A DNA stretch of 64,000 nt, taken from contig CALKCL010000005.1 in NCBI GenBank assembly GCA_938082545.1, positions 23,677-87,676 on the forward strand. Reading direction: 5' to 3'. This DNA comes from an uncultured Gammaproteobacteria bacterium (GTDB taxonomy: Bacteria; Pseudomonadota; Gammaproteobacteria; Ga0077536). This document shows, piece by piece, positions 1-64,000 of the stretch (the first letter of the stretch is position 1; every line of letters begins with the position of its first letter). The position numbers and the translations under genes were made by a program. Below the pieces are notes generated by a model. That model had not been told where the DNA came from. It was given only the letters and a program-made list of their open reading frames with translations, and did no database searches.

Positions 1-1856
1 TATGTCTTCCTAAGCTTTTCGGTTATTATTTTTTCGATAGCTTCTACCCGCTCGCGTACTCCCATAGATTGCAACGTAGTAAAGCTTTTCAGGGTGGCCC
101 AAAGTGCCGCTAATAATTCATGCACCACCATACCTTTCTCTGCGGGACTGGTCCCAAGCTGCATTTCGGGCAACCTAGTAGATCTGAGCCTATGCTTTGC
201 AAATGCACGAAATGCACATGCGGACTGATCGGCAAAAAATGTTACTCCTGCCTTGACAGGCTCAGCTATTGGTAGAGGAGGTCCCGAGATATCTTCTCGG
301 GACTCTAAATCCACGGCATTAATTTTCCAGCGGCTATGGCGAAAAGATTGACTATTATCTACCATAGCTTCTTCTAAAGTCGGGAAGAGAGCTGCCGGTG
401 ACAAACGTAAATCACCTTCCAAGTTAGTGAAACTAACATGGTGCTCTACAGCAAAGCAGCCAATCACGCCTTGACGGTCATGCATGTCTTTCACTGTGGC
501 TAGAGGATCAGTAAATGGCATTAGTGCCTTGCGTTGCAAATCTATAGGTAGCAAAGACGAAAATTTATTGCGGGAAGAAAAGGTCTCACTATCGGCTTTT
601 AATACCCAAACATGTGTGGGCTCGATTAGACAAGCTTCGGTTGCTGAAACCAAGAAAATACCATCTTTAGGAGGGATCGCACTTAGGCATTTTTTTTCGA
701 CTTTTTGTTTTAAGGCTTTATATAATTCAAGACGTCTTAAAGGTTTCGCCAAGGTGTCTAATTGAATAAGCTCATTACAGCAACTGCCGAAACTGTCGAA
801 TAGACGTTTTTCTAAGATCGTACTTACGTTTGTAGAGCCAATCTCCAGAACGCCTAAATATCGATCAATTATGACGAGCCACTCTGCAATTGATAACTTA
901 TGAGGGGCTTCAGTTATATTTAAAACGACGTATTCCAAAATCTTCAGCAATTCTGGGCATTCCCCAGATTGGCTTAGATTTTCAATCACCATCCGCAGAT
1001 CAATTTCGAACCGATTATCATTACGTAGATTTTCATCCAACAACACCCGTGCTTGGCACTCATCTGTAGCCCCTTTTAATCGTGGATGGCGAATAAACTC
1101 GCTCAGCACGTCCCAACGGGTGACAAGATTCAGATCAAGAGCTAATAATACAATGCGAATAGATGGGTAGATGGCTATCAAATCCCCTTCACCCAAATAG
1201 TAGCGCGGCTGCGCCTCAGTCAAAGTAGGCCCAAGAATGTTTTCACAGCAACGAGAAACTAGTTGCTTTGTATTTGCCGTTATCTCTAAAACTAATGCCA
1301 CGCGCGCATTTTCTGTTTGAGAAACGACTGAATCTGCCCAGGTCAAAGCTTCACAAAGCTCCAATTCTTGACTTTCAAAAACGTGCGGCACATAAATATC
1401 AGGACAGAACACCGCCTGGGGATTAGCCACTGATAGAGGCTCTCTAATCAATCTCGCGACTACCGGTGATGGCGAAAGAAATCCACTAGAAAGAAACGAG
1501 TTTGTTTTCATCGTAGAGCGATTTAAACCTGCTAGCACTCGAGCATGGTCAGTTGCCGATAAGTCACTACACAGCCTTTCATATACCCCACACCAACGCG
1601 AAAAAAGAATACTGTCCGGCGAAAATGACGCCTGATTAGTGCGAATATTTAAATTCCACGAATGCAAAATTAGCCATGCTTCACGAGCCAATACTGCAAG
1701 TTGAGAAATCGCGTCGACATCGTCTTCTGACACAATCAAAATCGCTTTTTTCCAGAGAAATAATTCCTGATTTGGAGTGAGGAGGAAGTGATCTCTGTTA
1801 GCACCTCCAAACATTTCCTGTTCATGCCACTGCGCAATAGCGTTTTGAAGACTCAT
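1..1856 (-). CDS. PD-(D/E)XK nuclease-family / AddB-like DNA repair protein, N-terminal ~618 codons; the 3' end runs off the left edge
   Basis: My own minus-strand translation is open from ATG 1856 (MSLQNAIAQWHEQE...) to position 1. An in-frame TAG at 1989-1991 closes the frame upstream, and no ATG/GTG/TTG lies between it and 1856. The track omits the ORF because it has no stop in the window. The family call rests on size, the motif QSACAFRAFAKHRL and general resemblance. Confidence 0.55.
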   Translation of the reverse strand, partial: MSLQNAIAQWHEQEMFGGANRDHFLLTPNQELFLWKKAILIVSEDDVDAISQLAVLAREAWLILHSWNLNIRTNQASFSPDSILFSRWCGVYERLCSDLSATDHARVLAGLNRSTMKTNSFLSSGFLSPSPVVARLIREPLSVANPQAVFCPDIYVPHVFESQELELCEALTWADSVVSQTENARVALVLEITANTKQLVSRCCENILGPTLTEAQPRYYLGEGDLIAIYPSIRIVLLALDLNLVTRWDVLSEFIRHPRLKGATDECQARVLLDENLRNDNRFEIDLRMVIENLSQSGECPELLKILEYVVLNITEAPHKLSIAEWLVIIDRYLGVLEIGSTNVSTILEKRLFDSFGSCCNELIQLDTLAKPLRRLELYKALKQKVEKKCLSAIPPKDGIFLVSATEACLIEPTHVWVLKADSETFSSRNKFSSLLPIDLQRKALMPFTDPLATVKDMHDRQGVIGCFAVEHHVSFTNLEGDLRLSPAALFPTLEEAMVDNSQSFRHSRWKINAVDLESREDISGPPLPIAEPVKAGVTFFADQSACAFRAFAKHRLRSTRLPEMQLGTSPAEKGMVVHELLAALWATLKSFTTLQSMGVRERVEAIEKIITEKLRKT

Positions 1857-2072
1857 AATGTGCGGAGATCGCCAAACAGAGTTAGAGTGCTGGGCGCGTT
1901 GACTAAGTGCAGCAGACAGAAGGCTTTGACAGCTGCCGTTTTCAACTAATATAGAGCTAGTCGTAACTGATAGGCTTTCGAATCGTTCTAAATGCAACTT
2001 TGTTACCTATAATTTTGGTCCTTTAAAATAGTTCAGCCATATATCAAAACCGCCTGTAAAGGAAAACAGTGA

Positions 2073-2516
2073 TTACTTTCTGGCTTCATGTTTGGCACGA
2101 ATGAACTCAGCTTGATCCATATGCAACAGATCCGATATTTTTCTTACGTAATATTCCTCGTATTTATCAACTCTCCCATCCGCATAGGCCACTTTCCATA
2201 GCAAAACTAAAAGCTGATACCGTTTTTCACGACTCAACTTTTCGTTAATAACTGAGGTGAAATCGTAAAGTGAGATGGAGTCTGTGACAGTTTTGTCAGC
2301 ATCCACCATTATGCCCTCAACTTCATCAGCGGTTAATGCGGTCACTTGTAAAACTGCGTTAATAATAGCTTTTGATTCGCTTTCATCCACCTCATTATCG
2401 GAGCGGGATATCTCTATCAATAGGGCTGCCAAAGATAATGCCAACTCTCTATCAAATGCCTCGGGAGTATCTTCTGCCTCGGTCTTTTTGAAAAAATTCT
2501 TTAAAATGTTCAACAT
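2073..2516 (-). CDS. TerB-family (tellurite-resistance-like) protein
   Basis: 147 aa. Two acidic helical repeats (DNEVDESESKAI..., YADGRVDKYEEYYVRKI) are typical of small TerB-like proteins. Confidence 0.55.
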   Translation of the reverse strand: MLNILKNFFKKTEAEDTPEAFDRELALSLAALLIEISRSDNEVDESESKAIINAVLQVTALTADEVEGIMVDADKTVTDSISLYDFTSVINEKLSREKRYQLLVLLWKVAYADGRVDKYEEYYVRKISDLLHMDQAEFIRAKHEARK

Positions 2517-2632
2517 AGCTCGTACCGCCTGATTTAATCACTGAAATAAAATAAGTTATGATGACTATCTTAAAGATTTTCAGCCTGGCTAGATAGCTCA
2601 ACAATTAATTTCTTACAACAGAGAACGCGTAA

Positions 2633-3361
2633 ATGGTACGAATTTTCATTCAAGCTCAACTAGCGGTCGGTATTGCGGTAGATCTTCCCATAGATAAAGC
2701 GCACCACGTTCGAAATGTACTCAGGCTTGAGCCAGGCTCTAAAGTAATCTTGTTTAATCAAGATGGTGAATCTTATGAGTCCTCTTTGACCAACGTCTCA
2801 CGGAGCATCGTGTCCGCGTTACCTAACAGCCGAGTCTTATCCAATGCCGAGTCACCAGTAATCACAACGCTAGTGCAAGGTATTTCAAGAGGAGACCGGA
2901 TGGATTACACCTTACAGAAAGCTGTTGAACTGGGAGTGAACCATATTGTCCCTGTTTATACCGCCAGAAGCACCGGTCGGCTTGATGCAAAAAGAAAAGT
3001 CCGCAAGTTAGAGCATTGGAAGGGTGTCGTGCAACATGCGACTGAACAGTCAGGTCGCAGCATGGTTCCAACAATCGATCCTATACAAGAACTCAAAGAA
3101 AACGTGATAGCGCTAGCCGGGTTAAATGCATATGTACTGGATCCGCTTAGTAAGACACCTCTTTCAAAACAAAAACCAAGTGGCAATAAGATTGCAATCA
3201 TCGCCGGACCCGAAGGGGGCTTCGATGGCAATGAGATTCATCAACTGTCGCAGCGATATGGCGCCGTGTCAGTATCGCTTGGCCCACGAATCTTGCGGAC
3301 AGAAACTGCTGCAGTATGCGCGTTGAGCGTCATACAGGCGCTCTGGGGAGACCTCGGCTAA
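2633..3361 (+). CDS. rsmE: 16S rRNA (uracil1498-N3)-methyltransferase RsmE
   Basis: 242 aa, with the C-terminal SPOUT motifs IAIIAGPEGGF and LGPRILRTETA. Confidence 0.85.
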   Translation: MVRIFIQAQLAVGIAVDLPIDKAHHVRNVLRLEPGSKVILFNQDGESYESSLTNVSRSIVSALPNSRVLSNAESPVITTLVQGISRGDRMDYTLQKAVELGVNHIVPVYTARSTGRLDAKRKVRKLEHWKGVVQHATEQSGRSMVPTIDPIQELKENVIALAGLNAYVLDPLSKTPLSKQKPSGNKIAIIAGPEGGFDGNEIHQLSQRYGAVSVSLGPRILRTETAAVCALSVIQALWGDLG

Positions 3362-3572
3362 TTAAATCAACCGTACAACCCTCATCATCCATTGTCGATA
3401 CGCCAAATTTTCACCTATACTACCTAACATACGGCAGTAATAATCCGACATTGCAACCCTTGAGCAAGCACTGTTTAAAGCTCACATCATCGGAAATACC
3501 GTCTGTGCTTTTTAAAAATATCAAGTTGCCGGACTGCGGTGAGACAAAGCTCAATTGATCTAGGTATTTGAA

Positions 3573-4976
3573 ATGAATGATAAATCAAGTATTCGTAAAC
3601 CATGGGGAGGACGTTTTAATAGTCCCACCGACGCTTTCGTTGAAAGCTTTACTGCGTCGGTGACTTTTGATCAGCGACTAGCCATGTGTGATATTCGCGG
3701 CTCGATTGCCCATGTCACGATGCTAAGTGAAACTGGAATCATTACCGAAGATGAGAAGAAGCTTATTGTTGATGGATTGGAAGCAATCAAAAGTACTATT
3801 AAAGCTGGCGACTTTACTTGGTCGATAGCTCTTGAAGATGTTCACATGAATATAGAGCATGCTCTTGTCAAGGCTATTGGAGAAGTTGGAAAAAAACTCC
3901 ACACTGCACGCTCAAGAAACGATCAGGTCGCCACAGATATTCGTCTTTATTTACGAGCGCAAACTGAAATCTTTCAGTCGCGTCTCCTAGAACTAATGAC
4001 AACACTCATCGAGCTCGCAGAACGAGAAGCCGCTACGCTAATGCCAGGCTATACTCACCTGCAAGCTGCTCAGCCGATTACATTTGGACACCATATGCTA
4101 GCGTGGTTCGAAATGTTAATTAGAGATTACTCTCGATTTTCGGATTGTAAAAAAAGACTCAACTCCCTACCGTTGGGCGCTGGAGCGTTGGCGGGGACAA
4201 CCTTTCCCATTAATCGCCAACGGGTCGCCGAACTCCTGAAGTTTGATACTGTAGCTGAAAACTCACTAGATGCCGTCAGTGACCGAGATTTTGCCTTAGA
4301 ATTCTCCTCTGTAGCATCTATATTAATGGTTCACTATTCTAGGATGGCTGAGGAGTTAGTGTTATGGAACTCACAGGCTTTCGCTTTTGTCGAAATAGAT
4401 GATGCCTTCTGTACAGGGTCTTCGATGATGCCACAGAAAAAAAACCCCGATGTCCCTGAGCTACTTAGAGGAAAATCTGGTCGCGTGGTAGGTAATCTGA
4501 TGGCCTTACTTACTTTAATGAAGTCGCAACCTCTTGCCTACAATAAAGACAATCAGGAGGACAAAGAACCAATTTTCGACACAATTGACACCATCAACGA
4601 CTGTACACGTGCGCTCACAGAGCTAATACCTTCGTTGAGAACCAAAAAAGATCGCATGAGGACGGCGGCGGCACATGGTTTCATCACCGCCACCGATTTG
4701 GCGGACCACCTTGTTCGACTAGGCCTGCCTTTTAGAGATGCCCATGAAGTGGTAGGGAAAGCCGTCAATTTAGCTCTTAGTAAGGACTGCCAGCTACATG
4801 AATTGTCTTTAGCTGAGTTTAAAACCTTTGATGAGCGTTTAGATGAAAGCGTCTATAACATTCTTAATATGGATAATGCTCTAGATAGTAGAAAACACTG
4901 GGGTGGAACTGCGCCATTGGCTGTGCGTGAGGCTTGCGCTCGGGCAAGAAATCGGCTGAAGGATCTCGACTACTAA
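3573..4976 (+). CDS. argH: argininosuccinate lyase
   Basis: 467 aa, with WGGRF near the N-terminus and the fumarate-lyase signature GSSMMPQKKNPD. Confidence 0.95.
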   Translation: MNDKSSIRKPWGGRFNSPTDAFVESFTASVTFDQRLAMCDIRGSIAHVTMLSETGIITEDEKKLIVDGLEAIKSTIKAGDFTWSIALEDVHMNIEHALVKAIGEVGKKLHTARSRNDQVATDIRLYLRAQTEIFQSRLLELMTTLIELAEREAATLMPGYTHLQAAQPITFGHHMLAWFEMLIRDYSRFSDCKKRLNSLPLGAGALAGTTFPINRQRVAELLKFDTVAENSLDAVSDRDFALEFSSVASILMVHYSRMAEELVLWNSQAFAFVEIDDAFCTGSSMMPQKKNPDVPELLRGKSGRVVGNLMALLTLMKSQPLAYNKDNQEDKEPIFDTIDTINDCTRALTELIPSLRTKKDRMRTAAAHGFITATDLADHLVRLGLPFRDAHEVVGKAVNLALSKDCQLHELSLAEFKTFDERLDESVYNILNMDNALDSRKHWGGTAPLAVREACARARNRLKDLDY

Positions 4977-4987
4977 GGGTTCCGCTA

Positions 4988-5797
4988 ATGACCAAAACAC
5001 GGCTCCTAAAGTTTTTAGCCAGTTTCATATTGATAGTCGTTTTTATCGGCTGCGCAGCTATGCTAGCTAACCCAAACAACTATAAAAACTTTATAATTGA
5101 CGTATTTAACAGGGAAACGGGATATCAGCTTCACTTAACTGGAGACATAGAGCTTTCGTGGTGGCCCAACATTACAGGCTTAATTAATAACATCTCTGTT
5201 GGCAACAGTTCTGATGATAAAACTTGGTTTACAGCTAAAAACCTGTCTGTCTCCATAGATTCCGCTCAACTAGTGAAAAACCATGGTGTACCTCATGTTG
5301 TTCAGCTTTCGGCTACTGATGGGGTATTAAACGGATTTGATGTTGTAGGTATTCTTAATGTTTTGGAGCGCATTATTGAGTGTAAGTGCCTTTTACCTAT
5401 TCCTTCTTCAGGGGAGACTCGGTTCGAGACTTTAACTGCCAAAGTTTTTATGCAAAACCAAGTCTATAGTAATCAAGACTTATACATCCAAGGATCAGGC
5501 TTCACTTTAACGGGCAAAGGAACCCTAGCCGATATCAAGAAATCTTCAGTCGATTATGACTTGATACTATATGTCGAGGCAAGATCAGAACTGTCTCAAT
5601 CGCAAAACAGCAACCTCGGAAATTATACAATTGCGATCCACTGTTATGGAGATCTATCAGGTCCTACATGTACACCAGACTTGAGTACCATAGTCGAACA
5701 AATCATCAAAAAAGACAGCAAAAAGAAACTCAAAAAGCTGGAGAAAAAAATAAAAAAAGAGGCCGAAAAATTTCTAAAGGGACTACTGCAGCTCTGA
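4988..5797 (+). CDS. short AsmA-family protein
   Basis: The track ORF starts at 4934 inside argH. The in-frame ATG at 4988 (MTKTRLLKFLASFILIVVFIG, signal/TM) follows the argH stop. AsmA-like N-terminal and C-terminal blocks are present, but the protein is only ~269 aa. Confidence 0.55.
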   Translation: MTKTRLLKFLASFILIVVFIGCAAMLANPNNYKNFIIDVFNRETGYQLHLTGDIELSWWPNITGLINNISVGNSSDDKTWFTAKNLSVSIDSAQLVKNHGVPHVVQLSATDGVLNGFDVVGILNVLERIIECKCLLPIPSSGETRFETLTAKVFMQNQVYSNQDLYIQGSGFTLTGKGTLADIKKSSVDYDLILYVEARSELSQSQNSNLGNYTIAIHCYGDLSGPTCTPDLSTIVEQIIKKDSKKKLKKLEKKIKKEAEKFLKGLLQL

Positions 5798-5798
5798 A

Positions 5799-6401
5799 AT
5801 GAAGAACACACTAAGTCTCTCCGGGCTATTCAGAAACACAGAGTTTATAGTCATTCTAATGGCGATCTCATTGGTCAGTGACGGTGCTCTGGCTACTCAA
5901 CAACCTGTTCTAAAGAGCTTTGAAGTGATCGACGGTGCCTATCTTTATAAATACTCTCAAGTGATCAACGCGCGCTCCAAGGATATTTACGCCGTACTTA
6001 GCGAACATAACAAAATATCTCAATTGAACCCAAATGTGCAAGCCAGCACTGTCATCAGTCGAGATGGCGACACATTGAAAAGACTACTCAGGATTAAACA
6101 GTGCATCTTTTTTTTCTGCTTCAAAATGAAATTAGTCGAGCATATCGTTGAAACCAAAAATGAAATAAAAAGTACTATTCTGCCTAAAGAAAGCGATTTC
6201 TCAGGAGGATTTTCACATTGGCAAATGGACAGTATCGGGCCAAAAAAAACTATACTTACTTTAAGCGCAAGGCAAAAGCCTAACTTCTGGATCCCACCAA
6301 TAATAGGTGCACCCATCATTCGATCTGTACTAAAAGAACAACTCGGAATAACTTTCAACTCGATCCGTTTAATAACCCAAAAGAAAGCGACAAAAAAATA
6401 A
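5799..6401 (+). CDS. hypothetical exported protein (possibly SRPBCC/START-like)
   Basis: 200 aa with an N-terminal hydrophobic segment. It is tightly packed between the asmA-like gene and mutY. The fold call is weak. Confidence 0.4.
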   Translation: MKNTLSLSGLFRNTEFIVILMAISLVSDGALATQQPVLKSFEVIDGAYLYKYSQVINARSKDIYAVLSEHNKISQLNPNVQASTVISRDGDTLKRLLRIKQCIFFFCFKMKLVEHIVETKNEIKSTILPKESDFSGGFSHWQMDSIGPKKTILTLSARQKPNFWIPPIIGAPIIRSVLKEQLGITFNSIRLITQKKATKK

Positions 6402-6404
6402 ACG

Positions 6405-7469
6405 ATGGACAAGCGGCTCTCTTTCTCGCAGAAATTAATCGACTGGCATGAAGTCTATGGTCGACATAACTTGCCATGGCAGTCTGACCAAACCGCTTAC
6501 CGTGTTTGGATTTCCGAAATTATGCTACAGCAAACTCAGGTAGCTACTGTAATTCCATATTTCAAGAAGTTTATCCTAAAATTTCCAACAATTAAGTCTC
6601 TTTCCTCGGCGGGGGAGGATGACGTTCTGAGACTTTGGACTGGACTGGGATACTACTCTCGAGCAAGAAATCTAATGAAAACCGCTAACCTCATTCAAAC
6701 GCTTCATGATGGAGAATTCCCGACAAACATTAATCTGTTGATTGCCTTACCTGGCATAGGGCGCTCGACTGCTGGTGCTATAATTTCTTTAGCTTTCGAG
6801 GCAAAGGCGGCAATCTTGGACGGCAATGTTAAACGTGTTCTAGCGCGTTATCATGGGATCCCAGGTTGGCCCGGACATGGGAAAATCGAGAAAAAATTCT
6901 GGGCTGTCGCCGAAGCCTCACTTCCTGATAAGAACTATCGTACTTATTCACAAAGCCTTATGGACCTTGGAGCTACTTTATGTACGCGTACCAAACCTGA
7001 GTGCATACGATGTCCTTTACGAAAAGGGTGTCACGCACTCAAACATGACGTGATCAGCGACCTTCCAGGGAAAAAACCTCGTCAAAACATTAAAAGACAA
7101 AATTTCTTTTTTATCATAATAATAAATCAATTAGGTGACATACTGCTGCAAAAGCAACCTGAAAAAGGTGTGTGGGGCGGGCTGTGGAGCTTTCCGAAGG
7201 CTACTGATAAGAAAGACTGTGATATTTTCCTCAACGATTTATTTTCGGTTAAGTGGCAACGAGTGAAGGAGATGGACTCCTTTCAACATCGCCTTACTCA
7301 TTTAGAATTCCGAATCACTCCTCTTTTGTTTAGCTCATCCGCAACGAGGAAAGAAACCGTGCTTCCAGATGACCTAACGTGGCACAAAATCGACAAAAAA
7401 ATGTCTGTAGGTCTACCTGCTCCTGTAAAACAGCTGATACTAGAAGTCGCAAAAGTGAATAGTAATTAA
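6405..7469 (+). CDS. mutY: A/G-specific adenine DNA glycosylase MutY
   Basis: 354 aa, with LPWQ..YRVWISEIMLQQTQV, an HhH-GPD region and the 4Fe-4S Cys cluster CTRTKPECIRCPLRKGC. Confidence 0.93.
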   Translation: MDKRLSFSQKLIDWHEVYGRHNLPWQSDQTAYRVWISEIMLQQTQVATVIPYFKKFILKFPTIKSLSSAGEDDVLRLWTGLGYYSRARNLMKTANLIQTLHDGEFPTNINLLIALPGIGRSTAGAIISLAFEAKAAILDGNVKRVLARYHGIPGWPGHGKIEKKFWAVAEASLPDKNYRTYSQSLMDLGATLCTRTKPECIRCPLRKGCHALKHDVISDLPGKKPRQNIKRQNFFFIIIINQLGDILLQKQPEKGVWGGLWSFPKATDKKDCDIFLNDLFSVKWQRVKEMDSFQHRLTHLEFRITPLLFSSSATRKETVLPDDLTWHKIDKKMSVGLPAPVKQLILEVAKVNSN

Positions 7470-7490
7470 GGAGCTGCTATCATAGGCGAT

Positions 7491-7757
7491 ATGAAGACAA
7501 TACAGTGCGTAAAATTAGACCGGGAAGGCGAAGCTCTATCGAGAGCGCCGTACCCTGGTGAATTGGGACAACGAATATTAGCTGGCGTCTGTAAAGAAGC
7601 ATGGCAGGGCTGGCTAGGCCATCAAACCATGCTGATCAATGAAAACCGATTGACGCCTATCGAGGCCAAAGATCGAAAGTTTTTAGAAACTGAAATGGAC
7701 AAATACTTCTTTGGGGAGGGATCAGAAGCCCCTAAAGACTTCATCCAACCCAAATAA
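7491..7757 (+). CDS. yggX: Fe(2+)-trafficking / oxidative damage protection protein YggX
   Basis: 88 aa with WLGHQTMLINENRL. It shows the conserved mutY-yggX adjacency. Confidence 0.88.
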   Translation: MKTIQCVKLDREGEALSRAPYPGELGQRILAGVCKEAWQGWLGHQTMLINENRLTPIEAKDRKFLETEMDKYFFGEGSEAPKDFIQPK

Positions 7758-7880
7758 AAAAAAGACACTAGATGAAGAATCTATATGAGTTCGAATTTCC
7801 AGGACCGTGGGTTGGTGTACTGACTGCCACAGAGCGTCTATAAGAAAGGAACGCTCTAAATTTAGTCGCTACTTCCTTAA

Positions 7881-8630
7881 TCAAAGTAGTAGTATCCAAA
7901 AACCTGCGACCATCATTAAGATCGCGGGTATTGCAGCAATATAACCAGAAAGAACCCGCTCGAAAAGCATAAAAAAGCATAATGCGCTCATCGTCAAAAG
8001 ACTCATCGTCCCGCCCGCAAACATTAATAACATCAGCATCCAACAGCAACCAACGCAATATAAGCCATGTCTAGCTCCCATTATGGAAGCACCCAACAAA
8101 CCATCACGCCAGTTCCCTATGAAAAACCCCAACGGGCTCTGACAGTGCCTGAGGCACATTTCCTTCATCGGGCTTAGTTGATAGAGTCCCGCAAGGATCA
8201 ACAATAGGCCGGCTAAAATAGCCTTTAAAGAAAAAGAGCCTGCCTGAAGATATCCCATTATATTCGCTAGGTACTGCAGACATGCCGCCATAAGGGCAAA
8301 TACAAACCAAACAAACAGATAACCGGAGAAAAAGAGTAAACTGGCCCGATTGATTCGAGTCCCCTTATACACCTGACGAAAAACTATCCCTGTTGGCAAA
8401 ACAACGGGGACCATCATGGCGATCATCATCACCACCCACATACTCGCTGTAACCGTGAGGTAAGTCGTCATATCTGCAGGGTGCATCATTACATGCATAA
8501 AGAATTTGTTGATGTCTAGCTCGCCGTCGCTCCACAATATTGAAGGCATCGTCATGATCCACCATGACACAGCAGTAACACTTATAAGGACAAACCACGT
8601 CAGTAGATTTTGAATACGATAAAGAAGCAT
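7881..8630 (-). CDS. DUF2182-type predicted metal-binding integral membrane protein
   Basis: 249 aa, polytopic, with the Met-rich helix MWVVMMIAMMVPVVLP. It is paired with a DUF1326-type gene upstream. Confidence 0.55.
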   Translation of the reverse strand: MLLYRIQNLLTWFVLISVTAVSWWIMTMPSILWSDGELDINKFFMHVMMHPADMTTYLTVTASMWVVMMIAMMVPVVLPTGIVFRQVYKGTRINRASLLFFSGYLFVWFVFALMAACLQYLANIMGYLQAGSFSLKAILAGLLLILAGLYQLSPMKEMCLRHCQSPLGFFIGNWRDGLLGASIMGARHGLYCVGCCWMLMLLMFAGGTMSLLTMSALCFFMLFERVLSGYIAAIPAILMMVAGFWILLL

Positions 8631-8644
8631 CCTATCGTCTCAAT

Positions 8645-9271
8645 TCAAACAACCTCTCCTGACCAGTCAAATGACGAGAAATGTCCATTAGTGCTCTTAG
8701 TGTTATCTTCCCAATGAATACCAAACGCGCTGATGACATTGCGTATCGCAGTTGCGAGGTTAAGACGCTTATTGACTGGATGAGAAGTGTTATCAATTGC
8801 AACACACTCGCCAGGGATAGAAAAGCTCTCAACACCCTCAATAGATTGGTCCAACAAGTCACCTATTTTCACACTGACATTATTCCCCTCCCTAACAAAC
8901 TCGATAGGGTGTCTTTCGACGCCACGAAAATCACTAATCATTGGAGCAAACATTCCGACTCCTTGATCTGCAGGAGTCTTACATAACGCAACTATTGCAT
9001 CTACTTGGGCATCAGATGCTGAGGAGTCAACGACCAGTCCGCTAATCCATCCGCCTTCGGACATTATAGCCTTCGACTCCGCAAACATAGTCCAGCGGAC
9101 CCCATTCAGTGACACGCCTGCGTAGGAGCCGACTGTCGTAGAGAAAGCTAACGCTACTTTACAAAAGTCGTATGTCGCAGCTGTAGTAGAGTTCTTCGGT
9201 ATGCAAGGACATAGAAAATCACAACTGCAGGCCTCCATATACTCCCCAGACATATTCCATTTTTGTGTCAT
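8645..9271 (-). CDS. DUF1326-type Cys-rich protein
   Basis: N-terminal YMEACSCDFLCPCIP motif. I prefer ATG 9271, which is preceded by GAGGGG, over the track's TTG at 9286. Confidence 0.6.
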   Translation of the reverse strand: MTQKWNMSGEYMEACSCDFLCPCIPKNSTTAATYDFCKVALAFSTTVGSYAGVSLNGVRWTMFAESKAIMSEGGWISGLVVDSSASDAQVDAIVALCKTPADQGVGMFAPMISDFRGVERHPIEFVREGNNVSVKIGDLLDQSIEGVESFSIPGECVAIDNTSHPVNKRLNLATAIRNVISAFGIHWEDNTKSTNGHFSSFDWSGEVV

Positions 9272-9522
9272 TTTATATCCCCTCAAATAAACGACATGAA
9301 TCGTCTATTAAACTACACGATAATTAAGCAACAAACAAAGCTCCACCAACAACTTGAATACTTGAGAGGCCACTCGGTAGCTCGAAATACACGACTAATA
9401 AAATATTTAGAACTATGAACACTAATGGCAGTCGTGTTAAAATATTGAAATCGAGAAGCTTAATCTGTTACGTGAAATTCATCGGCTAATCTGCTGGGGG
9501 AATTACACCAAAGCAATCGAAT

Positions 9523-9598
9523 GGCCTGGTAGCTCAGTCGGTAGAGCAGTGGACTGAAAATCCTCGTGTCGGTAGTTCGAATCTACCCCAGGCCACCA
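9523..9598 (+). tRNA. tRNA-Phe (GAA)
   Basis: The 76-nt cloverleaf was folded by hand: acceptor GGCCUGG/CCAGGCC, anticodon loop CUGAAAA, T-arm GGUAG-UUCGAAU-CUACC, encoded CCA. There is one U-U mismatch at 28:42 in the anticodon stem. Confidence 0.93.
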
Positions 9599-9600
9599 CT
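9542..9600 (+). repeat. 59-bp direct repeat, copy 1 (3' two-thirds of tRNA-Phe; attL-side)
   Basis: Identical at 58 of 59 positions to 13883..13941. Confidence 0.9.
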
Positions 9601-9753
9601 CTCTCTATCTAATCAATAACTTAGAAACTCTACCGACGGGTTTCGTCCACTGCGTTAGGCCGAAATGAGCCACCTGGCCTCACTTCTGACCTTCGTATGA
9701 CCTACATTTTTTCACCATGCATCGCGTTTACTTAATCTTATGAGGAACGCGAG

Positions 9754-10020
9754 ATGCACAGACAGATTACCAAGAAAGTTATAGAAACTATTCACCTTCC
9801 AGAGGGTAGAGGATTACTGCTAAGAGATACCGAACTAAAAGGATTCGGTATGCGGATTAGTCCTTCAGGAACCAAGACCTTCTTTGCAGAAGGGAACTTC
9901 AATAGAAGTCGTCAAACCAAAAGACGTTCTTTGGGACGCTACCCTATTGTCCCTCTGGATACGGCGAGAGCAAAAGCTAGAGAACTCCTGATAAAGTCTA
10001 CCTGCTTTAGGGGATATTGA
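9754..10020 (+). pseudogene. tyrosine integrase, N-terminal arm-binding (DUF4102-like) fragment only
   Basis: 88 aa (LLLRDTELKGFGMRISPSGTKTFF...LGRYPIVPLDTARAKAREL) where ~400 aa would be expected. No catalytic domain follows. Confidence 0.75.
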
Positions 10021-10379
10021 TGGGCGATCTTATTTTATTCTTAATGGCAGTGCTGTTCATAGTGCTCACATCACCTTTATGGGGCCTTTTGGGAGCCGGC
10101 TGGAGCTTCGCAATCATAGCTTGGACCTTAATAAAGTTTCTAGGACTTATGGTGTTGTGGATAATCATGTCAGTAGGAGCAATCGTAGATTTAGAGTTTG
10201 GAAGGATCTTACGAGTGCTCATCAGGATTGTCACTCAACTATTTATAGACCTCTGGGATGGGATCGTCGCTTTCTTTGTTCCTTTTTCCCATTTCTGGGA
10301 ATTTGCGCGATATGATCACTATTGGTGGGCGCTATTAATCTCTATTTTTGTCCTAAGTGTGATATCCCAGAAGAGATAA
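10017..10379 (+). CDS. hypothetical small membrane protein
   Basis: 120 aa with 3-4 hydrophobic helices. I recognise no family. Confidence 0.4.
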   Translation: MMGDLILFLMAVLFIVLTSPLWGLLGAGWSFAIIAWTLIKFLGLMVLWIIMSVGAIVDLEFGRILRVLIRIVTQLFIDLWDGIVAFFVPFSHFWEFARYDHYWWALLISIFVLSVISQKR

Positions 10380-10381
10380 CG

Positions 10382-10446
10382 CTCCAAGTATAAGAGTGGG
10401 TGATTATATATACCGTTACCAAACGTAAGGCCCCCGCCCCCTTCGG
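10382..10446 (+). repeat. island intergenic repeat, copy 1
   Basis: CTCCAAGTATAAGAGTGGGTGATTATATATACCGTTACC...AAGGCCCCCGCCCCCTTCGG. It begins 3 nt after the stop at 10379. Confidence 0.85.
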
Positions 10447-10703
10447 GAGATAAGTGGTCCGCATTAGTCTGTTAGGTTTAGCTATTAGAACGTTCTGTGA
10501 TGCGCGCTGTTAATCTCTATTTGTATCTGCAGCGTATGGTGCTTAGGAAATATTGTTTCCACTGAGCGGTTACGTTGATACGCAACCATAAAAGTGGAAA
10601 ATATAAATCGAGAATATCTTCATTCTTACTGAAAAACTACCTCATCAAAGCGGAGCAAATAAAATTGTTTAAATTTCAAAATAGCTACCTTATAAATTCC
10701 CTC

Positions 10704-11453
10704 ATGTTTACGTGTCTACTGCTGGGCTCAACAAGCTTGATGGCGGGTGGACACGAAGGTGATTCCTCACATGAGCACAAGACACAATCGCCTCATACGT
10801 TAAGCGCTAGCGTGACACTTGCTACAGAGTACTTATACCGCGGTGTGTCGCGAACAAATGGAGACCCTGCTATCCAAGGGAGCTTCGACTACGCGCATTC
10901 CTCTGGATTCTATGCTGGTGTGTGGGCATCGAGCCTCGAATGGAACTCAGGTACCAACAATGCCGCCTCTTTAGAACTCGATTATTATGCCGGCTACACC
11001 TTCGATTATTACGGATTATCATACGACATCGGGTACATGTATTACATGTACACAGGTCAAGATGTTGAGTCCAGTTTCAGCGCTCCGGAGTACGATTACT
11101 CAGAAGTGTATGCATCCGCCACAAAGACTTTTAACATGGACTACAGTCCAACAGCATCGCTAGGAGTGGCTTGGTCCCCCGACTATTCCGTGGGTTACGA
11201 CGATAGCATCTACATCAATGGGTCACTCTCGATTGCCCTTCCGATGGGGATATCACCTTATTTCTCTGCTGGATGGCAAGACCTCGCAACTGGTAAAGGA
11301 GCAACAGGTTTGGATTATTTTCACTATGCGGTGGGTGCCAGCGTCGATATTGGGTCAATGACTTTAGACCTATCATGGAATGATACGGGTAACATAGTTG
11401 GTAACTCCAATGATTATGACGGAGTCGTGTTTTCAATTTCTAGTATGTTCTAA
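10704..11453 (+). CDS. TorF-family (Gcw_chp) putative outer-membrane porin
   Basis: ATEYLYRGVSRTNGDPAIQGSFDY..GFYAGVWASS and a C-terminal aromatic residue. I prefer ATG 10704 (MFTCLLLGSTSLMA signal) over the track's TTG at 10575. Confidence 0.65.
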   Translation: MFTCLLLGSTSLMAGGHEGDSSHEHKTQSPHTLSASVTLATEYLYRGVSRTNGDPAIQGSFDYAHSSGFYAGVWASSLEWNSGTNNAASLELDYYAGYTFDYYGLSYDIGYMYYMYTGQDVESSFSAPEYDYSEVYASATKTFNMDYSPTASLGVAWSPDYSVGYDDSIYINGSLSIALPMGISPYFSAGWQDLATGKGATGLDYFHYAVGASVDIGSMTLDLSWNDTGNIVGNSNDYDGVVFSISSMF

Positions 11454-11488
11454 GCCTATTAGTCGAGACGGAGCGACTTCAGTGGCTC

Positions 11489-11554
11489 CTCTCAAGTATA
11501 AGAGTGGGGGATTATATATACCGTTATCCGATAGGGGGCCGACGCCCCCTTCGG
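11489..11554 (+). repeat. island intergenic repeat, copy 2
   Basis: CTCTCAAGTATAAGAGTGGGGGATTATATATACCGTTATCCGATAGGGGGCCGACGCCCCCTTCGG. This copy contains a perfect GGGGGC/GCCCCC hairpin. Confidence 0.85.
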
Positions 11555-11624
11555 TATTTAAGGGGGAGGGTTTCGGAGGAATTAGCCTATTTCGCTCAAT
11601 CTTTAAATTGCCTACTTGCTAGCA

Positions 11625-11774
11625 TCAGGCATGGCCGTTTCTCAAGAAGTTTCCTGGCGTTGCACCGGTGGCTTCTCCGTCGATGAAGGTTACCTGACCG
11701 TTCACTAAAGTATATCGATAACCAATCCCTGTAGTGATACGACGCCAGTCACCAGGGTGTCCAATCTGCTGCAG
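11625..11774 (-). pseudogene. C-terminal remnant of an amidohydrolase (D-aminoacylase-like)
   Basis: The minus frame reads LQQIGHPGDWRRITTGIGYRYTLVNGQVTFIDGEATGATPGNFLRNGHA*. The pattern GI..x.VNG..V..G..TGA.PG..LR.G is typical of that family's C-terminus. No upstream body is present. Confidence 0.45.
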
Positions 11775-11966
11775 ACAAACTTGTCTCTTACAAATTGTAC
11801 TCCTTAAGTATAAGCGTCTTGTTTACATTGCTAGGCTAAGAACTCCAAGGGCGGAGATTTTCCCGTGCCTCTGAAGTTCTAATCATTTCCCTCCGTGCCC
11901 TCAAACAATCTCTGCTTAAATTCGTACGGTCTAATTCGACTCTTCTGGAAAAACTAGAGCTAGTAG

Positions 11967-13349
11967 TTACCCGCTCCATTTTAATTGGAGTTCGATCGCC
12001 GTGATCATCATTCTCGCAACATCTTTTTCGGTTGCGGTTTCGATCCCCTCTAAACCGGGCGAAGAGTTAACCTCCAACAGCAATGGTCCGGTTTTCGAAC
12101 GAATAATGTCAACACCAGCCACTGCCAGCCCCATAGCTTTAGTGGCCTTTACCGCCAAACGACGCTCTTCTGTTGTGGGGCGCGCCACAGAAGCGGTACC
12201 GCCCTGGTGAAGATTGGCACGAAATTCACCAGGTGCCGCTTCACGCTGAATAGCCGCACTGACCTTGCCATTAATCACAAACAGGCGTAGATCTTTACCA
12301 TCTGCTTCTTTAATAAACTCTTGCACCAGCAGGTTCGCTTTCACCGCCTTGAAGGCATTGATTACGCTCTGTGCTGCTTTCTTAGTTTCTGCCAACACCA
12401 CGCCACGGCCCTGAGTGCCTTCGAGTAATTTAACAATGAGCGGTGCGCCACCCACCATCTCAATAAGTTCATTGGTATCAATAGGAGAATTTGCAAAACC
12501 TGTTAGCGGAATATCCAGACCACTTTTAATGAGTAGCTGCAGAGAAAATAGCTTGTCACGAGACTGACTGATCGCCAGCGAGCTATTTTGTGCATACACA
12601 CCCATACTCTCAAACTGACGGGTGAGGGCACAGCCGTAAAAAGTAGCGCTAGGACGAATACGTGGAATTACGGCGTCCAAGCCGGTAATAATATGTCCTC
12701 CACGATAATGAACTTCGGGGTTTTCATCATCGAGCTTCATATAGCAGTCTTTGATGCTCAAAAACACCATCTCATGGCCGCGCTCTTCACCAGCCTCCAT
12801 CAGGCGCTGATTGCTATAAAGTTCTGGATTAGTTGCCAGTAGAGCAATCTTTAGTCCGCTCTTTTTGGTCGGAACAATGCCATACATCTCACTCAACTCA
12901 AAATCACTGATACGCCCGAGATTCATACTGGATGATGGGTCTACCAGAACGCGACCTGCCATTGCTTCACGCCCCAGCAACATGCGATATCCCATGCTGT
13001 CGCGATTAGTCAGGGTCAGCTCTATTTCCCAGAGCTGCCCACCAAGACGCATAGGTACCTTTATGACATAGCGTTTTTCACTGGCACCGCTGGTGTTTTT
13101 AATTATCCGCCGATCGAGTATTGGTGATTCACAGCGCAGAGCTACCCTGCGATTGTTCTGGAGTGGATGCACATCAAACGCAACCCAGGGAACATTACCG
13201 CGCTTAAACGTCTGAATATTAAAGGCATGCAGTGCCGATGTCTTGGCCCCAGAGTCGACGCGAACTTTTACAGCCGGTATACCTAGCTGCGAAAGCTGGC
13301 ACCATTCTTCGCTACCAATAATAGGCTTTCCTGTTGACGGTGTGTGCAT
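11967..13349 (-). CDS. rimK: RimK-type alpha-L-glutamate ligase fused to an N-terminal retropepsin-like (DUF785, putative ATP-dependent zinc protease) domain
   Basis: 460 aa. The N-terminal ~150 aa ([14 protein letters not shown]...[11 protein letters not shown]) is followed by an ATP-grasp RimK body ([17 protein letters not shown]...[12 protein letters not shown]). Confidence 0.8.
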
Positions 13350-13661
13350 TAGTCGTTTCCTCGTTAGGGCCTATATAGGTGAGGAGGCGATTAGATTTCA
13401 AAACGACGCCCGAGTACAGAGAAATGTTAGTCCATTGAGGCAAAAAAAGGCCGGCAAGAGTGTGCCTTTGAATATAGCAAGAATTAATAACTCTTAATAT
13501 CGCTCAATCTTCTGCAAGATCTTAACTGCTGGCAATAGACGGCAGAAGAAGAAATTCCTAGACGACAAGAGGTTATCTAGTGCTAAACTGCTTGTTGCAG
13601 GTACGACGTCATTGCAGAAGACCCTTCTTGGCTACAAGAGTTAAAATACGACTAGGTCCAC

Positions 13662-13727
13662 CTCTCAAGTATAAGAGTGGGTGATTATATATAGCGTTAT
13701 CCGATATAAGGCCCCCGCCCCCTTCAA
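13662..13727 (+). repeat. island intergenic repeat, copy 3
   Basis: CTCTCAAGTATAAGAGTGGGTGATTATATATAGCGTTATCCGATATAAGGCCCCCGCCCCCTTCAA. Confidence 0.85.
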
Positions 13728-13882
13728 GGAATTAACGGAAGACCTGAGGGTAAAAGTTTTTAGATTAGTATCAGTAAATAGACATTAATTTGTTTAACTC
13801 TGACCTACATATGGCCTACAATTCACTTAGCGATGCTTAATGACTAAATGTAAGTTAATGATTTTAGTCAAGAAGAGAGTTT

Positions 13883-13941
13883 TAGAGCAGGGGACTGAAA
13901 ATCCTCGTGTCGGTAGTTCGAATCTACCCCAGGCCACCACT
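13883..13941 (+). repeat. 59-bp direct repeat, copy 2 (displaced 3' fragment of tRNA-Phe; attR-side)
   Basis: TAGAGCAGGGGACTGAAAATCC...CCAGGCCACCACT. The single difference from the tRNA is G at 13891 versus T at 9550. Confidence 0.9.
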
Positions 13942-14214
13942 TCCCAAAAAAGCAGGTGCAATTAAGCTTTCAAAATCCTTAAGGCCATTCTGGTGTGCCC
14001 AGTACAAAAAGCTGTAGACAGATCTTCAAACTACCTCAGACAAGACAACCCTCCGCCTTCTTTTTCACCTAAGGTGCCAAAAATTTGATCCCACGGCCTT
14101 CTTTCTTCGTATACACTGGCTAAAGTTAAAAATATTCAGACCTTCAATCACCGGCTCTTACCTGAAGTATTTTTAATTTAACGAGTCCATGAAAATTAGG
14201 GGAGTAGGTATTTA

Positions 14215-14616
14215 ATGAATAAATCCTTAGAGAAAACTTTACAAGATGCTGATGTTAGTCTCAGCGTACTTCAAGCTCTTGCTGACAATAGTTTTGATTC
14301 TGTTCTTGTCACCGATGCGACCAAAGCAGGAAAAATTATCTACGCGAATAAGTCATTCAGCAAATTGACAGGCTATACACAATCAGAAGTAATTGGTAAA
14401 ACTCCAAGAATTTTACAGGGTCCCGCAACCGACAAAAAAGTCGTAGGTCGTCTTAGGGAAGCCCTTATGGAGGGCAAGAAATTTGAAGGGAAAGCCATTA
14501 ACTATAAAAAGAATGGAACTCCATTTATTATGTATTGGAGAGTAGTTCCGGCCCGCGTCGGAAAAGATACAAAAGTATGGATAGCTATCCAACGAGAGGG
14601 AGTTGCAGTGGAGTAG
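14215..14616 (+). CDS. stand-alone PAS protein, LOV-like but lacking the adduct-forming Cys
   Basis: 133 aa. GKTPRILQG sits where LOV domains have G(R/K)NCRFLQG. NYKKNG and IAIQREG blocks are present. Confidence 0.65.
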   Translation: MNKSLEKTLQDADVSLSVLQALADNSFDSVLVTDATKAGKIIYANKSFSKLTGYTQSEVIGKTPRILQGPATDKKVVGRLREALMEGKKFEGKAINYKKNGTPFIMYWRVVPARVGKDTKVWIAIQREGVAVE

Positions 14617-14654
14617 TGAGTCGCCAGCTTGGAAATTTCACATAGTGACTGTTG

Positions 14655-15536
14655 CTAGAGTTTTTTGTTGTCTTTGGTTGTGATCAAGCTCAGGGCTAGT
14701 AGCCCACTGACTATGAGTGACATACCTAACCATTCAAAATTCTCCGGTGTTTCTCCAAAATAAAAAGCTGACGTAACCATAGCAATAGGGGGCGCTGCTA
14801 AAGTCGAAAGGCTGGCAGTACCTGCATCCAAGTTGTTGAGTGCGTACATCCAGAGCATCGAGCCTAAAGCTGTAACGCCGACAGATACAAAACCTAACGA
14901 CAAAACAAAACGGCTTGACCAGACGATCGGGTCCTCAGAGGCAACCCAAGAAATAGTCATCAGCGGGATGCATCCAAAAGCCATTTGCCAAGCCGTCATT
15001 GACAGTAAATCCATTTTCTCTCGGCTTTGAAGTTGCTTAACCATAATGGCTCCTATGGCCCACACTATTCCCGCAGCTACGGCTAAAAGACTACTTTTGA
15101 AGCCTCCAATTAGAACCCAAGGTTTAACGATTGCGATCAATCCAAAGGCTGCCAAAATCACGGCGCCCCACTGGGCGTGCCGAACTTTTTCATTCAGAAG
15201 TAGCCAAGCAAATACTAAGGTAAAAAATGGCATTGTATAAACCATAAAAGCTACCCTCCCCGCGCTACCTTCAGCCACAGCCCATGTAGAAAGGCTGAAT
15301 AGCAAGCTGGTATGCACAAACCCCAAAACCATCAACTCGCACCACCTAGTTGGCCGCAGAGAACGACCTGTGAGAGGCAACAGTGCTAACAAGCATAATG
15401 CACTAAGACTGAGCCGCAGGGCCGTAAATTTAAATGGTGGGGCATCAATAAGGCCTACTTTAAGAATGGTCCAACCGTAGCCCCATAAAATAGACATCAC
15501 GAAAATTGCCGCAAGCGGCTTACCTTTTAACTGCAA
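14655..15536 (-). CDS. DMT-superfamily (EamA-like) transporter
   Basis: 293 aa, ~10 TM helices with two EamA-type halves. Confidence 0.8.
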   Translation of the reverse strand: MQLKGKPLAAIFVMSILWGYGWTILKVGLIDAPPFKFTALRLSLSALCLLALLPLTGRSLRPTRWCELMVLGFVHTSLLFSLSTWAVAEGSAGRVAFMVYTMPFFTLVFAWLLLNEKVRHAQWGAVILAAFGLIAIVKPWVLIGGFKSSLLAVAAGIVWAIGAIMVKQLQSREKMDLLSMTAWQMAFGCIPLMTISWVASEDPIVWSSRFVLSLGFVSVGVTALGSMLWMYALNNLDAGTASLSTLAAPPIAMVTSAFYFGETPENFEWLGMSLIVSGLLALSLITTKDNKKL

Positions 15537-15659
15537 CGATGGGGCCCTCGATTATCCACTAAAGCGTGATAGACGCTAGCAAATATCAGTGTAATGATGA
15601 TCAATCAGCTCCGCATAGTACATCAAAAGATCAATGAGTAATGTAGTTGGAAAATTTAA

Positions 15660-16316
15660 TTACTGACATAAAGGCCAAACCTTATACCAGCTACGACATC
15701 GCAATCGCTGCTCGCAAACGGGTAGCTGTGTGGCATACTTGGCTGCTACTCGTGCAACCTTGTCGGAAACTGATAGCAAGCCAGGCTTCTTATGCTGATT
15801 GCCGCGCTTGTACCCTCCATGACCCTCATGATAAGCAAGATACAACTCTTTCGCGTTCCATTTAGAAATACCTAAACGTATATGTGTGCGATGGTTGTAC
15901 CATCCAATAAAATCTAGAGCATCCTCCATATCGGTCCGATTCCTAAACAGAGTCCCTCTTTCACTTTCATATTCACTCCACACAGGGTTTTGTGCTTGAG
16001 CGTAGCCTTTGGCTGATGACCCTCGACCTATTGGTACAAAGAAAAACCATTTGAATGGAGGTTTTGCATGACTACGAAAGCTAGATTCCTGCTTCACAAA
16101 AGCCATCAGTATATGCTTTGGGGTTCCCCATTCTTTTTGCGAGTCCTGAGCATAGTCAAACCATTTCGGATACTCGTCAAAAATCCGACAGATATTCCCT
16201 TGCTCTTTAGGAGGAACAGTCGCACACGCAACCATCATCGGAAGCAAAAAAAGCCCTATCAATACTTTGGTTAAATAGTTGTGCAGAAACGCCATAACTT
16301 CAACAACAAGATGCAT
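15660..16316 (-). CDS. lipoprotein with a transglycosylase SLT-like domain
   Basis: Signal plus Cys (LLPMMVAC), with FVKQESSFRSHAKPP and GYAQAQNPVW blocks. Confidence 0.5.
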   Translation of the reverse strand: MHLVVEVMAFLHNYLTKVLIGLFLLPMMVACATVPPKEQGNICRIFDEYPKWFDYAQDSQKEWGTPKHILMAFVKQESSFRSHAKPPFKWFFFVPIGRGSSAKGYAQAQNPVWSEYESERGTLFRNRTDMEDALDFIGWYNHRTHIRLGISKWNAKELYLAYHEGHGGYKRGNQHKKPGLLSVSDKVARVAAKYATQLPVCEQRLRCRSWYKVWPLCQ

Positions 16317-17093
16317 TCAAAACTCCGGTATTCCAGAAAATTCCACCGGTCGACTCTTCATAAAAGCGTCTACGGCTTCGTTATTCAGCGGACCGCCCAT
16401 CAAGTTCCGATAGACCTCGATTTCTCTGTCATGGCATTCTCGCCCCAACTGATGTTTTCCTGAGGCAAGCATCAATTTCTTAGTCTCGACAAGCGACAAG
16501 ATCGGGTTTTTACTGATTTTCTCAGCTAGTGCCATCGCCTCGACTTGTAATTCACTAGGCTCAGAGAGCTTCCATACGTAGCCAAATTTGAGGGCCTCAT
16601 CTGCACTAATCCATCCCCCCGAGAATAGTGTGTATGCTGCATTTTGCCAACCCATTTGCGACACAAACAAACCGCTGCTTCCGGCCTCTGGAGCCAATCC
16701 AAGCTGGGGAAACGGTGTCCGCAGTCTTGCATCACGCGACATAAAAACAATGTCACAATAAGCTAACAGTGTCATCCCAATGCCAACGGCAAGCCCATTA
16801 ACAGCGCCAATGAGCGGTTTACTGAAGTCAGACAAAGAACTTAAGAAATCAGGAAAGACGTGTTTCTTAACCTTTCCATCAAGAATTAACTGCATGTCAT
16901 AGAGATCTTGGCCAGCTGAGAACGCCGAGCCTTCCCCAGTCAACACGACAACTGCCACCTCAGATGAGGCATCAGCTTGTAGTAAAGCATCTCTCACTTC
17001 GGCGAACTGCAGGTTATCAAACGCGTTAAGCTTATCAGGACGATTGAATGAAATTTTTCTTACTCGTCCCAGGTTCTCAATTTTCAAGCTCAT
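16317..17093 (-). CDS. enoyl-CoA hydratase/isomerase family protein
   Basis: 258 aa crotonase fold (VVLTGEGSAFSAGQDL, GAVNGLAVGIGMTLL). Confidence 0.85.
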   Translation of the reverse strand: MSLKIENLGRVRKISFNRPDKLNAFDNLQFAEVRDALLQADASSEVAVVVLTGEGSAFSAGQDLYDMQLILDGKVKKHVFPDFLSSLSDFSKPLIGAVNGLAVGIGMTLLAYCDIVFMSRDARLRTPFPQLGLAPEAGSSGLFVSQMGWQNAAYTLFSGGWISADEALKFGYVWKLSEPSELQVEAMALAEKISKNPILSLVETKKLMLASGKHQLGRECHDREIEVYRNLMGGPLNNEAVDAFMKSRPVEFSGIPEF

Positions 17094-17108
17094 AACAGTC
17101 GCCCCTTT

Positions 17109-17996
17109 CTAATTCCTGACATTATCGAATAGATCCATGAGATCTCGATTACCCCCAAGGTCTTCAAGCTGATCACCAGCATCGATGGCGGCGAAAAGCA
17201 TCTTATCGATAATCTTGGTGACTTTTCGTGTAGCAGTCCTATCAAATTTTCTATCTGTGTGATTATCGAACCAGTGTGCCGCTCCAGCTAAACCGACAAA
17301 TTCGACCTCTCCACCCGAACGAGATAAATTGTCAGCTTTAGCCTCACATTCAGATGCACTGGTGATGCGATCTTTCAACCCATGAAAAATTATCGCCTCC
17401 GTCGAATTAGGAAAACCTTTATTTGCGGATATACTCCCCGCACCACAGTAAGGGTAAAAGAGGAAGGCTGCTTTAAAGTTATCCTCGTCTAAACTGACGT
17501 TAGCTGTTAGATTCGGAGGTCGGTCACCAGATGCCACCAGAGATAAAAAATCAGAAGCGCTCCAGCCGCCATGAGACCAACCCATAAGGATAGTTTTTGT
17601 CTCATCAATGTCAGATCGGGACCAAATACTTGGTAAAATCGCCATTAAATCGCCAGCCCGTTCGCTCCCTTGCATCAACGTACCGGCACAAACTTCATGC
17701 AGCATCTTTCGTCTATCTCGAATTCTACGAACGGCAAAGCTGTCTACGTGAAGAACTGCAAAACCCTTTTTCCGTAGTCGCTTTTTCCACACACTATGAT
17801 GTGGGTGCCAGCTCATACAACCTGGCAACAGGATTGCTAACGGATGTGGACCAGCACCTCTGGGCATCTTCAACTCAGAGAAAGGGGCCACAACTTGAGA
17901 GTGCGCGACTGGCTCCTCTCGTCCATGGACGCCCGAAGCGATGACTAATAAGACAAATCCCAACAGGAAAAAATTTTTGACAGGGCTAACACACAT
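17109..17996 (-). CDS. dienelactone-hydrolase-like alpha/beta hydrolase (exported)
   Basis: Signal peptide and the nucleophile elbow GWSHGG. Confidence 0.55.
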   Translation of the reverse strand: MCVSPVKNFFLLGFVLLVIASGVHGREEPVAHSQVVAPFSELKMPRGAGPHPLAILLPGCMSWHPHHSVWKKRLRKKGFAVLHVDSFAVRRIRDRRKMLHEVCAGTLMQGSERAGDLMAILPSIWSRSDIDETKTILMGWSHGGWSASDFLSLVASGDRPPNLTANVSLDEDNFKAAFLFYPYCGAGSISANKGFPNSTEAIIFHGLKDRITSASECEAKADNLSRSGGEVEFVGLAGAAHWFDNHTDRKFDRTATRKVTKIIDKMLFAAIDAGDQLEDLGGNRDLMDLFDNVRN

Positions 17997-18118
17997 TTAA
18001 GTCGGAACTCCAAGCAGACGCATCAACAATTTACTCATGTTCACAGGTTAGCATAGTATAGTCGTATCGTTTTCAAGGACGCACAGTTAAAGCGTCCAAA
18101 TTTTAAGAGCATCTATTT

Positions 18119-18775
18119 ATGTCGAACACAGCTAACTGGTATTTTGATTTCATTTCACCTTATGCTTATTTTCAGTTCAAGCATTTTCATCGTCTGCCCT
18201 CCTCACTAAATGTCACTCTGCGCCCCATCTTGTTCGCGGGTCTTTTAGGTCACTGGAAAACAAAAGGACCGGCAGAAGTGCCAGCAAAGCGAATTCAAAC
18301 GTACCAGTACTGTGATTGGTATTCAAAGCGCATAGGGCTTCCTTTTAAAACGCCACCAGCACACCCTTTTAACCCATTAAAGATATTAAGACTGGCAATC
18401 GCGCTAAATTGTTCAATGAAAGCTGTTGGCGCAATCTTTGATTACGTCTGGGGACAAGGAGGCGACGCGCACTCTGAAGAAGGCTTTAAATCACTGTGTG
18501 ATAAAATGGCACTTAAGGACGTCCCGACTCTAATAGGCTCCAAAGACGTCAAAATCAAATTGCGTGAAAATACCACACAAGCCATCAAGGCAGGAGTTTA
18601 CGGAGTCCCCACATTTCATTACGAAGGAGACCTTTTTTGGGGATTCGACGCCACTGAAATGTTTCTTGAACGAATCAAGGACCCATCCTTACTCACTCAG
18701 CCTGAAATGATTCGGCTTGCCGATCTCCCGGCAGCAAAAGAACGAAAAAACATAGCTGTAAAGTCGGAAAGTTAA
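18119..18775 (+). CDS. 2-hydroxychromene-2-carboxylate isomerase family (DsbA-like) protein
   Basis: WYFDFISPYAYF N-terminus, 218 aa. Confidence 0.75.
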   Translation: MSNTANWYFDFISPYAYFQFKHFHRLPSSLNVTLRPILFAGLLGHWKTKGPAEVPAKRIQTYQYCDWYSKRIGLPFKTPPAHPFNPLKILRLAIALNCSMKAVGAIFDYVWGQGGDAHSEEGFKSLCDKMALKDVPTLIGSKDVKIKLRENTTQAIKAGVYGVPTFHYEGDLFWGFDATEMFLERIKDPSLLTQPEMIRLADLPAAKERKNIAVKSES

Positions 18776-19195
18776 TTGGTAAAGCGAATGACAAGATTAC
18801 AGCGAGAAATGTTTCTTGAGAAACCTTATCTTGCTGTCGTAGGTATTGAAGAGCCGGGCTTATCACCCAGAGTCGTTCCTCTCTGGTATGACTATAAGCC
18901 GTCAACTGGATTCAGTATCATTATTAAAAAGAAATCTAAGAAACTTTTACTACTCCGAGCTGCAAAACGATTCTCTCTTTGTATTCAAGAACCACAACCT
19001 CCCTATAAACATGTGAGCGCACAAGGACCTATCATTGAGATACGGGACTGCGTCGACCACGTCGACTTGCTGGCCGTTGCCACCAAGTATTTAGGTATCA
19101 AAGAAGCGCAAAAATTTCTCCAAAACCGATTACCCTCTGACTCACTAATTCTAATAATGGATCCCAAAAAATGGGTTACGGCCGATTACTCATAA
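18776..19195 (+). CDS. pyridoxamine 5'-phosphate oxidase-family protein
   Basis: 139 aa, split-barrel-like (YLAVVG...PRVVPLWYDY). The start could instead be ATG 18788. Confidence 0.55.
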   Translation: MVKRMTRLQREMFLEKPYLAVVGIEEPGLSPRVVPLWYDYKPSTGFSIIIKKKSKKLLLLRAAKRFSLCIQEPQPPYKHVSAQGPIIEIRDCVDHVDLLAVATKYLGIKEAQKFLQNRLPSDSLILIMDPKKWVTADYS

Positions 19196-19213
19196 TGCTG
19201 TGATCTCATTAAA

Positions 19214-19259
19214 TCTTCACATACTCTTCACGTCTTTCGTGATAGATTCACGTCGTGAA
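19214..19259 (+). promoter_or_regulatory. phased heptamer array (candidate response-regulator/operator site)
   Basis: TCTTCAC-ataC-TCTTCAC-gtct-TTCGTGA-taga-TTCACGT-CGTGAA. Four 7-mers sit at an exact 11-bp period, and the last forms the palindrome TTCACGtCGTGAA. The array lies 60-100 nt upstream of ATG 19317. Confidence 0.4.
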
Positions 19260-19316
19260 AACTGATAACCAGGGGAGGCGTGTTATTGAATAGAAAAAAA
19301 TTAAATAGGAGCTATT

Positions 19317-20699
19317 ATGAAAAGGCTTAAAATAAGTACTTTTTCGCTTTTTGTCATGACACTTTTTGCGTCAATGACAGTAAGCGCGTTTACTGCTGAA
19401 GATCACATTTCTTGGATAAAAACCAACCAAACAGCTGCCCCTCAATTTGTGGATGGGGACGTTATCACATTTGATAAAGCCGATCTCATCCGACCTTTTA
19501 TCCCCGCTGAACAGCAGTCAGACCTAATTTTCCCTGGGATGGAAATGGTAATTAAAGATGCTGGAGATCTCAGTCCGGCAGATGCATTTAAAGTCGCAAC
19601 GAAAAAACACTATGGCAGCGCAACAATAGCCGCCAATGGTGCTATTGAAAACTACCAAGCGGGGCTCCCGTTTGACCCTACAAAGTTCAAAGCAGGCAGC
19701 AAAGAAGACGGCTGGAAAATGGCTTGGAACTGGACATTTCGCTGGAATAACGACGGCTTAAAAATCAATGAAGTTCATTGGGCCTGGGTTCGTCAAGGTG
19801 GCGAACATGCGAAACATGAAATCATGTCTACAGGCAATGGGAAATATGCTAAATTTTATGAAGGGGGCGGCACGTTCGAGCGTGTACTAGCTGGTCCTTA
19901 TCAGCGCGTCATCATGTCTCATAGAGCAGACTTACCAGAGTCTGGGTATAGAATGAATGCAGGAAAAGGCTTCGCTAAAAACACTAATTTCCGAGAATAC
20001 ACTGGTTTTAATTCGCCGTTTGATATCGCAGGGACCGCTTTCCTTATCTTACGATATGACGATGTGAACAAAGCTGATGACTCTTGGGCTTATATCCCAA
20101 GTCTAAGACGTGTTCGTCGCATCTCAGTTGAAGTGAAATCAGACTCTCTGTTAGGTACAGACCATACATTAGAAGACTTCTACGGTTTCAATGGCCGACC
20201 AATGGAGCATACTTGGGAATACGTCGGCGAAGCGAATTTGCTCGCTGTTGTGCGATCACGTCACACGGATACCGTCTTTTATGGTCCAAACGGATGGGCG
20301 CCTAAAGACGACTGGGCTCTGAGAAAAGTCGACATATTGAGAATGTACCCTGGACGTTCTAATCATCCATATTCGACGAAATTTATCTATATGGGTAGAC
20401 AATCAGGTGAGGCATTCTATGCCAATGCCTTCGATAAAGCGGGTGAACTGTGGAAGATTTGGCAAATTCAAAAATCTTGGACAGAAGATCCGCAATATGC
20501 AGAGCAACAAAGCAAAGCTTTTAAAGGTGACGTGACAAACCCTGGAACACGAGTTCTTAGTTTCCAAAGTATCAACGTTATCGATAAACAAAATAATCGG
20601 GGTACATTAGTACCATGTCGCGGAGTAAGCTACCCAGACACCACTATCAAAAAAGTTAAACGTACACATGACGTTAACTATTTGACAGAAGGTCGATAG
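19317..20699 (+). CDS. DUF1329-type exported protein (LolA-like outer-membrane lipoprotein-sorting fold)
   Basis: 460 aa with a signal peptide. Size and blocks (DGWKMAWNW, WAYIPSLRRVRR) are typical of DUF1329. Confidence 0.6.
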   Translation: MKRLKISTFSLFVMTLFASMTVSAFTAEDHISWIKTNQTAAPQFVDGDVITFDKADLIRPFIPAEQQSDLIFPGMEMVIKDAGDLSPADAFKVATKKHYGSATIAANGAIENYQAGLPFDPTKFKAGSKEDGWKMAWNWTFRWNNDGLKINEVHWAWVRQGGEHAKHEIMSTGNGKYAKFYEGGGTFERVLAGPYQRVIMSHRADLPESGYRMNAGKGFAKNTNFREYTGFNSPFDIAGTAFLILRYDDVNKADDSWAYIPSLRRVRRISVEVKSDSLLGTDHTLEDFYGFNGRPMEHTWEYVGEANLLAVVRSRHTDTVFYGPNGWAPKDDWALRKVDILRMYPGRSNHPYSTKFIYMGRQSGEAFYANAFDKAGELWKIWQIQKSWTEDPQYAEQQSKAFKGDVTNPGTRVLSFQSINVIDKQNNRGTLVPCRGVSYPDTTIKKVKRTHDVNYLTEGR

Positions 20700-20710
20700 T
20701 AAAAAAGCTA

Positions 20711-20739
20711 AAGTGCTCGGCGTTGCCGAGCACTTTTTT
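20711..20739 (+). terminator. Rho-independent terminator
   Basis: AAGTGCTCGGC-gtt-GCCGAGCACTT followed by TTTT. Confidence 0.85.
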
Positions 20740-20753
20740 CACTTGCTCTAAAA
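20740..20753 (+). promoter_or_regulatory. CACTTGYTCTAAAA box, third copy
   Basis: CACTTGCTCTAAAA matches 13 of 14 positions of the box upstream of both sRNA-like units. A TAAAAT -10-like hexamer lies 43 nt downstream (20783-20788). Confidence 0.35.
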
Positions 20754-20915
20754 GTCGTGGATTTTTCATCTGATAATCCCCATAAAATATATCACCTCCT
20801 AGTTTAGACAGAACACTATATTAGGCCTATCTCAAGCTTCCAAAAAAAATCCCGAAACAAGAAGATTCGAGCTACTATAATCACCTTTATGAAAAATCAG
20901 AGGAAGTAGCAGCTA

Positions 20916-22268
20916 ATGAAAAAAGTTTATCAAAATGCAAACGAGGCTCTAGCTGGCCTACTTAGTGATGGGATGACTATAGCTTCAGGCGGCTTTGGTC
21001 TTTGTGGTATCCCGGAGAACTCCATCGAGACGCTCGCCAACTCGGAAGTGAAAGATCTGACGATAGTAGGGAACAACGCAGGCGTGGATGACTTTGGAAT
21101 GGGGTTGTTACTGGCGACTCATCAAGTGAAAAAAGTCGTGGCTTCTTACGTGGGAGAGAATAAAGAATTTGAACGGCAAGTCCTGGCAAAAGAGGTCCAG
21201 CTTGAGCTAAATCCCCAGGGCACATTAGCAGAGAGGATTCGCGCGGGTGGTGCTGGAATACCTGCGTTTTATACTAAAACTGCTTTTGGAACAGAGTTGG
21301 CAAAAGGAAAAGAAACTAAAGAATTTAATAACGAAAACTACGTTCTTGAAACGGCAATTAAAGCAGATCTCTCATTAGTTAAAGCATGGAAAGGCGACCA
21401 TGAGGGGAACCTAGTTTTCCGTAAAACAGCGCGAAACTTTAACCCCATGATTGCCACATGCGGGGAGATCTGTATTGCTGAAGTGGAAGAACTCGTTGAA
21501 GTAGGGGAGTTAGATCCCGATCAGATACACACTCCAGGTATATATGTTGATCGAATATTTGAAGGCACTAACTACGTTAAACGAATTGAATTCCCGACCA
21601 CCTCGGCTAATGCCGGTGGGCCAGGATCACCGAACAGAGAATTGATGGCTAGAAGGGCGGCAAAAGAACTGCACGATGGCTTCTATGTCAATTTAGGTAT
21701 CGGTATACCGACACTTGTCGCCAACTTCATCGCGGATAACATAAAAGTAACGCTCCAGTCGGAAAATGGTCTTCTCGGAATAGGTCCTTTCCCGGGTGAA
21801 AACGAAATAGACGCTGATCTAGTCAATGCTGGGAAACAAACGATAACCTCAATCCTCGGATCAAGTTTTTTTTCCAGTGCTGACTCCTTCGCGATGATCA
21901 GAGGTGGGCATATAGATATCTCAATACTTGGAGGCTTAGAAGTCGCTGCAAACGGAGACTTAGCTAACTTCATGGTCCCTGGGAAAATGATCAAAGGCCC
22001 TGGTGGCGCAATGGATCTTGTTTCAGGTGTGAAACGGGTAGTTGTTTTACTTGAACATACGGCTAAAGACGGGAGTCCGAAAATCCTAGATCAATGCGCT
22101 TTGCCTGTTACCGGAAAAAACGTTGTTGACCTGATAATAACGGAACTCTGCGTTTTTGAGGTGCTGCCTGATAATCAAGGACTTCTCCTTGTAGAATTAC
22201 AGCCTGGGGTGCAGCTCGAGGAAGTCGTTCAAAAAACTGGCTGTAACTTTAAAACTAAGTCAGACTAG
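20916..22268 (+). CDS. 3-oxoacid CoA-transferase, fused A+B subunits
   Basis: 450 aa. The N half resembles subunit A (ASGGFGLCGIPE) and the C half resembles subunit B with the catalytic SENG motif (LQSENGLLGIGP). Confidence 0.85.
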   Translation: MKKVYQNANEALAGLLSDGMTIASGGFGLCGIPENSIETLANSEVKDLTIVGNNAGVDDFGMGLLLATHQVKKVVASYVGENKEFERQVLAKEVQLELNPQGTLAERIRAGGAGIPAFYTKTAFGTELAKGKETKEFNNENYVLETAIKADLSLVKAWKGDHEGNLVFRKTARNFNPMIATCGEICIAEVEELVEVGELDPDQIHTPGIYVDRIFEGTNYVKRIEFPTTSANAGGPGSPNRELMARRAAKELHDGFYVNLGIGIPTLVANFIADNIKVTLQSENGLLGIGPFPGENEIDADLVNAGKQTITSILGSSFFSSADSFAMIRGGHIDISILGGLEVAANGDLANFMVPGKMIKGPGGAMDLVSGVKRVVVLLEHTAKDGSPKILDQCALPVTGKNVVDLIITELCVFEVLPDNQGLLLVELQPGVQLEEVVQKTGCNFKTKSD

Positions 22269-22348
22269 AGCTCATGACGCCCTGATCACAGCGGTAATGG
22301 CTAAATGTAGCTGCCGTTAAAAAGACTACGTAAAAAGGAGCGAAAGAG

Positions 22349-22645
22349 ATGGGAACAAACCCTGATGATCTGCAATTAATCGAGGAATTCAAAAAGAATC
22401 CTATTGGCCATCATAGTCCAGATTTACAACGATTATTAAACCGCTTCCGGTCCGTTCCAATGGAAAACAAATATTGTCTCGTTGTAATTAAACCGAATCG
22501 AGAGTGGCAGCTTGCAAAAACCACAGGGAAACCTGGGGTCGCTGTAAAACTACTGCAGAAAAAATTCACTAGCCAATCCGAAGCCGAATGGTATGTTTTT
22601 CGAAAACGCTGGAAAAACCTCACCGGCGAAACGTTAAAACCATAG
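22349..22645 (+). CDS. small protein, candidate alpha-like partner of the DMFase-like enzyme (locus 1)
   Basis: 98 aa with a good SD (AAGGAG). It is homologous to ORF 36424..36846 (LQRLLNRFRSVP vs LKRLVDKLRMVP). The position mirrors the dmfA1-dmfA2 order. Confidence 0.55.
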   Translation: MGTNPDDLQLIEEFKKNPIGHHSPDLQRLLNRFRSVPMENKYCLVVIKPNREWQLAKTTGKPGVAVKLLQKKFTSQSEAEWYVFRKRWKNLTGETLKP

Positions 22646-22730
22646 CCAGAGATTGTCTCCATAAAGAAAGCACGTTAATTACCTAAATGTCTACAGTACT
22701 TAAATTGAATAAGGGGAGTGTTTAAAATTC

Positions 22731-24992
22731 ATGAAAATTACAGCCTATGCAGATAAAACAAGTGTCGCACCTGATGAAACTATTAACTTCATGGTCAACT
22801 GTAATGCCAAGGAGTTTAAAGCAGACTTTGTAAAGTTAATTTGCGGAGACATGAATCCAGACGGGCCTGGCTATCAAGAAAAAGTCATCCGAACTAAAGC
22901 AACTGGCACCTACCCAGGCAGAAAGCAGACTATTTATGCCGGATCATTTGTTCAAATCGAAGACAACGAAAAATTTAATCAAATTGAAAGCTTTACTTTA
23001 AAGGCGTTCATTTGGCCAACCACCCCAAATAAAGGGCATCAAACCATTATTAGCAACTGGTCAGAAAAAGATCAAAATGGTATGTCACTGGACATTAGTC
23101 CTAACAACAAAGGTCTGATGTTAACAATAGGTTCAGGATCTAATAAAGTTCAGTGTGTCGTCTCTGGGAAACCATTTTTGGAAAGAGAATGGTATTTTGT
23201 GGCAGCGACCTACAATGCAGCCACCAAGCGAATTACTCTGATTCAAGAGCCTTTGCATACGCACGCAAAAACACGCGACCGAAGTATTAAAAATGAAAAA
23301 GCCAAATTCGTCACGCCACCAAAATCAAATCGTCGGATCACTATTGGCGCGCAATTTAAAAGAACAGACAAAGGTCGCACGGTCTGCCAAAACTACTTCA
23401 ATGGTAAAATTGACAGTCCTCTTGTAGCCGCAAGAGCGCTAACAGCCAACCAAGTAGAACAACTCAAAACGGGCTACGATAAAATTAGAATGTCCAATGA
23501 CGTAGTTGCCGCGTGGGACTTCTCAACAGATATCTCTTCATTAAAAATTTCTGACATTTCTGGAAACAATATCCATGGGAAAGTTGTCAATATGCCAGTG
23601 AAGGCTATGACTGGCTGGAACTGGGATGGGGAAGAAATGAACTGGAAGCATGCGCCGAAACAATATGGTGCGATTCACTTTCACGATGATGATGTTCACG
23701 ATGCGGGCTGGGAAATAGATGTTTCATTGAAGGTCCCCAAGAATCTGAAAAGTGGCCTTTACGCTATCCGGCTCCGCGCCGGTAAAGATCTGACAGATGA
23801 AGACTACGTGCCGTTTGCTATTCTTCCCCCAAGAGGAAAGGTGACGGCTGATATCTGCTTCATCTTGCCCACCGCGACCTATATGGCATATGCCAATGAG
23901 CACATGGGTACCGACTCTCCCATAGCACAGCTACTTGGTGGTCGTCTTGTCGAACACGAAAGACAAGATCTCTACCGTAATGAGCACAGAGAATATGGAG
24001 CTAGTTGCTATGACACTCACACCGACGGCTCAGGGGTCTGCTACTCATCGCGACTTCGACCAATATTAAATATGCGACCAAAATATAAAAGCTGGCTGGG
24101 AGGAGAAGGCTCTACCCTATGGCAATTTAACGCAGACACGCATATTACTAACTGGCTTGAAGCTCAAGGCTATAATTACGATGTCATTACTGATGAAGAA
24201 CTTCACCACGATGGAGTCTGCGCCTTAGAAAAATATCGAGTAGTCCTGTCATCCTCTCACCCTGAGTATCATTCCAAAGAAATGTGGGACGCCATGTCGA
24301 CCTATCAAAAGGGCGGAGGTCGCTTAATGTATCTCGGTGCGAACGGATGGTACTGGCGTATTGCCTTTCATCAAGAAGCCGAAGGCGTCTTAGAAGTCCG
24401 GCGAGCAGAAGGGGGCATACGCGGCTGGGAAGCACAAACAGGAGAATATTATCACTCCTTTACCGGAGAATACGGTGGACTATGGCGACGAAATGGGAGA
24501 GCACCTCAAAAAATTGTTGGTACGGGGTTCACGGCACAAGGGTTTGACATCTCGTCTTACTACAAAAGGAACCCTGACAGTTTCAAAAAACCAGTCAAAT
24601 GGATAATGGATGGCGTCAAAGATGACGAGCTCATTGGTAACTTTGGACTTATTGGCGGAGGTGCTGCGGGACTTGAACTCGATCGTGCTGATACAAAACT
24701 AGGGACACATCCTGATGCATATGTACTCGCATCTTCCGAAGATCACACTGATCTATACTTAGTCGTTTGTGAGGAGCTCTTGATTAATTATCCCGGACTA
24801 GGAGGACAAGAGAACCGTCTCGTTAGAGCAGATCTTGTATTCTACGAGACGGATCAAGGTGGAGGCGTGTTTTCAACCAGTTCTATCGCATGGCCTGGGT
24901 CGCTTTCACATAATAATTATGACAACAACGTGTCAAAAATCACCAAAAACGTGCTTGATCGCTTTGTCGCAGAGGGCCCTCTGCTAGACTAG
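22731..24992 (+). CDS. N,N-dimethylformamidase beta (large) subunit-like protein, paralog 1
   Basis: 753 aa. Blocks GDMNPDGPGYQE, AAWDFS, QYGAIHFHDD, TATYMAYANE, SSRLRPILNMRPKY, SSHPEY, GLIGGGAAGLELDR and YDNNVSKITKNVL match my recollection of the DmfA2 family. Confidence 0.75.
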   Translation: MKITAYADKTSVAPDETINFMVNCNAKEFKADFVKLICGDMNPDGPGYQEKVIRTKATGTYPGRKQTIYAGSFVQIEDNEKFNQIESFTLKAFIWPTTPNKGHQTIISNWSEKDQNGMSLDISPNNKGLMLTIGSGSNKVQCVVSGKPFLEREWYFVAATYNAATKRITLIQEPLHTHAKTRDRSIKNEKAKFVTPPKSNRRITIGAQFKRTDKGRTVCQNYFNGKIDSPLVAARALTANQVEQLKTGYDKIRMSNDVVAAWDFSTDISSLKISDISGNNIHGKVVNMPVKAMTGWNWDGEEMNWKHAPKQYGAIHFHDDDVHDAGWEIDVSLKVPKNLKSGLYAIRLRAGKDLTDEDYVPFAILPPRGKVTADICFILPTATYMAYANEHMGTDSPIAQLLGGRLVEHERQDLYRNEHREYGASCYDTHTDGSGVCYSSRLRPILNMRPKYKSWLGGEGSTLWQFNADTHITNWLEAQGYNYDVITDEELHHDGVCALEKYRVVLSSSHPEYHSKEMWDAMSTYQKGGGRLMYLGANGWYWRIAFHQEAEGVLEVRRAEGGIRGWEAQTGEYYHSFTGEYGGLWRRNGRAPQKIVGTGFTAQGFDISSYYKRNPDSFKKPVKWIMDGVKDDELIGNFGLIGGGAAGLELDRADTKLGTHPDAYVLASSEDHTDLYLVVCEELLINYPGLGGQENRLVRADLVFYETDQGGGVFSTSSIAWPGSLSHNNYDNNVSKITKNVLDRFVAEGPLLD

Positions 24993-25035
24993 AGAATCTC
25001 GCAAAGGGCTTTGGAAGTTATGTTTCTTTTTTAGG

Positions 25036-25087
25036 AAAACACTTGTTCTAAAAAAAGTATTGCGGCGCAGGATACCGACACTATAAT
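25036..25087 (+). promoter_or_regulatory. promoter-like region of sRNA-like unit A
   Basis: The 18-nt box AAAACACTTGTTCTAAAA (25036-25053), then TTGCGG (25060-25065), a 16-nt spacer, then TATAAT (25082-25087). Confidence 0.45.
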
Positions 25088-25093
25088 TAGCCT

Positions 25094-25177
25094 TCCTTCT
25101 TGGTAATTCGACCTCCCCTCGAGTCCAAGTTGGAACCTCTCAAAAGAAGCCGGACCCCAGTGGTCCGGCTTCTTTTT
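25094..25177 (+). ncRNA. candidate sRNA A (~85 nt)
   Basis: No ATG inside. The hairpin AUUCGA-CCUCCCC-UCGAGU presents a C-rich loop. It ends in the terminator AGAAGCCGGACC-ccagt-GGTCCGGCTTCT plus TTTT (25145-25177). Confidence 0.45.
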
Positions 25178-25204
25178 CTACTAAAACATTTATTCCAAAA
25201 CAGA

Positions 25205-25256
25205 AAAACACTTGTTCTAAAATAATGTTGCAACGCAATATAATATTAGATAGAGT
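25205..25256 (+). promoter_or_regulatory. promoter-like region of sRNA-like unit B
   Basis: The same 18-nt box (25205-25222), then TTGCAA (25228-25233), a 17-nt spacer, then TAGAGT (25251-25256). The geometry matches unit A. Confidence 0.4.
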
Positions 25257-25262
25257 ATACGG

Positions 25263-25380
25263 GTCTGAGAAAACTTGTCCTCCCCTCAAGTTCTCAGACT
25301 GCCCAATTAGCAATTCGACTCCCCTCGAATCTAGCTGGGATTCTCCCCTAAACCGGACTTTCATAGTCCGGTTTTTTTTT
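25263..25380 (+). ncRNA. candidate sRNA B (~118 nt), a homolog of unit A
   Basis: No ATG inside. Two hairpins present C-rich loops (GUCUGAG..CUUG-UCCUCCCCU-CAAG..CUCAGAC and AUUCGA-CUCCCC-UCGAAU). The terminator is AAACCGGACT-ttcat-AGTCCGGTTT plus a T run (25350-25380). Confidence 0.45.
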
Positions 25381-25440
25381 GCTTCCTCCTAAAGAGACAC
25401 GCTAGAAACGAGTCGTTTTAAAAATCATTGCCTAAACGTA

Positions 25441-25968
25441 TTAACCGGCACCGCTGCGTTTTAACAACAACTCACATACCTCTCGCACTGCACCATGTCC
25501 CCCGACCCGATTACAGACGTAATCAGCATTAGCGACAATTTGAGGCAGTGCATCGTTCGGACATGCTGAGAAACCAACTGCAAGGATGGAAGCTAAATCA
25601 TTAATGTCATCCCCTACAAATGCCACTTCAGACATCTCTATATCCCATTCGTTAACAAGCCCCTCTAAAACCTGCAGTTTATCAGTGACGCCAGGGTAAT
25701 AGCTTTGAATGCTAAGTTTTTCCATGCGCGCGCGAGTAGGGGCATCGTCCTCACCAGTCATCACACAGATTAATACGCCTGTACTCTCCAAAAGCTGCAT
25801 TCCTTTGGCGTCTCGAGTGTCAAACTTTTTTAACTCAATACCTTGAGCTCCGTAATACATCCCACCATCAGTAAGAGTGCCATCAACGTCGACTACCAAA
25901 GCTCGAATCTTGGGTATGAGTCTCGCTGAGGATTGTGTAGCTTTTTTTCTATCAGTCATGATATTCAC
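25441..25968 (-). CDS. KdsC-family HAD-IIIA phosphatase
   Basis: 175 aa with VDVDGTLTDG and VGDDINDL motifs. Confidence 0.7.
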   Translation of the reverse strand: MNIMTDRKKATQSSARLIPKIRALVVDVDGTLTDGGMYYGAQGIELKKFDTRDAKGMQLLESTGVLICVMTGEDDAPTRARMEKLSIQSYYPGVTDKLQVLEGLVNEWDIEMSEVAFVGDDINDLASILAVGFSACPNDALPQIVANADYVCNRVGGHGAVREVCELLLKRSGAG

Positions 25969-26114
25969 GGCTCACTATAAATTAACCGGGCAAGGCTAAA
26001 CGCTCGCACCAACCTACTGCGGTTAACAAGCATTGAATAATATTGTTTTGCAGTCTAGAGTCTATCATTCAAGATAGGTTTTACGAATCATTATAGATAG
26101 CAGGAGGTTTTAGT

Positions 26115-27125
26115 ATGCAAATCATAAAGCGCCGTGAGTCTCAAAAATATGCGTTCGACAATCGGGATGAACCTGCGTTACATGTCATAGAGGGGGAAAT
26201 ATTTCAGGTCGAAACAGACGATGCTCTCTCTGGAATGATTGATGATGACAGCGATGACCCGTTCATCCAAGGATTCGACGGGAAACACTTTTCAGAACTA
26301 GCAAAGGCAACTCCAGGTCTATTCAACCCAGTAGTAGGGCCAATTCACATCAAAGGATGCAAAGCAGGCGATGTCCTGGCAGTACATATCGATTGGGTTG
26401 ATCCGTGGAGATATGGCTTTTCTGGAATTTTACCGCGTATCGGACCGCTTGGAGACTCTCTTCGATATCAAGATTGTGCGGATGGACACGTACAGGTGAT
26501 AGAGCATTTGGCTGGTCCTAGCGGATTTACACGCGATGGCACTGCAAAGTACTCAGAAAATCTCAGCTGGCCCCTGGAACCCTTTATAGGGACTTTGGCT
26601 ACCGCGCCAGAACGCGAGGTGTTCACCTCCGTTCTAGGACAAGGCCCATTCGGTGGAAATATTGACTGTCGAGATATATGTGCGGGACACACAATCTACC
26701 TGAATTCCTACAATGATGGGGGACTCCTTTACATAGGGGATGTTCATGGAGGACAAGGAGATACTGAGTTTACTGGCATCGCTGATGAGACTCGCGCTAC
26801 GGTGCAGTTGTCATGCACCGTGATACCCAATAAGCGGAATCCCTGCGTGAGAATAGAAAAACCGGATAGCATCGTAGCAGTTGGCATCAACTTACCTATG
26901 GAACATGCTGTCTATGATGCAACGGACAATCTAATGCAGTGGCTCGCTGATGAGTATGACGTCCCTCCCAAAGATCTATATATAAGAATGTCATGTGACC
27001 CAGCGTTTAGAATCCGCACTTATCAAATGGTTCGGTTACAAACTATTCAGCACGTTGTAGGTGCAGAATATCCTAAGAGTCGCCTTTTTAACGCCATAGA
27101 TTCTCCGACTAAAGTTAACTCATGA
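26115..27125 (+). CDS. acetamidase/formamidase (FmdA/AmdA) family protein
   Basis: 336 aa with PVVGPIHIKGCKAGDVLAVHI and the GDVHGGQGDTE block. Confidence 0.75.
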   Translation: MQIIKRRESQKYAFDNRDEPALHVIEGEIFQVETDDALSGMIDDDSDDPFIQGFDGKHFSELAKATPGLFNPVVGPIHIKGCKAGDVLAVHIDWVDPWRYGFSGILPRIGPLGDSLRYQDCADGHVQVIEHLAGPSGFTRDGTAKYSENLSWPLEPFIGTLATAPEREVFTSVLGQGPFGGNIDCRDICAGHTIYLNSYNDGGLLYIGDVHGGQGDTEFTGIADETRATVQLSCTVIPNKRNPCVRIEKPDSIVAVGINLPMEHAVYDATDNLMQWLADEYDVPPKDLYIRMSCDPAFRIRTYQMVRLQTIQHVVGAEYPKSRLFNAIDSPTKVNS

Positions 27126-27964
27126 GAATTGGGGTATCTCTACCTATTCGTGAACTCAAGAACGACCTCGCAGCAATAGTAGCGTTTGCACAACTCGCAG
27201 AGGAATTAGGCTTCACTCATTTAAGAATACCAGATCAAATACTGAGGCCGAACAACCAACATCTTCATGAACCATTAATATTAATGGGATACCTCGCCGC
27301 CCTCACCGAGAAGATCGAACTGGCCCCATCTGTAATCGTCTTACCTTTGAGAGAGACAATTCTCCTCGCAAAACAAACTGCGGAAATCGATATATTATCA
27401 GGAGGTCGACTTAGACTTGGCATTGGAGTGGGTGGGAGTGAAGAGGAATATCAGTTCGTGGGAGAGGACTATAAAACTCGTGGAAAGAAATGCGACGAAC
27501 AAATGAAACTACTAAAGGAACTGTGGTGCAAAGAAAGTGTCGCATTTATAGGCGATTGGCATGATATCTCGAAGGCTGGAATTAACCCGCTACCTATACA
27601 ACGGCCTATACCCATGTGGATCGGCGCGAAGGCATCGCCAAGACAGAGTGTCATTAATAGAATTGGTACCTTATCCGATGGATGGTTTGTATTATGCACT
27701 CCAGAAGAATTTCCAAAACTTAACATGGAAATTAATGATATCGCCAAAAAAAGCGGTCGCGACCCCAAAGAAATTGGCACTGAAGCAGGGGTCGCAGTAG
27801 TAGGCCCACGCGAGCATGAATGGCAAAGCCGAGTGAAAGTGTGGCAAAGCAAAGGATTGTCGCACCTATGCATCAGGACCCTAGGAGGAGGGCTTTCTCC
27901 AAAGCAACACCTTGATAAGTTGCGGGAAATTTCAACCGAACTCGAAGAAATAAACGCTTATTAA
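27122..27964 (+). CDS. LLM-class (luciferase-like) flavin/deazaflavin-dependent oxidoreductase
   Basis: 280 aa with GGRLRLGIGVGGSEEEY. It has an ATGA overlap with the formamidase gene. Confidence 0.75.
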   Translation: MRIGVSLPIRELKNDLAAIVAFAQLAEELGFTHLRIPDQILRPNNQHLHEPLILMGYLAALTEKIELAPSVIVLPLRETILLAKQTAEIDILSGGRLRLGIGVGGSEEEYQFVGEDYKTRGKKCDEQMKLLKELWCKESVAFIGDWHDISKAGINPLPIQRPIPMWIGAKASPRQSVINRIGTLSDGWFVLCTPEEFPKLNMEINDIAKKSGRDPKEIGTEAGVAVVGPREHEWQSRVKVWQSKGLSHLCIRTLGGGLSPKQHLDKLREISTELEEINAY

Positions 27965-28029
27965 CTAATTTAAAGGGAAGAGATTCTTTCGGCTTCTGGT
28001 AACTGAAATAAACATTAAAACGAAACAAG

Positions 28030-28051
28030 TTAAGAAGCCTGAGCTTCTTAA
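28030..28051. terminator. hairpin between convergent genes
   Basis: TTAAGAAGC-ctga-GCTTCTTAA, with no strong T run on either side. Confidence 0.35.
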
Positions 28052-28053
28052 TA

Positions 28054-28935
28054 TTACCCTAAAAAATCCTCTACTAACTCTAAGAAAGCCGCCAATTGAT
28101 CATGGTGCACCCAATGCCCGGCCCCTGAAAACCCTTTGACCGTAGCGTTAGAAAAGTACTTTGCTCTCCCATCTTCCTCGGGGCTGGAAGCCCAACTTTC
28201 TTCGCCGTAAACGAGCAGTGTAGAACAAGTTATCTGTCCCCATAAATTTTTGATTTCTTTACTCGGCATATCGAACGGCGGCCAAGCTCTTACGTAGTTA
28301 TCGAACTTCCAAGAATACGTGCCATCTTCATTCTGACTGGTCCCATGAACAGTCAAGTGATAAGCCTGCTCTGGAGACAGGTGCTTATTCTCTCCTTGCA
28401 TACGCCCAAGCGCTTCTTCTACCGAAGCATACCGTCGAGGTAGTCGTCCGGCAAAACTTCTTTTCTCCTCGATCCAATCACGCAGTCTCTGGTCATAACT
28501 TTTCTTTGCTCTCTCCGCCAGCATCTTAGGAGGAAAGCCCAATCCTTCTATAGCTATTATAGATTTTACCAGATCCGGAAACAGACCAGCATACCGAAGT
28601 GCTATGTTTCCACCTAGAGAATGAGCCAAGATCGTAACCGGCGCGAGCTGCTTTTGATGCACGAGCTGAGCTAAATCATAAATATAGCTTGCCATGTCAT
28701 AATGACCATCAGGAGACCAGTCGCTATCTCCATGACCTCGTAAATCAGGAGCAATAATGTGCCATTTGTGACGCAAAGACTGTGCCACCCAATCCCAATT
28801 CCGACAGTGGTCGCGTCCACCATGAACCAAAAGCAAAGGCGAGCCATCTGAATTCCCCCAGTCGACATAGTGCAGGCGCAGCCTTTGTGAAGAATATCGA
28901 TGTGAAGTTGGGCCTGGGAACAAATCTTTAGGCAA
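28054..28935 (-). CDS. alpha/beta hydrolase
   Basis: 293 aa with LLVHGGRDH and the nucleophile elbow AHSLGG. Confidence 0.8.
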   Translation of the reverse strand: MPKDLFPGPTSHRYSSQRLRLHYVDWGNSDGSPLLLVHGGRDHCRNWDWVAQSLRHKWHIIAPDLRGHGDSDWSPDGHYDMASYIYDLAQLVHQKQLAPVTILAHSLGGNIALRYAGLFPDLVKSIIAIEGLGFPPKMLAERAKKSYDQRLRDWIEEKRSFAGRLPRRYASVEEALGRMQGENKHLSPEQAYHLTVHGTSQNEDGTYSWKFDNYVRAWPPFDMPSKEIKNLWGQITCSTLLVYGEESWASSPEEDGRAKYFSNATVKGFSGAGHWVHHDQLAAFLELVEDFLG

Positions 28936-28981
28936 TTAAAAACTCCTCTCGCATAGAATTATGGTGTTCTCGAATCTGAGC

Positions 28982-29923
28982 TCATTTTTGAGCATGGCTG
29001 AGGCCAGACACAATATTGTACGCCATATTTAATGTAGGACAATCGAGACTCAGACGCTTGGCCTCTCTGACTAAGAACCCGAGTGTTTCGTGAACTTCTA
29101 ACTGTTTTCCCGCCAGAAGATCTTGCAATGCAGATATACGATGTCCGGGAGCCTGGCGCTTGAAATCGTTTCCAATACCCACAACAACAGAAATTGCCGT
29201 CTCAAGAGAACCTTGAGTAATTGTTGCAACCGGAAATGGAGCTCTGTCTAAAAGTACTACCCCGCTCTTATCGGCAACATGGCCAGACTCACGCATAATC
29301 TCTGCTCCGAGCTTTGCAAAAAAAGGATTACTCAGGCTATCTCCCGTATCCAGCCGAGAGATAACAGCTACTGTCAATAACGCTACCCATCCCACAAATT
29401 TAGACCACTCTTCGTTATAGATATCGTCACTCAACTTAGTGGTAATGCCGGCGGCATCAATAATAGAAACTAGAGCGCCTACTTCGGGCCAACCACCACC
29501 CAAGTGCAGAGCAACGTTCCGGGTGAACACAGCTGGTCCATCCGCATCAAGCTCTCCACTAAAATTAGCCATGCATCCCAGGACTTCGTCATAACGCGAT
29601 TCTAATAACCGTGTTTTTTCTACTCCATTTGCAAGCGAGAAAACTACATCTGCTTGGCAGCCAGCACAATCTTCTAACGCCTCAGCCATATGGTAGGTTT
29701 TCACCGCATAGATGAGAATACCATCTTTGGATGGCTCATTTATTGTGAGTCCTTTTTCAATACCTAGCGCCAACGATACTAAGCCTCTGACCTTAAGACC
29801 ATGTTCCCGCACTTGCTCTAATCTTCGACCTCGTACTCTCACATTTACAGTATGCCCCGCTTCAAGCAGGTGAGCTGCTAAAATAGTCCCTAAAGCTCCA
29901 CATCCGACGATAGTAAACCGCAT
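28982..29923 (-). CDS. ketopantoate reductase (PanE/ApbA) family oxidoreductase
   Basis: 313 aa with the N-terminal Rossmann motif IVGCGALG. Confidence 0.7.
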   Translation of the reverse strand: MRFTIVGCGALGTILAAHLLEAGHTVNVRVRGRRLEQVREHGLKVRGLVSLALGIEKGLTINEPSKDGILIYAVKTYHMAEALEDCAGCQADVVFSLANGVEKTRLLESRYDEVLGCMANFSGELDADGPAVFTRNVALHLGGGWPEVGALVSIIDAAGITTKLSDDIYNEEWSKFVGWVALLTVAVISRLDTGDSLSNPFFAKLGAEIMRESGHVADKSGVVLLDRAPFPVATITQGSLETAISVVVGIGNDFKRQAPGHRISALQDLLAGKQLEVHETLGFLVREAKRLSLDCPTLNMAYNIVSGLSHAQK

Positions 29924-30038
29924 ATATCCTCTTTCAAAATCACCCCAACATAAGTGGTATTCTACACAAGAAATAATTTTATTTTCTTAATCTACCAGTA
30001 TGCCGATACAATCAGTAAGGTAAAAAAAGGGAAACGAT

Positions 30039-31271
30039 ATGCGATGTGAAGTAGTGGCCATAGGGACAGAGCTCTTGTTGGGCCAGATCATTGACACCAA
30101 CTCCTCTTGGATTGGGGAGCAGCTGACCCAAATTGGAGTTGATTCTCTTTACCAAACAAAAGTTGGCGACAATCACAGTAGAATCATAGCGACTATCAAA
30201 ACTGCTCTTGAAAGAAGTGATGCTGTCATATGCTGCGGTGGCTTAGGTCCTACGCAAGATGACATCACTCGTGAAGCAATTGCTGAGATTATGGATGTCG
30301 AACTAATTTTTGATTCTTCTATAGCTGAAACCATAAAAAAAATGTTTGTCTCTCGTGGGCGCTCAATGCCCGACAATAACTTAAAGCAAGCAGAAATTCC
30401 TGAAGGTGCTTCACCAATTCCTAAACAGCCTGGAACTGCGCCAGGATTAATATGCCCTATAGGTCAGAAAGTTCTTTATGCCGTTCCTGGCGTTCCCTAT
30501 GAAATGCATCAAATGATGAAGACGGCAATTCTTCCCGACCTTATTGCGCGTGCTGGTCATAAGTCTATTATAAAAAGTAGAGTATTAAAAACGTGGGGGT
30601 ACAGTGAAAGCAGGCTAGCCGAGATCCTGGAAAACAGAATATCGGAACTAGACGAAGCAGGGAATCCTACGATTGCTTTTCTAGCTAGCGGTATAGAAGG
30701 GCTAAAAGTCCGGATTACGGCTAAAGGTAATACTCAAGCTGAGGCAGAAGAACTGATAGAAAAAGAAGAAGAAAATGTGAGACAGCTTTTGGGAAGCTCA
30801 ATATTTGCAACTGACAATGAGACTATGGAGTCAACTATCATTAATTTACTCAAAAAATCTGGACTGACCTTGTCATTGGTCGAAGTAACCAGTGGTGGAA
30901 TTGCCAGTGCCCGGCTATCCGCAGCAGATCCGTTTGGTGAGGTGTTCTTCGGCAGCATAGTGCCAAGATCTAGCGGCACGAGAAAACAATTACTTAATGT
31001 GCCCCAGGACATTATTGGGACCTCGGAAGGCGCCAAGCAGCTGGCAATCGCAGCAAGAGCTCTATTCAAAACAGACATTGGTCTATCCACCACTGGGGAG
31101 CATGATGTTTTAGGTGTAACAAAAAGAGGCCAAACGTATCTTGGAATTGCCAACCAAAATGGAGCTCAAGTAGAGCAAGTTAAGTTACCTGGAGACTACG
31201 AAAGGGTTCGTCAATTTAGCGTTATTAGCCTTTTAAATTCGCTGCGCCTAAGTTTGTCTAAAAAAAATTAA
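30039..31271 (+). CDS. cinA: CinA-family protein (MoCF-binding domain plus NMN-deamidase-like domain)
   Basis: 410 aa with EVVAIGTELLLGQIIDTNSSWI and GGLGPTQDDITREA. Confidence 0.85.
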   Translation: MRCEVVAIGTELLLGQIIDTNSSWIGEQLTQIGVDSLYQTKVGDNHSRIIATIKTALERSDAVICCGGLGPTQDDITREAIAEIMDVELIFDSSIAETIKKMFVSRGRSMPDNNLKQAEIPEGASPIPKQPGTAPGLICPIGQKVLYAVPGVPYEMHQMMKTAILPDLIARAGHKSIIKSRVLKTWGYSESRLAEILENRISELDEAGNPTIAFLASGIEGLKVRITAKGNTQAEAEELIEKEEENVRQLLGSSIFATDNETMESTIINLLKKSGLTLSLVEVTSGGIASARLSAADPFGEVFFGSIVPRSSGTRKQLLNVPQDIIGTSEGAKQLAIAARALFKTDIGLSTTGEHDVLGVTKRGQTYLGIANQNGAQVEQVKLPGDYERVRQFSVISLLNSLRLSLSKKN

Positions 31272-31278
31272 AGAGCTT

Positions 31279-31497
31279 ATGGAAATTGAAATAAAATATT
31301 GTGGAATATGAAACTATAAACCTGAAGCGCTCCGTGTGAGGGAACAGCTGATAGGATCGGGATGCAATGTGCAACTAATAGAAGGCACAGGTGGAGTGTT
31401 TGATATCGTGGTCGACAACCAACTGAAGTTTTCCAAAAAAATAAATGGAAACTTTCCATCAGAAAAAAAAATTTCGTCGATAATTTCGGGTTTTTAA
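31279..31497 (+). CDS. SelW/Rdx-family selenoprotein (72 aa) with in-frame TGA (Sec) at 31309..31311
   Basis: MEIEIKYCGI-U-NYKPEALRVREQLIGSGCNVQLIEGTGGVFDIVVDNQLKFSKKINGNFPSEKKISSIISGF. It has a CxxU redox motif plus G.GG.F[DE] and SK...G.FP blocks, as in SelW. There is an AAGAG SD, and it sits 8 nt after cinA. It is absent from the ORF track because of the TGA. Confidence 0.75.
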
Positions 31498-31503
31498 AAT
31501 CAT

Positions 31504-31767
31504 ATGTTGGTAAAAAAACGGATCCTAGAACAACTAGGATCCGAACACACTACTTTTGAAAAAATCAGTAGCACAGTGCTTCTACAAGCCCAAAACCACA
31601 ACATAAATATTTCACTGCAAGAAATCCGGACCGTTATAGAACATCTGATAAAAAATGGAACGATAGACAGCTGCCAGTACCTCGCTGAAGAAAAGTACTA
31701 TGCAAAGACAATTTATGATAAATCTAATATCTACTGGTACTTTTTTAAGCTAAGCTCTAGCGAGTAG
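31504..31767 (+). CDS. hypothetical protein (possibly winged-helix-like)
   Basis: 87 aa. It starts 7 nt after the selW-like stop and is tightly packed in the cinA-amidase operon. Confidence 0.4.
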   Translation: MLVKKRILEQLGSEHTTFEKISSTVLLQAQNHNINISLQEIRTVIEHLIKNGTIDSCQYLAEEKYYAKTIYDKSNIYWYFFKLSSSE

Positions 31768-31797
31768 TTCAAACAGTGATGGAAAGAGGACTGTTAA

Positions 31798-33201
31798 ATG
31801 GGAAACATAGATGATCTATTGCTAGAAACCATACAAACTATAGCACCGATGATCGAATCTAAAACCATCTCTCCGGTCGAGCTGACCGAAGCAATGTTGA
31901 ACAGGATCGAATCGGTCGACAAAAGCATCGGAAGCTATGCGCTTGTTACACCAGATCTTGCCATGGACGAAGCACGACTAGCTGAATCACAAATCATTGC
32001 TGGCAACTATCTTGGTGCACTTCATGGGGTGCCAATCGCACTAAAGGATCTTATTGACGTTGCTAACGTTCCAACTGAGTGCGCTTCGACTATCCTGCGG
32101 GGAAACATTCCACGCACAAATGCCACAGTCGTTGAAAAACTCAAATCAGCAGGAGCGATTACTTTAGGTAAATTAAACCTGACAGAATTTGCTCTGTACG
32201 GCTACCATCCCGAGTTTACCCCACCTGCCAATCCTTGGAACCTTGAGCATTGGTCAGGTGTATCGTCCTCAGGTTCAGGAGCCGCTACCGCTGCATCACT
32301 TTGCTACGCGAGCCTAGGAACCGACACTGGCGGTTCAATTCGTTTCCCTTCCGCCGCATGTGGCGTCGTGGGAATAAAAGCTACTTTTGGAAAAATCAGT
32401 CGACATGGTGTTTTCCCATTATCTGATACGCTGGATCACACAGGACCAATTGCTCGCTGTGTTAAGGATGCTGCGCTTATGCTAAGCATCCTCGAAGGCA
32501 GAGATCCAAAGGACCCGTCGACAAGAACAGACCCTATAAGCGACTATTTCGGCGCAACCTGCAAAGGACTCACCGATTTTAAAATTGGGCTGGATCCTAC
32601 CTATTGCTCAAAAGGATGTGATACGGAAATGTCAGCGGCAACGTTCACCGCAGTCGACCTTCTCAAAAGCGCAGGCGCAACCATAGTTCCGCTCGACGCG
32701 CCTGATCTAGAAAATGCCGCAAGACATTGGTTAAGTATATGCTCAGTTGACGCTCTCATGAGTCACAAAGAGCTTTTCCCAGAGAGAAGAGAGGAGTACG
32801 GGCCAGTCTTCAGGGCACTGTTAGAGCATGGAGAAACTGTGTCTTCAGTTGAGTATGCAGAAGCCACACGTCAACGCCAATATACTACTGCCCTCATCAA
32901 TGACCTATTATCGAAAGCGGACGTCATCGTTTGTCCTGCAATGCCAACGATTGCTGGACCTCAATCTGATTACCCCCCTCAGCAAGTCGCCGCCGTCGAA
33001 GACATTGGACCATTAGTGAAATTCGCGGCACCAACAAATTTTTCTGGCCATCCAAGTATCACGATACCTAATGGATTTAGCGCAAGTGGAATGCCTACTG
33101 GGATGCAGTTTATTGGTCGACATGGAGATGAGGCGTCCATCATTCGAGCGGCTGCCGCCTACGAGGAACTGACGGATTGGCAAAAACACAAACCCTTATA
33201 G
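31798..33201 (+). CDS. amidase-signature (GatA-like) amidase
   Basis: 467 aa with GVSSSGSGAATAA and GTDTGGSIRFPSAACGVVGIKATFG. Confidence 0.9.
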   Translation: MGNIDDLLLETIQTIAPMIESKTISPVELTEAMLNRIESVDKSIGSYALVTPDLAMDEARLAESQIIAGNYLGALHGVPIALKDLIDVANVPTECASTILRGNIPRTNATVVEKLKSAGAITLGKLNLTEFALYGYHPEFTPPANPWNLEHWSGVSSSGSGAATAASLCYASLGTDTGGSIRFPSAACGVVGIKATFGKISRHGVFPLSDTLDHTGPIARCVKDAALMLSILEGRDPKDPSTRTDPISDYFGATCKGLTDFKIGLDPTYCSKGCDTEMSAATFTAVDLLKSAGATIVPLDAPDLENAARHWLSICSVDALMSHKELFPERREEYGPVFRALLEHGETVSSVEYAEATRQRQYTTALINDLLSKADVIVCPAMPTIAGPQSDYPPQQVAAVEDIGPLVKFAAPTNFSGHPSITIPNGFSASGMPTGMQFIGRHGDEASIIRAAAAYEELTDWQKHKPL

Positions 33202-33205
33202 CAGA

Positions 33206-34387
33206 CTATGAAGATTGCCTCTTCTCCGCACGGGATAGGTCTAAAAGCCTCCATAGATACCAGCTAGCTACACTCCGGTAAGGTCTCCACAACTGTCCGT
33301 ATTTATTTAGTGTTTTTCGGTCAGTTTCTCCTTTTTTCCCAAGCATATAGGCATGACCTAAGCGAAGTCCCAAGTCATCCACCGCAAGCACATCTGGTCT
33401 ACCAAGACGGAACATTAACAGCATCTCAACAGTCCATTGTCCTATGCCTTTGACTTGAGTTAACGATTCGATAATCTCATTATCGCTCATTTTTTTTAAT
33501 TTAATCAGAGTTGGAATTTCACCAGTCAGTGTTCGTTCTGAAAGATCACTGACTGAGAGAATCTTATTACGAGACAAACCGCACCCGCGCAACTCTTCAT
33601 GCGATAGGCTCAAAAAATTCTGCGCCGACAGCCCTTTAGGCAATAGCTCAAACTTGTCACACAGCCTCTGGAAAATCGTGGCCGCAGCCTTAACACTTAG
33701 CTGTTGCGATACAATAGCTTTCACTAAGGAGAAATAAACCGTAGATTCTTTTCTCAACGTCATGCTCGGTTCTCCAACTCGAACAATGGCCTCCGCCATG
33801 TCTGGATCCACTGCACTAAGATAATCGGCCGCTTTTCTAGGATCATAGGGGAAACCCAGGCATCCCTTATGCTGCATTTTCTCCACTTCTATGAGATATC
33901 TTTTTAGAGATAAACCTCCTGGCGCACTAAAACCTCTAAGGTCACCATTAGCGGCAATAATTCGATGGCATGGGACGATCAATGGAAAAGGATTGGCCCC
34001 CAATGCCTGTCCAACCGCACGCGAAGAATTGGGGGACCCAAGCAACCTGGCTAGTTGCCCATATGACACTGTGGATCCTGCGGCTATCTTGCTAGCTTGA
34101 GAATAGACACGCTGACGAAAAGCCGTCACAGTGGTCAAATCTAAATTGGAAATAGGTAATTCAAAAGATTGTCCGGACAGCATCTGAGCTATGTTTTTCT
34201 GAACTTTCTTAATAGTCGGACTGGCTAATGAAACATATGGGAAATCCTCAAAACCAGTCTTTAAGGCAGCCAGTGTTATTGCTTCGGACCGCTCAGGAAA
34301 CTGTACTTTTACTATCCCTCGGTTATTCCAAACCAATCCACAGTGGCCAATTATCGTCTTAAAAAGCATCAACCCTTTTTTATCCAT
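33206..34387 (-). CDS. fusion of O6-methylguanine-DNA methyltransferase (Ogt-like) and DNA-3-methyladenine glycosylase II (AlkA-like, HhH-GPD)
   Basis: The N half has the active site IVPCHRII. The C half has VKGIGQWTVEMLLMF and VDDLGLR. I prefer ATG 34387 (MDKKGLMLFK), which removes the overlap with 34487(+). Confidence 0.8.
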   Translation of the reverse strand: MDKKGLMLFKTIIGHCGLVWNNRGIVKVQFPERSEAITLAALKTGFEDFPYVSLASPTIKKVQKNIAQMLSGQSFELPISNLDLTTVTAFRQRVYSQASKIAAGSTVSYGQLARLLGSPNSSRAVGQALGANPFPLIVPCHRIIAANGDLRGFSAPGGLSLKRYLIEVEKMQHKGCLGFPYDPRKAADYLSAVDPDMAEAIVRVGEPSMTLRKESTVYFSLVKAIVSQQLSVKAAATIFQRLCDKFELLPKGLSAQNFLSLSHEELRGCGLSRNKILSVSDLSERTLTGEIPTLIKLKKMSDNEIIESLTQVKGIGQWTVEMLLMFRLGRPDVLAVDDLGLRLGHAYMLGKKGETDRKTLNKYGQLWRPYRSVASWYLWRLLDLSRAEKRQSS

Positions 34388-34486
34388 CACTAAATATCCC
34401 CCTCCAAGAAAAGTATTTTCTGCTTGTTTTGCAAGATAAGATAGATGTATTGTCTGGATCATTAAAAATATAGGAGTTATAAACAC

Positions 34487-35023
34487 GTGATGTACCAACT
34501 GGACTCACAGAAAGTCACTGCTGATGCAGAACATTTCATCGCACCAAGTGCAACGGTATTAGGAAACGTCCATCTCAAAAAAAACGCTAGCGTATGGTTC
34601 GGCGCAGTATTGCGTGGTGATAATGACCTCATCACAGTTGGAGAAAATTCCAACATACAAGATCTATCAGTTTTACATACAGACCCTGGTTGCCCTTTAA
34701 CCATAGGAGCTAACTGTACAATAGGACACAAAGTCATGCTTCATGGTTGCACGATTGGAGACAACACGTTGATTGGGATCAATGCTGTAGTTTTAAATGG
34801 TGCAAAAATAGGCTCAAACTGCCTTATCGGAGCGGGCGCTCTCATAACAGAAGGAAAAACTATCCCAGATGGTAGCCTTGTAATGGGTGTCCCCGGAAAA
34901 ATCATAAAGAAGCTCACACCCGAACAGATTGAAGGGCTAACCGAATCTGCACAGGGGTATGTACAAAATTCTCAGCGCTTCAAGTTAGGCTTAAAACACC
35001 AAGAAAGTCCTACAAAACCCTAA
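34487..35023 (+). CDS. gamma-carbonic-anhydrase-family (hexapeptide repeat) protein
   Basis: 178 aa, left-handed beta-helix repeats, with [10 protein letters not shown] and VLHTD. Confidence 0.85.
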
Positions 35024-35051
35024 AACCTCTCCGAATGATTAGCCTGTCTAA

Positions 35052-36254
35052 TCAACTGAAACGTTTAATAATCTGCTTACCAAGCGCCATCATGTGAACC
35101 TGGTCCGGCCCATCAGCCTGACGACACCAGCGAGCATAGTTAAAGGCTTCAGCCATAAAGTAGTCACCTGTCAACCCACCAGCACCATGGATCTGCATAC
35201 AACGGTCAATAACCTTCTGAGCCATGAGCGGAACAGTTATCTTAGCTGCCGCAATCATATCACTGGCCTCTCGGGCCCCTACTTCGTCCATACGAGATGC
35301 CGTTTTCATAGTAAGTAAACGAGCCTGCTCAATCTCGCAAAAGCTTACCGCAATATCCTCTCTAACGGACTGATGTTCAGCAAGCATTTTACCAAAAGTC
35401 GAACGAGAGACTGACCGCCGGCAAGCGTACTCTAGAGCACGTTGAGCAGCTCCAATAAGGCGCATACAATGATGTATCCGACCAGGGCCGAGTCTGCCTT
35501 GTGCTATTTCAAACCCGCGTCCCTCACCCAAAAGCATATTTTCAGCTGGAACTCTTACATCATCAAACACTACTTCAGCGTGGCCTTGAGGTGCGTCGTC
35601 ATAACCTAAAGTGGTCAGTGGACGGGTGACTATCATACCAGGAGCCCCTTTCGGCACCAGAATTTGGCTTTGCTGTAAGTGTCGATTAGGGTTCTCTGGG
35701 TCAGACTTCCCCATAACAATAAAAATTCCTGTGCGCTCATTCATTGCGCCAGTAATAAACCATTTTTTTCCATTGATTACATATTCAGAGCCATCACGCA
35801 TAATTGAAGTCTGGACATTAGTGGCATCGCTAGATGCCACGTCAGGCTCTGTCATCGCAAAAGATGAGCGAATATCTCCAGCCAAAAGAGGCTCCAACCA
35901 TTGCTTCTTCTGCTCTTCAGTTCCATATTTCATGAACACTTCCATATTGCCAGTGTCCGGAGCATTGCAGTTGAAGACCTCAGCGCTCCAATAGACTCGA
36001 CCCATGATTTCAGCCAGAGGAGCATAATGAGCATTACTTAACCCACCAAATTTCTCAGGGACAAAAAGATTCCACAAACCTTGCTCTTTTGCTTTTGCTT
36101 TTAGTTCTTCTACGACCGACATAGTAACGAAACGATCTTTTAAACCCGCTAACTCTTCGTGATACCGAGCCTCATTCGGATAGACATGCTCAGTCATAAA
36201 CTGTTCAAGTTGCAGGTTCAGGTTTTCGGGACTCTCGTTGATATTTGCGTACAT
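35052..36254 (-). CDS. acyl-CoA dehydrogenase
   Basis: 400 aa with [15 protein letters not shown] and the C-terminal QIHGAGG block. Confidence 0.9.
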
Positions 36255-36423
36255 TTACTTATCCTAGATATTAGCTGTGAGGATCATTGTAACCGCTATG
36301 ATGGCTTTTTAGACAGGTTGGCTTAATAGGTAATTTACATAGCGCACTAAAAATGGTGTCATATCGCAACAGGCTAAAAATAGTCAGTAACGAATAGGGC
36401 AAAAGAATACGAGGGAAGCATAT

Positions 36424-36846
36424 ATGCCGATACCAAAAAAACCCACCGCACTGCAGCAAAACTACGCCTTAATGGCAGTAGATGACTATGACATGAGAAT
36501 GTATGTGGTCGATCACTTGAAAGATAAAGACAAAAGAAATGCGCTTATAGCAGAGCATGCGAAATTCCCTAGAGGAGGAGCGACTCAACCGGGAAGCCCC
36601 CCTCCACTCCAGAGCCCAACGTTAAAGAGACTAGTAGATAAGTTACGAATGGTGCCTCAAACCGGGAAACACACCATCGTAGAAACAATTCCATGGAAGG
36701 AATATGCCATCGGCATCTTACCTGGCGCCCGCGGGAAACCAGTAAAAATAACTAGCGAAAAATATAACTCTAGAGATGATGCCAACCACGCTATTTTTTG
36801 TAAACGATTAAAGGCTTTGTGCGCTCATTACGACATCCGCATGTAG
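36424..36846 (+). CDS. small protein, candidate alpha-like partner of the DMFase-like enzyme (locus 2)
   Basis: 140 aa (~15-16 kDa). The C-terminal ~70 aa are homologous to ORF 22349..22645. It lies immediately upstream of the large subunit gene. Confidence 0.55.
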   Translation: MPIPKKPTALQQNYALMAVDDYDMRMYVVDHLKDKDKRNALIAEHAKFPRGGATQPGSPPPLQSPTLKRLVDKLRMVPQTGKHTIVETIPWKEYAIGILPGARGKPVKITSEKYNSRDDANHAIFCKRLKALCAHYDIRM

Positions 36847-36860
36847 TTCAGAGGAAAACC

Positions 36861-39269
36861 ATGAAACAAGACTCAATGTTACGCATAACCGGCTATTCCG
36901 ATAAATGCTCAGTTACACCAGGAGATGAGATCACATTTTATGTTCATAGTGAATTTGGTGAGTCGTACCAATCTGATATCGTAAGACTTATCAACGGAGA
37001 CACCAATCCTGAAGGCCCTGGATTCAAGGAAAAACTATTCCGAACCAGTGTTAATGCAAAGTACAAAGGTGAGAACCAGCCTTTAATGGCAGGAAGTTAC
37101 CTGCTTGCCCCACAAAGTGATCATTTTGACCTAGAAAGCCTAACGCTGTGTGCCTATATTTACCCCACAACTCCAACGGTCGATACAGAAGGAGTTGCGG
37201 TCGGAGAACAAGCACTGCTCTCGAAATGGGATGCAGATAAGAAAAAAGGGTACGGATTATTCATCAATAAAGAAGGTGAGCTTGAATTTCGTTTAGGGAA
37301 TGGCAGAGGAAAAGTAGAAAGCTTTAGCACCCGTAAACCCATGATGAGAAAAATTTGGTACAAAGTCATGGTCAGTTTCGATGCGTCTACTGGAAAAGGG
37401 CTCATCTGCCAGATCCCTTATCTGACTGCGACTAATGGCGGTCATGGACCAAGTATGCTCCATCCCCGCTCTGACACGGAAGCTGAACGTAAATTTACCG
37501 CTAAAAACGGCGCAGCCAAAACACATGAAAGCCCCTTCACGATGGCCGCTAGCTGCAAGTCTTCGGAATGTGATCGGCAGGTGTTTGACGGACATTACAA
37601 CCATCTGGAACAGCCTTGGGATATCCCCGAGCATACTGAAAAATACAATGGGAAAATCGATAGACCACGAGTCGCAAATCGCGCGCTAAATAGAGCTGAA
37701 ATAGAGCTGATTCTAGGTGCACCTAGAATGGAGGCCATACCAACAGAACTAAGGTCTTCTATCGTAGCTGCTTGGGATTTTAGCGCTAATATTTCAGAAA
37801 ATGCTGCGTCCACGCACATTGTAGATGCGGGTCCCCATCGACTACATGCTGTTGGAATAAATCTCCCAGTCCGGGGAACACCAGGTCATAACTGGTCCTC
37901 CCACTTCATGAGCTTCATCCATGGGCCTCAAGAGTACGGCGCAATACATTTTCACGATGAAACTGTGGATGATGCGCGTTGGAAGCCAACATTTACGCTA
38001 AAAATCCCCGAACGCATGGTCAGTGGAGTCTATGCTGCTCGCCTCAGGGTCAAAGGGAAATCAACTCCAGATCATGAAGACTATATCCCATTTTTCGTAC
38101 GTCCACCTAAGGGCACAACGACTGCGAAAATTGCTCTAGTCATGCCGACTCACAGTTACATGGCCTACGCGAACGATAACTTAAGCGTTAACTCCGTAGT
38201 AGCACAATTATTAACAGGACAGGTGCCACTCCTGCAACCAAGCGACTTATTACTTAATCAAGAGCGCGGATACGGACTAGGGACGTATGCGTCCTATCGA
38301 GACGGCTGGGGAGTCAACGTGTCTTCTCGTCTGCGTCCGATCCTCAACATGAGGCCTAAGTATCTGCATGTGCTCTCGCCATCGCTTTGGCAGTTCAACG
38401 CAGATTTACATCTCGTTGACTGGTTGCATGAACTTAAGTATGACGTAGATATTATTACTGACGAAGACGTGCAAAGAGAAGGTGTGACGCTTCTAAACCA
38501 ATATCCCATAGTCTTAACAGGGCACCATCCGGAGTATGTCTCTGAAGAGGCAATGGACGCCTATCATGACTACCAGCTGCAAGGCGGTCGTTTTCTATAT
38601 CTGGCAGCTAATGGCTTCTATTGGATCACTGTGCCGCACCCCGAAAATCCCAACATCATCGAGGTAAGAAAAGGGGATAACGGGACTCGAGCATGGACTA
38701 TTAACCCTGGCGAATACTGTAATGCCTTCGATGGAAAGCATGGCGGCTTATGGCGAGTCCGAGGACGAGCTATGAGCAAGCTACTCGGCGTCACTTTCAC
38801 TTCTTTTGGCCTCACATATTCTTCCTACTATCGCCGCGCGCCGGATAGCAATCTGCCTGAGTGCCAATGGATAATGAAAGGCTTAAGTGCTGACGAGCCT
38901 ATTGGAAACTTTGGCTTAGTAGGTGGAGGTGCTGCAGGTCTTGAACTCGATCGATACGATCTAGAACTGGGCACGCCTCACAGAGCGTATCTATTAGCTC
39001 ACTCTGAGGGGCATAACGATATCTTTGTATCAGTAACTGAAGAATCGACGTTTAATGCCAGAGGCTATACCCAAGGAGGAACGGGCGACAACAATCCTTG
39101 GACACGCGCAGATATCGTCTACTATAAGACACCGAACGACGGGGCAGTTTTTTCTGTCGGTTCGATGTCATGGTGTGGCTCATTGCAGCACAATGATTAC
39201 GACAACAATGTCTCTCAAATCATGCAAAATGTTCTCAATGGTTTTCTAAAACCAGGCACATTGCCATGA
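36861..39269 (+). CDS. N,N-dimethylformamidase beta (large) subunit-like protein, paralog 2
   Basis: ~802 aa. I prefer ATG 36861 (GAGGA SD; MKQDSMLRITGYSDK aligns with MKITAYADK of paralog 1). It shares the blocks AAWDFS, QYGAIHFHDE, HSYMAYAND, SSRLRPILNMRPKY, GHHPEY, GLVGGGAAGLELDR and YDNNVSQIMQNVL. Confidence 0.75.
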   Translation: MKQDSMLRITGYSDKCSVTPGDEITFYVHSEFGESYQSDIVRLINGDTNPEGPGFKEKLFRTSVNAKYKGENQPLMAGSYLLAPQSDHFDLESLTLCAYIYPTTPTVDTEGVAVGEQALLSKWDADKKKGYGLFINKEGELEFRLGNGRGKVESFSTRKPMMRKIWYKVMVSFDASTGKGLICQIPYLTATNGGHGPSMLHPRSDTEAERKFTAKNGAAKTHESPFTMAASCKSSECDRQVFDGHYNHLEQPWDIPEHTEKYNGKIDRPRVANRALNRAEIELILGAPRMEAIPTELRSSIVAAWDFSANISENAASTHIVDAGPHRLHAVGINLPVRGTPGHNWSSHFMSFIHGPQEYGAIHFHDETVDDARWKPTFTLKIPERMVSGVYAARLRVKGKSTPDHEDYIPFFVRPPKGTTTAKIALVMPTHSYMAYANDNLSVNSVVAQLLTGQVPLLQPSDLLLNQERGYGLGTYASYRDGWGVNVSSRLRPILNMRPKYLHVLSPSLWQFNADLHLVDWLHELKYDVDIITDEDVQREGVTLLNQYPIVLTGHHPEYVSEEAMDAYHDYQLQGGRFLYLAANGFYWITVPHPENPNIIEVRKGDNGTRAWTINPGEYCNAFDGKHGGLWRVRGRAMSKLLGVTFTSFGLTYSSYYRRAPDSNLPECQWIMKGLSADEPIGNFGLVGGGAAGLELDRYDLELGTPHRAYLLAHSEGHNDIFVSVTEESTFNARGYTQGGTGDNNPWTRADIVYYKTPNDGAVFSVGSMSWCGSLQHNDYDNNVSQIMQNVLNGFLKPGTLP

Positions 39270-39682
39270 GTGAAGTAAATGACGAGGTTCCTCTTGATCG
39301 GGATCACTTTTGGTGGATACACCCTGCGCTTCGAGGCCAGCAGTCGCTAGACGGCTCTGCGGCTGGAGCATTGCCTTGGAGATGGGAGAAATCCGCAACT
39401 GCCAGTGATGCTGATCCCGTTGAAACAATCGATCCAGCAGGACCTTATGCAGATTTTGCCAAGCTACTCTATAAACTCAATGGATATAAACCTGGACCAG
39501 TTACTGGTTGGTATATTGTCCTGTCCCCAGAAAAAGACAAGTTTGCAGTCGGACAGCTATGTGTCGATCCCAATATCCCAGTTGTCTTGTTTGAAGATAA
39601 TGTCTATTCAACTGAAGCCGAAGCGAGAAAAGTTGCCACTGAGTTAAAAAAAGTAAACCCTGGCCTTATACATACAAGTTAG
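39266..39682 (+). CDS. hypothetical 138-aa protein translationally coupled to the DMFase-like large subunit
   Basis: ATGA start/stop overlap at 39266-39269. The C-terminal segment (GWYIVLSPEKDKFAVG...VYSTEAEARKVATELKKV) weakly resembles the C-termini of the two small upstream proteins. Confidence 0.5.
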   Translation: MSEVNDEVPLDRDHFWWIHPALRGQQSLDGSAAGALPWRWEKSATASDADPVETIDPAGPYADFAKLLYKLNGYKPGPVTGWYIVLSPEKDKFAVGQLCVDPNIPVVLFEDNVYSTEAEARKVATELKKVNPGLIHTS

Positions 39683-39732
39683 TTAGCCTTGATTCTCTAT
39701 CAGACCACAACTCTTTTGGCGGCGACGATTAA

Positions 39733-40986
39733 ATGAATATTTCTAAGCGTCTTCTGGCGATGGTGGCACTGGTGGTTGCCGGTGAAATGATATTCAGTCT
39801 ACCATTCCATCTACCCCGATACCTCCGCCCTTCAGTACTTGAGGGGTTTAATCTAACCAACTCTGAGTTAGGCGACATATTTGCAGTGTATGGCGTCACA
39901 GCGATGCTGGCATACTTCCCCGGCGGATTAATAGCCGACAAATTCAACCCAAAAATCCTGATCATTATTTCACTTGTAGCTACAGCGATTGGTGGTATCT
40001 ATCTCGCCACCTTCCCTGGTGTTGTAGGACTCGCAATTCTCTATGCGTACTGGGGAATAACTACCATTTTCCTATTCTGGGCGGGCTTGATGAAATCTAC
40101 CCGAGAGTGGGGCGGTGATGAAGCTCAGGGGAGAGCATTTGGATTCCTAGAAGGGGGCAGAGGGTTAGCTGCAGCCATTTTTGCATCAATCGCGGTCTGG
40201 CTATTCGCACAAGGAATCCCAACTCTGGAACTAATCAATCAAGAAGATAGGCGGCAGGCATTATCGAGTGTTATATTTTTATACACTGGTCTTACATTCC
40301 TTGCCGCAATTAGCGTCGCTATTTGGCTGCCTAATAATGAAAAAAAAGACACTTATAAGCCGCTAAAGACAAGTGTCTTGAAAATGCTACTGAAGCTCGA
40401 AATATGGCTGATTGCCGTTGTCATCACTTGTGCATACTGCGGCTATAAAGGATTAGACAATTACGCTTTATATGCTCACCAAGTGCTAGGAATGAGCGAA
40501 GTCGAATCAGCTTCCTTCATTTCTAAAACTGCCTATTTACGGATCTTTGCCGCCGTATCTGCAGGTCTGCTGGCGGATAGAATTCAAGCTAATAAAACTC
40601 TAATCTTATTATTTTTCACTCTCTTCCTGAGCTATAGCTTTTTAGGGATCTGGGGCGGACCTGAAGAGCTAATGTACTTTATTATCATTAACGTAATTAT
40701 TACTCTATTGGCCGTTTTTGCGCTCCGTGGGGTATATTTTGCGATGCTTGAAGAAACCAAAATACCGGCGAGGAATACGGGATCTGCTGTCGGATTAGTA
40801 TCAGTAGTGGGCTATACCCCAGACATTTTTCTGGCACCTATTGGGGGCCGAATTCTGGATGCTTCGCCAGGCGCAGAAGGTCACTTAAATTATTTCTGGC
40901 TGCTTTCAGCCATTTCTCTTATAGGAGTCATTGCTGCAGTCGCTTTATACTTCTGTAACAAGAATTTAACTAGGGGAAAAGAATGA
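39733..40986 (+). CDS. MFS transporter
   Basis: 417 aa, ~12 TM helices. Confidence 0.8.
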   Translation: MNISKRLLAMVALVVAGEMIFSLPFHLPRYLRPSVLEGFNLTNSELGDIFAVYGVTAMLAYFPGGLIADKFNPKILIIISLVATAIGGIYLATFPGVVGLAILYAYWGITTIFLFWAGLMKSTREWGGDEAQGRAFGFLEGGRGLAAAIFASIAVWLFAQGIPTLELINQEDRRQALSSVIFLYTGLTFLAAISVAIWLPNNEKKDTYKPLKTSVLKMLLKLEIWLIAVVITCAYCGYKGLDNYALYAHQVLGMSEVESASFISKTAYLRIFAAVSAGLLADRIQANKTLILLFFTLFLSYSFLGIWGGPEELMYFIIINVIITLLAVFALRGVYFAMLEETKIPARNTGSAVGLVSVVGYTPDIFLAPIGGRILDASPGAEGHLNYFWLLSAISLIGVIAAVALYFCNKNLTRGKE

Positions 40987-41713
40987 GAAAAAAAGTATGC
41001 CTTATAGTGGGGGCAGGACAGGGACTAGGAAGAGCTCTGGCCCAGAAATTTGCGAACGAAGGCTATCATCTTAACTTAGTGTCGCGGACTCTAAGTGGAA
41101 GTGAGCTAGCGCTAAAGGCCGCACATTCGGCATTCCTAGGGGGGACCATCGTCATGTAACCGCTGACGCTGCTAAGCCGGAGGAATTAGAAAAAACTCTA
41201 GCTGAAGCAGTTGCTTCGCATGGCACTCCCGAAATTTTTATTTATAACCCTCGTGGCCGATACCAATTAAGAGATCCTTTGCAGATATCCTACGCAGAAA
41301 TCAGCGATACCCTCAACCTAGAAGTGGTAGGGGCCCTCGCGTCGGCAAAGGCCATAATTCCAAGGATGCTAGACAACAAAAAAGGAACCATTATTTTTTC
41401 AAGTGCGACAGCTGCTTTTAGAGGATCAGGAACCAATCCACTATATTCTATCGGAAAGTTCGGACTTCGCGGATTGTCTCAAAGTCTCGCCAAAGCATAC
41501 AGTGCTAAAGGGCTACATGTTGCACATGTTCGGCTCGACTGCACTTTAGACGTCCCTGATATCAGAGACTGGATGGGGGATACCTTCAAAATTGAAGAAA
41601 CGAGCAATGTAGATGACGTAGCACAGTCTTACTGGTGGCTTCACCAACAACCAGGATCCGCATGGAGTAATGAATTGGAACTCAGACCTTATAGTGAGAA
41701 CTGGACATTTTAG
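40983..41713 (+). pseudogene. SDR-family oxidoreductase interrupted by a frameshift in a G6 run (41139-41144)
   Basis: Frame 1 reads MRKKVCLIVGAGQGLGRALA...AFLGGTIVM* (stop 41157-41159). Another frame continues GDHRHVTADAAKPEEL...IIFSSATAAF...YSIGKFGLRGL to 41713. Adding one G restores a ~243-aa SDR. Confidence 0.7.
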
Positions 41714-41790
41714 AGTCAAAAATTCACTATCAACGCACTTCGATAAAAATACGACAGCTATATAAGTGCAACTGATAAAAAGGAAAAAAA

Positions 41791-42564
41791 TTGGTTCAAA
41801 ATTTTGAGAATAAGTTAGTGCTAATTACTGGTGCCAGCCGCGGCATCGGGAAATCAATAGCTCTAGCCTTAGCAAAGGATGGCGCTCATGTAATCTGCGC
41901 CGCAACCGAGGCATGCAACTCGGGCAAAGTTGTGACCGAAATACAAACAGCTGGAGGCAAAGCAACAGCTATCGGTTGCCTTGTAGAGAGCCCTCTTGCT
42001 GTCAAAAGAATGTTTGCGGAAGTGCTTGATCAGGCAGGACCTGTTGACGTCCTGATCAATAATGCGGGTATATCAAAACCGATGCTTACTATGGAGATGA
42101 CTGAAGAAAACTGGGACCAGCACATGAATATCAACTGTAAATCCATATTTCTGTGTTCTCAAGCTGCCGCGCTCCAAATGAAAATGAACAATGGCGGATC
42201 CATTATTAATATTGGATCAATCTTGGGCCGCAATGCCTTCCCTGCAACGCTAGGATATTGCGCCTCCAAGGCCGCAGTCGATCAGATGACAAAAGTAATG
42301 GCAATAGAATGGGCGCGATATGGAATCCGCGTGAACTGCATCGCACCAGGCTATATTCGTACTGAGCTAATTGACCAACTGGCGGTTGATGGAAAAGTAA
42401 AACTTGAAGATCTGGAAAGGCGGACTCCTCAGAGAAGATTGGGAACAGGTGATGACATTGCTAACGCAGTAAGATATGTTGCCAGCGAAGGTGCAGCTTT
42501 TATGACGGGGGAAACGTTGGTTGTTGATGGTGGGTGGACCGCTTTCGGCTACTATCAAACATAA
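41791..42564 (+). CDS. SDR-family oxidoreductase (FabG-like)
   Basis: 257 aa with TGASRGIG, NNAG and YCASKAA motifs. TTG start. Confidence 0.88.
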   Translation: MVQNFENKLVLITGASRGIGKSIALALAKDGAHVICAATEACNSGKVVTEIQTAGGKATAIGCLVESPLAVKRMFAEVLDQAGPVDVLINNAGISKPMLTMEMTEENWDQHMNINCKSIFLCSQAAALQMKMNNGGSIINIGSILGRNAFPATLGYCASKAAVDQMTKVMAIEWARYGIRVNCIAPGYIRTELIDQLAVDGKVKLEDLERRTPQRRLGTGDDIANAVRYVASEGAAFMTGETLVVDGGWTAFGYYQT

Positions 42565-42587
42565 TTTAATGAGATAAAGGAAGAACG

Positions 42588-43400
42588 ATGCAGATCGGTA
42601 TCTCTATCAACAATATGGGGCCTCTATCTACAAAGGAAGTGATCACCCGGCAGGCTCTTAAAGCTGAACAATCGGGGTTAGATCATATATGGGTACTCGA
42701 TCATATCGCTATTCCTCCTGATCAATCAGAAGGATCTGGAGGACGATACGTAGATCCCTTGGCTACACTCGCGTTTCTAAGCGGCATTACAAGCACAATA
42801 AAATTAGGCACTTCTGTTTTAGTGCTCCCCTATCGTCCCGCATTAGCTACTGCTAAATGGGTCGCTTCTATCCAAGAGCTCTCTTCAGGAAGATTAATTC
42901 TTGGTGTAGGTGTTGGATGGATGGAAGCTGAATTCATTGTGACTGATGCATCACTGAAGACCAGAGGCTCTGTAACTAATGAAACCATTGAGTTCTTCAT
43001 GGAGTGCTTCGCAAATGATATTGTTTCATACAAAGACCAACAGTTTATTTTTAGTCCGCGCCCAAAGCGACCTCCAATTTTGATTGGGGGAAATCAGAAT
43101 GCCGCAATCCAACGGGTAATGAATTACGGAGACGGTTGGATGCCTATGATAAAGGATCATGATTCACTCATAAGCGAATGCCAAGATTTACAGCGAATGA
43201 GAAGAGAAGAAGGTAAAGGCAAAGCAATTATCATCCCTTTACTGGCTTTAGATTTCTCTGATCTTTCAAAAGTCGTGGATCAGTTGAGCGCGCTCAAAGA
43301 GGCGGGATGCACGGGTATAGAACATTTTCAGTCGTCCAAAACAGAATACGACTTTAATTTAACGGTAGATTATCTCTCAGAGATTAAAAGTAAATTGTAG
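42588..43400 (+). CDS. LLM-class (luciferase-like) oxidoreductase, a paralog of 27122..27964
   Basis: 270 aa with SGRLILGVGVGWMEAEF. Confidence 0.75.
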   Translation: MQIGISINNMGPLSTKEVITRQALKAEQSGLDHIWVLDHIAIPPDQSEGSGGRYVDPLATLAFLSGITSTIKLGTSVLVLPYRPALATAKWVASIQELSSGRLILGVGVGWMEAEFIVTDASLKTRGSVTNETIEFFMECFANDIVSYKDQQFIFSPRPKRPPILIGGNQNAAIQRVMNYGDGWMPMIKDHDSLISECQDLQRMRREEGKGKAIIIPLLALDFSDLSKVVDQLSALKEAGCTGIEHFQSSKTEYDFNLTVDYLSEIKSKL

Positions 43401-43408
43401 AAAATATT

Positions 43409-44581
43409 ATGAATTTAATAAAAAAAATAGTAGGTAAGAACAAGGACCATGCCGCTTGGCGTCAAATAATACACGCACATCCGGAGCTTGCTTATCAAGA
43501 GCATGTCACAGCGCAATTTGTTGCTGACAAACTAGAATCTTTTGGCATCGCTATCGTAAAAGGCCTCGGAAAAACGGGTGTAGTTGGCACGATAAAATCT
43601 GGGTCCAGTGACAGGTCAATCGGGCTACGGGCAGACATGGATGCTTTACCTCTAACAGAGATGAACACTTTTAGTCATCGTTCAAAGAATATGGGAGTAA
43701 TGCATGCATGCGGACATGATGGGCACACCGCAATGCTTCTAGCGGCTGCACAGCACCTATCAGCACACCAAGACTTTGATGGCACAGTCCACTTTATTTT
43801 TCAGCCTGCTGAAGAAGGAGAGGCCGGTGCAAAAGCCATGATGGATGATGGACTTTTTACAGATTTTCCTATGGAAGCTGTTTATGGAATTCATAATTGG
43901 CCGGGACTTCCCGTTGGGGAAATGGCAATGAGAAAAGGCCCCATAATGGCTGCGATGGATCTGTTTGAAATTAAGGTTATCGGGAAAGGTGGTCATGCAG
44001 CTTTACCACATTTAGTGATTGACCCTATACAAGTTGGGACACAAATCGTACAGGCTTGGCAAACGATTGTATCCCGTAACGTAAAACCAACCGACCCTGC
44101 CGTACTTTCGGTCACACAGTTCCATGGAGGAGATACAGATGCATGGGCGGTAGTTCCTGAGGAAATAACAATAAGAGGAACAGTTAGAACATTCTCAACG
44201 GACACAAAAGAGCTTATAAAATCGCGTATGGAGAAGATCGCACTTGGAATCTGTCAGGCACATGACTGCAAGTTAGAATGGTGGTATGACGAGCGATTTC
44301 CACCGACTGTCAATTCAGACGAGGAAACTGACGTGGCAGCACAAGCCGCTATCTCAATTTGTGGTGCTGAAAACGTCAATACAAATGTCGAAATGGTTAC
44401 CGGATCAGAAGATTTCGGGTATATGCTTGAAGAAAAACCAGGGTGCTATGCATTCATAGGTAACGGACTCGGAGATGGCGGATGCCTACTCCATAGTCCT
44501 CATTTTGATTTTAACGATGAAGTAATTCCCGTAGGTGCCAGTTACTGGGTGGAGCTAGTGAATCAAGTATTAAAGAAATAA
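43409..44581 (+). CDS. M20-family amidohydrolase (hippurate hydrolase / N-acyl-amino-acid amidohydrolase-like)
   Basis: 390 aa with IHAHPELAYQE, LRADMDALP and HACGHDGHTAMLL. Confidence 0.9.
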   Translation: MNLIKKIVGKNKDHAAWRQIIHAHPELAYQEHVTAQFVADKLESFGIAIVKGLGKTGVVGTIKSGSSDRSIGLRADMDALPLTEMNTFSHRSKNMGVMHACGHDGHTAMLLAAAQHLSAHQDFDGTVHFIFQPAEEGEAGAKAMMDDGLFTDFPMEAVYGIHNWPGLPVGEMAMRKGPIMAAMDLFEIKVIGKGGHAALPHLVIDPIQVGTQIVQAWQTIVSRNVKPTDPAVLSVTQFHGGDTDAWAVVPEEITIRGTVRTFSTDTKELIKSRMEKIALGICQAHDCKLEWWYDERFPPTVNSDEETDVAAQAAISICGAENVNTNVEMVTGSEDFGYMLEEKPGCYAFIGNGLGDGGCLLHSPHFDFNDEVIPVGASYWVELVNQVLKK

Positions 44582-45004
44582 GTGACATCACAACAAGCAA
44601 AGGACATAACTATGGATACACATCAGAAACTCATAACAGCTGGATTTAAGGCACTAGGAGAAGGGGACCACGAGCCACTCATGGGGCTGTTTGACAAAAA
44701 TGTCCAGTGGACCATCATAGGTAACACTCGATTTTCTGGTACTTACAATGGGATGGAAGAAGTAGCGACTAAGCTGCTGGCTCCTCTAGGCGAACTTATC
44801 GATGGCCATCTTCACATTACCGTTGATAATTTAATATCTGATGGCGACTATTTGGCTTGTCAGGGGCGTGGAGAATCTAAAACCAAAGCTGGTGGGACAT
44901 ACAACAATACTTATTGCTGGGTATATCGCTGGTCCGGAGACAATATTGTCTCAGTTACCGAGTATTTAGATACAGAAGTCTTAACAGCGTCTTTTGGAGC
45001 ATAA
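44582..45004 (+). CDS. SnoaL/NTF2-like small protein
   Basis: 140 aa (GTG start; alternative ATG at 44612) with cone-like fold motifs (WTIIGN, YCWVYRW). Confidence 0.55.
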   Translation: MTSQQAKDITMDTHQKLITAGFKALGEGDHEPLMGLFDKNVQWTIIGNTRFSGTYNGMEEVATKLLAPLGELIDGHLHITVDNLISDGDYLACQGRGESKTKAGGTYNNTYCWVYRWSGDNIVSVTEYLDTEVLTASFGA

Positions 45005-45036
45005 CCACTCAATGGGGGACCGACTGTACTGATTGA

Positions 45037-46134
45037 TCAAACATTAAATCGAAAATGCATCACGTCCCCGTCTTTGACAACATATTCTTTACCTTCAACG
45101 CGCAATTTACCTAATTCTCGAGCCTTAGACTCTCCCTTGTGCTCAATAAAATCATGATAGGCAATAACTTCTGCGCGGATGAATCCTCTCTCAAAGTCAG
45201 TATGTATCACTCCAGCCGCCTCTGGCGCTAACGAGCCAACAGAAATCGTCCAAGCACGAGACTCTTTAGGGCCGGCAGTAAAATAGCTTTGCAGTCCTAG
45301 TAACCGATGGCCTGCCCTTATAACCTGATCTAAACCTGACTCCTCTATTCCTATATCACTCAGAAATTCAGCTCTTTCATCCTCAGGTAAGGCAGCAATC
45401 TCAGCTTCAATCGATGCGCAAAGCACAATACATTCTGCCCCTACTTTTGCAGCATACGCGACTACTGCCGTTGCCTCATCACAACCTTGTAGTTCATCTT
45501 CTGCAACATTAGCCACAAACAGTAAGGGCTTTGCAGTCAGTAATGCCATCTCTTGCGCGAGAAGTGCAGGAGCACCATCATCTTCTAAGTTACCCGCCCT
45601 GATAGCGGTTCCTGCCTCGAGCAAGTCCAAAAGCACTTTGAATGACTCCGTACGTAATTTTTGATCTTTATCACCAGATTTCGCCTGCTTTTCAGCCCGT
45701 TCTAATCCCCGAGTACAAGACTCGAGATCCGCTAAAGCAAGCTCGGTCTCAATAATCTCTATATCTGAAATGGGATCGACAGTACCAGACACGTGGGTAA
45801 TATTATCGTCATGAAAACATCTTACAACGTGCGCAATTGCCGCTGTTTCTCTAATATGAGCAAGAAATTTATTACCTAACCCTTCGCCTTTAGAAGCGCC
45901 CGCAACTAGTCCAGCAATATCTACAAATTCCATACTCGAGGGAATCACTTTTTTGGAGCAAGCTATATTTGCAATCGCGCTTAATCGCTTATCAGGGACA
46001 ATAACTATTCCTATATTTGGCTCTATAGTGCAAAAAGGATAATTTTCCGCAGCAATCCCTGCGCTTGTTAGCGCGTTAAACAAAGAAGATTTCCCTACGT
46101 TAGGCAATCCAACAATTCCGCACTTAAAACCCAT
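45037..46134 (-). CDS. ychF: redox-regulated ATPase YchF
   Basis: 365 aa starting MGFKCGIVGLPNVGKSSLFNALT. Confidence 0.95.
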   Translation of the reverse strand: MGFKCGIVGLPNVGKSSLFNALTSAGIAAENYPFCTIEPNIGIVIVPDKRLSAIANIACSKKVIPSSMEFVDIAGLVAGASKGEGLGNKFLAHIRETAAIAHVVRCFHDDNITHVSGTVDPISDIEIIETELALADLESCTRGLERAEKQAKSGDKDQKLRTESFKVLLDLLEAGTAIRAGNLEDDGAPALLAQEMALLTAKPLLFVANVAEDELQGCDEATAVVAYAAKVGAECIVLCASIEAEIAALPEDERAEFLSDIGIEESGLDQVIRAGHRLLGLQSYFTAGPKESRAWTISVGSLAPEAAGVIHTDFERGFIRAEVIAYHDFIEHKGESKARELGKLRVEGKEYVVKDGDVMHFRFNV

Positions 46135-46733
46135 TAAATACCCTCGGCTTTTTTCTTTTCTCGAGTGTTCAAACGATTCATCACCTGCGCAAATTCTCCC
46201 GCACGGATGTCTTCCAAGGAGTCCACTACCCTATCTATAGCTACACAAATTTCATCGCACTCACCTGGTTTAGCCGAGCCTAGGACATAGTTAGTAACAT
46301 CCCAACCTTCAGGAGGTCGCCCTATCCCGATCCGCGCTCGCCTATAACCATCTGTCCCGAGTTCTTGAGTAATACTGCGCAAACCATTATGTCCCCCATG
46401 ACCACCCCCGTGCTTTAACCGCACGGAACCAACCGGCAGGTCCAAATCATCGTGAACCACGAGGATTTGACTTGGTTTAACCTTATAGTATCTAGCAAAG
46501 GCAGCGACGCTACGTCCACTCAAGTTCATGTAAGTAGTTGGTTTCAAACCATACATTCCCGCGGCCCCTTTTGCTAAAAGGCCGTGGAAACGAGCTTCCT
46601 TTGAAAAGTCAGTCCTTGTCTTCAATGCCCATTCGTCTAACAGCCAGAAGCCGACGTTATGACGGCTTTTTTCGTGCTCGCTGCCAGGGTTGCCTAGTCC
46701 GACAACCAGTTCGATTGAGTCAACTGCAACCAT
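46134..46733 (-). CDS. pth: peptidyl-tRNA hydrolase
   Basis: LVVGLGNPG, HNVGF and HGGHNGLRS motifs. Confidence 0.93.
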   Translation of the reverse strand: MVAVDSIELVVGLGNPGSEHEKSRHNVGFWLLDEWALKTRTDFSKEARFHGLLAKGAAGMYGLKPTTYMNLSGRSVAAFARYYKVKPSQILVVHDDLDLPVGSVRLKHGGGHGGHNGLRSITQELGTDGYRRARIGIGRPPEGWDVTNYVLGSAKPGECDEICVAIDRVVDSLEDIRAGEFAQVMNRLNTREKKKAEGI

Positions 46734-46774
46734 GAAAAAAGCTCAGAATGCAAACATCTGAGATGACTTTTCTT

Positions 46775-47437
46775 TTAATCAGGGGTATCAGTGCTTTCAT
46801 CAGTCTCTGAGGCATCTTCTTCTGGTACATCAGCTTCCTGAGTCGGCTCTTCCTCTTCTAGGCGCGGAGCATTAACCTGAACTATGGCAGCTGCACCATC
46901 TCCACCATAAAGCATTGCAGTGATTTCAACGCCTTCAGGCATAGACATATCAAACATATGCAGAACATCACCTAAATTTAAGGCCTCGACATCGACCTCG
47001 ACAAATTCTGGGATACTGGCAGGTAAACAGGTCACTTCGATATCAGCCGCTAAATGCGCAATTACACCACCATCTTGTTTGACACCAATACATAAATCTT
47101 CGTTCACAAAATGTATTGGCACTCTGATATTTAGCGTCTCTGATTCGTTTATCCTATTGAAGTCCATATGCATTATCACTGGTTTCCATGGGTGCCGTTG
47201 CATATCTTTAATTACAACTTTCTCCTTCTTACCTTCAATAGACAAACCCAGAACCTGCGAGTAAAAGCTTTCGTTAGAAGTCGCTTTTAACATGTCGGAG
47301 TGTGACAGTTGAATCGAAACTGCATCTTTTTTACCACCATAGACTATACCCAAGACTTTACCGGCTTTGCGAAGGCGGCGGCTCGCACCCTTGCCCATCT
47401 CGCTGCGAATTTCCGCATTTAAAATAATATCTTCCAT
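46775..47437 (-). CDS. rplY: 50S ribosomal protein L25 / general stress protein Ctc
   Basis: 220 aa, long form with an acidic tail, in the conserved position between pth and prs. Confidence 0.88.
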   Translation of the reverse strand: MEDIILNAEIRSEMGKGASRRLRKAGKVLGIVYGGKKDAVSIQLSHSDMLKATSNESFYSQVLGLSIEGKKEKVVIKDMQRHPWKPVIMHMDFNRINESETLNIRVPIHFVNEDLCIGVKQDGGVIAHLAADIEVTCLPASIPEFVEVDVEALNLGDVLHMFDMSMPEGVEITAMLYGGDGAAAIVQVNAPRLEEEEPTQEADVPEEDASETDESTDTPD

Positions 47438-47504
47438 TTCGTATTCTCCAAGTAACTATTAATTTCCGTCATCCTTCATCCGCGACCAAATGAAAAATAA
47501 CCCT

Positions 47505-48458
47505 CTAATCAACAAACATCGAGCTCAACGATTGGCTCGAATTAATTCTACGGATACTCTCCGCCAACAAACCTGCAACTGATAGCTGTCTTATCTTCCC
47601 GCATGCAATGGCATCCTCGGTTAATGGAATTGTATCAGTAACCACCAACTCGTCTAATGGCGAATTAGTCAAATTAGCTATCGCCTTGCCCGAAAGAACG
47701 GCATGTGTGCAATAAGCCACTACCTTTTTAGCACCATTCTCTTTTAGAGCAAATGCTGCACTGCATAAAGTGCCTGCAGTGTCGACCATGTCATCAACCA
47801 TCACACAAGTGCGATCCGCTACATCGCCTATTATATTCATAACTCGTGTCTCATTGGCTTTGGGGCGGCGTTTATCGATAATAGCTAAATCGGCATCATC
47901 AAGCCTCTTCGCAATAGCGCGAGCGCGGACCACTCCTCCGACGTCGGGCGAAACCACCATCAGATCGGGATATTCATGCTTCCAAATATCTCCGAGAAGC
48001 ACGGGCGAAGCATAAACATTGTCCATAGGTATATCAAAAAATCCTTGGATTTGCTCAGCATGTAAATCAACTGTGAGCAATCTCGTAGTGCCGACATTCG
48101 ATATCATATTAGCAACAACTTTAGCGGTAACTGGTACGCGTGCTGAACGCGGCCGCCGGTCTTGTCGAGCATAACCAAGATAAGGTACGACTGCAGTAAT
48201 GCTTTGAGCCGATGCCCGCCTAAGAGCATCGATTAAAATCAACAGTTCCATAAAGTTATCATTGGTTGGCGCGCAAGTAGGTTGAATTACTATAGCGTCC
48301 CGACCTCGAACATTTTCCGAGATTTCTACCATAGTTTCTCCGTCACTAAACGAACCAACTACAACTTTCCCTAAGGGCACATTAAGGTGGCGTGCCACAG
48401 CCGATGCTAGTGAAGGATTAGCATTGCCAGTACACAGCATCATTGAATCTTCATTCAT
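47505..48458 (-). CDS. prs: ribose-phosphate pyrophosphokinase
   Basis: 317 aa with [21 protein letters not shown] and DDMVDTAGT. Confidence 0.95.
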
Positions 48459-48586
48459 TACCGTCGCAACCTCTTCACATAAATATTTAGATTAAGCAGC
48501 CCATATGATTCGTTATTAGCGTAGCTTTGTGATTCCGCCACATCTTATACTAAGCGGAGAATATTAGCTTTATGAAGCTACAAAAT

Positions 48587-48661
48587 TGGCTGGGCTGACA
48601 GGATTCGAACCTGTGAATGCTGGGATCAAAACCCAGTGCCTTACCGCTTGGCGACAGCCCA
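48587..48661 (-). tRNA. tRNA-Gln (UUG)
   Basis: The reverse complement is TGGGCTGTCGCCAAGCGGTAAGGCACTGGGTTTTGATCCCAGCATTCACAGGTTCGAATCCTGTCAGCCCAGCCA. The anticodon loop is UUUUGAU. Confidence 0.92.
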
Positions 48662-48672
48662 ATTGTTTAAAT

Positions 48673-49545
48673 TTATTCCTTCATCGTTTCTCTATGAAGC
48701 CTACTTAACAGCGGGGATTGATTCATCCGTTCCCCAAAATGCCCTTGCCAGTGCTTAGGCAGTGCCTTGAATACACGTTCAGCCTTCGAATGACTTTCAG
48801 CACATATAAACACGGCGGCTCCAGTACCACTCATCTTCGCAGCTCCGTATCCAGATAACCAAAAGAGAACGTCAGCCACCTCTGGATATAAACGACAAGT
48901 TACTGGCTCACAGTCATTATGGCTTAGGTCCAAAGAAAAGTCGTGCATTTTGATTGCCTTGGTATCACGTGTCAACTCTAAATCAGCGAATATTTGTGCT
49001 GTCGCAACACTTACTTTAGGAGTAACAACAACAATTGGCCCAAAGTCGGGGTCGCAAAAGGATAATTTTTCTCCCACTCCCTCAGCCCAAGCTGCCTGTC
49101 CATGAATAAAGATCGGCACGTCTGCACCTAGTCTCAGTCCTAACTCGGCCAGCTCCTCAGTCGGAAGCTCCAAACCCCAAAGATAATTCAACGCAACCAA
49201 AACAGTTGCGGCATCTGAGCTGCCGCCTCCTAACCCAGCGCCCATTGGAATATTCTTTTTAACCGATATGTCTACGCCGCTTTTGACTGCACAGTGTTTT
49301 TGTAGCGATTTAGCTGCCAATACCACCAGATCATCACTCGCATCTACCCCAAGTAACTGAGTTTGTCTGGTAATTACGCCATCATCACGAATCATAAAGT
49401 CAAGCTGATCATGCAGATCTATGAACTGAAATAGAGTTTGGATATCGTGATAGTTATCAGGACGGCGTCCTATAATATGGAGAAACAAATTTATTTTTGC
49501 AGGCGCTGGCCAGCTAGCGGATATCTTCAATGACCTACCTCCCAA
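48673..49545 (-). CDS. ispE: 4-diphosphocytidyl-2-C-methyl-D-erythritol kinase
   Basis: WPAPAKINLFLHI and PMGAGLGGGSSDAA motifs. Confidence 0.93.
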   Translation of the reverse strand: MGGRSLKISASWPAPAKINLFLHIIGRRPDNYHDIQTLFQFIDLHDQLDFMIRDDGVITRQTQLLGVDASDDLVVLAAKSLQKHCAVKSGVDISVKKNIPMGAGLGGGSSDAATVLVALNYLWGLELPTEELAELGLRLGADVPIFIHGQAAWAEGVGEKLSFCDPDFGPIVVVTPKVSVATAQIFADLELTRDTKAIKMHDFSLDLSHNDCEPVTCRLYPEVADVLFWLSGYGAAKMSGTGAAVFICAESHSKAERVFKALPKHWQGHFGERMNQSPLLSRLHRETMKE

Positions 49546-50189
49546 TCTCTAAATGCTATGCGTGACTCCCTCTCTCCACAGACCACAAAAACCCTCCTCG
49601 GTAAATTAGGCTTCCTGATCTCATAATACCCCGAAATATCTACATTACATCCGGCTTGAGAGAATCTTACCCACCGACCAACAGAATCAAATACCCTATT
49701 AGTAATGCCCTCTGATAGCCTTCGATCGGGAATACCCAGCATCCAATAACGGAAGTGTGAAATAGGCACAGTCCAACCAAACTGAGACTTCATAAGCGAC
49801 TCAGGCGTCTTAGCTAAAACTGATTGCCCATCAGAAGTGATCAGCTTCACAACTTTAGTATTTCCTTTTATAACTAGACTACCTGTACCAAATGGACCCG
49901 AGAACTCTAAGGTAAAAGTATCCCCCTGCTGACTCCACTTCAGGTCGCCGCTAAATGAGCCTTCATCGGACTTTAGCGAAAAACGGGATGCAAAACTCCA
50001 ACGGTTCAATGTTGCAACAGCCTCGGCATGCTCGCCTGACAAGTTATTCACTTCGTACGGAGTTACTCGTGAATAGAACATGGAAGTCGAACATGAGCAT
50101 ATTGCACAAAGGCCAACTCCCATTAAACTGGTTCGGATAAAGCCTGTTTTTTTATACAAATCCATACCTTCTTTAACTTCGCTGCCCAT
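49527..50189 (-). CDS. lolB: outer-membrane lipoprotein LolB
   Basis: ~200-220 aa, in the conserved position upstream of ispE, with an N-terminal hydrophobic/Cys region. The start is uncertain (50189 or 50165). Confidence 0.7.
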   Translation of the reverse strand: MGSEVKEGMDLYKKTGFIRTSLMGVGLCAICSCSTSMFYSRVTPYEVNNLSGEHAEAVATLNRWSFASRFSLKSDEGSFSGDLKWSQQGDTFTLEFSGPFGTGSLVIKGNTKVVKLITSDGQSVLAKTPESLMKSQFGWTVPISHFRYWMLGIPDRRLSEGITNRVFDSVGRWVRFSQAGCNVDISGYYEIRKPNLPRRVFVVCGERESRIAFRDWEVGH

Positions 50190-50463
50190 AGGTCCCGCTA
50201 ACCCTAACTCTCTAGCGTCTATTGTCCAACAAATACAGGAACCAGGTCGAGAAATTTTCCCTCAGCCTCTATTCGCTATGGGTACCAACCATATCCGCAC
50301 AAAAAAGCACTACGAACATCAAAGTAGGCTAGGGATACGTGATTGAACTATAATCCAGAGTAAACAGGTTGGCTTAAAGAACAAAGGCCTAATTTAAATC
50401 AACCTGCTGAATCAAATATTTTTGAGTTCACTTCGCGCTAGAACAGGTACTTATTATAACACT

Positions 50464-51711
50464 ATGCTTCTGATTATATTGGGTTTATCCCACAAAACTG
50501 CACCTCTACAGATCAGAGAAAAAGTAGTGTTCGACGATGGCAATTTGCCGGAAGCACTTGCAGAGTTGGCTAATCAGCCAGGAATATCAGAAGCTATGAT
50601 TCTTTCAACCTGTAATAGAACAGAGATTTATTGCTATGCTGAGGGCCTCACTAAAAATGCCCTAGTAACATGGCTTGCTAAGTTGAAAGGGCTAGAAGCA
50701 AACATTATCCTGGAGCACATGTATAGCCTTACTAATCACGATGCTGTGCAACACTTACTTAGAGTTGCTAGTGGCCTTGATTCTCTAGTAATTGGTGAGC
50801 CTCAAATACTAGGGCAGCTCAAAAAAGCTTATAGAACTGCCTTCGAGGTTGGAACGCTTGGAAAATTTTTAAATAGGTTACTACAGTTTTCTTTTTCCTC
50901 GGCCAAAGAAACTAGGACCGAAACAAAAATCAATAATGCTCCTGTTTCAATTGCTTACGCAGCTGTAAAACTTTCACAGCAGATCCATGGAGATCTTAGT
51001 AAAAAAACTGCTCTTTTGGTGGGGGCTGGAGAAACTATCTCACTAGTGGCTAGTCATTTAGTAAGCTCAGGGCTACAAAATCTTATAGTCGCGAATCGCT
51101 CTTTTGCTAAAGCCTCAGTTCTTGCCAACAAATATGCTGGCGAAGCAATAACCTTAAGCTTGATTCCAAATAGACTCCATGAGGCCGATATAGTGGTGTC
51201 GTGCACAGCCAGCCGCTCTCCCATCATCACTGCGAAATCAGTTCAGCTGTCAATTGATAAACGGGAGGGGAAACCAATCTTCATGGTAGATCTAGCCGTC
51301 CCCCGAGATGTTGAGCCTGAGGTAGATAATCTGCAGAATACTTTTCTATATACTGTGGATGATTTTGAATCCGTGATCTCGGAAAACCTCAAATTAAGAA
51401 AAGATGCTGCTGCAGTCGGAGAAGAAATGATCCATATGCAGGTGCAAGAATATATGGGGTGGCTAGAGTCTCAAACAGCGTCCGAAACAATCAGAGAGTT
51501 CAGGGAGTATGCGCAAAACCTTAAGGAGGAAGCCTTGGAGCAAGCTCGCTCCAGTCTAAACAGTAAGCCAGCCGACAAAGTAATAGAACAGTTAGCTACG
51601 ACTCTTACGAATAAGTTGATACACCGACCTACAATAGCGCTTCGAGAAGCAAACCTGCAAACCGATGACCTTCAGGTTGCTAGGAAAATTCTTGGGCTAA
51701 ATGAAAACTAA
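50464..51711 (+). CDS. hemA: glutamyl-tRNA reductase
   Basis: I prefer ATG 50464 ([20 protein letters not shown]). STCNRTEIY is present. Confidence 0.93.
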
Positions 51712-51719
51712 CAATCATT

Positions 51720-52802
51720 ATGAAAAAATCCTTACTCCAGAAACTAGAAAGTGTATCCGATCGGAAAGTTGAGGTAGAGGAGATGCTAGCTACTCCTCAT
51801 ATCATTAAAGATCAAGCGCAATTTAAAGCGCTCTCAAAAGAACATGCCGAAATAGTCCCTCTTGCAGGCTGGTTTGAGAAATACACGGATATGCAAGCCC
51901 AAGTAACCAGCGCATTAGAGCTTGCACAAGAAGAAGATGCAGAAATGCGCGAAATGGCAAACGAAGAACTGGTAAAGGCAAAAGCAGCATTAGCTACCAT
52001 TGAGCAAGAGGCTCAAACTTTACTTATCCCAAAAGACCCAAATGATGAAGCTAGCGTATATCTTGAAATCCGCGCAGGCACTGGTGGAAATGAGGCTGGG
52101 ATATTTGTAGGAAATCTTCTACGCATGTATTTACGCTATGCAGAGAAACAACGATGGCAAACCGAAATTGTTAGCGCTAGTGAGTCAGAAGCTGGAGGCT
52201 ATAAGGAAGTCGTAGCTCTGATTGATGGGAAAAACGTATTCTCCAAACTAAAATTTGAGTCAGGGGCCCACAGAGTTCAGCGTGTACCAGAAACTGAGTC
52301 TCAGGGCAGAATCCATACATCAGCGTGTACAGTTGCAATTATGGCACAAGTTGATGAAGCGGAAATTGAAATCAACTCTAGTGACTTGAGGATAGACACG
52401 TTTAGAGCATCTGGAGCAGGGGGGCAACACATAAACAAAACCGATTCGGCTATCCGAATAACCCACCTCCCAACCAACGTCGTAGTTGAGTGTCAGGATG
52501 AACGCTCCCAGCACAAAAATCGTGCGCGCGCACTTAGTCTGCTGCAATCGAGACTGCTACAAGCAGAGCGGGACAGGATAGACTCGGAACAAGCGTCTAC
52601 CCGGAAGAGATTAGTAGGCAGTGGGGACCGCTCAGAGAGAATAAGAACCTATAACTATCCTCAAGGGCGTGTTACGGATCACAGAATCAATCTCACAATA
52701 TATAAACTTGAGGAAGTTTTAATCGGCGATCTAGACTTGGTAATTGCCCCCTTGGTTAGGGAACATCAAGCGGAACTAATTGCAGGAATGCAAGCAGAAT
52801 AA
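51720..52802 (+). CDS. prfA: peptide chain release factor 1
   Basis: 360 aa with the GGQ motif ([14 protein letters not shown]) and PET/PxT region. Confidence 0.96.
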
Positions 52803-53651
52803 ATGCAGCAAACCAACAACATAGCTACGCTGTTGCGGCAAAGTACACATCTGCTGACCAAGAGCTCGACTCCGCGATTAGATGCTGAAATCATATTAGC
52901 CTCAGCTCTAAAAACTAATAGAACTTGGCTGTATGCCAACAGCGATTCCATAGTATCCCCCGAAGAAACAGCTGCTTACCTAGTAAAAGTAAAAGAAAGG
53001 GACAAAGGTGTGCCAGTACCCTATATAACTGGATGCTGCGAATTTTGGTCATTACCTCTAACCATAACACCCGATGTTCTGATCCCTAGACCAGAAACAG
53101 AGCTTTTAGTAGCGATGACCCTAGACATCATAAAACGTTCACCATCTCAACTTTCAATGGCAGATCTTGGAACAGGAAGTGGCGCGGTGGCGCTTGCCGT
53201 TGCTAGCGAGACGGACCAAGTAATGATCGCTGCCACCGATCTTTCTCTCTCTGCACTGCGAGTAGCAAAGCGCAACCTACATCAACTAGATTACAAAAAC
53301 GTAATGGTGTTAGCCGGTTCTTGGCTAAAACCTTTCGGGCGCAAAAGTCTGGACATTATAGCCGCAAACCCTCCGTATATAGGGTTTGAAGAAAGCCATC
53401 TGACTGATGCTGCTGTTAAGTTTGAACCGGCAACAGCACTTTTTGCAAAAAATGACGGCATGGAAGAAATCGACTGTATAATCGTTCAAGCAACTAAGTG
53501 CCTTAAGAAAGATGGTTGGATTTTACTAGAGCATGGGTTCCAGCAAGGAACAAAAGTCCGGAGTAGTTTAGAAAACAATGGCTATTCTCAAATACATACA
53601 GAAAAAGATCTTAATCAATGCGAGCGGATAACACGAGCCCGTATAAGCTAA
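52803..53651 (+). CDS. prmC: release-factor glutamine methyltransferase PrmC (HemK)
   Basis: 282 aa with DLGTGSGAVALA and the NPPY motif (ANPPYI). Confidence 0.92.
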   Translation: MQQTNNIATLLRQSTHLLTKSSTPRLDAEIILASALKTNRTWLYANSDSIVSPEETAAYLVKVKERDKGVPVPYITGCCEFWSLPLTITPDVLIPRPETELLVAMTLDIIKRSPSQLSMADLGTGSGAVALAVASETDQVMIAATDLSLSALRVAKRNLHQLDYKNVMVLAGSWLKPFGRKSLDIIAANPPYIGFEESHLTDAAVKFEPATALFAKNDGMEEIDCIIVQATKCLKKDGWILLEHGFQQGTKVRSSLENNGYSQIHTEKDLNQCERITRARIS

Positions 53652-53663
53652 TGGATTTATCTA

Positions 53664-54422
53664 ATGGATGATGATTTACTACTCCGTTATAGTCGACAAA
53701 TACTCCTGCCAGAAATTGATATTAATGGTCAGAGCCTTCTAGCGGAGTCTACAGTAGTGATTATAGGAATTGGCGGTCTGGGATCACCTATCTCAATGTA
53801 TCTAGCCGCGGCAGGCGTGGGAAACTTAGTGCTTGTCGATCACGACTTAGTCGAACTATCCAACTTACAACGACAAATAGTGCATTCCACTCCAGATCTA
53901 GGGAAAAAGAAAGTCGTGTCGGCTAAAGATAGGCTACTGGCTCTTAACCCTAACGTGAAAGTCAAAATTATTCCCAAAATGTTAGAGACAGCCGATTTCA
54001 ATAAACTATTTCCTAGCGTAGATGCAGTAGTCGATGCGACCGATAACTTTGAGTCTAGATTTGAAATCAACAGGCAGTGTGTCAAACACGGTAAACCATT
54101 AATATCCGGCGCCGCAATTCGTTTTGAGGGACAGGTGACAGTTTTTCAGACAAGTATCAATAGTCCTTGTTATCGATGTTTATATAATGATGACATCACT
54201 ACCGCCGAAAACTGCATCGAAACTGGGGTGATCGCGCCTTTACTCGGAATTATAGGGAGCATACAAGCCCTGGAGACTTTAAAAGTACTCACAAATACAG
54301 GAGCCTCACTAGAGGGCAGATTGCTATTGCTCGATGCTCTTGGAATGGAGTGGCAAACAATGAAGTTTAAGAAGGATCCTAAATGTCCTGTATGCTCGAC
54401 CAGAAGCTCATCATCCACCTAA
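53664..54422 (+). CDS. moeB: MoeB/ThiF-family adenylyltransferase
   Basis: 252 aa with RYSRQILLPEI, GIGGLGSP and the CxxC pairs CYRC and CPVC. Confidence 0.8.
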   Translation: MDDDLLLRYSRQILLPEIDINGQSLLAESTVVIIGIGGLGSPISMYLAAAGVGNLVLVDHDLVELSNLQRQIVHSTPDLGKKKVVSAKDRLLALNPNVKVKIIPKMLETADFNKLFPSVDAVVDATDNFESRFEINRQCVKHGKPLISGAAIRFEGQVTVFQTSINSPCYRCLYNDDITTAENCIETGVIAPLLGIIGSIQALETLKVLTNTGASLEGRLLLLDALGMEWQTMKFKKDPKCPVCSTRSSSST

Positions 54423-54441
54423 CTGAATAACGCGATTAAAT

Positions 54442-55194
54442 ATGAGTAAATTTAGTTTCTTAATCTGCGCAGTCATAATGACTCTGCCACTGCAAAAATT
54501 ATTTTCAGCAGATAGAGCCTATGTCATCGACAAGCTACTAGTTGGTATCTATGAGACAGAAGATCTAAATAGCACAATCGTAAAAATCATATCTACTGGT
54601 ACTGAATTAGAAGTGATACAAAAAACAGATCAGCTCGCACTAGTCATCGACCCTACGGGCGCAAAGGGATGGATAGATAAATCCTACCTAATGGCTGAAC
54701 CAACCTCAGAAATCATCTTAAACAAACTGATAAAAGAAAATACAAAAAATGTTACGTCGAATCCAAAAACGGTAGACTCAGGAGAGACCTTAGCTACGTT
54801 GAAAAAAAGTAACACCCAATTAAAAGCTAAGCTTGCAGCGGTGATGCCTGAAGCAAAGAAATGTGAATCTAAGCTATCTATTCTAGAAAAAGAATCTATT
54901 CAAATGCGAGAAGAACTAAGCACAGAGTGCTCTAGTGATGAATCTTCTGCCACGCGGAATAAAAACGATTATGTGGCGATTGAATACGCACTCGAAAAAG
55001 CCAATATGCAGATAAAGAAACAGAAGTTAATAAAAGATGCAAAAATAAACTTAGAGTTGGTTCTTATAGTTATGCAGCATTACTGGATACTATTATTGAT
55101 CCTGGTAATGCTGATAATAGCAGCTGCTTTTGGTGCAGGAGCTTATATGTTTGACGTGATATCTCGCAAACGACATGGGGGCTATCGCCTTTAA
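54442..55194 (+). CDS. SH3-domain protein with coiled coil and a C-terminal TM anchor (TIGR04211-like)
   Basis: Signal peptide, SH3-like N-terminus (GAKGWIDKSYL), a coiled-coil middle and a C-terminal TM helix. Confidence 0.6.
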   Translation: MSKFSFLICAVIMTLPLQKLFSADRAYVIDKLLVGIYETEDLNSTIVKIISTGTELEVIQKTDQLALVIDPTGAKGWIDKSYLMAEPTSEIILNKLIKENTKNVTSNPKTVDSGETLATLKKSNTQLKAKLAAVMPEAKKCESKLSILEKESIQMREELSTECSSDESSATRNKNDYVAIEYALEKANMQIKKQKLIKDAKINLELVLIVMQHYWILLLILVMLIIAAAFGAGAYMFDVISRKRHGGYRL

Positions 55195-55958
55195 TGAAAA
55201 TTGCTACATGGAATGTGAACTCTATTCGGGCTCGTCTTGATCAAATCACAGATTGGCTCACAATCAATGATATTGACATACTAGCCATTCAAGAAACCAA
55301 AGTACAAGACAAGGATTTTCCCTTAGATGCGCTCAGCAAACTTGGTTACAATTGTTCATTCTATGGTCAAAAATCGTATAATGGAGTCGCATTCTTGGCG
55401 AATTCAAACATCGAGCTGCTTGCGAAAAACATCCCCACCTTTGAAGATCCTCAATGCCGCGCTTTAGCGGCAAATATTGGTGGCGTTACCCTTGTTAATT
55501 TGTATGTCCCTAATGGCTCAGAAGTAGGATCGGAAAAGTACAGCTACAAAATCTCATGGCTGAACGCGTTAAACGTCTGGCTATCAGAACTTTTAAAGTC
55601 TCACTCAAACGTAATAGTTCTCGGAGATTTCAATATAGCCCCAACAGATGATGACGTACACGATCCTTCTGGATGGAAAGGAAAAATATTATGCAGTGAC
55701 GAGGAACGCTCCCAACTAGAAGCCATTACTCGGTTAGGCCTGAAAGACTCGTTTAGAAGCTTCCCCCAGGAGCCAGAAATTTTTTCTTGGTGGGATTACC
55801 GCGCGGGTGGCTTCCAACGAAACAGAGGACTTAGGATAGATCTTATATTAAATAGCCAAAGTCTTAATGATAGGCTGGTAGCCTGTTCGATTGATCCCAC
55901 CCCTCGTAGAAATACTAGACCCTCAGACCACGCCCCAGTTATTTTGGAAATAAAGTAA
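55194..55958 (+). CDS. xthA: exodeoxyribonuclease III
   Basis: 254 aa starting MKIATWNVNSIRAR, with LAIQETK, GDFNIAP and SDHAPV. Confidence 0.94.
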   Translation: MKIATWNVNSIRARLDQITDWLTINDIDILAIQETKVQDKDFPLDALSKLGYNCSFYGQKSYNGVAFLANSNIELLAKNIPTFEDPQCRALAANIGGVTLVNLYVPNGSEVGSEKYSYKISWLNALNVWLSELLKSHSNVIVLGDFNIAPTDDDVHDPSGWKGKILCSDEERSQLEAITRLGLKDSFRSFPQEPEIFSWWDYRAGGFQRNRGLRIDLILNSQSLNDRLVACSIDPTPRRNTRPSDHAPVILEIK

Positions 55959-56089
55959 ATATGCTCCTATATTTATCTATCAGAGCGATTAGCTTCCTCA
56001 AAACCTATACGCTAATTTAAAGATAAGGTTGCAATCTATGACATCCGAAACTAAACTTCCGGAACCAATAATGTCTCGTTGAGAAAAAA

Positions 56090-56302
56090 ATGAAAGAAGC
56101 AATACACCCTAATTACCACACGATAAGCGTCACTTGCAGTTGTGGCAGCACTTTCGAAACGCAGTCGACCTACTCTGAGGAAAAATTACATCTAGACGTC
56201 TGCTCGTCATGTCACCCCTTTTACACAGGGCAACAGAAGATCGTCGACACTGCTGGCAGAGTCGACAAATTCAACAAGCGCTACGGGAAGGGTGCAAAAT
56301 AA
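56090..56302 (+). CDS. rpmE: 50S ribosomal protein L31 (Zn-binding type)
   Basis: 70 aa starting MKEAIHPNY, with CSCG and [10 protein letters not shown]. Confidence 0.95.
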
Positions 56303-56311
56303 TAAGCTCAG

Positions 56312-56914
56312 CTAGGCGTTATTCTTAGCGGAGTTAAACAACCATTTCTCTATCGTGCACCAAGCACTCTCGATACCCTGATGCTTCGTAGCAGAAAATA
56401 ACTGAGCCGAAATCACTTCAGAAGACTCAGAAATCCTGCGGTTTACCTTACCTAAAACATTAAGGCCCTCTCCACGACTCACCTTGTCGGATTTGTTAAT
56501 CAAAATTAACATCGAAACGTCACATGACGAACACCACTCGATTAGGACCTCTTCCTGAGGCTTTAAAGGGTGTCGTACATCCATTAACATGACTAGGCCT
56601 GCCAAAGATTTTCTAGTCTCAAGGTAGTCTGGAAGTTCTTGTTCCCAATGAGATCTCAGACTTTTAGCCACCTTTGCATACCCAAAACCTGGAAGATCCA
56701 TCAAGCGTCTCTGAGAATCGAGGTTAAAAACCACCAGATGTTGAGTGCGACCTGGCGTTCTACTAGTGCGCGCTAAATTTTTTTGCCCGCAGAGCACATT
56801 TAGTGCACTAGATTTACCACTATTTGACCGACCGGCAAAAGCCACCTCATAACCTTCATCGATCGGGAGCAAACTGCATCTAGGCACGCTCATCTGGAAA
56901 GATGCCTGTTGCAA
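56312..56914 (-). CDS. engB: ribosome-biogenesis GTPase YihA/EngB
   Basis: 200 aa with GRSNSGKSS, DLPGFGYA and NKSDK. Confidence 0.92.
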   Translation of the reverse strand: MQQASFQMSVPRCSLLPIDEGYEVAFAGRSNSGKSSALNVLCGQKNLARTSRTPGRTQHLVVFNLDSQRRLMDLPGFGYAKVAKSLRSHWEQELPDYLETRKSLAGLVMLMDVRHPLKPQEEVLIEWCSSCDVSMLILINKSDKVSRGEGLNVLGKVNRRISESSEVISAQLFSATKHQGIESAWCTIEKWLFNSAKNNA

Positions 56915-57002
56915 TAGGGCTCTAGTTTTTGAAAAAGCTTCTGTGTCTATGTGAATGCTCTCTTTTTTAGTGAATTATAACATCGGAAGTAAATATTATT
57001 TA

Positions 57003-57017
57003 GATCATCCGATGATC
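57003..57017. promoter_or_regulatory. perfect 15-bp palindrome at the -35 position of the cytochrome c4 promoter
   Basis: GATCATC-C-GATGATC lies 6 nt upstream of TATAAT (57024-57029). Confidence 0.3.
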
Positions 57018-57061
57018 CACGTATATAATGGTTCGCTAATAATCAACCGAGAGTTATTCGA

Positions 57062-57661
57062 ATGTACCAAAGGAAAACTTTCCTTAGCCTTTTAGCTATA
57101 TTTCTATTTGCTGCCGTACAAAACGCCTACGCAGATGGAGCCGAAAAAGCTGCAGTTTGTGGAGCATGCCATGGCGCTGACGGAAATAGCTTAAATCCAA
57201 TTTGGCCAAGCCTTGCTGGCCAGGGAGTAGATTATACCGTTAAGCAACTAAAGGCTTTTAGGTCTGGACAACGTCAAAATGGACTTATGTCCCCAATGGC
57301 AATGAGCTTAAGCGACGAGGATATGTTAGATATTGCATTATATTATGAAAAACAGCCCCTCATAATAAAATCCGTGGCCGCAGACGAGATAGCAGATGCC
57401 GAAAAATTGTATCGAGGTGGGGACAAGGCTAGAGGTATCCCAGCCTGTATGTCCTGTCACGGACCAAATGGTGCTGGAAATCCTGCCGCCAAGTATCCTG
57501 CGATTCGCGGCCAACACGCCGAATACATAGCGGCTCAATTGCAACAGTATGCGAACAAGTCACGCACCACTGATCAACAACAAATGATGAGAATGGTAGC
57601 AAAAAAACTTACTGAAGAAGAGATGCGTCAATTAGCGAGTTACGTGTCCGCTCTCCACTAG
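57062..57661 (+). CDS. dihaem cytochrome c4
   Basis: Signal peptide plus two haem motifs (CGACHG, CMSCHG). Confidence 0.9.
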   Translation: MYQRKTFLSLLAIFLFAAVQNAYADGAEKAAVCGACHGADGNSLNPIWPSLAGQGVDYTVKQLKAFRSGQRQNGLMSPMAMSLSDEDMLDIALYYEKQPLIIKSVAADEIADAEKLYRGGDKARGIPACMSCHGPNGAGNPAAKYPAIRGQHAEYIAAQLQQYANKSRTTDQQQMMRMVAKKLTEEEMRQLASYVSALH

Positions 57662-57663
57662 GC

Positions 57664-58344
57664 TTGAATAAAAATATGCGCCCTGAAAACATGTTAATGC
57701 TCTCACGAACTTTAGGTGCATTCTTGCTGGTAGTAGTCGTCGCCTCAACAACATCAGCTACCGAAAAATTTGTTGTTGGTAAAGACTTTGAACAAATTTC
57801 TCCTATTGTAAAAACCCAAACTAAAAATGGAAAGGTAGAAGTTGTCGAGTTATTTTGGTACGGATGCTCCCACTGCTTTGCATTCGAAACCGAAATCTCA
57901 GTATGGGAAAAACAAAAATCAGAATTTATAGAATTTCAGCGAGTACCAGCAATTTTCGACAGAAAATGGGTTAGTCATGCGCGAGCTTACTATACTGCTG
58001 AAAAACTGGGAGTTACAAAAATTGTGCACCCGAAACTGTTCGAGGCCTTGCACACAAAGAAGCAAACAATCTATACAGAAACCGAGCTCGCTGATTTCTT
58101 TGAAAGCGTAGGTGTGGGGAAAAAAGATTTTACCGCTGCCTACAATTCTTTCGAGGTAGATACCCTTACTAGAAAAGCAATGGCGCTAACAAGAAGCTAT
58201 GGCATCGGAGGCGTACCCTCTATGATTGTTGCCGGAAAATTTCGTTCAAGCGTAAGACATGCGGGATCTTCTAAAAACCTGCTAAATGTAATCGACTTTC
58301 TAGCTCAACGAGAGCTAAAGATGGACACCAATTTGTCACCCTAG
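57664..58344 (+). CDS. dsbA: thiol:disulfide interchange protein DsbA
   Basis: FWYGCSHCF active site. The true start may be ATG 57676. Confidence 0.88.
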   Translation: MNKNMRPENMLMLSRTLGAFLLVVVVASTTSATEKFVVGKDFEQISPIVKTQTKNGKVEVVELFWYGCSHCFAFETEISVWEKQKSEFIEFQRVPAIFDRKWVSHARAYYTAEKLGVTKIVHPKLFEALHTKKQTIYTETELADFFESVGVGKKDFTAAYNSFEVDTLTRKAMALTRSYGIGGVPSMIVAGKFRSSVRHAGSSKNLLNVIDFLAQRELKMDTNLSP

Positions 58345-58392
58345 CTAATGTATGACACTTCCTCTTCTGAACGAGACATTGTCGTGATAGAA

Positions 58393-58410
58393 AATTCATC
58401 AAACTGTCAT
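58393..58410 (+). promoter_or_regulatory. weak candidate Pho box
   Basis: AATTCAT-caaa-CTGTCAT. The second heptamer equals the CTGTCAT consensus and the first matches 4 of 7. It lies ~68 nt upstream of pstS. Confidence 0.25.
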
Positions 58411-58477
58411 GTAGCGAACGCATACTCGTTCTTCCTTTAACCAATTTTTTTATATTCCTACTTGGAGGTTTTGTCTA

Positions 58478-59446
58478 ATGATTAAACGTCTTCTCTCGAC
58501 TACTGTAGCCGCACTAATATTGTCTAGCTCAGCCAATGCGCTCGAAGTAGATTCCGGTATAAAGAGCTACCAAAGGGAGTCTGGCGTATCAGGAAACCTA
58601 AATAGTGTAGGTTCAGACACCCTGGCCAACCTTATGACCCTTTGGGCAGAAGGTTTCAGAGTATTCTACCCAAATGTTAATATTCAAATCCAAGCTGCAG
58701 GATCCTCAACTGCGCCTCCCGCACTGACTGAAGGCACGGCAAATACTGGTCCGATGAGCCGAAAAATGAAGTCAAAGGAAATAGCAGCTTTCGAAACTAG
58801 ACACGGCTACAAGCCTACAGCTATACCTGTAGCGATTGACTCTCTTGCTATCTTCGTAAACAAGGACAACCCTATTAAAGGGATGAGCATCGTACAGGCA
58901 GATGCTATCTTTTCTGCGACCAGAAGATGTGGTGGCACTAAGGATATTAAAACTTGGGGCGACATTGGGTTGACTGGTGATTGGGCAAACAGAAATATCC
59001 AGATATATGGTCGTAACTCTGTCGCAGGTACCTATGGCTATTTCAAAAAGAAGGCTCTTTGCAAAGGCGACTTTAAGGACAGTGTAAACGAGCAACCCGG
59101 CTCTGCTTCTGTTGTTCAAGGGATCACAAAATCTCTCAATGGGATCGGATACAGTGGCATCGGGTACCGAACATCTGGAGTCAAAGCCATCTCTTTGTCG
59201 AAAAAAGGAACGAAGTACATTGAACCTACATCTGATAACGCTATAGCAGGGATTTATCCGCTTGCGCGCTTCCTATACGTATATGTAAACAAAGCGCCTA
59301 ATAAACCTCTTCCTCCTCTTGAAAGAGCATTCATGAAAATGATACTCAGCAAAGAAGGACAAGAAGTTGTTATAAAAGATGGATACATTCCTTTGCCTGC
59401 AAAAGTTATTAACAAATATCTTGTAGGTGGACCGCTAGCCAAATAA
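58478..59446 (+). CDS. pstS: PstS-family phosphate-binding protein
   Basis: 322 aa with a signal peptide, GSDTLANLM and [12 protein letters not shown] blocks. Confidence 0.8.
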
Positions 59447-59553
59447 AAAAATTAGTCGCGTTTCGGCGCGGAGTAGTCGCGGCTTTTTACATGAGCATTC
59501 CTTAAACTTATTAGCTACACTGCATTGAATTAGCAGCCTGGATGTGAGTACCA

Positions 59554-60735
59554 ATGGATCTAAAGTACGATGTAGTGATAGTGGGCGCAGGAGCAGCTGG
59601 GTCGATTTGTGCCAGCGAAGCTGGAGGGCGAGGACGTCGTGTAAGATTAATTGATCATTCAAAAAAATTCGGGGAAAAAATCAGAATCTCCGGTGGCGGA
59701 CGCTGTAATTTCACCAATATTCACTGTGGACCTGAAAATTTTATTTCGTCGAACCCACACTTTTGTAAATCCGCTCTAACGCAATTTGCATCAAAACACT
59801 TTACCGATATTTTAGATACTGCCGAAATCCCTTATCACGAAAAGCACTCTGGCCAATTATTTTGCGACAATAGCTCACGAGATATTCTAAATCTTCTGCT
59901 TCAAAAAATTACTGAAAACAAAGTAGAGCTTTCACTAGGGGAATCGGTCACTAAAATCGAAAAGACTAATGATAGGTACCGCATATATACGGATATAGCC
60001 TGTTATTCATGTACCTCGCTAGTTATAGCAACTGGTGGACTTTCAATCCCAAAGATTGGCGCAACTAAGTTTGGTCATGAAATCGCCTTGCAATTTGGTC
60101 ACTCTCTTGTCTCCACAAAACCTGGTTTAGTTCCGCTTACATTCGATACGGCGTTATTGAAGCATTGTGCAGATCTGTCTGGCATAGCTGTTGAAGCAAT
60201 AGTCAGCTGCGAAGGATACTCTTTTTCTGGTGGTCTACTTTTCACGCACCGAGGACTCAGTGGGCCATCCGTTCTACAAGTATCTTCATATTGGCAGTCC
60301 AACAAACCTGTCACAATAAACCTAGCGCCACTGCGCAGTGACAGTCAGAAATTAAATTTACACAACCTATCAAAGTCAAATAAATTGGTGAAAAATATCT
60401 TGGGGCAGTTAATTCCTCAAAGACTTGCGACGTCTATCTGTGCACAAATGAATTTAGATAAGAAATTAGGAGAAGCTACTGAAACTTTAATTGGATCGCT
60501 AGATGAAAGAGTGTGCGCTTGGACTATTTGTCCTACAGGTACTGAAGGTTATCGTACTGCGGAAGTTACGGTCGGTGGTGTAGATACAGCTAATCTATCG
60601 TCGAAAACCATGGAGTCGTCGATACACCAAGGACTTTACTTTATTGGAGAAGTCATCGACGTCACTGGCCATCTAGGGGGGCATAACTTTCAATGGGCAT
60701 GGTCTTCGGGTTGGGTAGCCGGTCAAAATGCCTGA
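59554..60735 (+). CDS. BaiN/YhiN (HI0933)-family FAD-dependent oxidoreductase
   Basis: 393 aa with VVIVGAGAAG, SGGGRCNFTN and a C-terminal GEVIDVTG block. Confidence 0.82.
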   Translation: MDLKYDVVIVGAGAAGSICASEAGGRGRRVRLIDHSKKFGEKIRISGGGRCNFTNIHCGPENFISSNPHFCKSALTQFASKHFTDILDTAEIPYHEKHSGQLFCDNSSRDILNLLLQKITENKVELSLGESVTKIEKTNDRYRIYTDIACYSCTSLVIATGGLSIPKIGATKFGHEIALQFGHSLVSTKPGLVPLTFDTALLKHCADLSGIAVEAIVSCEGYSFSGGLLFTHRGLSGPSVLQVSSYWQSNKPVTINLAPLRSDSQKLNLHNLSKSNKLVKNILGQLIPQRLATSICAQMNLDKKLGEATETLIGSLDERVCAWTICPTGTEGYRTAEVTVGGVDTANLSSKTMESSIHQGLYFIGEVIDVTGHLGGHNFQWAWSSGWVAGQNA

Positions 60736-61050
60736 TCTGGATAAGTGTTCAGAAGCCATCTCAATAATAACGAAATATCGATTGGACAGCATACTCTATC
60801 AAGATTTTCCAGTCATCCCACGACTGAAGAGCTGTAACGTCATGAGCATGATGTGCCACTGCATAGATAATAAATCCCCTGGGGGAAAGACAGGGAACAG
60901 CACGGGCCTACCTTCATTACGGCATGACACATTGCCTGTGAAAGCGTTCTTAATTCTAGCCGCAACAAAAATTTCATAAGGCCTATAGTCCTTGGAAATT
61001 TTTCGTTATAATACGACTTGATCAATTAGCCAATCTTTTGAGAGTATCTA

Positions 61051-61569
61051 ATGAACAATAATGAAGACGAAATATTCGTTCGCAATTTTTCTCTGGTTTT
61101 AGCGGGGCTTATAATAATCGGATTGATGGCTTTTATATTAGCTAATGTGGTAACTGAAAAATTTGCCGGCACATCAGGCGACAGTGCAATTATCGCGGAG
61201 CGAATCTCTCCTGTGGGCGCTCCGAATACGAACGAGGCCACAATAGTTTTCGAAACTTCCAAAAAAGCAGATGCAGGATCGCCAAACACCCCTAAAGAAT
61301 CTACGGCAGAAGTGGAAGGCGGAAAAGTAGTTTACGAGAAAGTTTGCGCCGTCTGTCATGCCCAAGGAATTGCAGGGGCACCAAAATTTGCCGATACATC
61401 TGCTTGGTCAAGCAGACTAGCCAAAGGAAAACAGGCTTTATATGCAAATGCTATCAATGGTTATATGGGCGATGCAGGATATATGCCGGCCAAAGGCGGT
61501 GACATGAAACTACACGATGACTCCGTTCGCGCCGCAGTAGACTATATGTTAACAAGCTTGGAAAACTAA
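61051..61569 (+). CDS. membrane-anchored cytochrome c5-type monohaem cytochrome
   Basis: N-terminal TM helix, CAVCHAQGIAGAPKF, and PAKGG near the C-terminus. Confidence 0.78.
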   Translation: MNNNEDEIFVRNFSLVLAGLIIIGLMAFILANVVTEKFAGTSGDSAIIAERISPVGAPNTNEATIVFETSKKADAGSPNTPKESTAEVEGGKVVYEKVCAVCHAQGIAGAPKFADTSAWSSRLAKGKQALYANAINGYMGDAGYMPAKGGDMKLHDDSVRAAVDYMLTSLEN

Positions 61570-62681
61570 TTATTAAGCTCTCGTAAAATTGACTGGTAAG
61601 ACTGCTCTGTAGCTTTGTTAAAACTGGCACGGCGGGCTCTGAATTCTGTATACGAATTCAGTACTTTCATGAACTTCTCATCCTTTTCCGCCTCTTCGCG
61701 TAGCACCTCACCGGTCAGCTTTGCTAGATGCAGAGTAACTTCCTTCGGAAATTCGAGAACTTGAATATGGCCTTTGTTTTTTAGTGAGTTAAAAGCATCC
61801 ATATTTCCCACTTCTGACAAGCCATACATATAAAGACTAGCTGATGCAGCTGCGGCTTCAACGATTGTCTTTAAGTCTGCGGGCAAATCAGCCCACGCAT
61901 TAGAATTTATGATTAGCTCCAGTTGAGTCCCGGGCTCATGCCAACCAGGGTAATAGTAATATTTCGCGGCACGGTCAAGTCCAAACCTCAGATCATGGAG
62001 AGGTCCTACCCACTCGGTCGCATCTATCGTCCCTCTTTCTAAAGCCGTATATATTTCCGCTGCGGATAAAAGGACCGGATTACCACCCGCTTTGGCTAAA
62101 ACTTTCCCTCCCAACCCAGGGATTCTCATTTTAAGCCCTTTGAGATCCTCGATGGTGTTAATTTCTCTGTTGAACCATCCACCCATCTGTATGCCTGTAT
62201 TTCCTAAAGGGAAAGGCACAATTCCAAAAGGCTCGTAAAGTTCTCGCCAAAGCTCAAGGCCTTCGCCACCATAAATCCAAGCCCATGCCCCATTTTGCAT
62301 CATGCCAAAAGGTACTGTGCTTAAGAACTGGGCAGCAGGAACTTTCCCTGCCCAATAATAAGAAGCTCCGTGTCCCATCTCTACGGCCCCCTGAGATACT
62401 GCATCAAAAGTCTGCAAGGCAGGGACCAACTCACCCCCTGCGTAAACTTTAATCCTCAGACGGCCACGACTCATTAACTCTACATCACGAGAAAATTTAT
62501 GAACCGTATCTTGATTAATCGGTAAATTAGGAGGCCAGGCGGTCACCATCTTCCAATTGAAAACTCTATTGTCTTCTGCGTCCTCTGCAGCTGTGGTGCT
62601 TTCAGACTCAACCCCACATCCGCTCAGGACAAGAGCCAAAACAAAGCTCAGAGAAAACAGTATTTTTTGCATCTTACCCAT
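61566..62681 (-). CDS. TRAP-transporter solute-binding protein (DctP family, COG4663-like)
   Basis: Lipoprotein-type signal (LALVLSGC). I prefer ATG 62681 (AGGAAAGG SD), which removes the overlap with uvrD. No dctQ/dctM lies next to it. Confidence 0.78.
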   Translation of the reverse strand: MGKMQKILFSLSFVLALVLSGCGVESESTTAAEDAEDNRVFNWKMVTAWPPNLPINQDTVHKFSRDVELMSRGRLRIKVYAGGELVPALQTFDAVSQGAVEMGHGASYYWAGKVPAAQFLSTVPFGMMQNGAWAWIYGGEGLELWRELYEPFGIVPFPLGNTGIQMGGWFNREINTIEDLKGLKMRIPGLGGKVLAKAGGNPVLLSAAEIYTALERGTIDATEWVGPLHDLRFGLDRAAKYYYYPGWHEPGTQLELIINSNAWADLPADLKTIVEAAAASASLYMYGLSEVGNMDAFNSLKNKGHIQVLEFPKEVTLHLAKLTGEVLREEAEKDEKFMKVLNSYTEFRARRASFNKATEQSYQSILRELNN

Positions 62682-62695
62682 AAACAGCACCTTTC

Positions 62696-64000
62696 CTATA
62701 TTTTTTTTAGCCCCGCATAACCTAACACTAGCCACTTTACCCCTTTGTCTTGAAAGTTAACCTGCACTCGAGCATGTTCACCTTGGCCCTCAACTTGAAG
62801 GACAACCCCTTCTCCAAATGCTTTATGGAGGACAGGCTGTCCTAAGCAAAAATTAGGGTCGTGCGGAGTTTTTCCAGATTTTAAGACGGGTTTCATCTTC
62901 TGTGTTGCGTAGAAATTTCCACCAACTCTTATATTTTCAATGACCTCTAACGGAAGTTCACTAATGAATCTAGAAGGCTGAGGATAATAATCAGCACCAT
63001 GCAATCGACGGGACTGTGCGTTGGTAATGACTAACTTTGTCATTGCGCGAGTAATTCCAACGTAGCAAAGTCGTCGTTCTTCTTCAAGCTGGGCCGGGTC
63101 TGCCGAAGAACGCTGATGTGGAAACAAGCCTTCTTCAACACCAACAAGAAAAACTAACGGGAATTCCAGGCCTTTTGCGGAATGTAATGTCATTAATTGA
63201 ACGCAGTCGGCATCCTTAGATGCCTGATTCTCTCCTGACTCTAGTGCCGCCTTAGATAAAAATGCATCCAGTAAAGAAAGTCCTTGATCCTCGGCGCTAG
63301 GGACAAAATCTCTGGCCGCCTCAACCAATTCGTCAAGATTCTCAACCCGATCGAAACCTCGCTCACCTTTTTCTTTTTTATAGTGCTCAACGAGCCCACT
63401 TAGAGTTATGACGGGCTCTAACAAAGCAGGCAAATCGACATCGGAGAATGTTGAACTCATCCGGTCAATCAGGTCTCTAAATCGCTGAAAGCTTGCTAAA
63501 GCTCTAGGCGAAAAAAGATTTGCATCAATTTGGCGCTGCATAGCTTCCCACATAGTAATTTCGCTGCTTCTCGCAATCAAGCGAAGTTCATCTAATGTAC
63601 GCTGACCTATTCCTCGTGGCGGAAAATTTACTATTCGCTCAAATGCAGCATCGTCACTACGAGAGTTGGCTAGACGCACATAAGCTAATGCATCTTTTAT
63701 CTCTGCACGCTCATAAAACTTAAAGCCTCCGTATACTCTATAAGGTAAATCTGTTTGTCGCAGCGAATCTTCAAGTACGCGCGATTGAGCGCTCACGCGA
63801 TAGAGAATAGCGCAATCAGAGAGCTTCCCATATTTGTCGCACCACTGGCTAATCTTTTCTATTACGAATCTAGATTCATCCACTTCGTTATAAGCCATAT
63901 ACAGCGATATACTTTCGCCAGCTGCATCTTCGGTCCATAACTCTTTACCGATTCGGGAAGGGTTATTGCTTATCAAAGCATTTGCCGCATCAAGGATATT
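62696..64000 (-). CDS. uvrD: DNA helicase II UvrD, C-terminal ~434 codons (5' end beyond the right edge)
   Basis: The frame stays open to position 64000 (..NILDAANALISNNPSRIGKELWT). The C-terminus FGEGVVLQVEGQGEHARVQVNFQDKGVKWLVLGYAGLKKI parallels the E. coli UvrD tail. Confidence 0.88.
   Translation of the reverse strand, partial: NILDAANALISNNPSRIGKELWTEDAAGESISLYMAYNEVDESRFVIEKISQWCDKYGKLSDCAILYRVSAQSRVLEDSLRQTDLPYRVYGGFKFYERAEIKDALAYVRLANSRSDDAAFERIVNFPPRGIGQRTLDELRLIARSSEITMWEAMQRQIDANLFSPRALASFQRFRDLIDRMSSTFSDVDLPALLEPVITLSGLVEHYKKEKGERGFDRVENLDELVEAARDFVPSAEDQGLSLLDAFLSKAALESGENQASKDADCVQLMTLHSAKGLEFPLVFLVGVEEGLFPHQRSSADPAQLEEERRLCYVGITRAMTKLVITNAQSRRLHGADYYPQPSRFISELPLEVIENIRVGGNFYATQKMKPVLKSGKTPHDPNFCLGQPVLHKAFGEGVVLQVEGQGEHARVQVNFQDKGVKWLVLGYAGLKKI

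Follow-up and report, generated by a model that had tools for sequence, protein, structure and literature searches.

The closest solved relative of the proteins described here is the N,N-dimethylformamidase (DMFase; EC 3.5.1.56) of Paracoccus sp. DMF, DmfA1/DmfA2 (PDB 6lvb), whose essential residues comprise the iron ligands Tyr399, Tyr440 and Glu521 together with His519, Asn547 and Glu657, mutants of which are inactive (PMC7686228). In its small (alpha) subunit an N-terminal helix, ~35 residues long, wedges between two large (beta) subunits, and its pocket is limited to small formamides by a gate, Phe693, contributed by the neighbouring large subunit. Also described are AceAB, the acetamiprid amidase of Pigmentiphaga sp. 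D-2, a two-subunit member of the DMFase family devoid of DMF activity (PMC11573777), and an N-acetyl-(R)-beta-phenylalanine acylase (PDB 8huy/8i5a). According to one account, DMF itself is a synthetic solvent with no known natural occurrence (bioRxiv 10.1101/2019.12.17.879908). The family nonetheless has more than 4000 close homologs, with close relatives named ‘N,N-dimethylformamidase’ in databases; 4.5% of complete genomes reportedly carry K03418 (bioRxiv 10.1101/2021.03.18.435917), and the detection of DmfA-annotated proteins of Alpha- and Gammaproteobacteria in Pacific metaproteomes indicates that DmfA-type genes are expressed in the sea (PMC9477243). A preliminary description of the DNA analysed here had portrayed DMFase as characterised only from a few soil methylotrophs; such rarity is overstated for so large and already labelled a family, and AceAB and the acylase, relatives with other substrates, have already been characterised.

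The window, by which we mean the whole 64-kb stretch of DNA analysed, contains two loci of this type, locus 1 consisting of a small and a large gene and locus 2 of a small gene, a large gene and a third ORF. The two paralogous small-plus-large pairs were found as previously described, and the range formerly assigned to the second, up to 39682, ends beyond its large gene and takes in a 138-aa ORF (39266-39682) that had received no description. The features of the two loci and their surroundings are as follows.

20916-22268, + strand: fused 3-oxoacid CoA-transferase, A and B subunits on one chain (PF01144, TIGR02428/02429)
22349-22645, + strand: alpha-1, short DMFase small-subunit homolog, 98 aa (match to 6lvb_B)
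22731-24992, + strand: beta-1, predicted catalytic large subunit, 753 aa (PF20254, PF13385, 6lvb_A)
25350-25374, + strand: terminator-like hairpin (stem of 10 bp, then a T-run; consensus match only)
35052-36254, - strand: acyl-CoA dehydrogenase, divergently transcribed (Pfam Acyl-CoA_dh N, M and C domains)
36424-36846, + strand: alpha-2, full-length DMFase small-subunit homolog, 140 aa (match to 6lvb_B, Foldseek)
36861-39269, + strand: beta-2, predicted catalytic large subunit, 802 aa (PF20254, 6lvb_A)
39266-39682, + strand: alpha', predicted diverged small-subunit paralog, 138 aa (hhalign, HMM, gene order)
39733-40986, + strand: MFS transporter (PF07690)
43409-44581, + strand: M20D-type amidohydrolase (PF01546, PF07687, TIGR01891)

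Alpha-1 is preceded by an AAGGAG Shine-Dalgarno sequence and can reach ~103 aa at most, because its stop-free frame opens only at 22334. For beta-2, a mechanical ORF call begins at a GTG and yields 816 aa (36819-39269), while the ATG at 36861, which lies 3' of the small gene's stop and has a AGAGGAAA Shine-Dalgarno sequence, gives 802 aa, in keeping with the length of ~802 aa proposed before. The GC content is uniform at 41-48% in 2-kb steps across the whole window, with no signature of horizontal transfer found, and no Rfam RNA or riboswitch matches occur within 20-46 kb.

Both large proteins match the DMFA2_C domain (PF20254; E 1.1e-97 for beta-1, 3.8e-86 for beta-2) and, N-terminal to it, a LamG/pentraxin domain (PF13385; E 8e-12 and 4e-9), the domains of beta-1 being Ig-like, LamG/pentraxin and DMFA2_C, and the LamG domain of beta-2 carrying insertions that total ~50 aa. 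They align with the Paracoccus large subunit, 6lvb_A, from residue 3 to 750 in beta-1 (E 3.4e-186) and from residue 7 to 799 in beta-2 (E 3e-167), with identities of 42.3-43% and 39.8-40%, respectively. Membership in the DMFase family, as surmised in the preliminary description, is shown by the present analysis, as are the conservation of the catalytic residues, the conserved gene order and the homology of the third ORF of locus 2 (alpha') to the small subunit. Queries of NCBIfam with the five proteins of the two loci returned no model match, only sub-threshold LamG-type noise. A full-length BLASTP alignment of beta-1 with beta-2 shows 42% identity (E 0.0), and every motif block previously quoted is present in it, except that locus 2 reads EYGAIHFHD where QYGAIHFHD had been given for both. 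Residue mapping predicts the Fe ligands to be Y387, Y427 and E512 in beta-1 and Y436, Y476 and E558 in beta-2, so that both copies keep the equivalents of Tyr399, Tyr440 and Glu521, along with catalytic H510, N538 and E649 in the former and H556, N584 and E695 in the latter. Across 118 relatives these six positions are invariant, save that a single sequence has Asp in place of Asn547. The gate residue corresponds to Ile685 in beta-1 and Phe731 in beta-2. In a neighbour-joining tree the sequences fall into three separate clades, with the Paracoccus enzyme outside both window clades; having taken in that one characterised sequence only, the tree is a coarse test of orthology. By this reckoning beta-1 and beta-2 would represent separate uncharacterised clades, neither grouping with characterised DMFase, and the two loci would be anciently diverged DMFase-type paralogs of different subfamilies, neither an ortholog of DMFase.

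The small ORFs were likewise correctly recognised as homologous to each other, alpha-1 and alpha-2 being 33% identical across 72 aa (E 3e-13) and their family profiles matching with 99.7% probability (hhalign, E 4e-27). Both also match the solved alpha subunit, 6lvb_B, alpha-1 with E 3.8e-5, its residues 9-94 aligning to chain residues 43-130, and alpha-2 with E 9e-6. The AlphaFold model of alpha-2 (pLDDT 85) has helices at 14-33 and 35-47, superposes along its full length on 6lvb_B, and recovers 6lvv_B/6lvb_B in Foldseek (E 1e-6, probability 1.00, TM 0.62-0.70). Clade-1 alpha proteins have a median length of 101 aa, and from the alignment the locus-1 type of alpha is a form devoid of the N-terminal wedge helix. 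No family in the local copy of Pfam covers the small ORFs; homologs of alpha-2 are assigned to PF26354, of a newer Pfam release, in precomputed annotation. Of 80 related genome loci, 69 have a small ORF immediately 5' of the large gene and nine have no small ORF; every locus-2 relative having upstream DNA possesses an alpha gene there, and one relative (L068) carries a natural alpha-beta fusion. Three points on which the preliminary description was most exposed, namely similarity to DMFase beta, retention of the metal ligands, and conservation of a small ORF beside the large gene in other genomes, were thus all checked, and each was found. With its full-length alpha and a Phe at the Phe693 gate, locus 2 might conceivably show activity on small formamides (NMF, DMF).

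The third ORF of locus 2, alpha', begins with an ATG that overlaps the beta-2 stop codon (ATGA) and follows the large gene in almost all locus-2 relatives that have room for it (36 of 40). It is conserved, with 25 clusters at 37-98% identity, every one of them named ‘hypothetical’, and no alpha'-like ORF was found downstream of locus 1. BLASTP finds no match between alpha' and either alpha-1 or alpha-2, and searches of the PDB sequences, with the single sequence or a profile, find none either. Its homology to alpha rests on a match to the more diverse clade-1 alpha family (hhalign, probability 98.1%, E 7e-14; controls E >= 0.02) and on an HMM of alpha' that, among 12,263 ORFs, matches only canonical alpha ORFs, at 47 genome loci and with E down to 5e-13. 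Its C-terminal core, helix-strand-strand-strand-helix, also has the predicted order of elements of alpha-2. These profile comparisons make alpha' a diverged alpha paralog that gives an alpha-beta-alpha' architecture, kept throughout the marine locus-2 clade, and it would be a third subunit translationally coupled to beta. Physical binding of alpha' to beta is predicted purely from the gene order and the ATGA overlap. Homology to alpha is in itself no proof of beta binding. The alternative that alpha' is an accessory protein sharing the operon, for example a chaperone, regulator or metal-delivery factor, and no enzyme subunit, draws on several observations: in Foldseek the alpha' model (pLDDT 71) hits neither the solved alpha subunit, 6lvb_B, nor anything else at E < 0.3; against the alpha-2 clade hhalign gives only a nonsignificant E of 0.061; and the N-terminal half, rich in Trp (DHxWWxHP...LPWRW), has no counterpart in alpha. 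We nevertheless consider it rather unlikely, given the match to clade-1 alpha with clean negative controls, the confinement of HMM matches to canonical alpha ORFs, the core order shared with alpha-2, and the strictly conserved position with a start overlapping the beta-2 stop. No paper on a third subunit or a natural substrate turned up in the literature searched, and alpha' is newly described here, as are the alpha without a wedge helix and the clade-1 Ile/Val gate.

Around locus 1, the CoA-transferase (PF01144, E 3e-123; TIGR02428/02429 over their cut-offs) ends 80 nt 5' of alpha-1, and the CoA-transferase, alpha-1 and beta-1 lie between two strong terminator-like hairpins (20710-20736 and 25350-25374). 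Co-transcription of the CoA-transferase with locus 1 is probable, and the second hairpin, a consensus match and not evidence of function, may close the transcription unit. This neighbour is lineage-specific, being kept only in three relatives (L001, L002 and L042), and the neighbours of locus 1 are conserved only in two 97%-identical MAGs. At locus 2, an acyl-CoA dehydrogenase occupies the equivalent position in 10 relatives at least 70% identical, and the MFS transporter (PF07690, E 4e-29), a candidate substrate importer, lies directly 3' of alpha' in 11 relatives. The M20D amidohydrolase (TIGR01891 ‘amidohydrolase’, 360 bits; cut-off, 154) is present in nine relatives, its gene directly following the MFS gene in three of 70% identity (L087, L088 and L091). 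Outside the alpha/beta(/alpha') core the neighbourhoods are not conserved family-wide, and context therefore gives weak clues to substrate; the only neighbour recurring across the family, an Urt/Liv-type ABC transporter, is absent from the window.

The reading that we favour, at a probability of roughly 70%, is that of two cytoplasmic, heteromeric amidohydrolases of the DMFase family, one per locus, each having a mononuclear Fe(III) site and acting on natural amides other than DMF, with alpha' as an additional component at locus 2; for both loci we infer the iron content, complex formation, substrate class and operon structure. By analogy with the Paracoccus enzyme, a buried 2-Tyr-1-Glu iron site would lie in the large beta chain, where water bound to the iron would hydrolyse the stable C-N amide bond with a Glu as the base and an Asn as the oxyanion hole; the small alpha chain would be needed for both folding and stability and form part of the substrate entrance. 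Most likely, the two loci act on two different small natural N-substituted amides, releasing an amine and a carboxylate. Locus 1 would be a minimal alpha-beta form, with an alpha devoid of the wedge helix and an Ile gate, and activation of the acid product could fall to its CoA-transferase. Locus 2 would be a three-gene alpha-beta-alpha' form, with the candidate MFS importer and the M20D amidohydrolase downstream and the acyl-CoA dehydrogenase divergently transcribed upstream.

That both are instead ordinary dimethylformamidases, hydrolysing DMF or N-methylformamide to formate and dimethylamine or methylamine, would agree with the retention of all catalytic residues and of the two-subunit architecture, with the Phe693 gate and full-length alpha of locus 2, and with the database label ‘N,N-dimethylformamidase’ on close relatives. 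Such an assignment is unlikely, however, when identity to the only solved and characterised dimethylformamidase is 40-43% and the clades are separate, and when, as noted in the preliminary description for methylamine utilisation, genes for dimethylamine, methylamine or formate oxidation are nowhere among the ~55 annotated ORFs of the 64-kb window. DMF is, moreover, described as synthetic (bioRxiv 10.1101/2019.12.17.879908), yet both clades are widespread in open-ocean metagenomes, and AceAB illustrates that DMF activity need not follow from high similarity to DMFase (PMC11573777). The gate position points the same way for clade 1, where it is Ile/Val in 60 of 78 sequences and Phe in only five, as against Phe in 39 of the 40 sequences of clade 2. 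Still less probable, in our estimate, is that the loci encode N-acyl-amino-acid or beta-amino-acid acylases that deacylate N-acetylated or N-formylated amino compounds. The acylase 8huy is indeed the next PDB match after DMFase (E 2e-156 for beta-1, 4e-119 for beta-2), and locus 2 is linked to an M20D protein that resembles N-acetyl-diaminobutyrate deacetylase and the carboxypeptidase CpsA; but DMFase is closer (624 versus 525 bits for beta-1, 561 versus 402 bits for beta-2), and the acylase entries have one kind of chain, whereas the window loci keep a conserved alpha gene.

A more specific and quite tentative proposal concerns the marine locus-2 clade. It may encode a previously unrecognised three-component DMFase-type iron amidase, in which the substrate entrance or the oligomer interface is reshaped by a second, diverged small subunit whose N-terminal half is rich in Trp. 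Occurring in low-GC oceanic genomes similar to those of streamlined bacterioplankton and in ocean metaproteomes positive for DmfA, such an enzyme would degrade an abundant natural amide of the dissolved organic nitrogen; if true, the locus-2 enzyme would be a missing step of marine nitrogen remineralisation. The wider interest of the loci is that the DMFase fold with its 2-Tyr-1-Glu iron site is known from a single enzyme whose substrate is a man-made solvent, while homologs are very common, and that the window offers testable representatives of two subfamilies within one genome. They also bring to view two architectural variants, a minimal alpha devoid of the wedge helix and an extra alpha-like subunit kept in marine lineages. 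Their substrates, once found, would explain the role that the enzyme family had before DMF, and might disclose a bacterioplankton route that releases amines or ammonium from stable amides. Practical value is modest, as new amidases for biocatalysis or bioremediation.

Set beside the described systems, the window loci share with DmfA1/DmfA2 of Paracoccus sp. DMF the domain architecture of the large subunit, all six essential residues and an alpha gene directly upstream, and the fit of the alpha-2 model to the solved alpha has a TM of 0.62-0.70. They differ from it in their limited identity and separate clades, in being unlinked to dimethylamine or methylamine catabolism, and in their host, an uncultured marine proteobacterium and not a wastewater or soil methylotroph; in addition, the locus-1 alpha is without the ~35-residue N-terminal helix and the gate Phe693 is replaced by Ile, while locus 2 has a LamG domain longer by ~50 aa and an extra alpha-like gene downstream. 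AceAB, compared with the window loci by description only, has, like them, an alpha and a beta subunit and sets a precedent for substrates other than DMF in the DMFase architecture, although its own substrate is a synthetic insecticide (PMC11573777). The acylase 8huy/8i5a is homologous over the full length and illustrates that N-acyl substrates bigger than formamides can be accommodated by the fold; DMFase is the closer relative of the window proteins, and the PDB entries of the acylase list one kind of chain and no small subunit, whereas both window loci keep their alpha gene.

The window carries two paralogous loci in which a small gene precedes a large one, and the ORF listing and translations place both where the preliminary description had located them:

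22349-22645, + strand: alpha-1, small gene of locus 1, a 98-aa ORF with an AAGGAG ribosome-binding site
22731-24992, + strand: beta-1, large gene of locus 1, a 753-aa ORF
36424-36846, + strand: alpha-2, small gene of locus 2, a 140-aa ORF
36861-39269, + strand: beta-2, large gene of locus 2, 802 aa from the ATG at 36861, with a AGAGGAAA site, after the alpha-2 stop
39266-39682, + strand: alpha', third gene of locus 2, a 138-aa ORF whose own ATG overlaps the beta-2 TGA as ATGA

The alpha-1 frame is open only from 22334, so that a longer protein is not possible, and an 85-nt spacer separates it from beta-1; the mechanical ORF call for beta-2 starts earlier than its ATG, at GTG 36819. End to end, beta-1 and beta-2 are 42% identical, and alpha-1 matches alpha-2 at 33% identity over 72 residues (E 3e-13). 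The motif blocks listed earlier for the large proteins were all found, save that locus 2 reads EYGAIHFHD, a trivial difference, and the range given for the paralog, to 39682, does cover locus 2 but left the ORF of alpha' undescribed.

The proposed similarity to the large subunit of N,N-dimethylformamidase (DMFase) holds for both large proteins, which contain PF20254 (DMFA2_C; E 1e-97 in beta-1, 4e-86 in beta-2) preceded by a LamG-type domain, and which align over their full length with that subunit of the Paracoccus enzyme, 6lvb_A (beta-1, E 3e-186, 43% identity; beta-2, E 3e-167, 40%). The second-ranking solved relative is the N-acetyl-(R)-beta-phenylalanine acylase 8huy (E 2e-156 and 4e-119, respectively). 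In Paracoccus DMFase, Fe(III) is bound by Tyr399, Tyr440 and Glu521, and the H519A, N547A and E657A variants have no activity (PMC7686228). The three ligands, singled out earlier for checking, correspond to Y387, Y427 and E512 in beta-1 and to Y436, Y476 and E558 in beta-2, while His519, Asn547 and Glu657 correspond to H510, N538 and E649, and to H556, N584 and E695; all six positions are thus kept in both proteins, and they are invariant across 118 relatives bar one Asn-to-Asp change.

The family is commoner than had been implied earlier, being large, already labelled in databases, and with thousands of uncharacterised members. A word-indexed protein search returned more than 4000 proteins at E <= 1e-50, many of them 55-77% identical to beta-1; their sources are MAGs of Gammaproteobacteria, Alphaproteobacteria, Binatia and other groups, and their names [quoted passage not shown] or "LamG domain-containing protein". 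A preprint counts K03418, the orthology group of the large subunit, in 924 of 20,762 complete genomes, and recognises the small subunit in only 41 (10.1101/2021.03.18.435917). The loci closest to the window belong to two MAGs labelled "Proteobacteria bacterium", UBA4457 and Saanich Inlet SI072_bin20 (97% each), and marine metagenome contigs are 96-99% identical to locus 2; relatives at 70-77% carry a Gammaproteobacteria label, consistent with the host first proposed. Neighbour joining, with the Paracoccus enzyme as the one characterised sequence, separated three branches, namely that enzyme, the beta-1 clade (clade 1) and the beta-2 clade (clade 2), which are about 40-44% identical to one another. 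On this pattern, beta-1 and beta-2 are ancient paralogs of different subfamilies, neither the product of a recent duplication nor orthologs of the DMF-degrading enzyme.

Both small proteins match the solved small subunit 6lvb_B (alpha-1, E 3.8e-5; alpha-2, E 9e-6), and the AlphaFold model of alpha-2 (pLDDT 85) retrieved 6lvv_B and 6lvb_B with Foldseek (E 1e-6, probability 1.00, TM 0.62-0.70) and nothing else below E 0.1. A local Pfam copy in which PF26354 is absent gave no family for the small ORFs; alpha-2 homologs (proteins P0196-P0240) are assigned to PF26354 by precomputed annotation. Conservation of the small ORFs beside the large genes, named earlier as a test, is borne out for both loci. 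When the large-subunit alignment was scanned against one genome per species and the best 80 loci kept (50-97% identity to beta-1), 69 had an alpha-1 homolog directly upstream on the same strand, and among 50 loci, all apparently aquatic and most marine, returned by a metagenome scan with beta-2, every one with upstream DNA had an alpha-2-like ORF there. A functional link between the two genes is supported by a natural alpha-beta fusion, in which both parts lie in one stop-free frame (L068, 5638-8238, in the Alphaproteobacteria MAG contig CBDAPE010000015.1). The remaining 11 of the 80 loci comprise two cut by contig ends and nine, all of 50-53% identity, in which neither flank shows a detectable small-subunit ORF (L046, L057, L059, L067, L069, L070, L072, L073 and L075); like the beta-phenylalanine acylase, these nine may make up a subclade of single-chain enzymes.

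The gene for alpha' is real and conserved. Its homologs fall into 25 sequence clusters (37-98% identity) that all bear the name "hypothetical" and lack Pfam domains, and no more than 51 clusters were recovered when its profile was run against 1.84 billion representative proteins. An alpha'-like ORF lies immediately downstream in 36 of the 40 metagenome loci with downstream room, the four exceptions being L116, which is a fragment, and three loci that at 52-54% identity are the most distant of the set. BLASTP of alpha' against alpha-1 and alpha-2 detected no similarity. In profile-profile comparison, the alpha' family matched the clade 1 alpha family over 53 columns (probability 98.1%, E 7e-14), with reversed and column-shuffled controls at E >= 0.02; the less diverse alpha-2 clade alone gave a weak match (E 1.6e-5 in one run, 0.061 with other alignments). 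The 80 genome loci contain 12,263 ORFs, and among these the alpha' HMM hit the canonical upstream alpha of 47 loci (best E 5e-13) and no other ORF; the canonical alpha HMM also scores many proteins retrieved library-wide by the alpha' profile. In the AlphaFold models, alpha' (pLDDT 71 overall, 80-87 in the C-terminal half; helix 62-71, strands 77-89, 92-100 and 106-114, helix 117-130) has an element order nearly superposable in register on that of alpha-2 (helix 65-75, strands 83-89, 93-98 and 108-114, helix 117-135); Foldseek with the whole alpha' model did not find 6lvb_B. We conclude that alpha' is a diverged small-subunit paralog in which only the C-terminal core is common, its N-terminal half being its own and Trp-rich (DHxWWxHP...LPWRW), and from the strict synteny and the start/stop overlap we infer that it is a third enzyme subunit. 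Some marine contigs have a tandem second alpha(-beta-alpha') set right after the first (L099, 6388-6945; L110, 2627-3121 and 5512-5955), that of L110 with its own alpha'.

The window is ordinary chromosome, with GC even in 2-kb steps and the housekeeping genes ychF, pth, rplY, prs, ispE, lolB, hemA, prfA and prmC at 45-54 kb; genes for methylamine, dimethylamine or formate oxidation are absent from the approximately 55 annotated ORFs of its 64 kb, in line with the earlier remark on methylamine utilisation. A fused 3-oxoacid CoA-transferase lies 80 nt upstream of locus 1, strong terminator-like hairpins (20710-20736 and 25350-25374) flank it together with alpha-1 and beta-1, and it is kept as a neighbour only in near-identical MAGs and one other locus. 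Locus 2 has a divergent acyl-CoA dehydrogenase on its 5' side and, on its 3' side, an MFS transporter, SDR genes, an LLM-class oxidoreductase, an M20D amidohydrolase and a SnoaL-like protein; the dehydrogenase, transporter and amidohydrolase stay with the alpha-beta-alpha' core down to 70% identity. A short-chain dehydrogenase gene located after the MFS gene and before an intact SDR gene appears split over two + strand frames: an N-terminal ORF of 58 aa that contains the Rossmann glycine motif (40983-41159), and a 144-aa ORF matching only the C-terminal half of adh_short and also present in seven relatives (41279-41713). Either a frameshift that made it a pseudogene or a fault in the assembly seems to be the cause. 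The 20 kb around both loci hold three further amide-bond hydrolase genes, for an FmdA/AmdA-like protein, an amidase-signature enzyme and the M20D amidohydrolase (window coordinates 26115-27125, 31798-33201 and 43409-44581), and two paralogous TIGR03619-type LLM oxidoreductases (27122-27964 and 42588-43400), and have the look of an organic-nitrogen catabolic neighbourhood.

Among relatives of locus 2, a second subclade, mostly low-GC (32-44% in 13 of 14 loci), adjoins an Urt/Liv-type ABC transporter and flotillin instead of the acyl-CoA dehydrogenase/MFS/M20D set (marine low-GC loci L090, L092-L095, L100, L101, L103, L106, L125, L126 and L128), which agrees with the flotillin-associated rhodopsin cluster of Pelagibacterales and HIMB59, reported to contain an "N,N-dimethylformamidase" (PMC10308929). 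In the beta-1 clade, too, no neighbour recurs more often than a transporter of the Urt/Liv type (26 of 80 loci). In 11 loci of that clade, mostly Binatia MAGs, the large gene is closely followed by a gene for a 2-oxoglutarate/Fe(II) oxygenase, which in L028 (8239-9291) comes directly after it.

By homology, each locus would encode an (alpha beta)2-type iron amidohydrolase. In the Paracoccus enzyme, an Fe(III)-bound water, assisted by Glu, attacks the amide carbonyl and Asn stabilises the oxyanion (PMC7686228), and by analogy beta-1 and beta-2 should follow the same route with their conserved Glu and Asn. Several considerations argue against DMF as substrate: beta-1 and beta-2 stand well apart from the characterised clade; the window has no amine-oxidation genes; DMF is of synthetic origin and the habitat is open ocean; AceAB, the two-subunit acetamiprid amidase of Pigmentiphaga, does not hydrolyse DMF (PMC11573777); and the N-acetyl-beta-phenylalanine acylase has the same fold. 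As weak clues, the recurrent Urt/Liv-type transporters of relatives hint at small polar amides, the CoA-transferase suggests that the acid product of locus 1 is activated to a CoA thioester, and for locus 2 an acyl or amino-acid-like moiety would fit the presence of the acyl-CoA dehydrogenase and the M20D amidohydrolase.

That the two copies stand for distinct subfamilies, each paired with a conserved alpha, is new, and so is the membership of locus 2 in a marine clade that has a conserved second alpha-like gene; no description of the alpha-beta-alpha' architecture was found in the literature searched. Phe693 of Paracoccus DMFase extends into the adjacent active site and is a proposed limit on substrate size (PMC7686228); its position is occupied by Ile in beta-1 and by Ile or Val in most of clade 1, and by Phe in beta-2 and 39 of 40 clade 2 members. 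Since locus 2 retains this Phe gate and a full-length alpha, activity on small formamides is possible there. Clade 1 alpha proteins are uniformly short (median 101 aa), with about 26 residues ahead of the SxxLxR motif, compared with about 64 in clade 2 and about 58 in Paracoccus. They are thus a truncated, core-only form, also new, and are missing the N-terminal helix that in Paracoccus DMFase wedges between two large subunits.

Follow-up and report, generated by a model that had tools for sequence, protein, structure and literature searches.

A predicted family of tandem small RNAs with conserved, Shine-Dalgarno-complementary C-rich motifs in one order of mostly uncultured gammaproteobacteria

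Introduction

The small RNA (sRNA) sX13 carries C-rich loops that repress mRNAs with G-rich ribosome-binding sites, a mode of action that has been established experimentally (PMC3771888). The same mode was proposed for the cuckoo/CcsR RNAs (PMC4615179, PMC8034643), and in a screen of 2,680 genomes the cuckoo RNAs were found only in Alphaproteobacteria (PMC4615179). Next to nothing is known about riboregulation in uncultured marine heterotrophs.

A preliminary description of a stretch of DNA from an uncultured gammaproteobacterium had pointed to a tandem pair of sRNA-like units with C-rich loops, lying downstream of a DMFase-like gene. We have followed up this description in the window (the whole stretch of 64,000 nucleotides) and in related genomes. 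By sequence comparison, the paired units are neither a chance duplication nor spare terminators, and they are predicted genes of an undescribed sRNA family, found across a single order of gammaproteobacteria that are for the most part uncultured and at least in part marine. Such a family offers a concrete handle on the control of enzymes that degrade amides and other nitrogen compounds.

Results

Sequence inspection located two homologous units on the (+) strand, unit A at 25033-25181 and unit B at 25201-25380, in the intergenic region between a 753-aa open reading frame (22731-24992, +) and a convergent one of 175 aa (25441-25968, -). Across their shared parts the units are 74% identical. The identical 18-nt upstream box that had been reported for both is indeed there, as an exact copy of AAAACACTTGTTCTAAAA at 25036-25053 and at 25205-25222, and its 16-nt core has exactly two occurrences in the 2.03-Mb assembly, in units A and B only. 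Promoter hexamers are likewise present, the -35 hexamer of unit A being part of an invariant TTGC-N3-GC element; since the spacer measures 16 nt in A and 17 nt in B, the spacings, which had been given as the same, are similar to within 1 nt and not strictly identical. The bodies (~88 nt in A, ~118 nt in B) are free of ATG, in agreement with the 85-118 nt proposed for them, and each unit ends in a strong Rho-independent terminator, as claimed (here placed at 25142-25177 and 25350-25380); the terminator of B was reported by a consensus scan, and that of A is a 15-bp stem seen in the fold. The 5' ends of both sRNAs are predictions from promoter geometry and the family alignment.

Both RNAs are predicted to fold stably, with minimum free energies of -40.8 (A) and -44.4 kcal/mol (B) and z-scores against dinucleotide shuffles of -7.4 and -6.9, respectively. 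The fold shows the C(C)UCCCC hairpin loops as they had been described (Table 1). The additional hairpin and the third single-stranded motif attributed to unit B were both recovered, the former being specific to the genus, and the account of unit A has to be amended, as it too has a second, degenerate copy of the motif in single-stranded form.

Table 1. Positions of the predicted features in the window
Feature	Position	Strand	Remarks
Upstream box, unit A (AGGAAAACACTTGTTCTA)	25033..25050	+	degenerate form of the TGGAA-N9-TTCCA dyad of relatives; followed by an A-rich, UP-like tract
Predicted sigma70-type promoter, unit A	25060..25087	+	-35 TTGCGG 25060-25065, 16-nt spacer, -10 TATAAT 25082-25087
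sRNA A, ~88 nt, predicted 5' end	25094..25181	+	long hairpin 25094-25134 with CCUCCCC loop, linker, intrinsic terminator
Loop CCUCCCC, sRNA A	25112..25118	+	closed by AUUCGA/UCGAGU
Single-stranded linker motif, sRNA A	25135..25141	+	ACCUCUC, degenerate; ACCUCCC(C) in relatives
Intrinsic terminator, sRNA A	25142..25181	+	15-bp stem 25142-25156 / 25163-25177, then U-rich tail
Upstream box, unit B (CAGAAAAACACTTGTTCTA)	25201..25219	+	
Predicted promoter, unit B	25228..25256	+	-35 TTGCAA 25228-25233, 17-nt spacer, -10 TAGAGT 25251-25256
sRNA B, ~118 nt, predicted 5' end	25263..25380	+	extra 5' hairpin 25262-25300, family hairpin 25302-25339, linker, terminator
Loop UCCUCCCCU, extra 5' hairpin of sRNA B	25278..25286	+	
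Loop CUCCCC, family hairpin of sRNA B	25319..25324	+	
Single-stranded UCUCCCCU, sRNA B	25342..25349	+	
Intrinsic terminator, sRNA B	25350..25380	+	10-bp stem and run of 9 T
AAGGGGAG, ribosome-binding region of the DMFase-like large-subunit gene (22731-24992)	22711..22718	+	candidate neighbouring target, weakly supported

The pair was found by blastn in 7/7 genomes of the genus (~2 Mb, 44% GC). The genus alignment shows no change in the C-rich loops, in TTGCG and TATAA, or in the box core ACACTTGTTCTA that precedes unit A, and the stems vary by compensation, for example from UUGG/CCAA to UUAG/CUAA. A covariance model (R1) built from 14 units of the genus finds full-length matches in other, high-GC genera, where they form tandem arrays of four copies (G064), five copies (G068) or, in several genomes of genera g18 and g4, two copies. 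A second model (R2), for which 39 distinct members were used, detects the family, at 37-92 bits, in 32 of the 81 genomes and 9 of the 18 genera of the order, and matches sRNA A with 70.1 bits (E 1.1e-13) and sRNA B with 69.1 bits over 25301-25379 (E 2.0e-13), the E-values of both home-built models being rough. Conservation in relatives, which the preliminary description had asked to be checked, was thus borne out by both kinds of search. The arrays hold 1-5 copies spaced ~180-260 nt apart. Among the genomes examined the order consists of one family only, with 81 genomes, mostly of 3-6 Mb, in 18 genera, and the loci read in other genera are high-GC, the sRNA matches themselves having ~60-68% GC. 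A model search of the rest of the class, in a sample of 400 genomes, gave only two weak matches, which are not clear homologues. Each of these (L059 1500-1585 (-) and L060 1500-1585 (-), from two unrelated gammaproteobacterial families) combines a terminator and a single-stranded C-rich stretch with a hairpin whose loop is C-rich as well, and the two short elements may be further, independent C-rich sRNAs.

In a MAFFT alignment of the family, pairing is kept in 93.8% of cells in the three helices, and 14 of 21 base pairs show compensatory changes. The observed pairing and covariation values were reached by 0/500 shuffles, and when the partners were slid the paired fraction dropped to 23-47%. 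The pair is kept outside this genome and covariation extends to all three helices, which argues for homologous sRNA genes in tandem, as had been proposed. Across genomes of 43% to ~65% GC, CGA-CCUCCCC-UCG in the loop and GGGACCUCCCCUCG in the linker are near-invariant, and the conserved repeated unit is GACCUCCCCUCG, 12 nt long, which stands both in the hairpin loop and in the single-stranded linker. An exact-pattern search of public genomes gave matches only in uncultured marine Gammaproteobacteria and Proteobacteria (the MAGs/SAGs SI072_bin20, UBA4457, A_MB167 and AG-390-I23), apart from one in a Sphingomonas, which is a chance match. A metagenome scan for transcript-like contigs gave nine ordinary genomic contigs and none of transcript type.

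Membership in a known RNA family was rejected on the strength of Rfam cmscan runs on the window and on the homologues, with gathering thresholds as well as permissive ones, in line with the preliminary description, whose author had recognised no known family. At the gathering threshold Rfam 15 returned only two tRNAs for the whole window. At E up to 10 the region 24900-25500 gave only terminator-driven, sub-threshold matches, the best being rli61 on the wrong strand (30 bits against a threshold of 50), and seven loci from five other genera gave no match at E up to 0.01.

Promoters were aligned for 22 upstream regions from eight genera. Invariant in all 22 are the -35 element TTGC-N3-GC and the T-A...T of the -10 element; the latter resembles TATACT/TATAAT, stands at a spacing of 16-17 nt, and an A-rich, UP-element-like tract lies upstream of the -35. 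Most copies also have a TGGAA-N9-TTCCA dyad centred near -52, which is degenerate in this genome (AGGAA-N8-TTCTA and CAGAA-N9-TTCTA), and copies internal to the arrays have the identical promoter type. At the level of sequence the members show features generally expected of trans-encoded sibling sRNA genes, namely paralogous copies with a promoter and terminator each, an intergenic position without a conserved open reading frame, and a covarying structure. Because each copy has its own conserved promoter and some arrays lie ~2 kb from the operon, the units are not mere spare terminators, and the counter-reading that had been set against the sRNA genes from the start, that they are only duplicated terminators of the upstream operon, fails.

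As to what might act at the upstream element, sigma54, LexA (Cheo box) and Fur boxes were considered and rejected, as neither spacing nor half-sites fit. An IclR-type regulator for the dyad is no more than speculative; no IclR_C domain was found in this genome. At the DMFase locus of a 5.7-Mb relative (G023; L061, 10935-16010) an IclR-type regulator is followed by a class IV aminotransferase, a 280-aa protein of no known function, DMF_alpha, DMFA2 and the sRNA. In this genome the operon has a fused CoA-transferase ahead of the two DMFase subunits, and its content therefore differs from that in G023. A search of six large relatives with the exact TGGAA-N9-TTCCA pattern yielded no recognisable regulon in common; the exact dyad stands at an sRNA promoter in four of the six. 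The only other recurring exact match is the identical 19-mer TGGAATTCGTGCAGTTCCA, found once per genome in G064, G068, G069, G023 and G009 (three genera), and probably lying inside a highly conserved gene. The box core occurs a third time in the window (CACTTGCTCTAAAA, 20727-20753), after the terminator that lies upstream of the CoA-transferase/DMFase operon. This third box (20740) is present in the near-identical genomes G000, G002 and G005 and has no conserved counterpart in clade 2 of the genus; shared regulation of operon and sRNAs is therefore unsupported.

The hfq gene (PF17209) was found in 76 of the 81 genomes of the order, including those of the other clade of the genus. It was not found in G000, G002 and G005, although G005 is 98% complete, and G000 gave no tblastn match to Hfq, CsrA or ProQ of E. 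coli. Hfq may have been lost specifically in this clade. Since hfq was not found there, the predicted RNAs of the clade would act without Hfq, like sX13 and 6C.

The exposed core UCCCCU/CCUCCCC mimics the anti-Shine-Dalgarno (anti-SD) sequence of 16S rRNA and is a perfect complement to AGGGGA(G). The proposal of anti-SD-like loops after the manner of Gram-positive sRNAs stands in so far as the SD-complementary motifs are conserved; the Gram-positive frame is an analogy only, because the host is a gammaproteobacterium. A GGGG run stands 4-22 nt ahead of the start in 5.4% of the genes of G000 and 5.6% of those of G003; the consensus is A-GGGG-A-(A/G), and most of the runs lie 4-12 nt from the start codon. 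By their letters, AGGGGA(G) sites should form 6-7 Watson-Crick pairs with the sRNA as against four, plus two G-U pairs, with the 16S tail. Ribosome-binding sites were the only places searched for G-rich partners.

GGGG is retained in the two clades of the genus in 33 of 1556 ortholog pairs between G000 and the whole of G003. Peripheral catabolic enzymes account for 20-22 of 30 annotated GGGG pairs, as compared with only 4-5 among 30 GGGG-free pairs drawn at random (Fisher p = 2e-4 to 5e-6), with categories that were assigned by the author after seeing the lists. The genes include those for amidase (two), hydantoinase A (two), luciferase-like monooxygenase (three), PQQ dehydrogenase (two), the DMFase large subunit, CoA-transferase III, an intradiol dioxygenase, an amidohydrolase, a CO-dehydrogenase-type flavoprotein and alpha/beta hydrolases, among others. 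Genome-wide in G000 and G003, the genes with GGGG sites were observed to be strongly biased to peripheral catabolic and not housekeeping enzymes, by the same after-the-fact categories. Ranking by duplex energy was unspecific, the DMFase gene coming 148th of 1856 and its paralog 41st. Target prediction with the C-rich seed, which had been suggested as a check, was run in a CopraRNA-like manner on the two genomes (1556 pairs); the top matches overlapped in 13 cases against four expected, and control seeds (16S anti-SD, reversed and base-swapped) reproduced this overlap, so that no signal specific to the sRNAs emerged. Between orthologs, other SD words are conserved as well as GGGG at ribosome-binding sites.

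In genera g1, g18, g9, g4, g7 and g12 an orthologous DMFase-like large-subunit gene (66-97% identity) lies upstream of the arrays, in the same orientation. The arrays adjoin it directly in g1, g18 and g9 and stand ~2 kb away in g4, g7 and g12; in G064 an unrelated gene lies between. The orthologue occurs without the sRNA in g16, g15 and g13. In a smaller first sample, GGGG was present in the ribosome-binding region of the DMFase orthologue in 13/15 genomes with the sRNA and 0/6 without it; in the larger one it was seen in 15/23 sRNA-positive and 1/12 sRNA-negative genomes, or, by genus, in 5/6 and 0/4 (p = 0.048); the correlation is weak and phylogenetically non-independent. Most g18 genomes have no G-run at the DMFase gene, though the sRNAs adjoin it. 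As a conserved target, the DMFase ribosome-binding site was thus rejected: the correlation weakened with more genomes, fails in most of g18 and is absent, outside the genus, for a second paralog. That the DMFase gene is an sRNA target is conjecture, and weakly supported. The second large-subunit paralog (49% identity) lies outside the window, on contig C7 of G000 (C7:60590-62950), and has orthologues in G001, G004 and G005. Its ribosome-binding site, AAAGAGGGGAGC, is retained in the two clades of the genus, whereas the sequences on either side have diverged, and it matches the sRNA motif CUCCCCUC over 8 nt; outside the genus, paralog 2 showed no correlation between GGGG and the sRNA.

Discussion

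We consider it fairly probable that the two units encode sibling sRNAs, paralogous and independently transcribed, that pair with SD sites of the AGGGGA(G) type and lower translation. Each gene would be transcribed from a strong sigma70-type promoter with an UP-like tract, under a TGGAA-N9-TTCCA-like dyad for a putative regulator, and end at an intrinsic terminator, and each RNA would present two or three UCCCCU/CCUCCCC cores, in loops and in the single-stranded linker. The cores would pair with G-rich SD sites better than the 16S 3' end does, and pairing would occlude the ribosome-binding site and reduce translation. Judged by analogy with sX13, SD occlusion is the most likely mode; the regulon and the neighbouring target are put forward as hypotheses. 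Candidate targets make up ~5% of genes, with amidases, hydantoinases, luciferase-like monooxygenases, PQQ dehydrogenases and the adjacent DMFase-like amidase among them, and the copy number of 1-5 per genome would set the dose.

A more far-reaching version, which we hold to be unlikely, is that the AGGGGAG SD serves as an address label on peripheral catabolic mRNAs, such that one dyad-acting regulator, together with gene dosage, throttles the catabolic periphery post-transcriptionally. The label would extend over amide, hydantoin, oxygenase and alcohol pathways and would be bound better by the sRNAs than by the ribosome. If this were true, streamlined marine gammaproteobacteria would have an RNA-only, apparently Hfq-independent analogue of catabolite repression.

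The same motif could in principle act on a protein. Like CsrB/RsmZ or CrcZ, the RNAs might be sponges in which GACCUCCCCUCG binds and titrates a C/U-rich-specific RNA-binding protein, an account that agrees with the unspecific base-pairing predictions and with features that are hallmarks of sponges: the conservation of 12 nt, beyond the 6-7 nt needed for SD pairing, the occurrence of the motif in two structural contexts per RNA and the multiplication of the genes up to 5-fold. We nevertheless regard it as improbable, as no candidate protein was found, as this genome has no detectable homologue of CsrA, Hfq or ProQ, and as the motif is an exact mimic of the anti-SD, pairing being the established mode in sX13, RsaE and the cuckoo RNAs (PMC3771888, PMC4615179). 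Even when pairing is accepted, the RNAs could activate translation or serve as decoys by binding G-rich elements elsewhere, such as an inhibitory hairpin in a 5'-UTR, another sRNA or a tRNA fragment. Nothing specific speaks for such a role, and both the position of the G4 motifs, at the canonical SD distance of 4-12 nt before starts, and the fact that all characterised C-rich-loop sRNAs of such architecture repress (PMC3771888) make it the least probable of the readings considered here.

Another account would deny the units their independence, in that they would belong to the DMFase operon, whether as RNAs from its 3'-UTR or from read-through or as its insulating terminators. The CcsR RNAs, where CcsR1-4 come from the RSP_6037 mRNA, are a precedent for C-rich siblings of 3'-UTR origin (PMC8034643); in g1, g18 and g9 the units directly follow the DMFase large-subunit gene in the same orientation, and no terminator lies between its stop codon (24992) and unit A. 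This origin is nonetheless very improbable, only a shade less so than the activator or decoy role, given that a TTGC-N3-GC / TATACT promoter invariably precedes each copy, including the internal ones of arrays with four or five members, that the dyad precedes most of them, that every copy has its own terminator, and that the array is separated from the DMFase gene by ~2 kb in g12, g4 and g7 and by an unrelated gene in G064.

Like the present family, the cuckoo/CcsR/ar14 (NfeR1) RNAs come in paralogous tandem clusters (up to nine copies in cuckoo) and have hairpins that expose an invariant C-rich anti-SD motif (PMC4615179). The cuckoo/CcsR RNAs also share with it a conserved link to one flanking gene, and CcsR1-4 modulate C1 metabolism (PMC8034643), while the family described here adjoins a DMFase-type (C1-amide) gene. 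The differences are in the motif, which is CCUCCUCCC in cuckoo and CCUCCCC / CUCCCC here; in the architecture, with 2-4 adjacent hairpins in cuckoo as opposed to one hairpin, a single-stranded copy and a terminator; in biogenesis, CcsR arising by 3'-UTR processing whereas each copy here has a promoter of its own; and in the locus and host, as cuckoo RNAs flank a DUF1127 gene (CIN1) and are alphaproteobacterial, whereas the flank here is DMFase-like and the host gammaproteobacterial. A match to ar14 was also absent from the cmscan output for 24900-25500 at E up to 10.

The sX13 RNA of Xanthomonas is closer in taxon, being gammaproteobacterial, and has CCCC/CCCCC loops, acts without Hfq and represses at or near the ribosome-binding site (PMC3771888). 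In addition, ~5% of Xcv genes have a G-rich motif at ribosome-binding-site distance, a share equal to that found here (PMC3771888). Unlike the present genes, that for sX13 is single-copy and lies at the polA locus in Xanthomonadaceae, and its RNA has three stem-loops (4C/4C/5C loops) (PMC3771888); sX13 has no tandem array, no invariant 12-nt motif and no sequence similarity to the family, and Rfam gave no match here.

Redundant sibling sRNAs are also known as PrrF1/PrrF2 in Pseudomonas and Qrr1-5 in Vibrio, and prrF1-prrF2 are, like units A and B, adjacent, with a promoter and terminator each and a shared regulator box. Their seeds, however, are not C-rich mimics of the anti-SD, their boxes for Fur and LuxO/sigma54 are unrelated to the present one, and there is no homology. 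The lhrC genes of Listeria are tandem siblings. In LhrC1-5, as in RsaE/RoxS of Firmicutes and the 6C RNA of Actinobacteria (PMC6486639), C-rich or UCCC motifs in loops or linkers pair with SD regions, and this is the likeness to the RNAs predicted here; these are Gram-positive families with Rfam models of their own, none of which matches the region at E up to 10. For RsaE/RoxS in particular, which is defined by the Rfam RsaE model with two C-rich conserved regions and by its occurrence in Firmicutes, no match was obtained and the host is a gammaproteobacterium.

Taken at the level of sequence, then, the kind of regulator is known and the predicted family is new, since it departs from each of the compared systems in their defining features of motif, architecture, locus, taxon and Rfam score. 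An Rfam entry for the family is feasible from the alignment made here. It is likely that C-rich anti-SD sibling sRNAs have arisen by convergent evolution, with the present family standing beside cuckoo/CcsR, sX13 and RsaE/6C.

Follow-up and report, generated by a model that had tools for sequence, protein, structure and literature searches.

The window, the whole stretch of 64,000 nt that was analysed here, carries on its plus strand a short reading frame between cinA and a small conserved ORF (orf87). The frame runs from ATG 31279 through TGT (Cys) at 31300-31302 and an in-frame TGA at 31309-31311 to TAA at 31495-31497, with 61 open codons between the TGA and the TAA. Its translation is MEIEIKYCGI, an in-frame stop, NYKPEALRVREQLIGSGCNVQLIEGTGGVFDIVVDNQLKFSKKINGNFPSEKKISSIISGF and the terminal stop. 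On re-reading, frame and translation matched the original prediction exactly, and the cinA stop at 31271 and the start of the 87-aa ORF at 31504 were likewise correct. The gaps are 7 nt between cinA and the short gene (here selW) and 6 nt between selW and orf87. In the ORF listing made under table 11, the sole plus-strand ORF of the selW region is a 53-aa fragment starting at GTG (31336-31497), and two antisense ORFs of 60 aa (31277-31459) and 40 aa (31314-31436) lie over it. The features of the locus are as follows.

30039-31271, plus strand: cinA, CinA-family NMN deamidase-related protein (NCBIfam TIGR00200, 283 bits)
31271-31275, plus strand: purine-rich, Shine-Dalgarno-like AAGAG, 3 nt 5' of ATG 31279 and overlapping the cinA stop
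31279-31497, plus strand: selW, SelW-like (Rdx family) gene, very probably encoding a selenoprotein; 72 codons plus TAA, codon 11 being UGA (Sec)
31300-31311, plus strand: CxxU redox motif, TGT (Cys8) GGA ATA TGA (Sec11)
31309-31311, plus strand: UGA assigned to Sec, kept in 15 closely related contigs and 17 GTDB species genomes
31326-31349, plus strand: originally proposed hairpin register AGC..UCC[GUGUGAG]GGA..GCU; sequence present, pairing not conserved
31328-31342, plus strand: upper hairpin of a bacterial SECIS in the family-wide register, from RNAalifold consensus and covariation
31504-31767, plus strand: orf87, conserved small protein, found by tblastn in distant loci; winged-helix-like prediction

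Translated with Cys in place of the UGA, the gene product of 72 aa matched the Pfam Rdx profile (PF10262) with an E-value of 5.1e-14 and a score of 52.7 bits (cut-off 22.6), covering profile positions 1-72 of 74. The 53-aa downstream part alone also lies above threshold, with 34.1 bits over profile positions 32-72; the difference between the two scores indicates that the ten codons preceding the UGA contribute real family signal. NCBIfam TIGR02174 (CXXU_selWTH) was matched with 43.5 bits, above its cut-off of 34.2, and the top NCBIfam model was NF041051, 'SelT/SelW/SelH family (seleno)protein', at 69.1 bits and thus below the 88-bit equivalog cut-off. Judged by the PF10262 and TIGR02174 matches, the product is a member of the Rdx/SelW-like family, the assignment that had been made from the sequence motifs. 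A phmmer search of PDB sequences returned eight solved Rdx proteins, the best being 2fa8 (E 1.7e-6), with MIEN1 (2ljk, E 1.1e-5), mouse SelW (2npb, E 3.9e-4) and five more; these matches suggest a thioredoxin-like fold. When aligned across the TGA, YCGI-UGA-NY of the window corresponds to YCTQCNW of 2fa8 and YCEPCGF of 2ljk, so that the UGA stands opposite the second Cys of CxxC. The Cys of 18 Cys-form database representatives (see below) aligns with the UGA in the same way.

We located orthologs by using CinA as an anchor in a species-representative genome collection, followed by tblastn and profile searches of all loci. By CinA identity, two marine MAGs come closest: 'Proteobacteria bacterium UBA4457' (99%), which NCBI taxonomy lists only as 'unclassified Pseudomonadota', and SI072_bin20 (97%). 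The next MAGs share 58-72% CinA identity, and most of these are labelled Gammaproteobacteria, with a few labelled only Pseudomonadota or 'uncultured bacterium'. An Rdx gene was found in 17 species-level genomes, mostly from uncultured marine Gammaproteobacteria. The TGA occupies the same position in all 17, and none of the Rdx genes found by this cinA-based search (tblastn and profile) carries the Cys form there. Identity of the Rdx protein to that of the window is only 38-59% in 15 of these genomes, and the ortholog consensus reads M-x-I-E-I-E-Y-C-x-x-U-N-Y-E-P-x-A-L-R-A-R. In the cinA loci from Acidimicrobiia and Alphaproteobacteria, the profile search found no nearby Rdx gene in either Cys or Sec form. 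Closer to the window, 15 metagenome contigs of about 97% identity (L001-L015) all keep the ATG...TGA segment intact, the sole change upstream of the TGA being a synonymous TGT to TGC. The TGA at the codon-11 position is therefore kept in 32 of 32 related loci (15 contigs and 17 species-level genomes), whereas the case against Sec decoding named in the original prediction would have called for decayed or frameshifted orthologs. One further contig of 1.5 kb (L016, CAWVTC010000229.1) is 99% identical to the cinA-selW junction of the window and has been assigned to a MAG that carries the label 'uncultured Dehalococcoidia bacterium'. As all remaining close matches are Pseudomonadota MAGs, this contig is probably mis-binned.

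A comparison of codon positions across the orthologs addresses the DNA on either side of the TGA. Over the eight codons 5' of it, pairwise differences amount to 0.24, 0.20 and 0.51 at codon positions 1, 2 and 3, while the 30 nt of intergenic DNA just before those codons show a flat distribution (0.72, 0.72 and 0.75). Downstream of the TGA the corresponding values are 0.19, 0.18 and 0.35. Every ortholog has an ATG 8-10 codons 5' of the TGA, in most cases with a GGAG/GAGG-type motif in front of this ATG. By this substitution pattern, the codons upstream of the UGA evolve as coding sequence. The third-position bias, together with the ATG in every ortholog, rules out both a pseudogene and an untranslated leader.

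The RNA that follows the UGA was analysed by covariation in a gapless alignment of 19 distinct sequences extending 54 nt from the UGA; the 15 contigs of about 97% identity were too similar for this purpose. The RNAalifold consensus is a single hairpin that pairs columns 20-24 with columns 30-34 around a loop C-G-U/G-G-Y. Standard pairs make up 94.7% in these columns, and shifting the 3' partners by 1-3 columns lowers this share to 34-61%. All five pairs are formed in 15 of the 19 sequences. Three of the five pairs show compensatory changes (CG/UA, CG/AU/GU and UA/GC), and the covariation score was reached by none of 500 shuffles. In one compensatory case, GCC to GCU (Ala) is accompanied by AGG to AGA (Arg), both changes being synonymous; in another, CUC (Leu) becomes CGC (Arg) together with a synonymous AGG to CGG. 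Codon usage reflects the same pairing: in GC-rich genomes AGR accounts for 18 of 463 Arg codons of the adjacent cinA, as against 10 of 12 at the position on the 3' arm, and the two CGG exceptions at this Arg are exactly the sequences in which the partner has changed from U to G.

In the window, the hairpin spans 31328-31342 and contains the pairs C31328-G31342, C31330-G31340, U31331-A31339 and C31332-G31338; a G31329.G31341 mismatch leaves this haplotype with four of the five pairs. The loop CGUGU lies at 31333-31337 and has G-U at its positions 2-3 (G31334-U31335), with the stem beginning 16 nt and the apical loop 21 nt after the UGA. The bSECIS model describes a loop of 3-9 nt, an upper stem of 4-16 bp, a spacing of 16-37 nt from UGA to loop, a G in the first two loop positions (usually G[G|U]) and a minimum free energy of -7.5 kcal/mol or lower (PMC13188914). 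The geometry of the hairpin falls within this description, with a 5-nt loop, a 5-bp stem in the family consensus, 21-nt spacing and G-U at loop positions 2-3. For the hairpin alone, the folding energy is -5.3 to -9.1 kcal/mol in distant orthologs and -3.1 kcal/mol in the window. Constrained folds of the 54 nt give -9.7 to -22.1 kcal/mol for orthologs and -9.3 kcal/mol for the window; whether the limit of -7.5 kcal/mol is reached depends on the amount of flanking pairing that one includes. A conserved lower stem at alignment columns 13-16/36-39 is unsupported (51% paired), and no bulged U was detected in the hairpin. Single-sequence folds were no better than those of shuffled sequences (z -0.16 for 31309-31375 and +0.29 for 31270-31420), in line with the original view that the proposed stem-loop folds weakly. 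An Rfam search gave nothing at the gathering threshold and nothing at E <= 10 on the gene region; no curated family thus matches the bacterial SECIS of this gene. The 19-sequence alignment itself is a clear example, backed by covariation, of how a minimal SECIS of bacterial type overlies coding sequence, and could be used for the training of SECIS detectors.

A SECIS-like stem-loop had originally been proposed at 31326-31349. Its location and its sequence as written hold, but its pairing register does not: as a conserved SECIS it was rejected, having no compensatory pairs and scoring no better than shuffles. The proposed register may form in the window haplotype, where it reaches -6.0 kcal/mol compared with -3.1 kcal/mol for the family register, while in the sister haplotype L006 the values are -2.5 and -7.5 kcal/mol, respectively. 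Both registers place G31334-U31335 in the loop. The two natural haplotypes, that of the window and that of L006-L014, are distinguished by two synonymous changes that are linked: column 21 holds G in the window and C in L006-L014, and column 40 holds C and U, respectively. The two columns correspond to 31329 and 31348 in the window, and each haplotype favours a different hairpin register.

We consider 31279-31497 to be a genuine Sec-encoding SelW-like gene, with a probability of about 0.92. The analysis shows that the product belongs to the family, that the UGA is conserved and flanked on either side by codons under coding selection, and that the hairpin covaries; the earlier reading of the UGA as Sec is borne out by its conservation, by its alignment with the Cys of homologs and by the covariation. 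The gene would encode a 72-residue SelW-like protein of thioredoxin-like fold with a Cys8-x-x-Sec11 redox centre. Translation would start at ATG 31279 and is, from the arrangement of the two genes, likely coupled to that of the upstream cinA. By analogy with the established bacterial mechanism, the hairpin at 31328-31342 would recruit SelB carrying Sec-tRNA(Sec) to the UGA at 31309, so that selenocysteine is inserted instead of termination taking place; dependence on SelB and tRNA-Sec and the incorporation of selenium are both implied by this scheme. Motif and family suggest that the product most likely works as a small oxidoreductase of the thiol/selenol type, alternating between a selenenylsulfide and a reduced selenol/thiol form.

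Such decoding calls for a Sec machinery, for which the available loci were searched. Neither the window nor any of 22 related loci yielded a tRNA-Sec in ARAGORN, and tblastn with E. coli SelA, SelB and SelD as queries gave no match in 1.55 Mb (the window and 95 loci). Pfam analysis of 10 size-appropriate ORFs of the window found no SelA, SelB or SelD; the ORFs were instead assigned to argininosuccinate lyase, RimK, CoA transferase, RF-1, HemA and others. These results, together with the marginal stability of the window's own hairpin (-3.1 kcal/mol), would fit a SECIS-independent, leaky read-through of the UGA by a near-cognate tRNA (Trp or Cys), yielding a CxxW or CxxC protein with no involvement of Sec machinery. 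However, across 17 species the position holds only UGA and never Cys, and the hairpin that follows it covaries, carries a SelB-type G-U loop and has canonical spacing, a combination characteristic of Sec decoding. In marine samples, moreover, the Sec form of SelW-like proteins far outnumbers the Cys form, with 427 against 56 in GOS (PMC2398784). We regard leaky read-through as quite unlikely on this evidence. For Sec decoding, we infer that the organism possesses the corresponding machinery. The finding of selW marks this uncultured marine gammaproteobacterial lineage as almost certainly Sec-decoding, and more UGA-containing genes are to be expected in its genome.

A second alternative is that the true gene is the 53-aa ORF starting at GTG 31336, with the ten upstream codons serving as a leader and the hairpin controlling, for example, initiation at the GTG. 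The GTG does sit in the hairpin loop, and the fragment passes the Pfam Rdx threshold by itself. Such a protein would nevertheless be devoid of strand beta-1 and of the CxxC/CxxU centre, which define the Rdx family, while the upstream codons show third-position bias and follow a conserved ATG with Shine-Dalgarno-like motifs. Furthermore, the GTG is not conserved: of the 19 sequences in the alignment, 11 have GCG at columns 28-30. An origin of the protein at this GTG is accordingly very improbable, and the 72-codon Sec-encoding gene is preferred.

Some database entries appear to favour a third possibility, namely that all UGA codons of this organism are reassigned to Trp or Gly (table 4 or 25), giving W or G at the position in question. 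A HMMER scan of 1.84 billion representatives with P0001 as query gave 123 relatives, or 127 sequences when P0001-P0004 are included. Cys is present at position 8 in 89 of the 127, and position 11 holds W in 72 and C in 18, the sequence being N-terminally truncated in 35 and carrying another residue in 2. ENA gene calls on short contigs translate the TGA as W under table 4. The W of P0001 stems from contigs of less than 800 bp that have TGA in their DNA, and no such locus yields the query under table 11; it is a gene-calling artefact of the table 4 reading. The 72 W-containing Rdx representatives as a group look like the same database artefact, the correspondence of W with TGA being confirmed at the DNA level for P0001 only. 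Within the window, TGA terminates 12 of the 47 ORFs of at least 200 aa; the long ORFs give full-length domain matches, and a scan of the whole window for genes with in-frame TGA found none inside the long genes and no further candidates, only gene junctions and noise frames. Four selW orthologs (L030, L018, L024 and L031) end at a second UGA, indicating that decoding of UGA depends on its context. In these four, UGA stands for Sec (codon 9 or 11) and for stop within one gene of about 70 codons, a compact natural case of context-dependent decoding. Wholesale reassignment is hence hardly conceivable, and so is a pseudogene, a Cys-type Rdx gene whose TGT/TGC codon has become TGA through a nonsense mutation, or a TGA that stems from a sequencing or assembly error: a lone in-frame stop at codon 11, which gene callers treat as such, resembles a nonsense mutation in one sequence, but not in 15 independent contigs and 17 species-level genomes devoid of Cys forms, with coding selection 5' and a covarying hairpin 3' of the TGA, and an assembly artefact common to different assemblers and samples is implausible.

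The consequences for annotation are practical. On longer contigs, public gene calls cut selW down to 53 aa, and both CxxW and truncated forms populate protein-database searches for the Rdx family of this gene. The gene had been described as invisible to standard callers. This does not hold entirely, since the 53-aa fragment goes by the name 'predicted Rdx family selenoprotein' at JGI, gene calls in ENA include the W-containing form and NCBIfam has '(seleno)protein' models. The annotation should be corrected to a 72-aa CxxU selenoprotein, which is neither the 53-aa fragment nor the table 4 'W' protein.

The surroundings of selW are conserved. In 16 of the 17 genomes, the gene directly downstream of cinA is the Rdx gene, and the Pfam domains MoCF_biosynth, CinA_KH and CinA were found in the syntenic contigs. 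In L017, L018, L020, L024, L027, L030 and L033, the Rdx gene is followed by orf87 with 34-47% identity (tblastn), these distant orf87-bearing MAGs being mostly Gammaproteobacteria. A C-terminal block of orf87, QYLAEEKYYA-T-YDKSNIYWYFFKL, is nearly invariant, and the sequence comparison indicates that orf87 is a real conserved gene; it matches no Pfam or NCBIfam family. The AF2 model (pLDDT 70.7) has the topology H-H-H-E-E, and its Foldseek neighbours are Fur/PadR/YodB/PerR DNA-binding domains, weak matches with TM scores of 0.55-0.67 and E about 1e-2, in keeping with a predicted winged-helix-like fold. No promoter-like or terminator-like site was detected on the plus strand between cinA, selW and orf87. 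The three genes form what may be viewed as a tightly packed conserved unit. Should the three genes be functionally linked, the selenoprotein could serve a CinA-linked NAD-salvage or damage response, either as its redox partner or as its sensor, and orf87 could be a small component that binds DNA or acts as an adaptor; we put this forward as a speculative proposal that is rather unlikely to be correct. A literature search for a link between cinA and SelW found nothing relevant. If true, the proposal would be the first clue from genomes to what bacterial SelW-like proteins do.

Two other observations were made in the vicinity. A perfect 10-bp inverted repeat, CGGATCCTAG-n5-CTAGGATCCG, lies at 31519-31543 within orf87 codons 6-13, contains two BamHI sites and was flagged as terminator-like on the minus strand. 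The repeat is confined to the low-GC clade, broken in L006 and L012 and absent from distant orthologs. In the window the repeat is lengthened by a TGG to CGG change that turns the otherwise conserved Trp6 of orf87 into Arg, and it is probably incidental. Genes for amide and C1-nitrogen catabolism are abundant near selW, at 22731-27964 and 36424-39269 and in the syntenic contig L006. They include two N,N-dimethylformamidase beta-like genes (DMFA2_C) with the DMF_alpha small subunit and a formamidase/acetamidase (FmdA_AmdA); a luciferase-like monooxygenase and an amidase-signature enzyme (31798-33201) are also present. This gene content suggests a methylated-amide degradation island.

The closest known systems are the marine SelW-like selenoproteins described by Zhang, Gladyshev and co-workers from the Sargasso Sea (PMC1088965), from GOS (PMC2398784) and in a later marine survey (PMC9402790). 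SelW-like CxxU proteins have been recognised since 2005 as the commonest marine prokaryotic selenoprotein family, a position reported in these studies, and make up 11.3% of selenoprotein genes in the later survey (PMC9402790). The role described for them is a probable redox function only. The window gene belongs to the same Pfam family (given there as pfam05169, now within PF10262 Rdx) and has the same CxxU right after the first strand, a similar size (about 70-80 aa), a marine origin and likewise an in-ORF SECIS of bacterial type just after the UGA; nothing essential differs. The original statement that the family is not new and is known from marine metagenomes agrees with these reports.

Mammalian SelW (PDB 2npb, Sec13Cys) and MIEN1/C17orf37 (2ljk) are Rdx proteins with CxxU or CxxC at the same position, and share the G-G-x-F-E and SK-x-x-G-x-FP motifs with the window protein at low sequence identity. 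Eukaryotic SelW relies on a SECIS in the 3'-UTR with a kink-turn core and on SBP2/eEFSec, whereas the window gene has a small in-ORF hairpin, as in bacteria. The bacterial Cys-type Rdx proteins (Agrobacterium Atu0228, 2fa8; 2ojl, 2oka, 2obk, 2p0g and 3dex) share family and, by sequence, fold, and their CxxC aligns with CxxU. They differ in having Cys for Sec, a length of about 100-110 aa and an insertion after helix 1, the window protein being minimal at 72 aa. With the E. coli fdhF/fdnG SECIS and the bSECIS consensus, the window hairpin has in common an in-ORF stem-loop after the UGA and a small apical loop with G then U. It has no sequence similarity to the fdhF element, neither a bulged U nor a conserved lower stem was detected, and in the window haplotype the stem contains a G.G mismatch. 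The selW gene is thus a member of a well-known family and leaves the knowledge of selenoproteins unchanged. What is new is modest: the placement of the gene in a clade of uncultured marine Gammaproteobacteria, a SECIS tested by covariation and the conserved cinA-selW-orf87 order.
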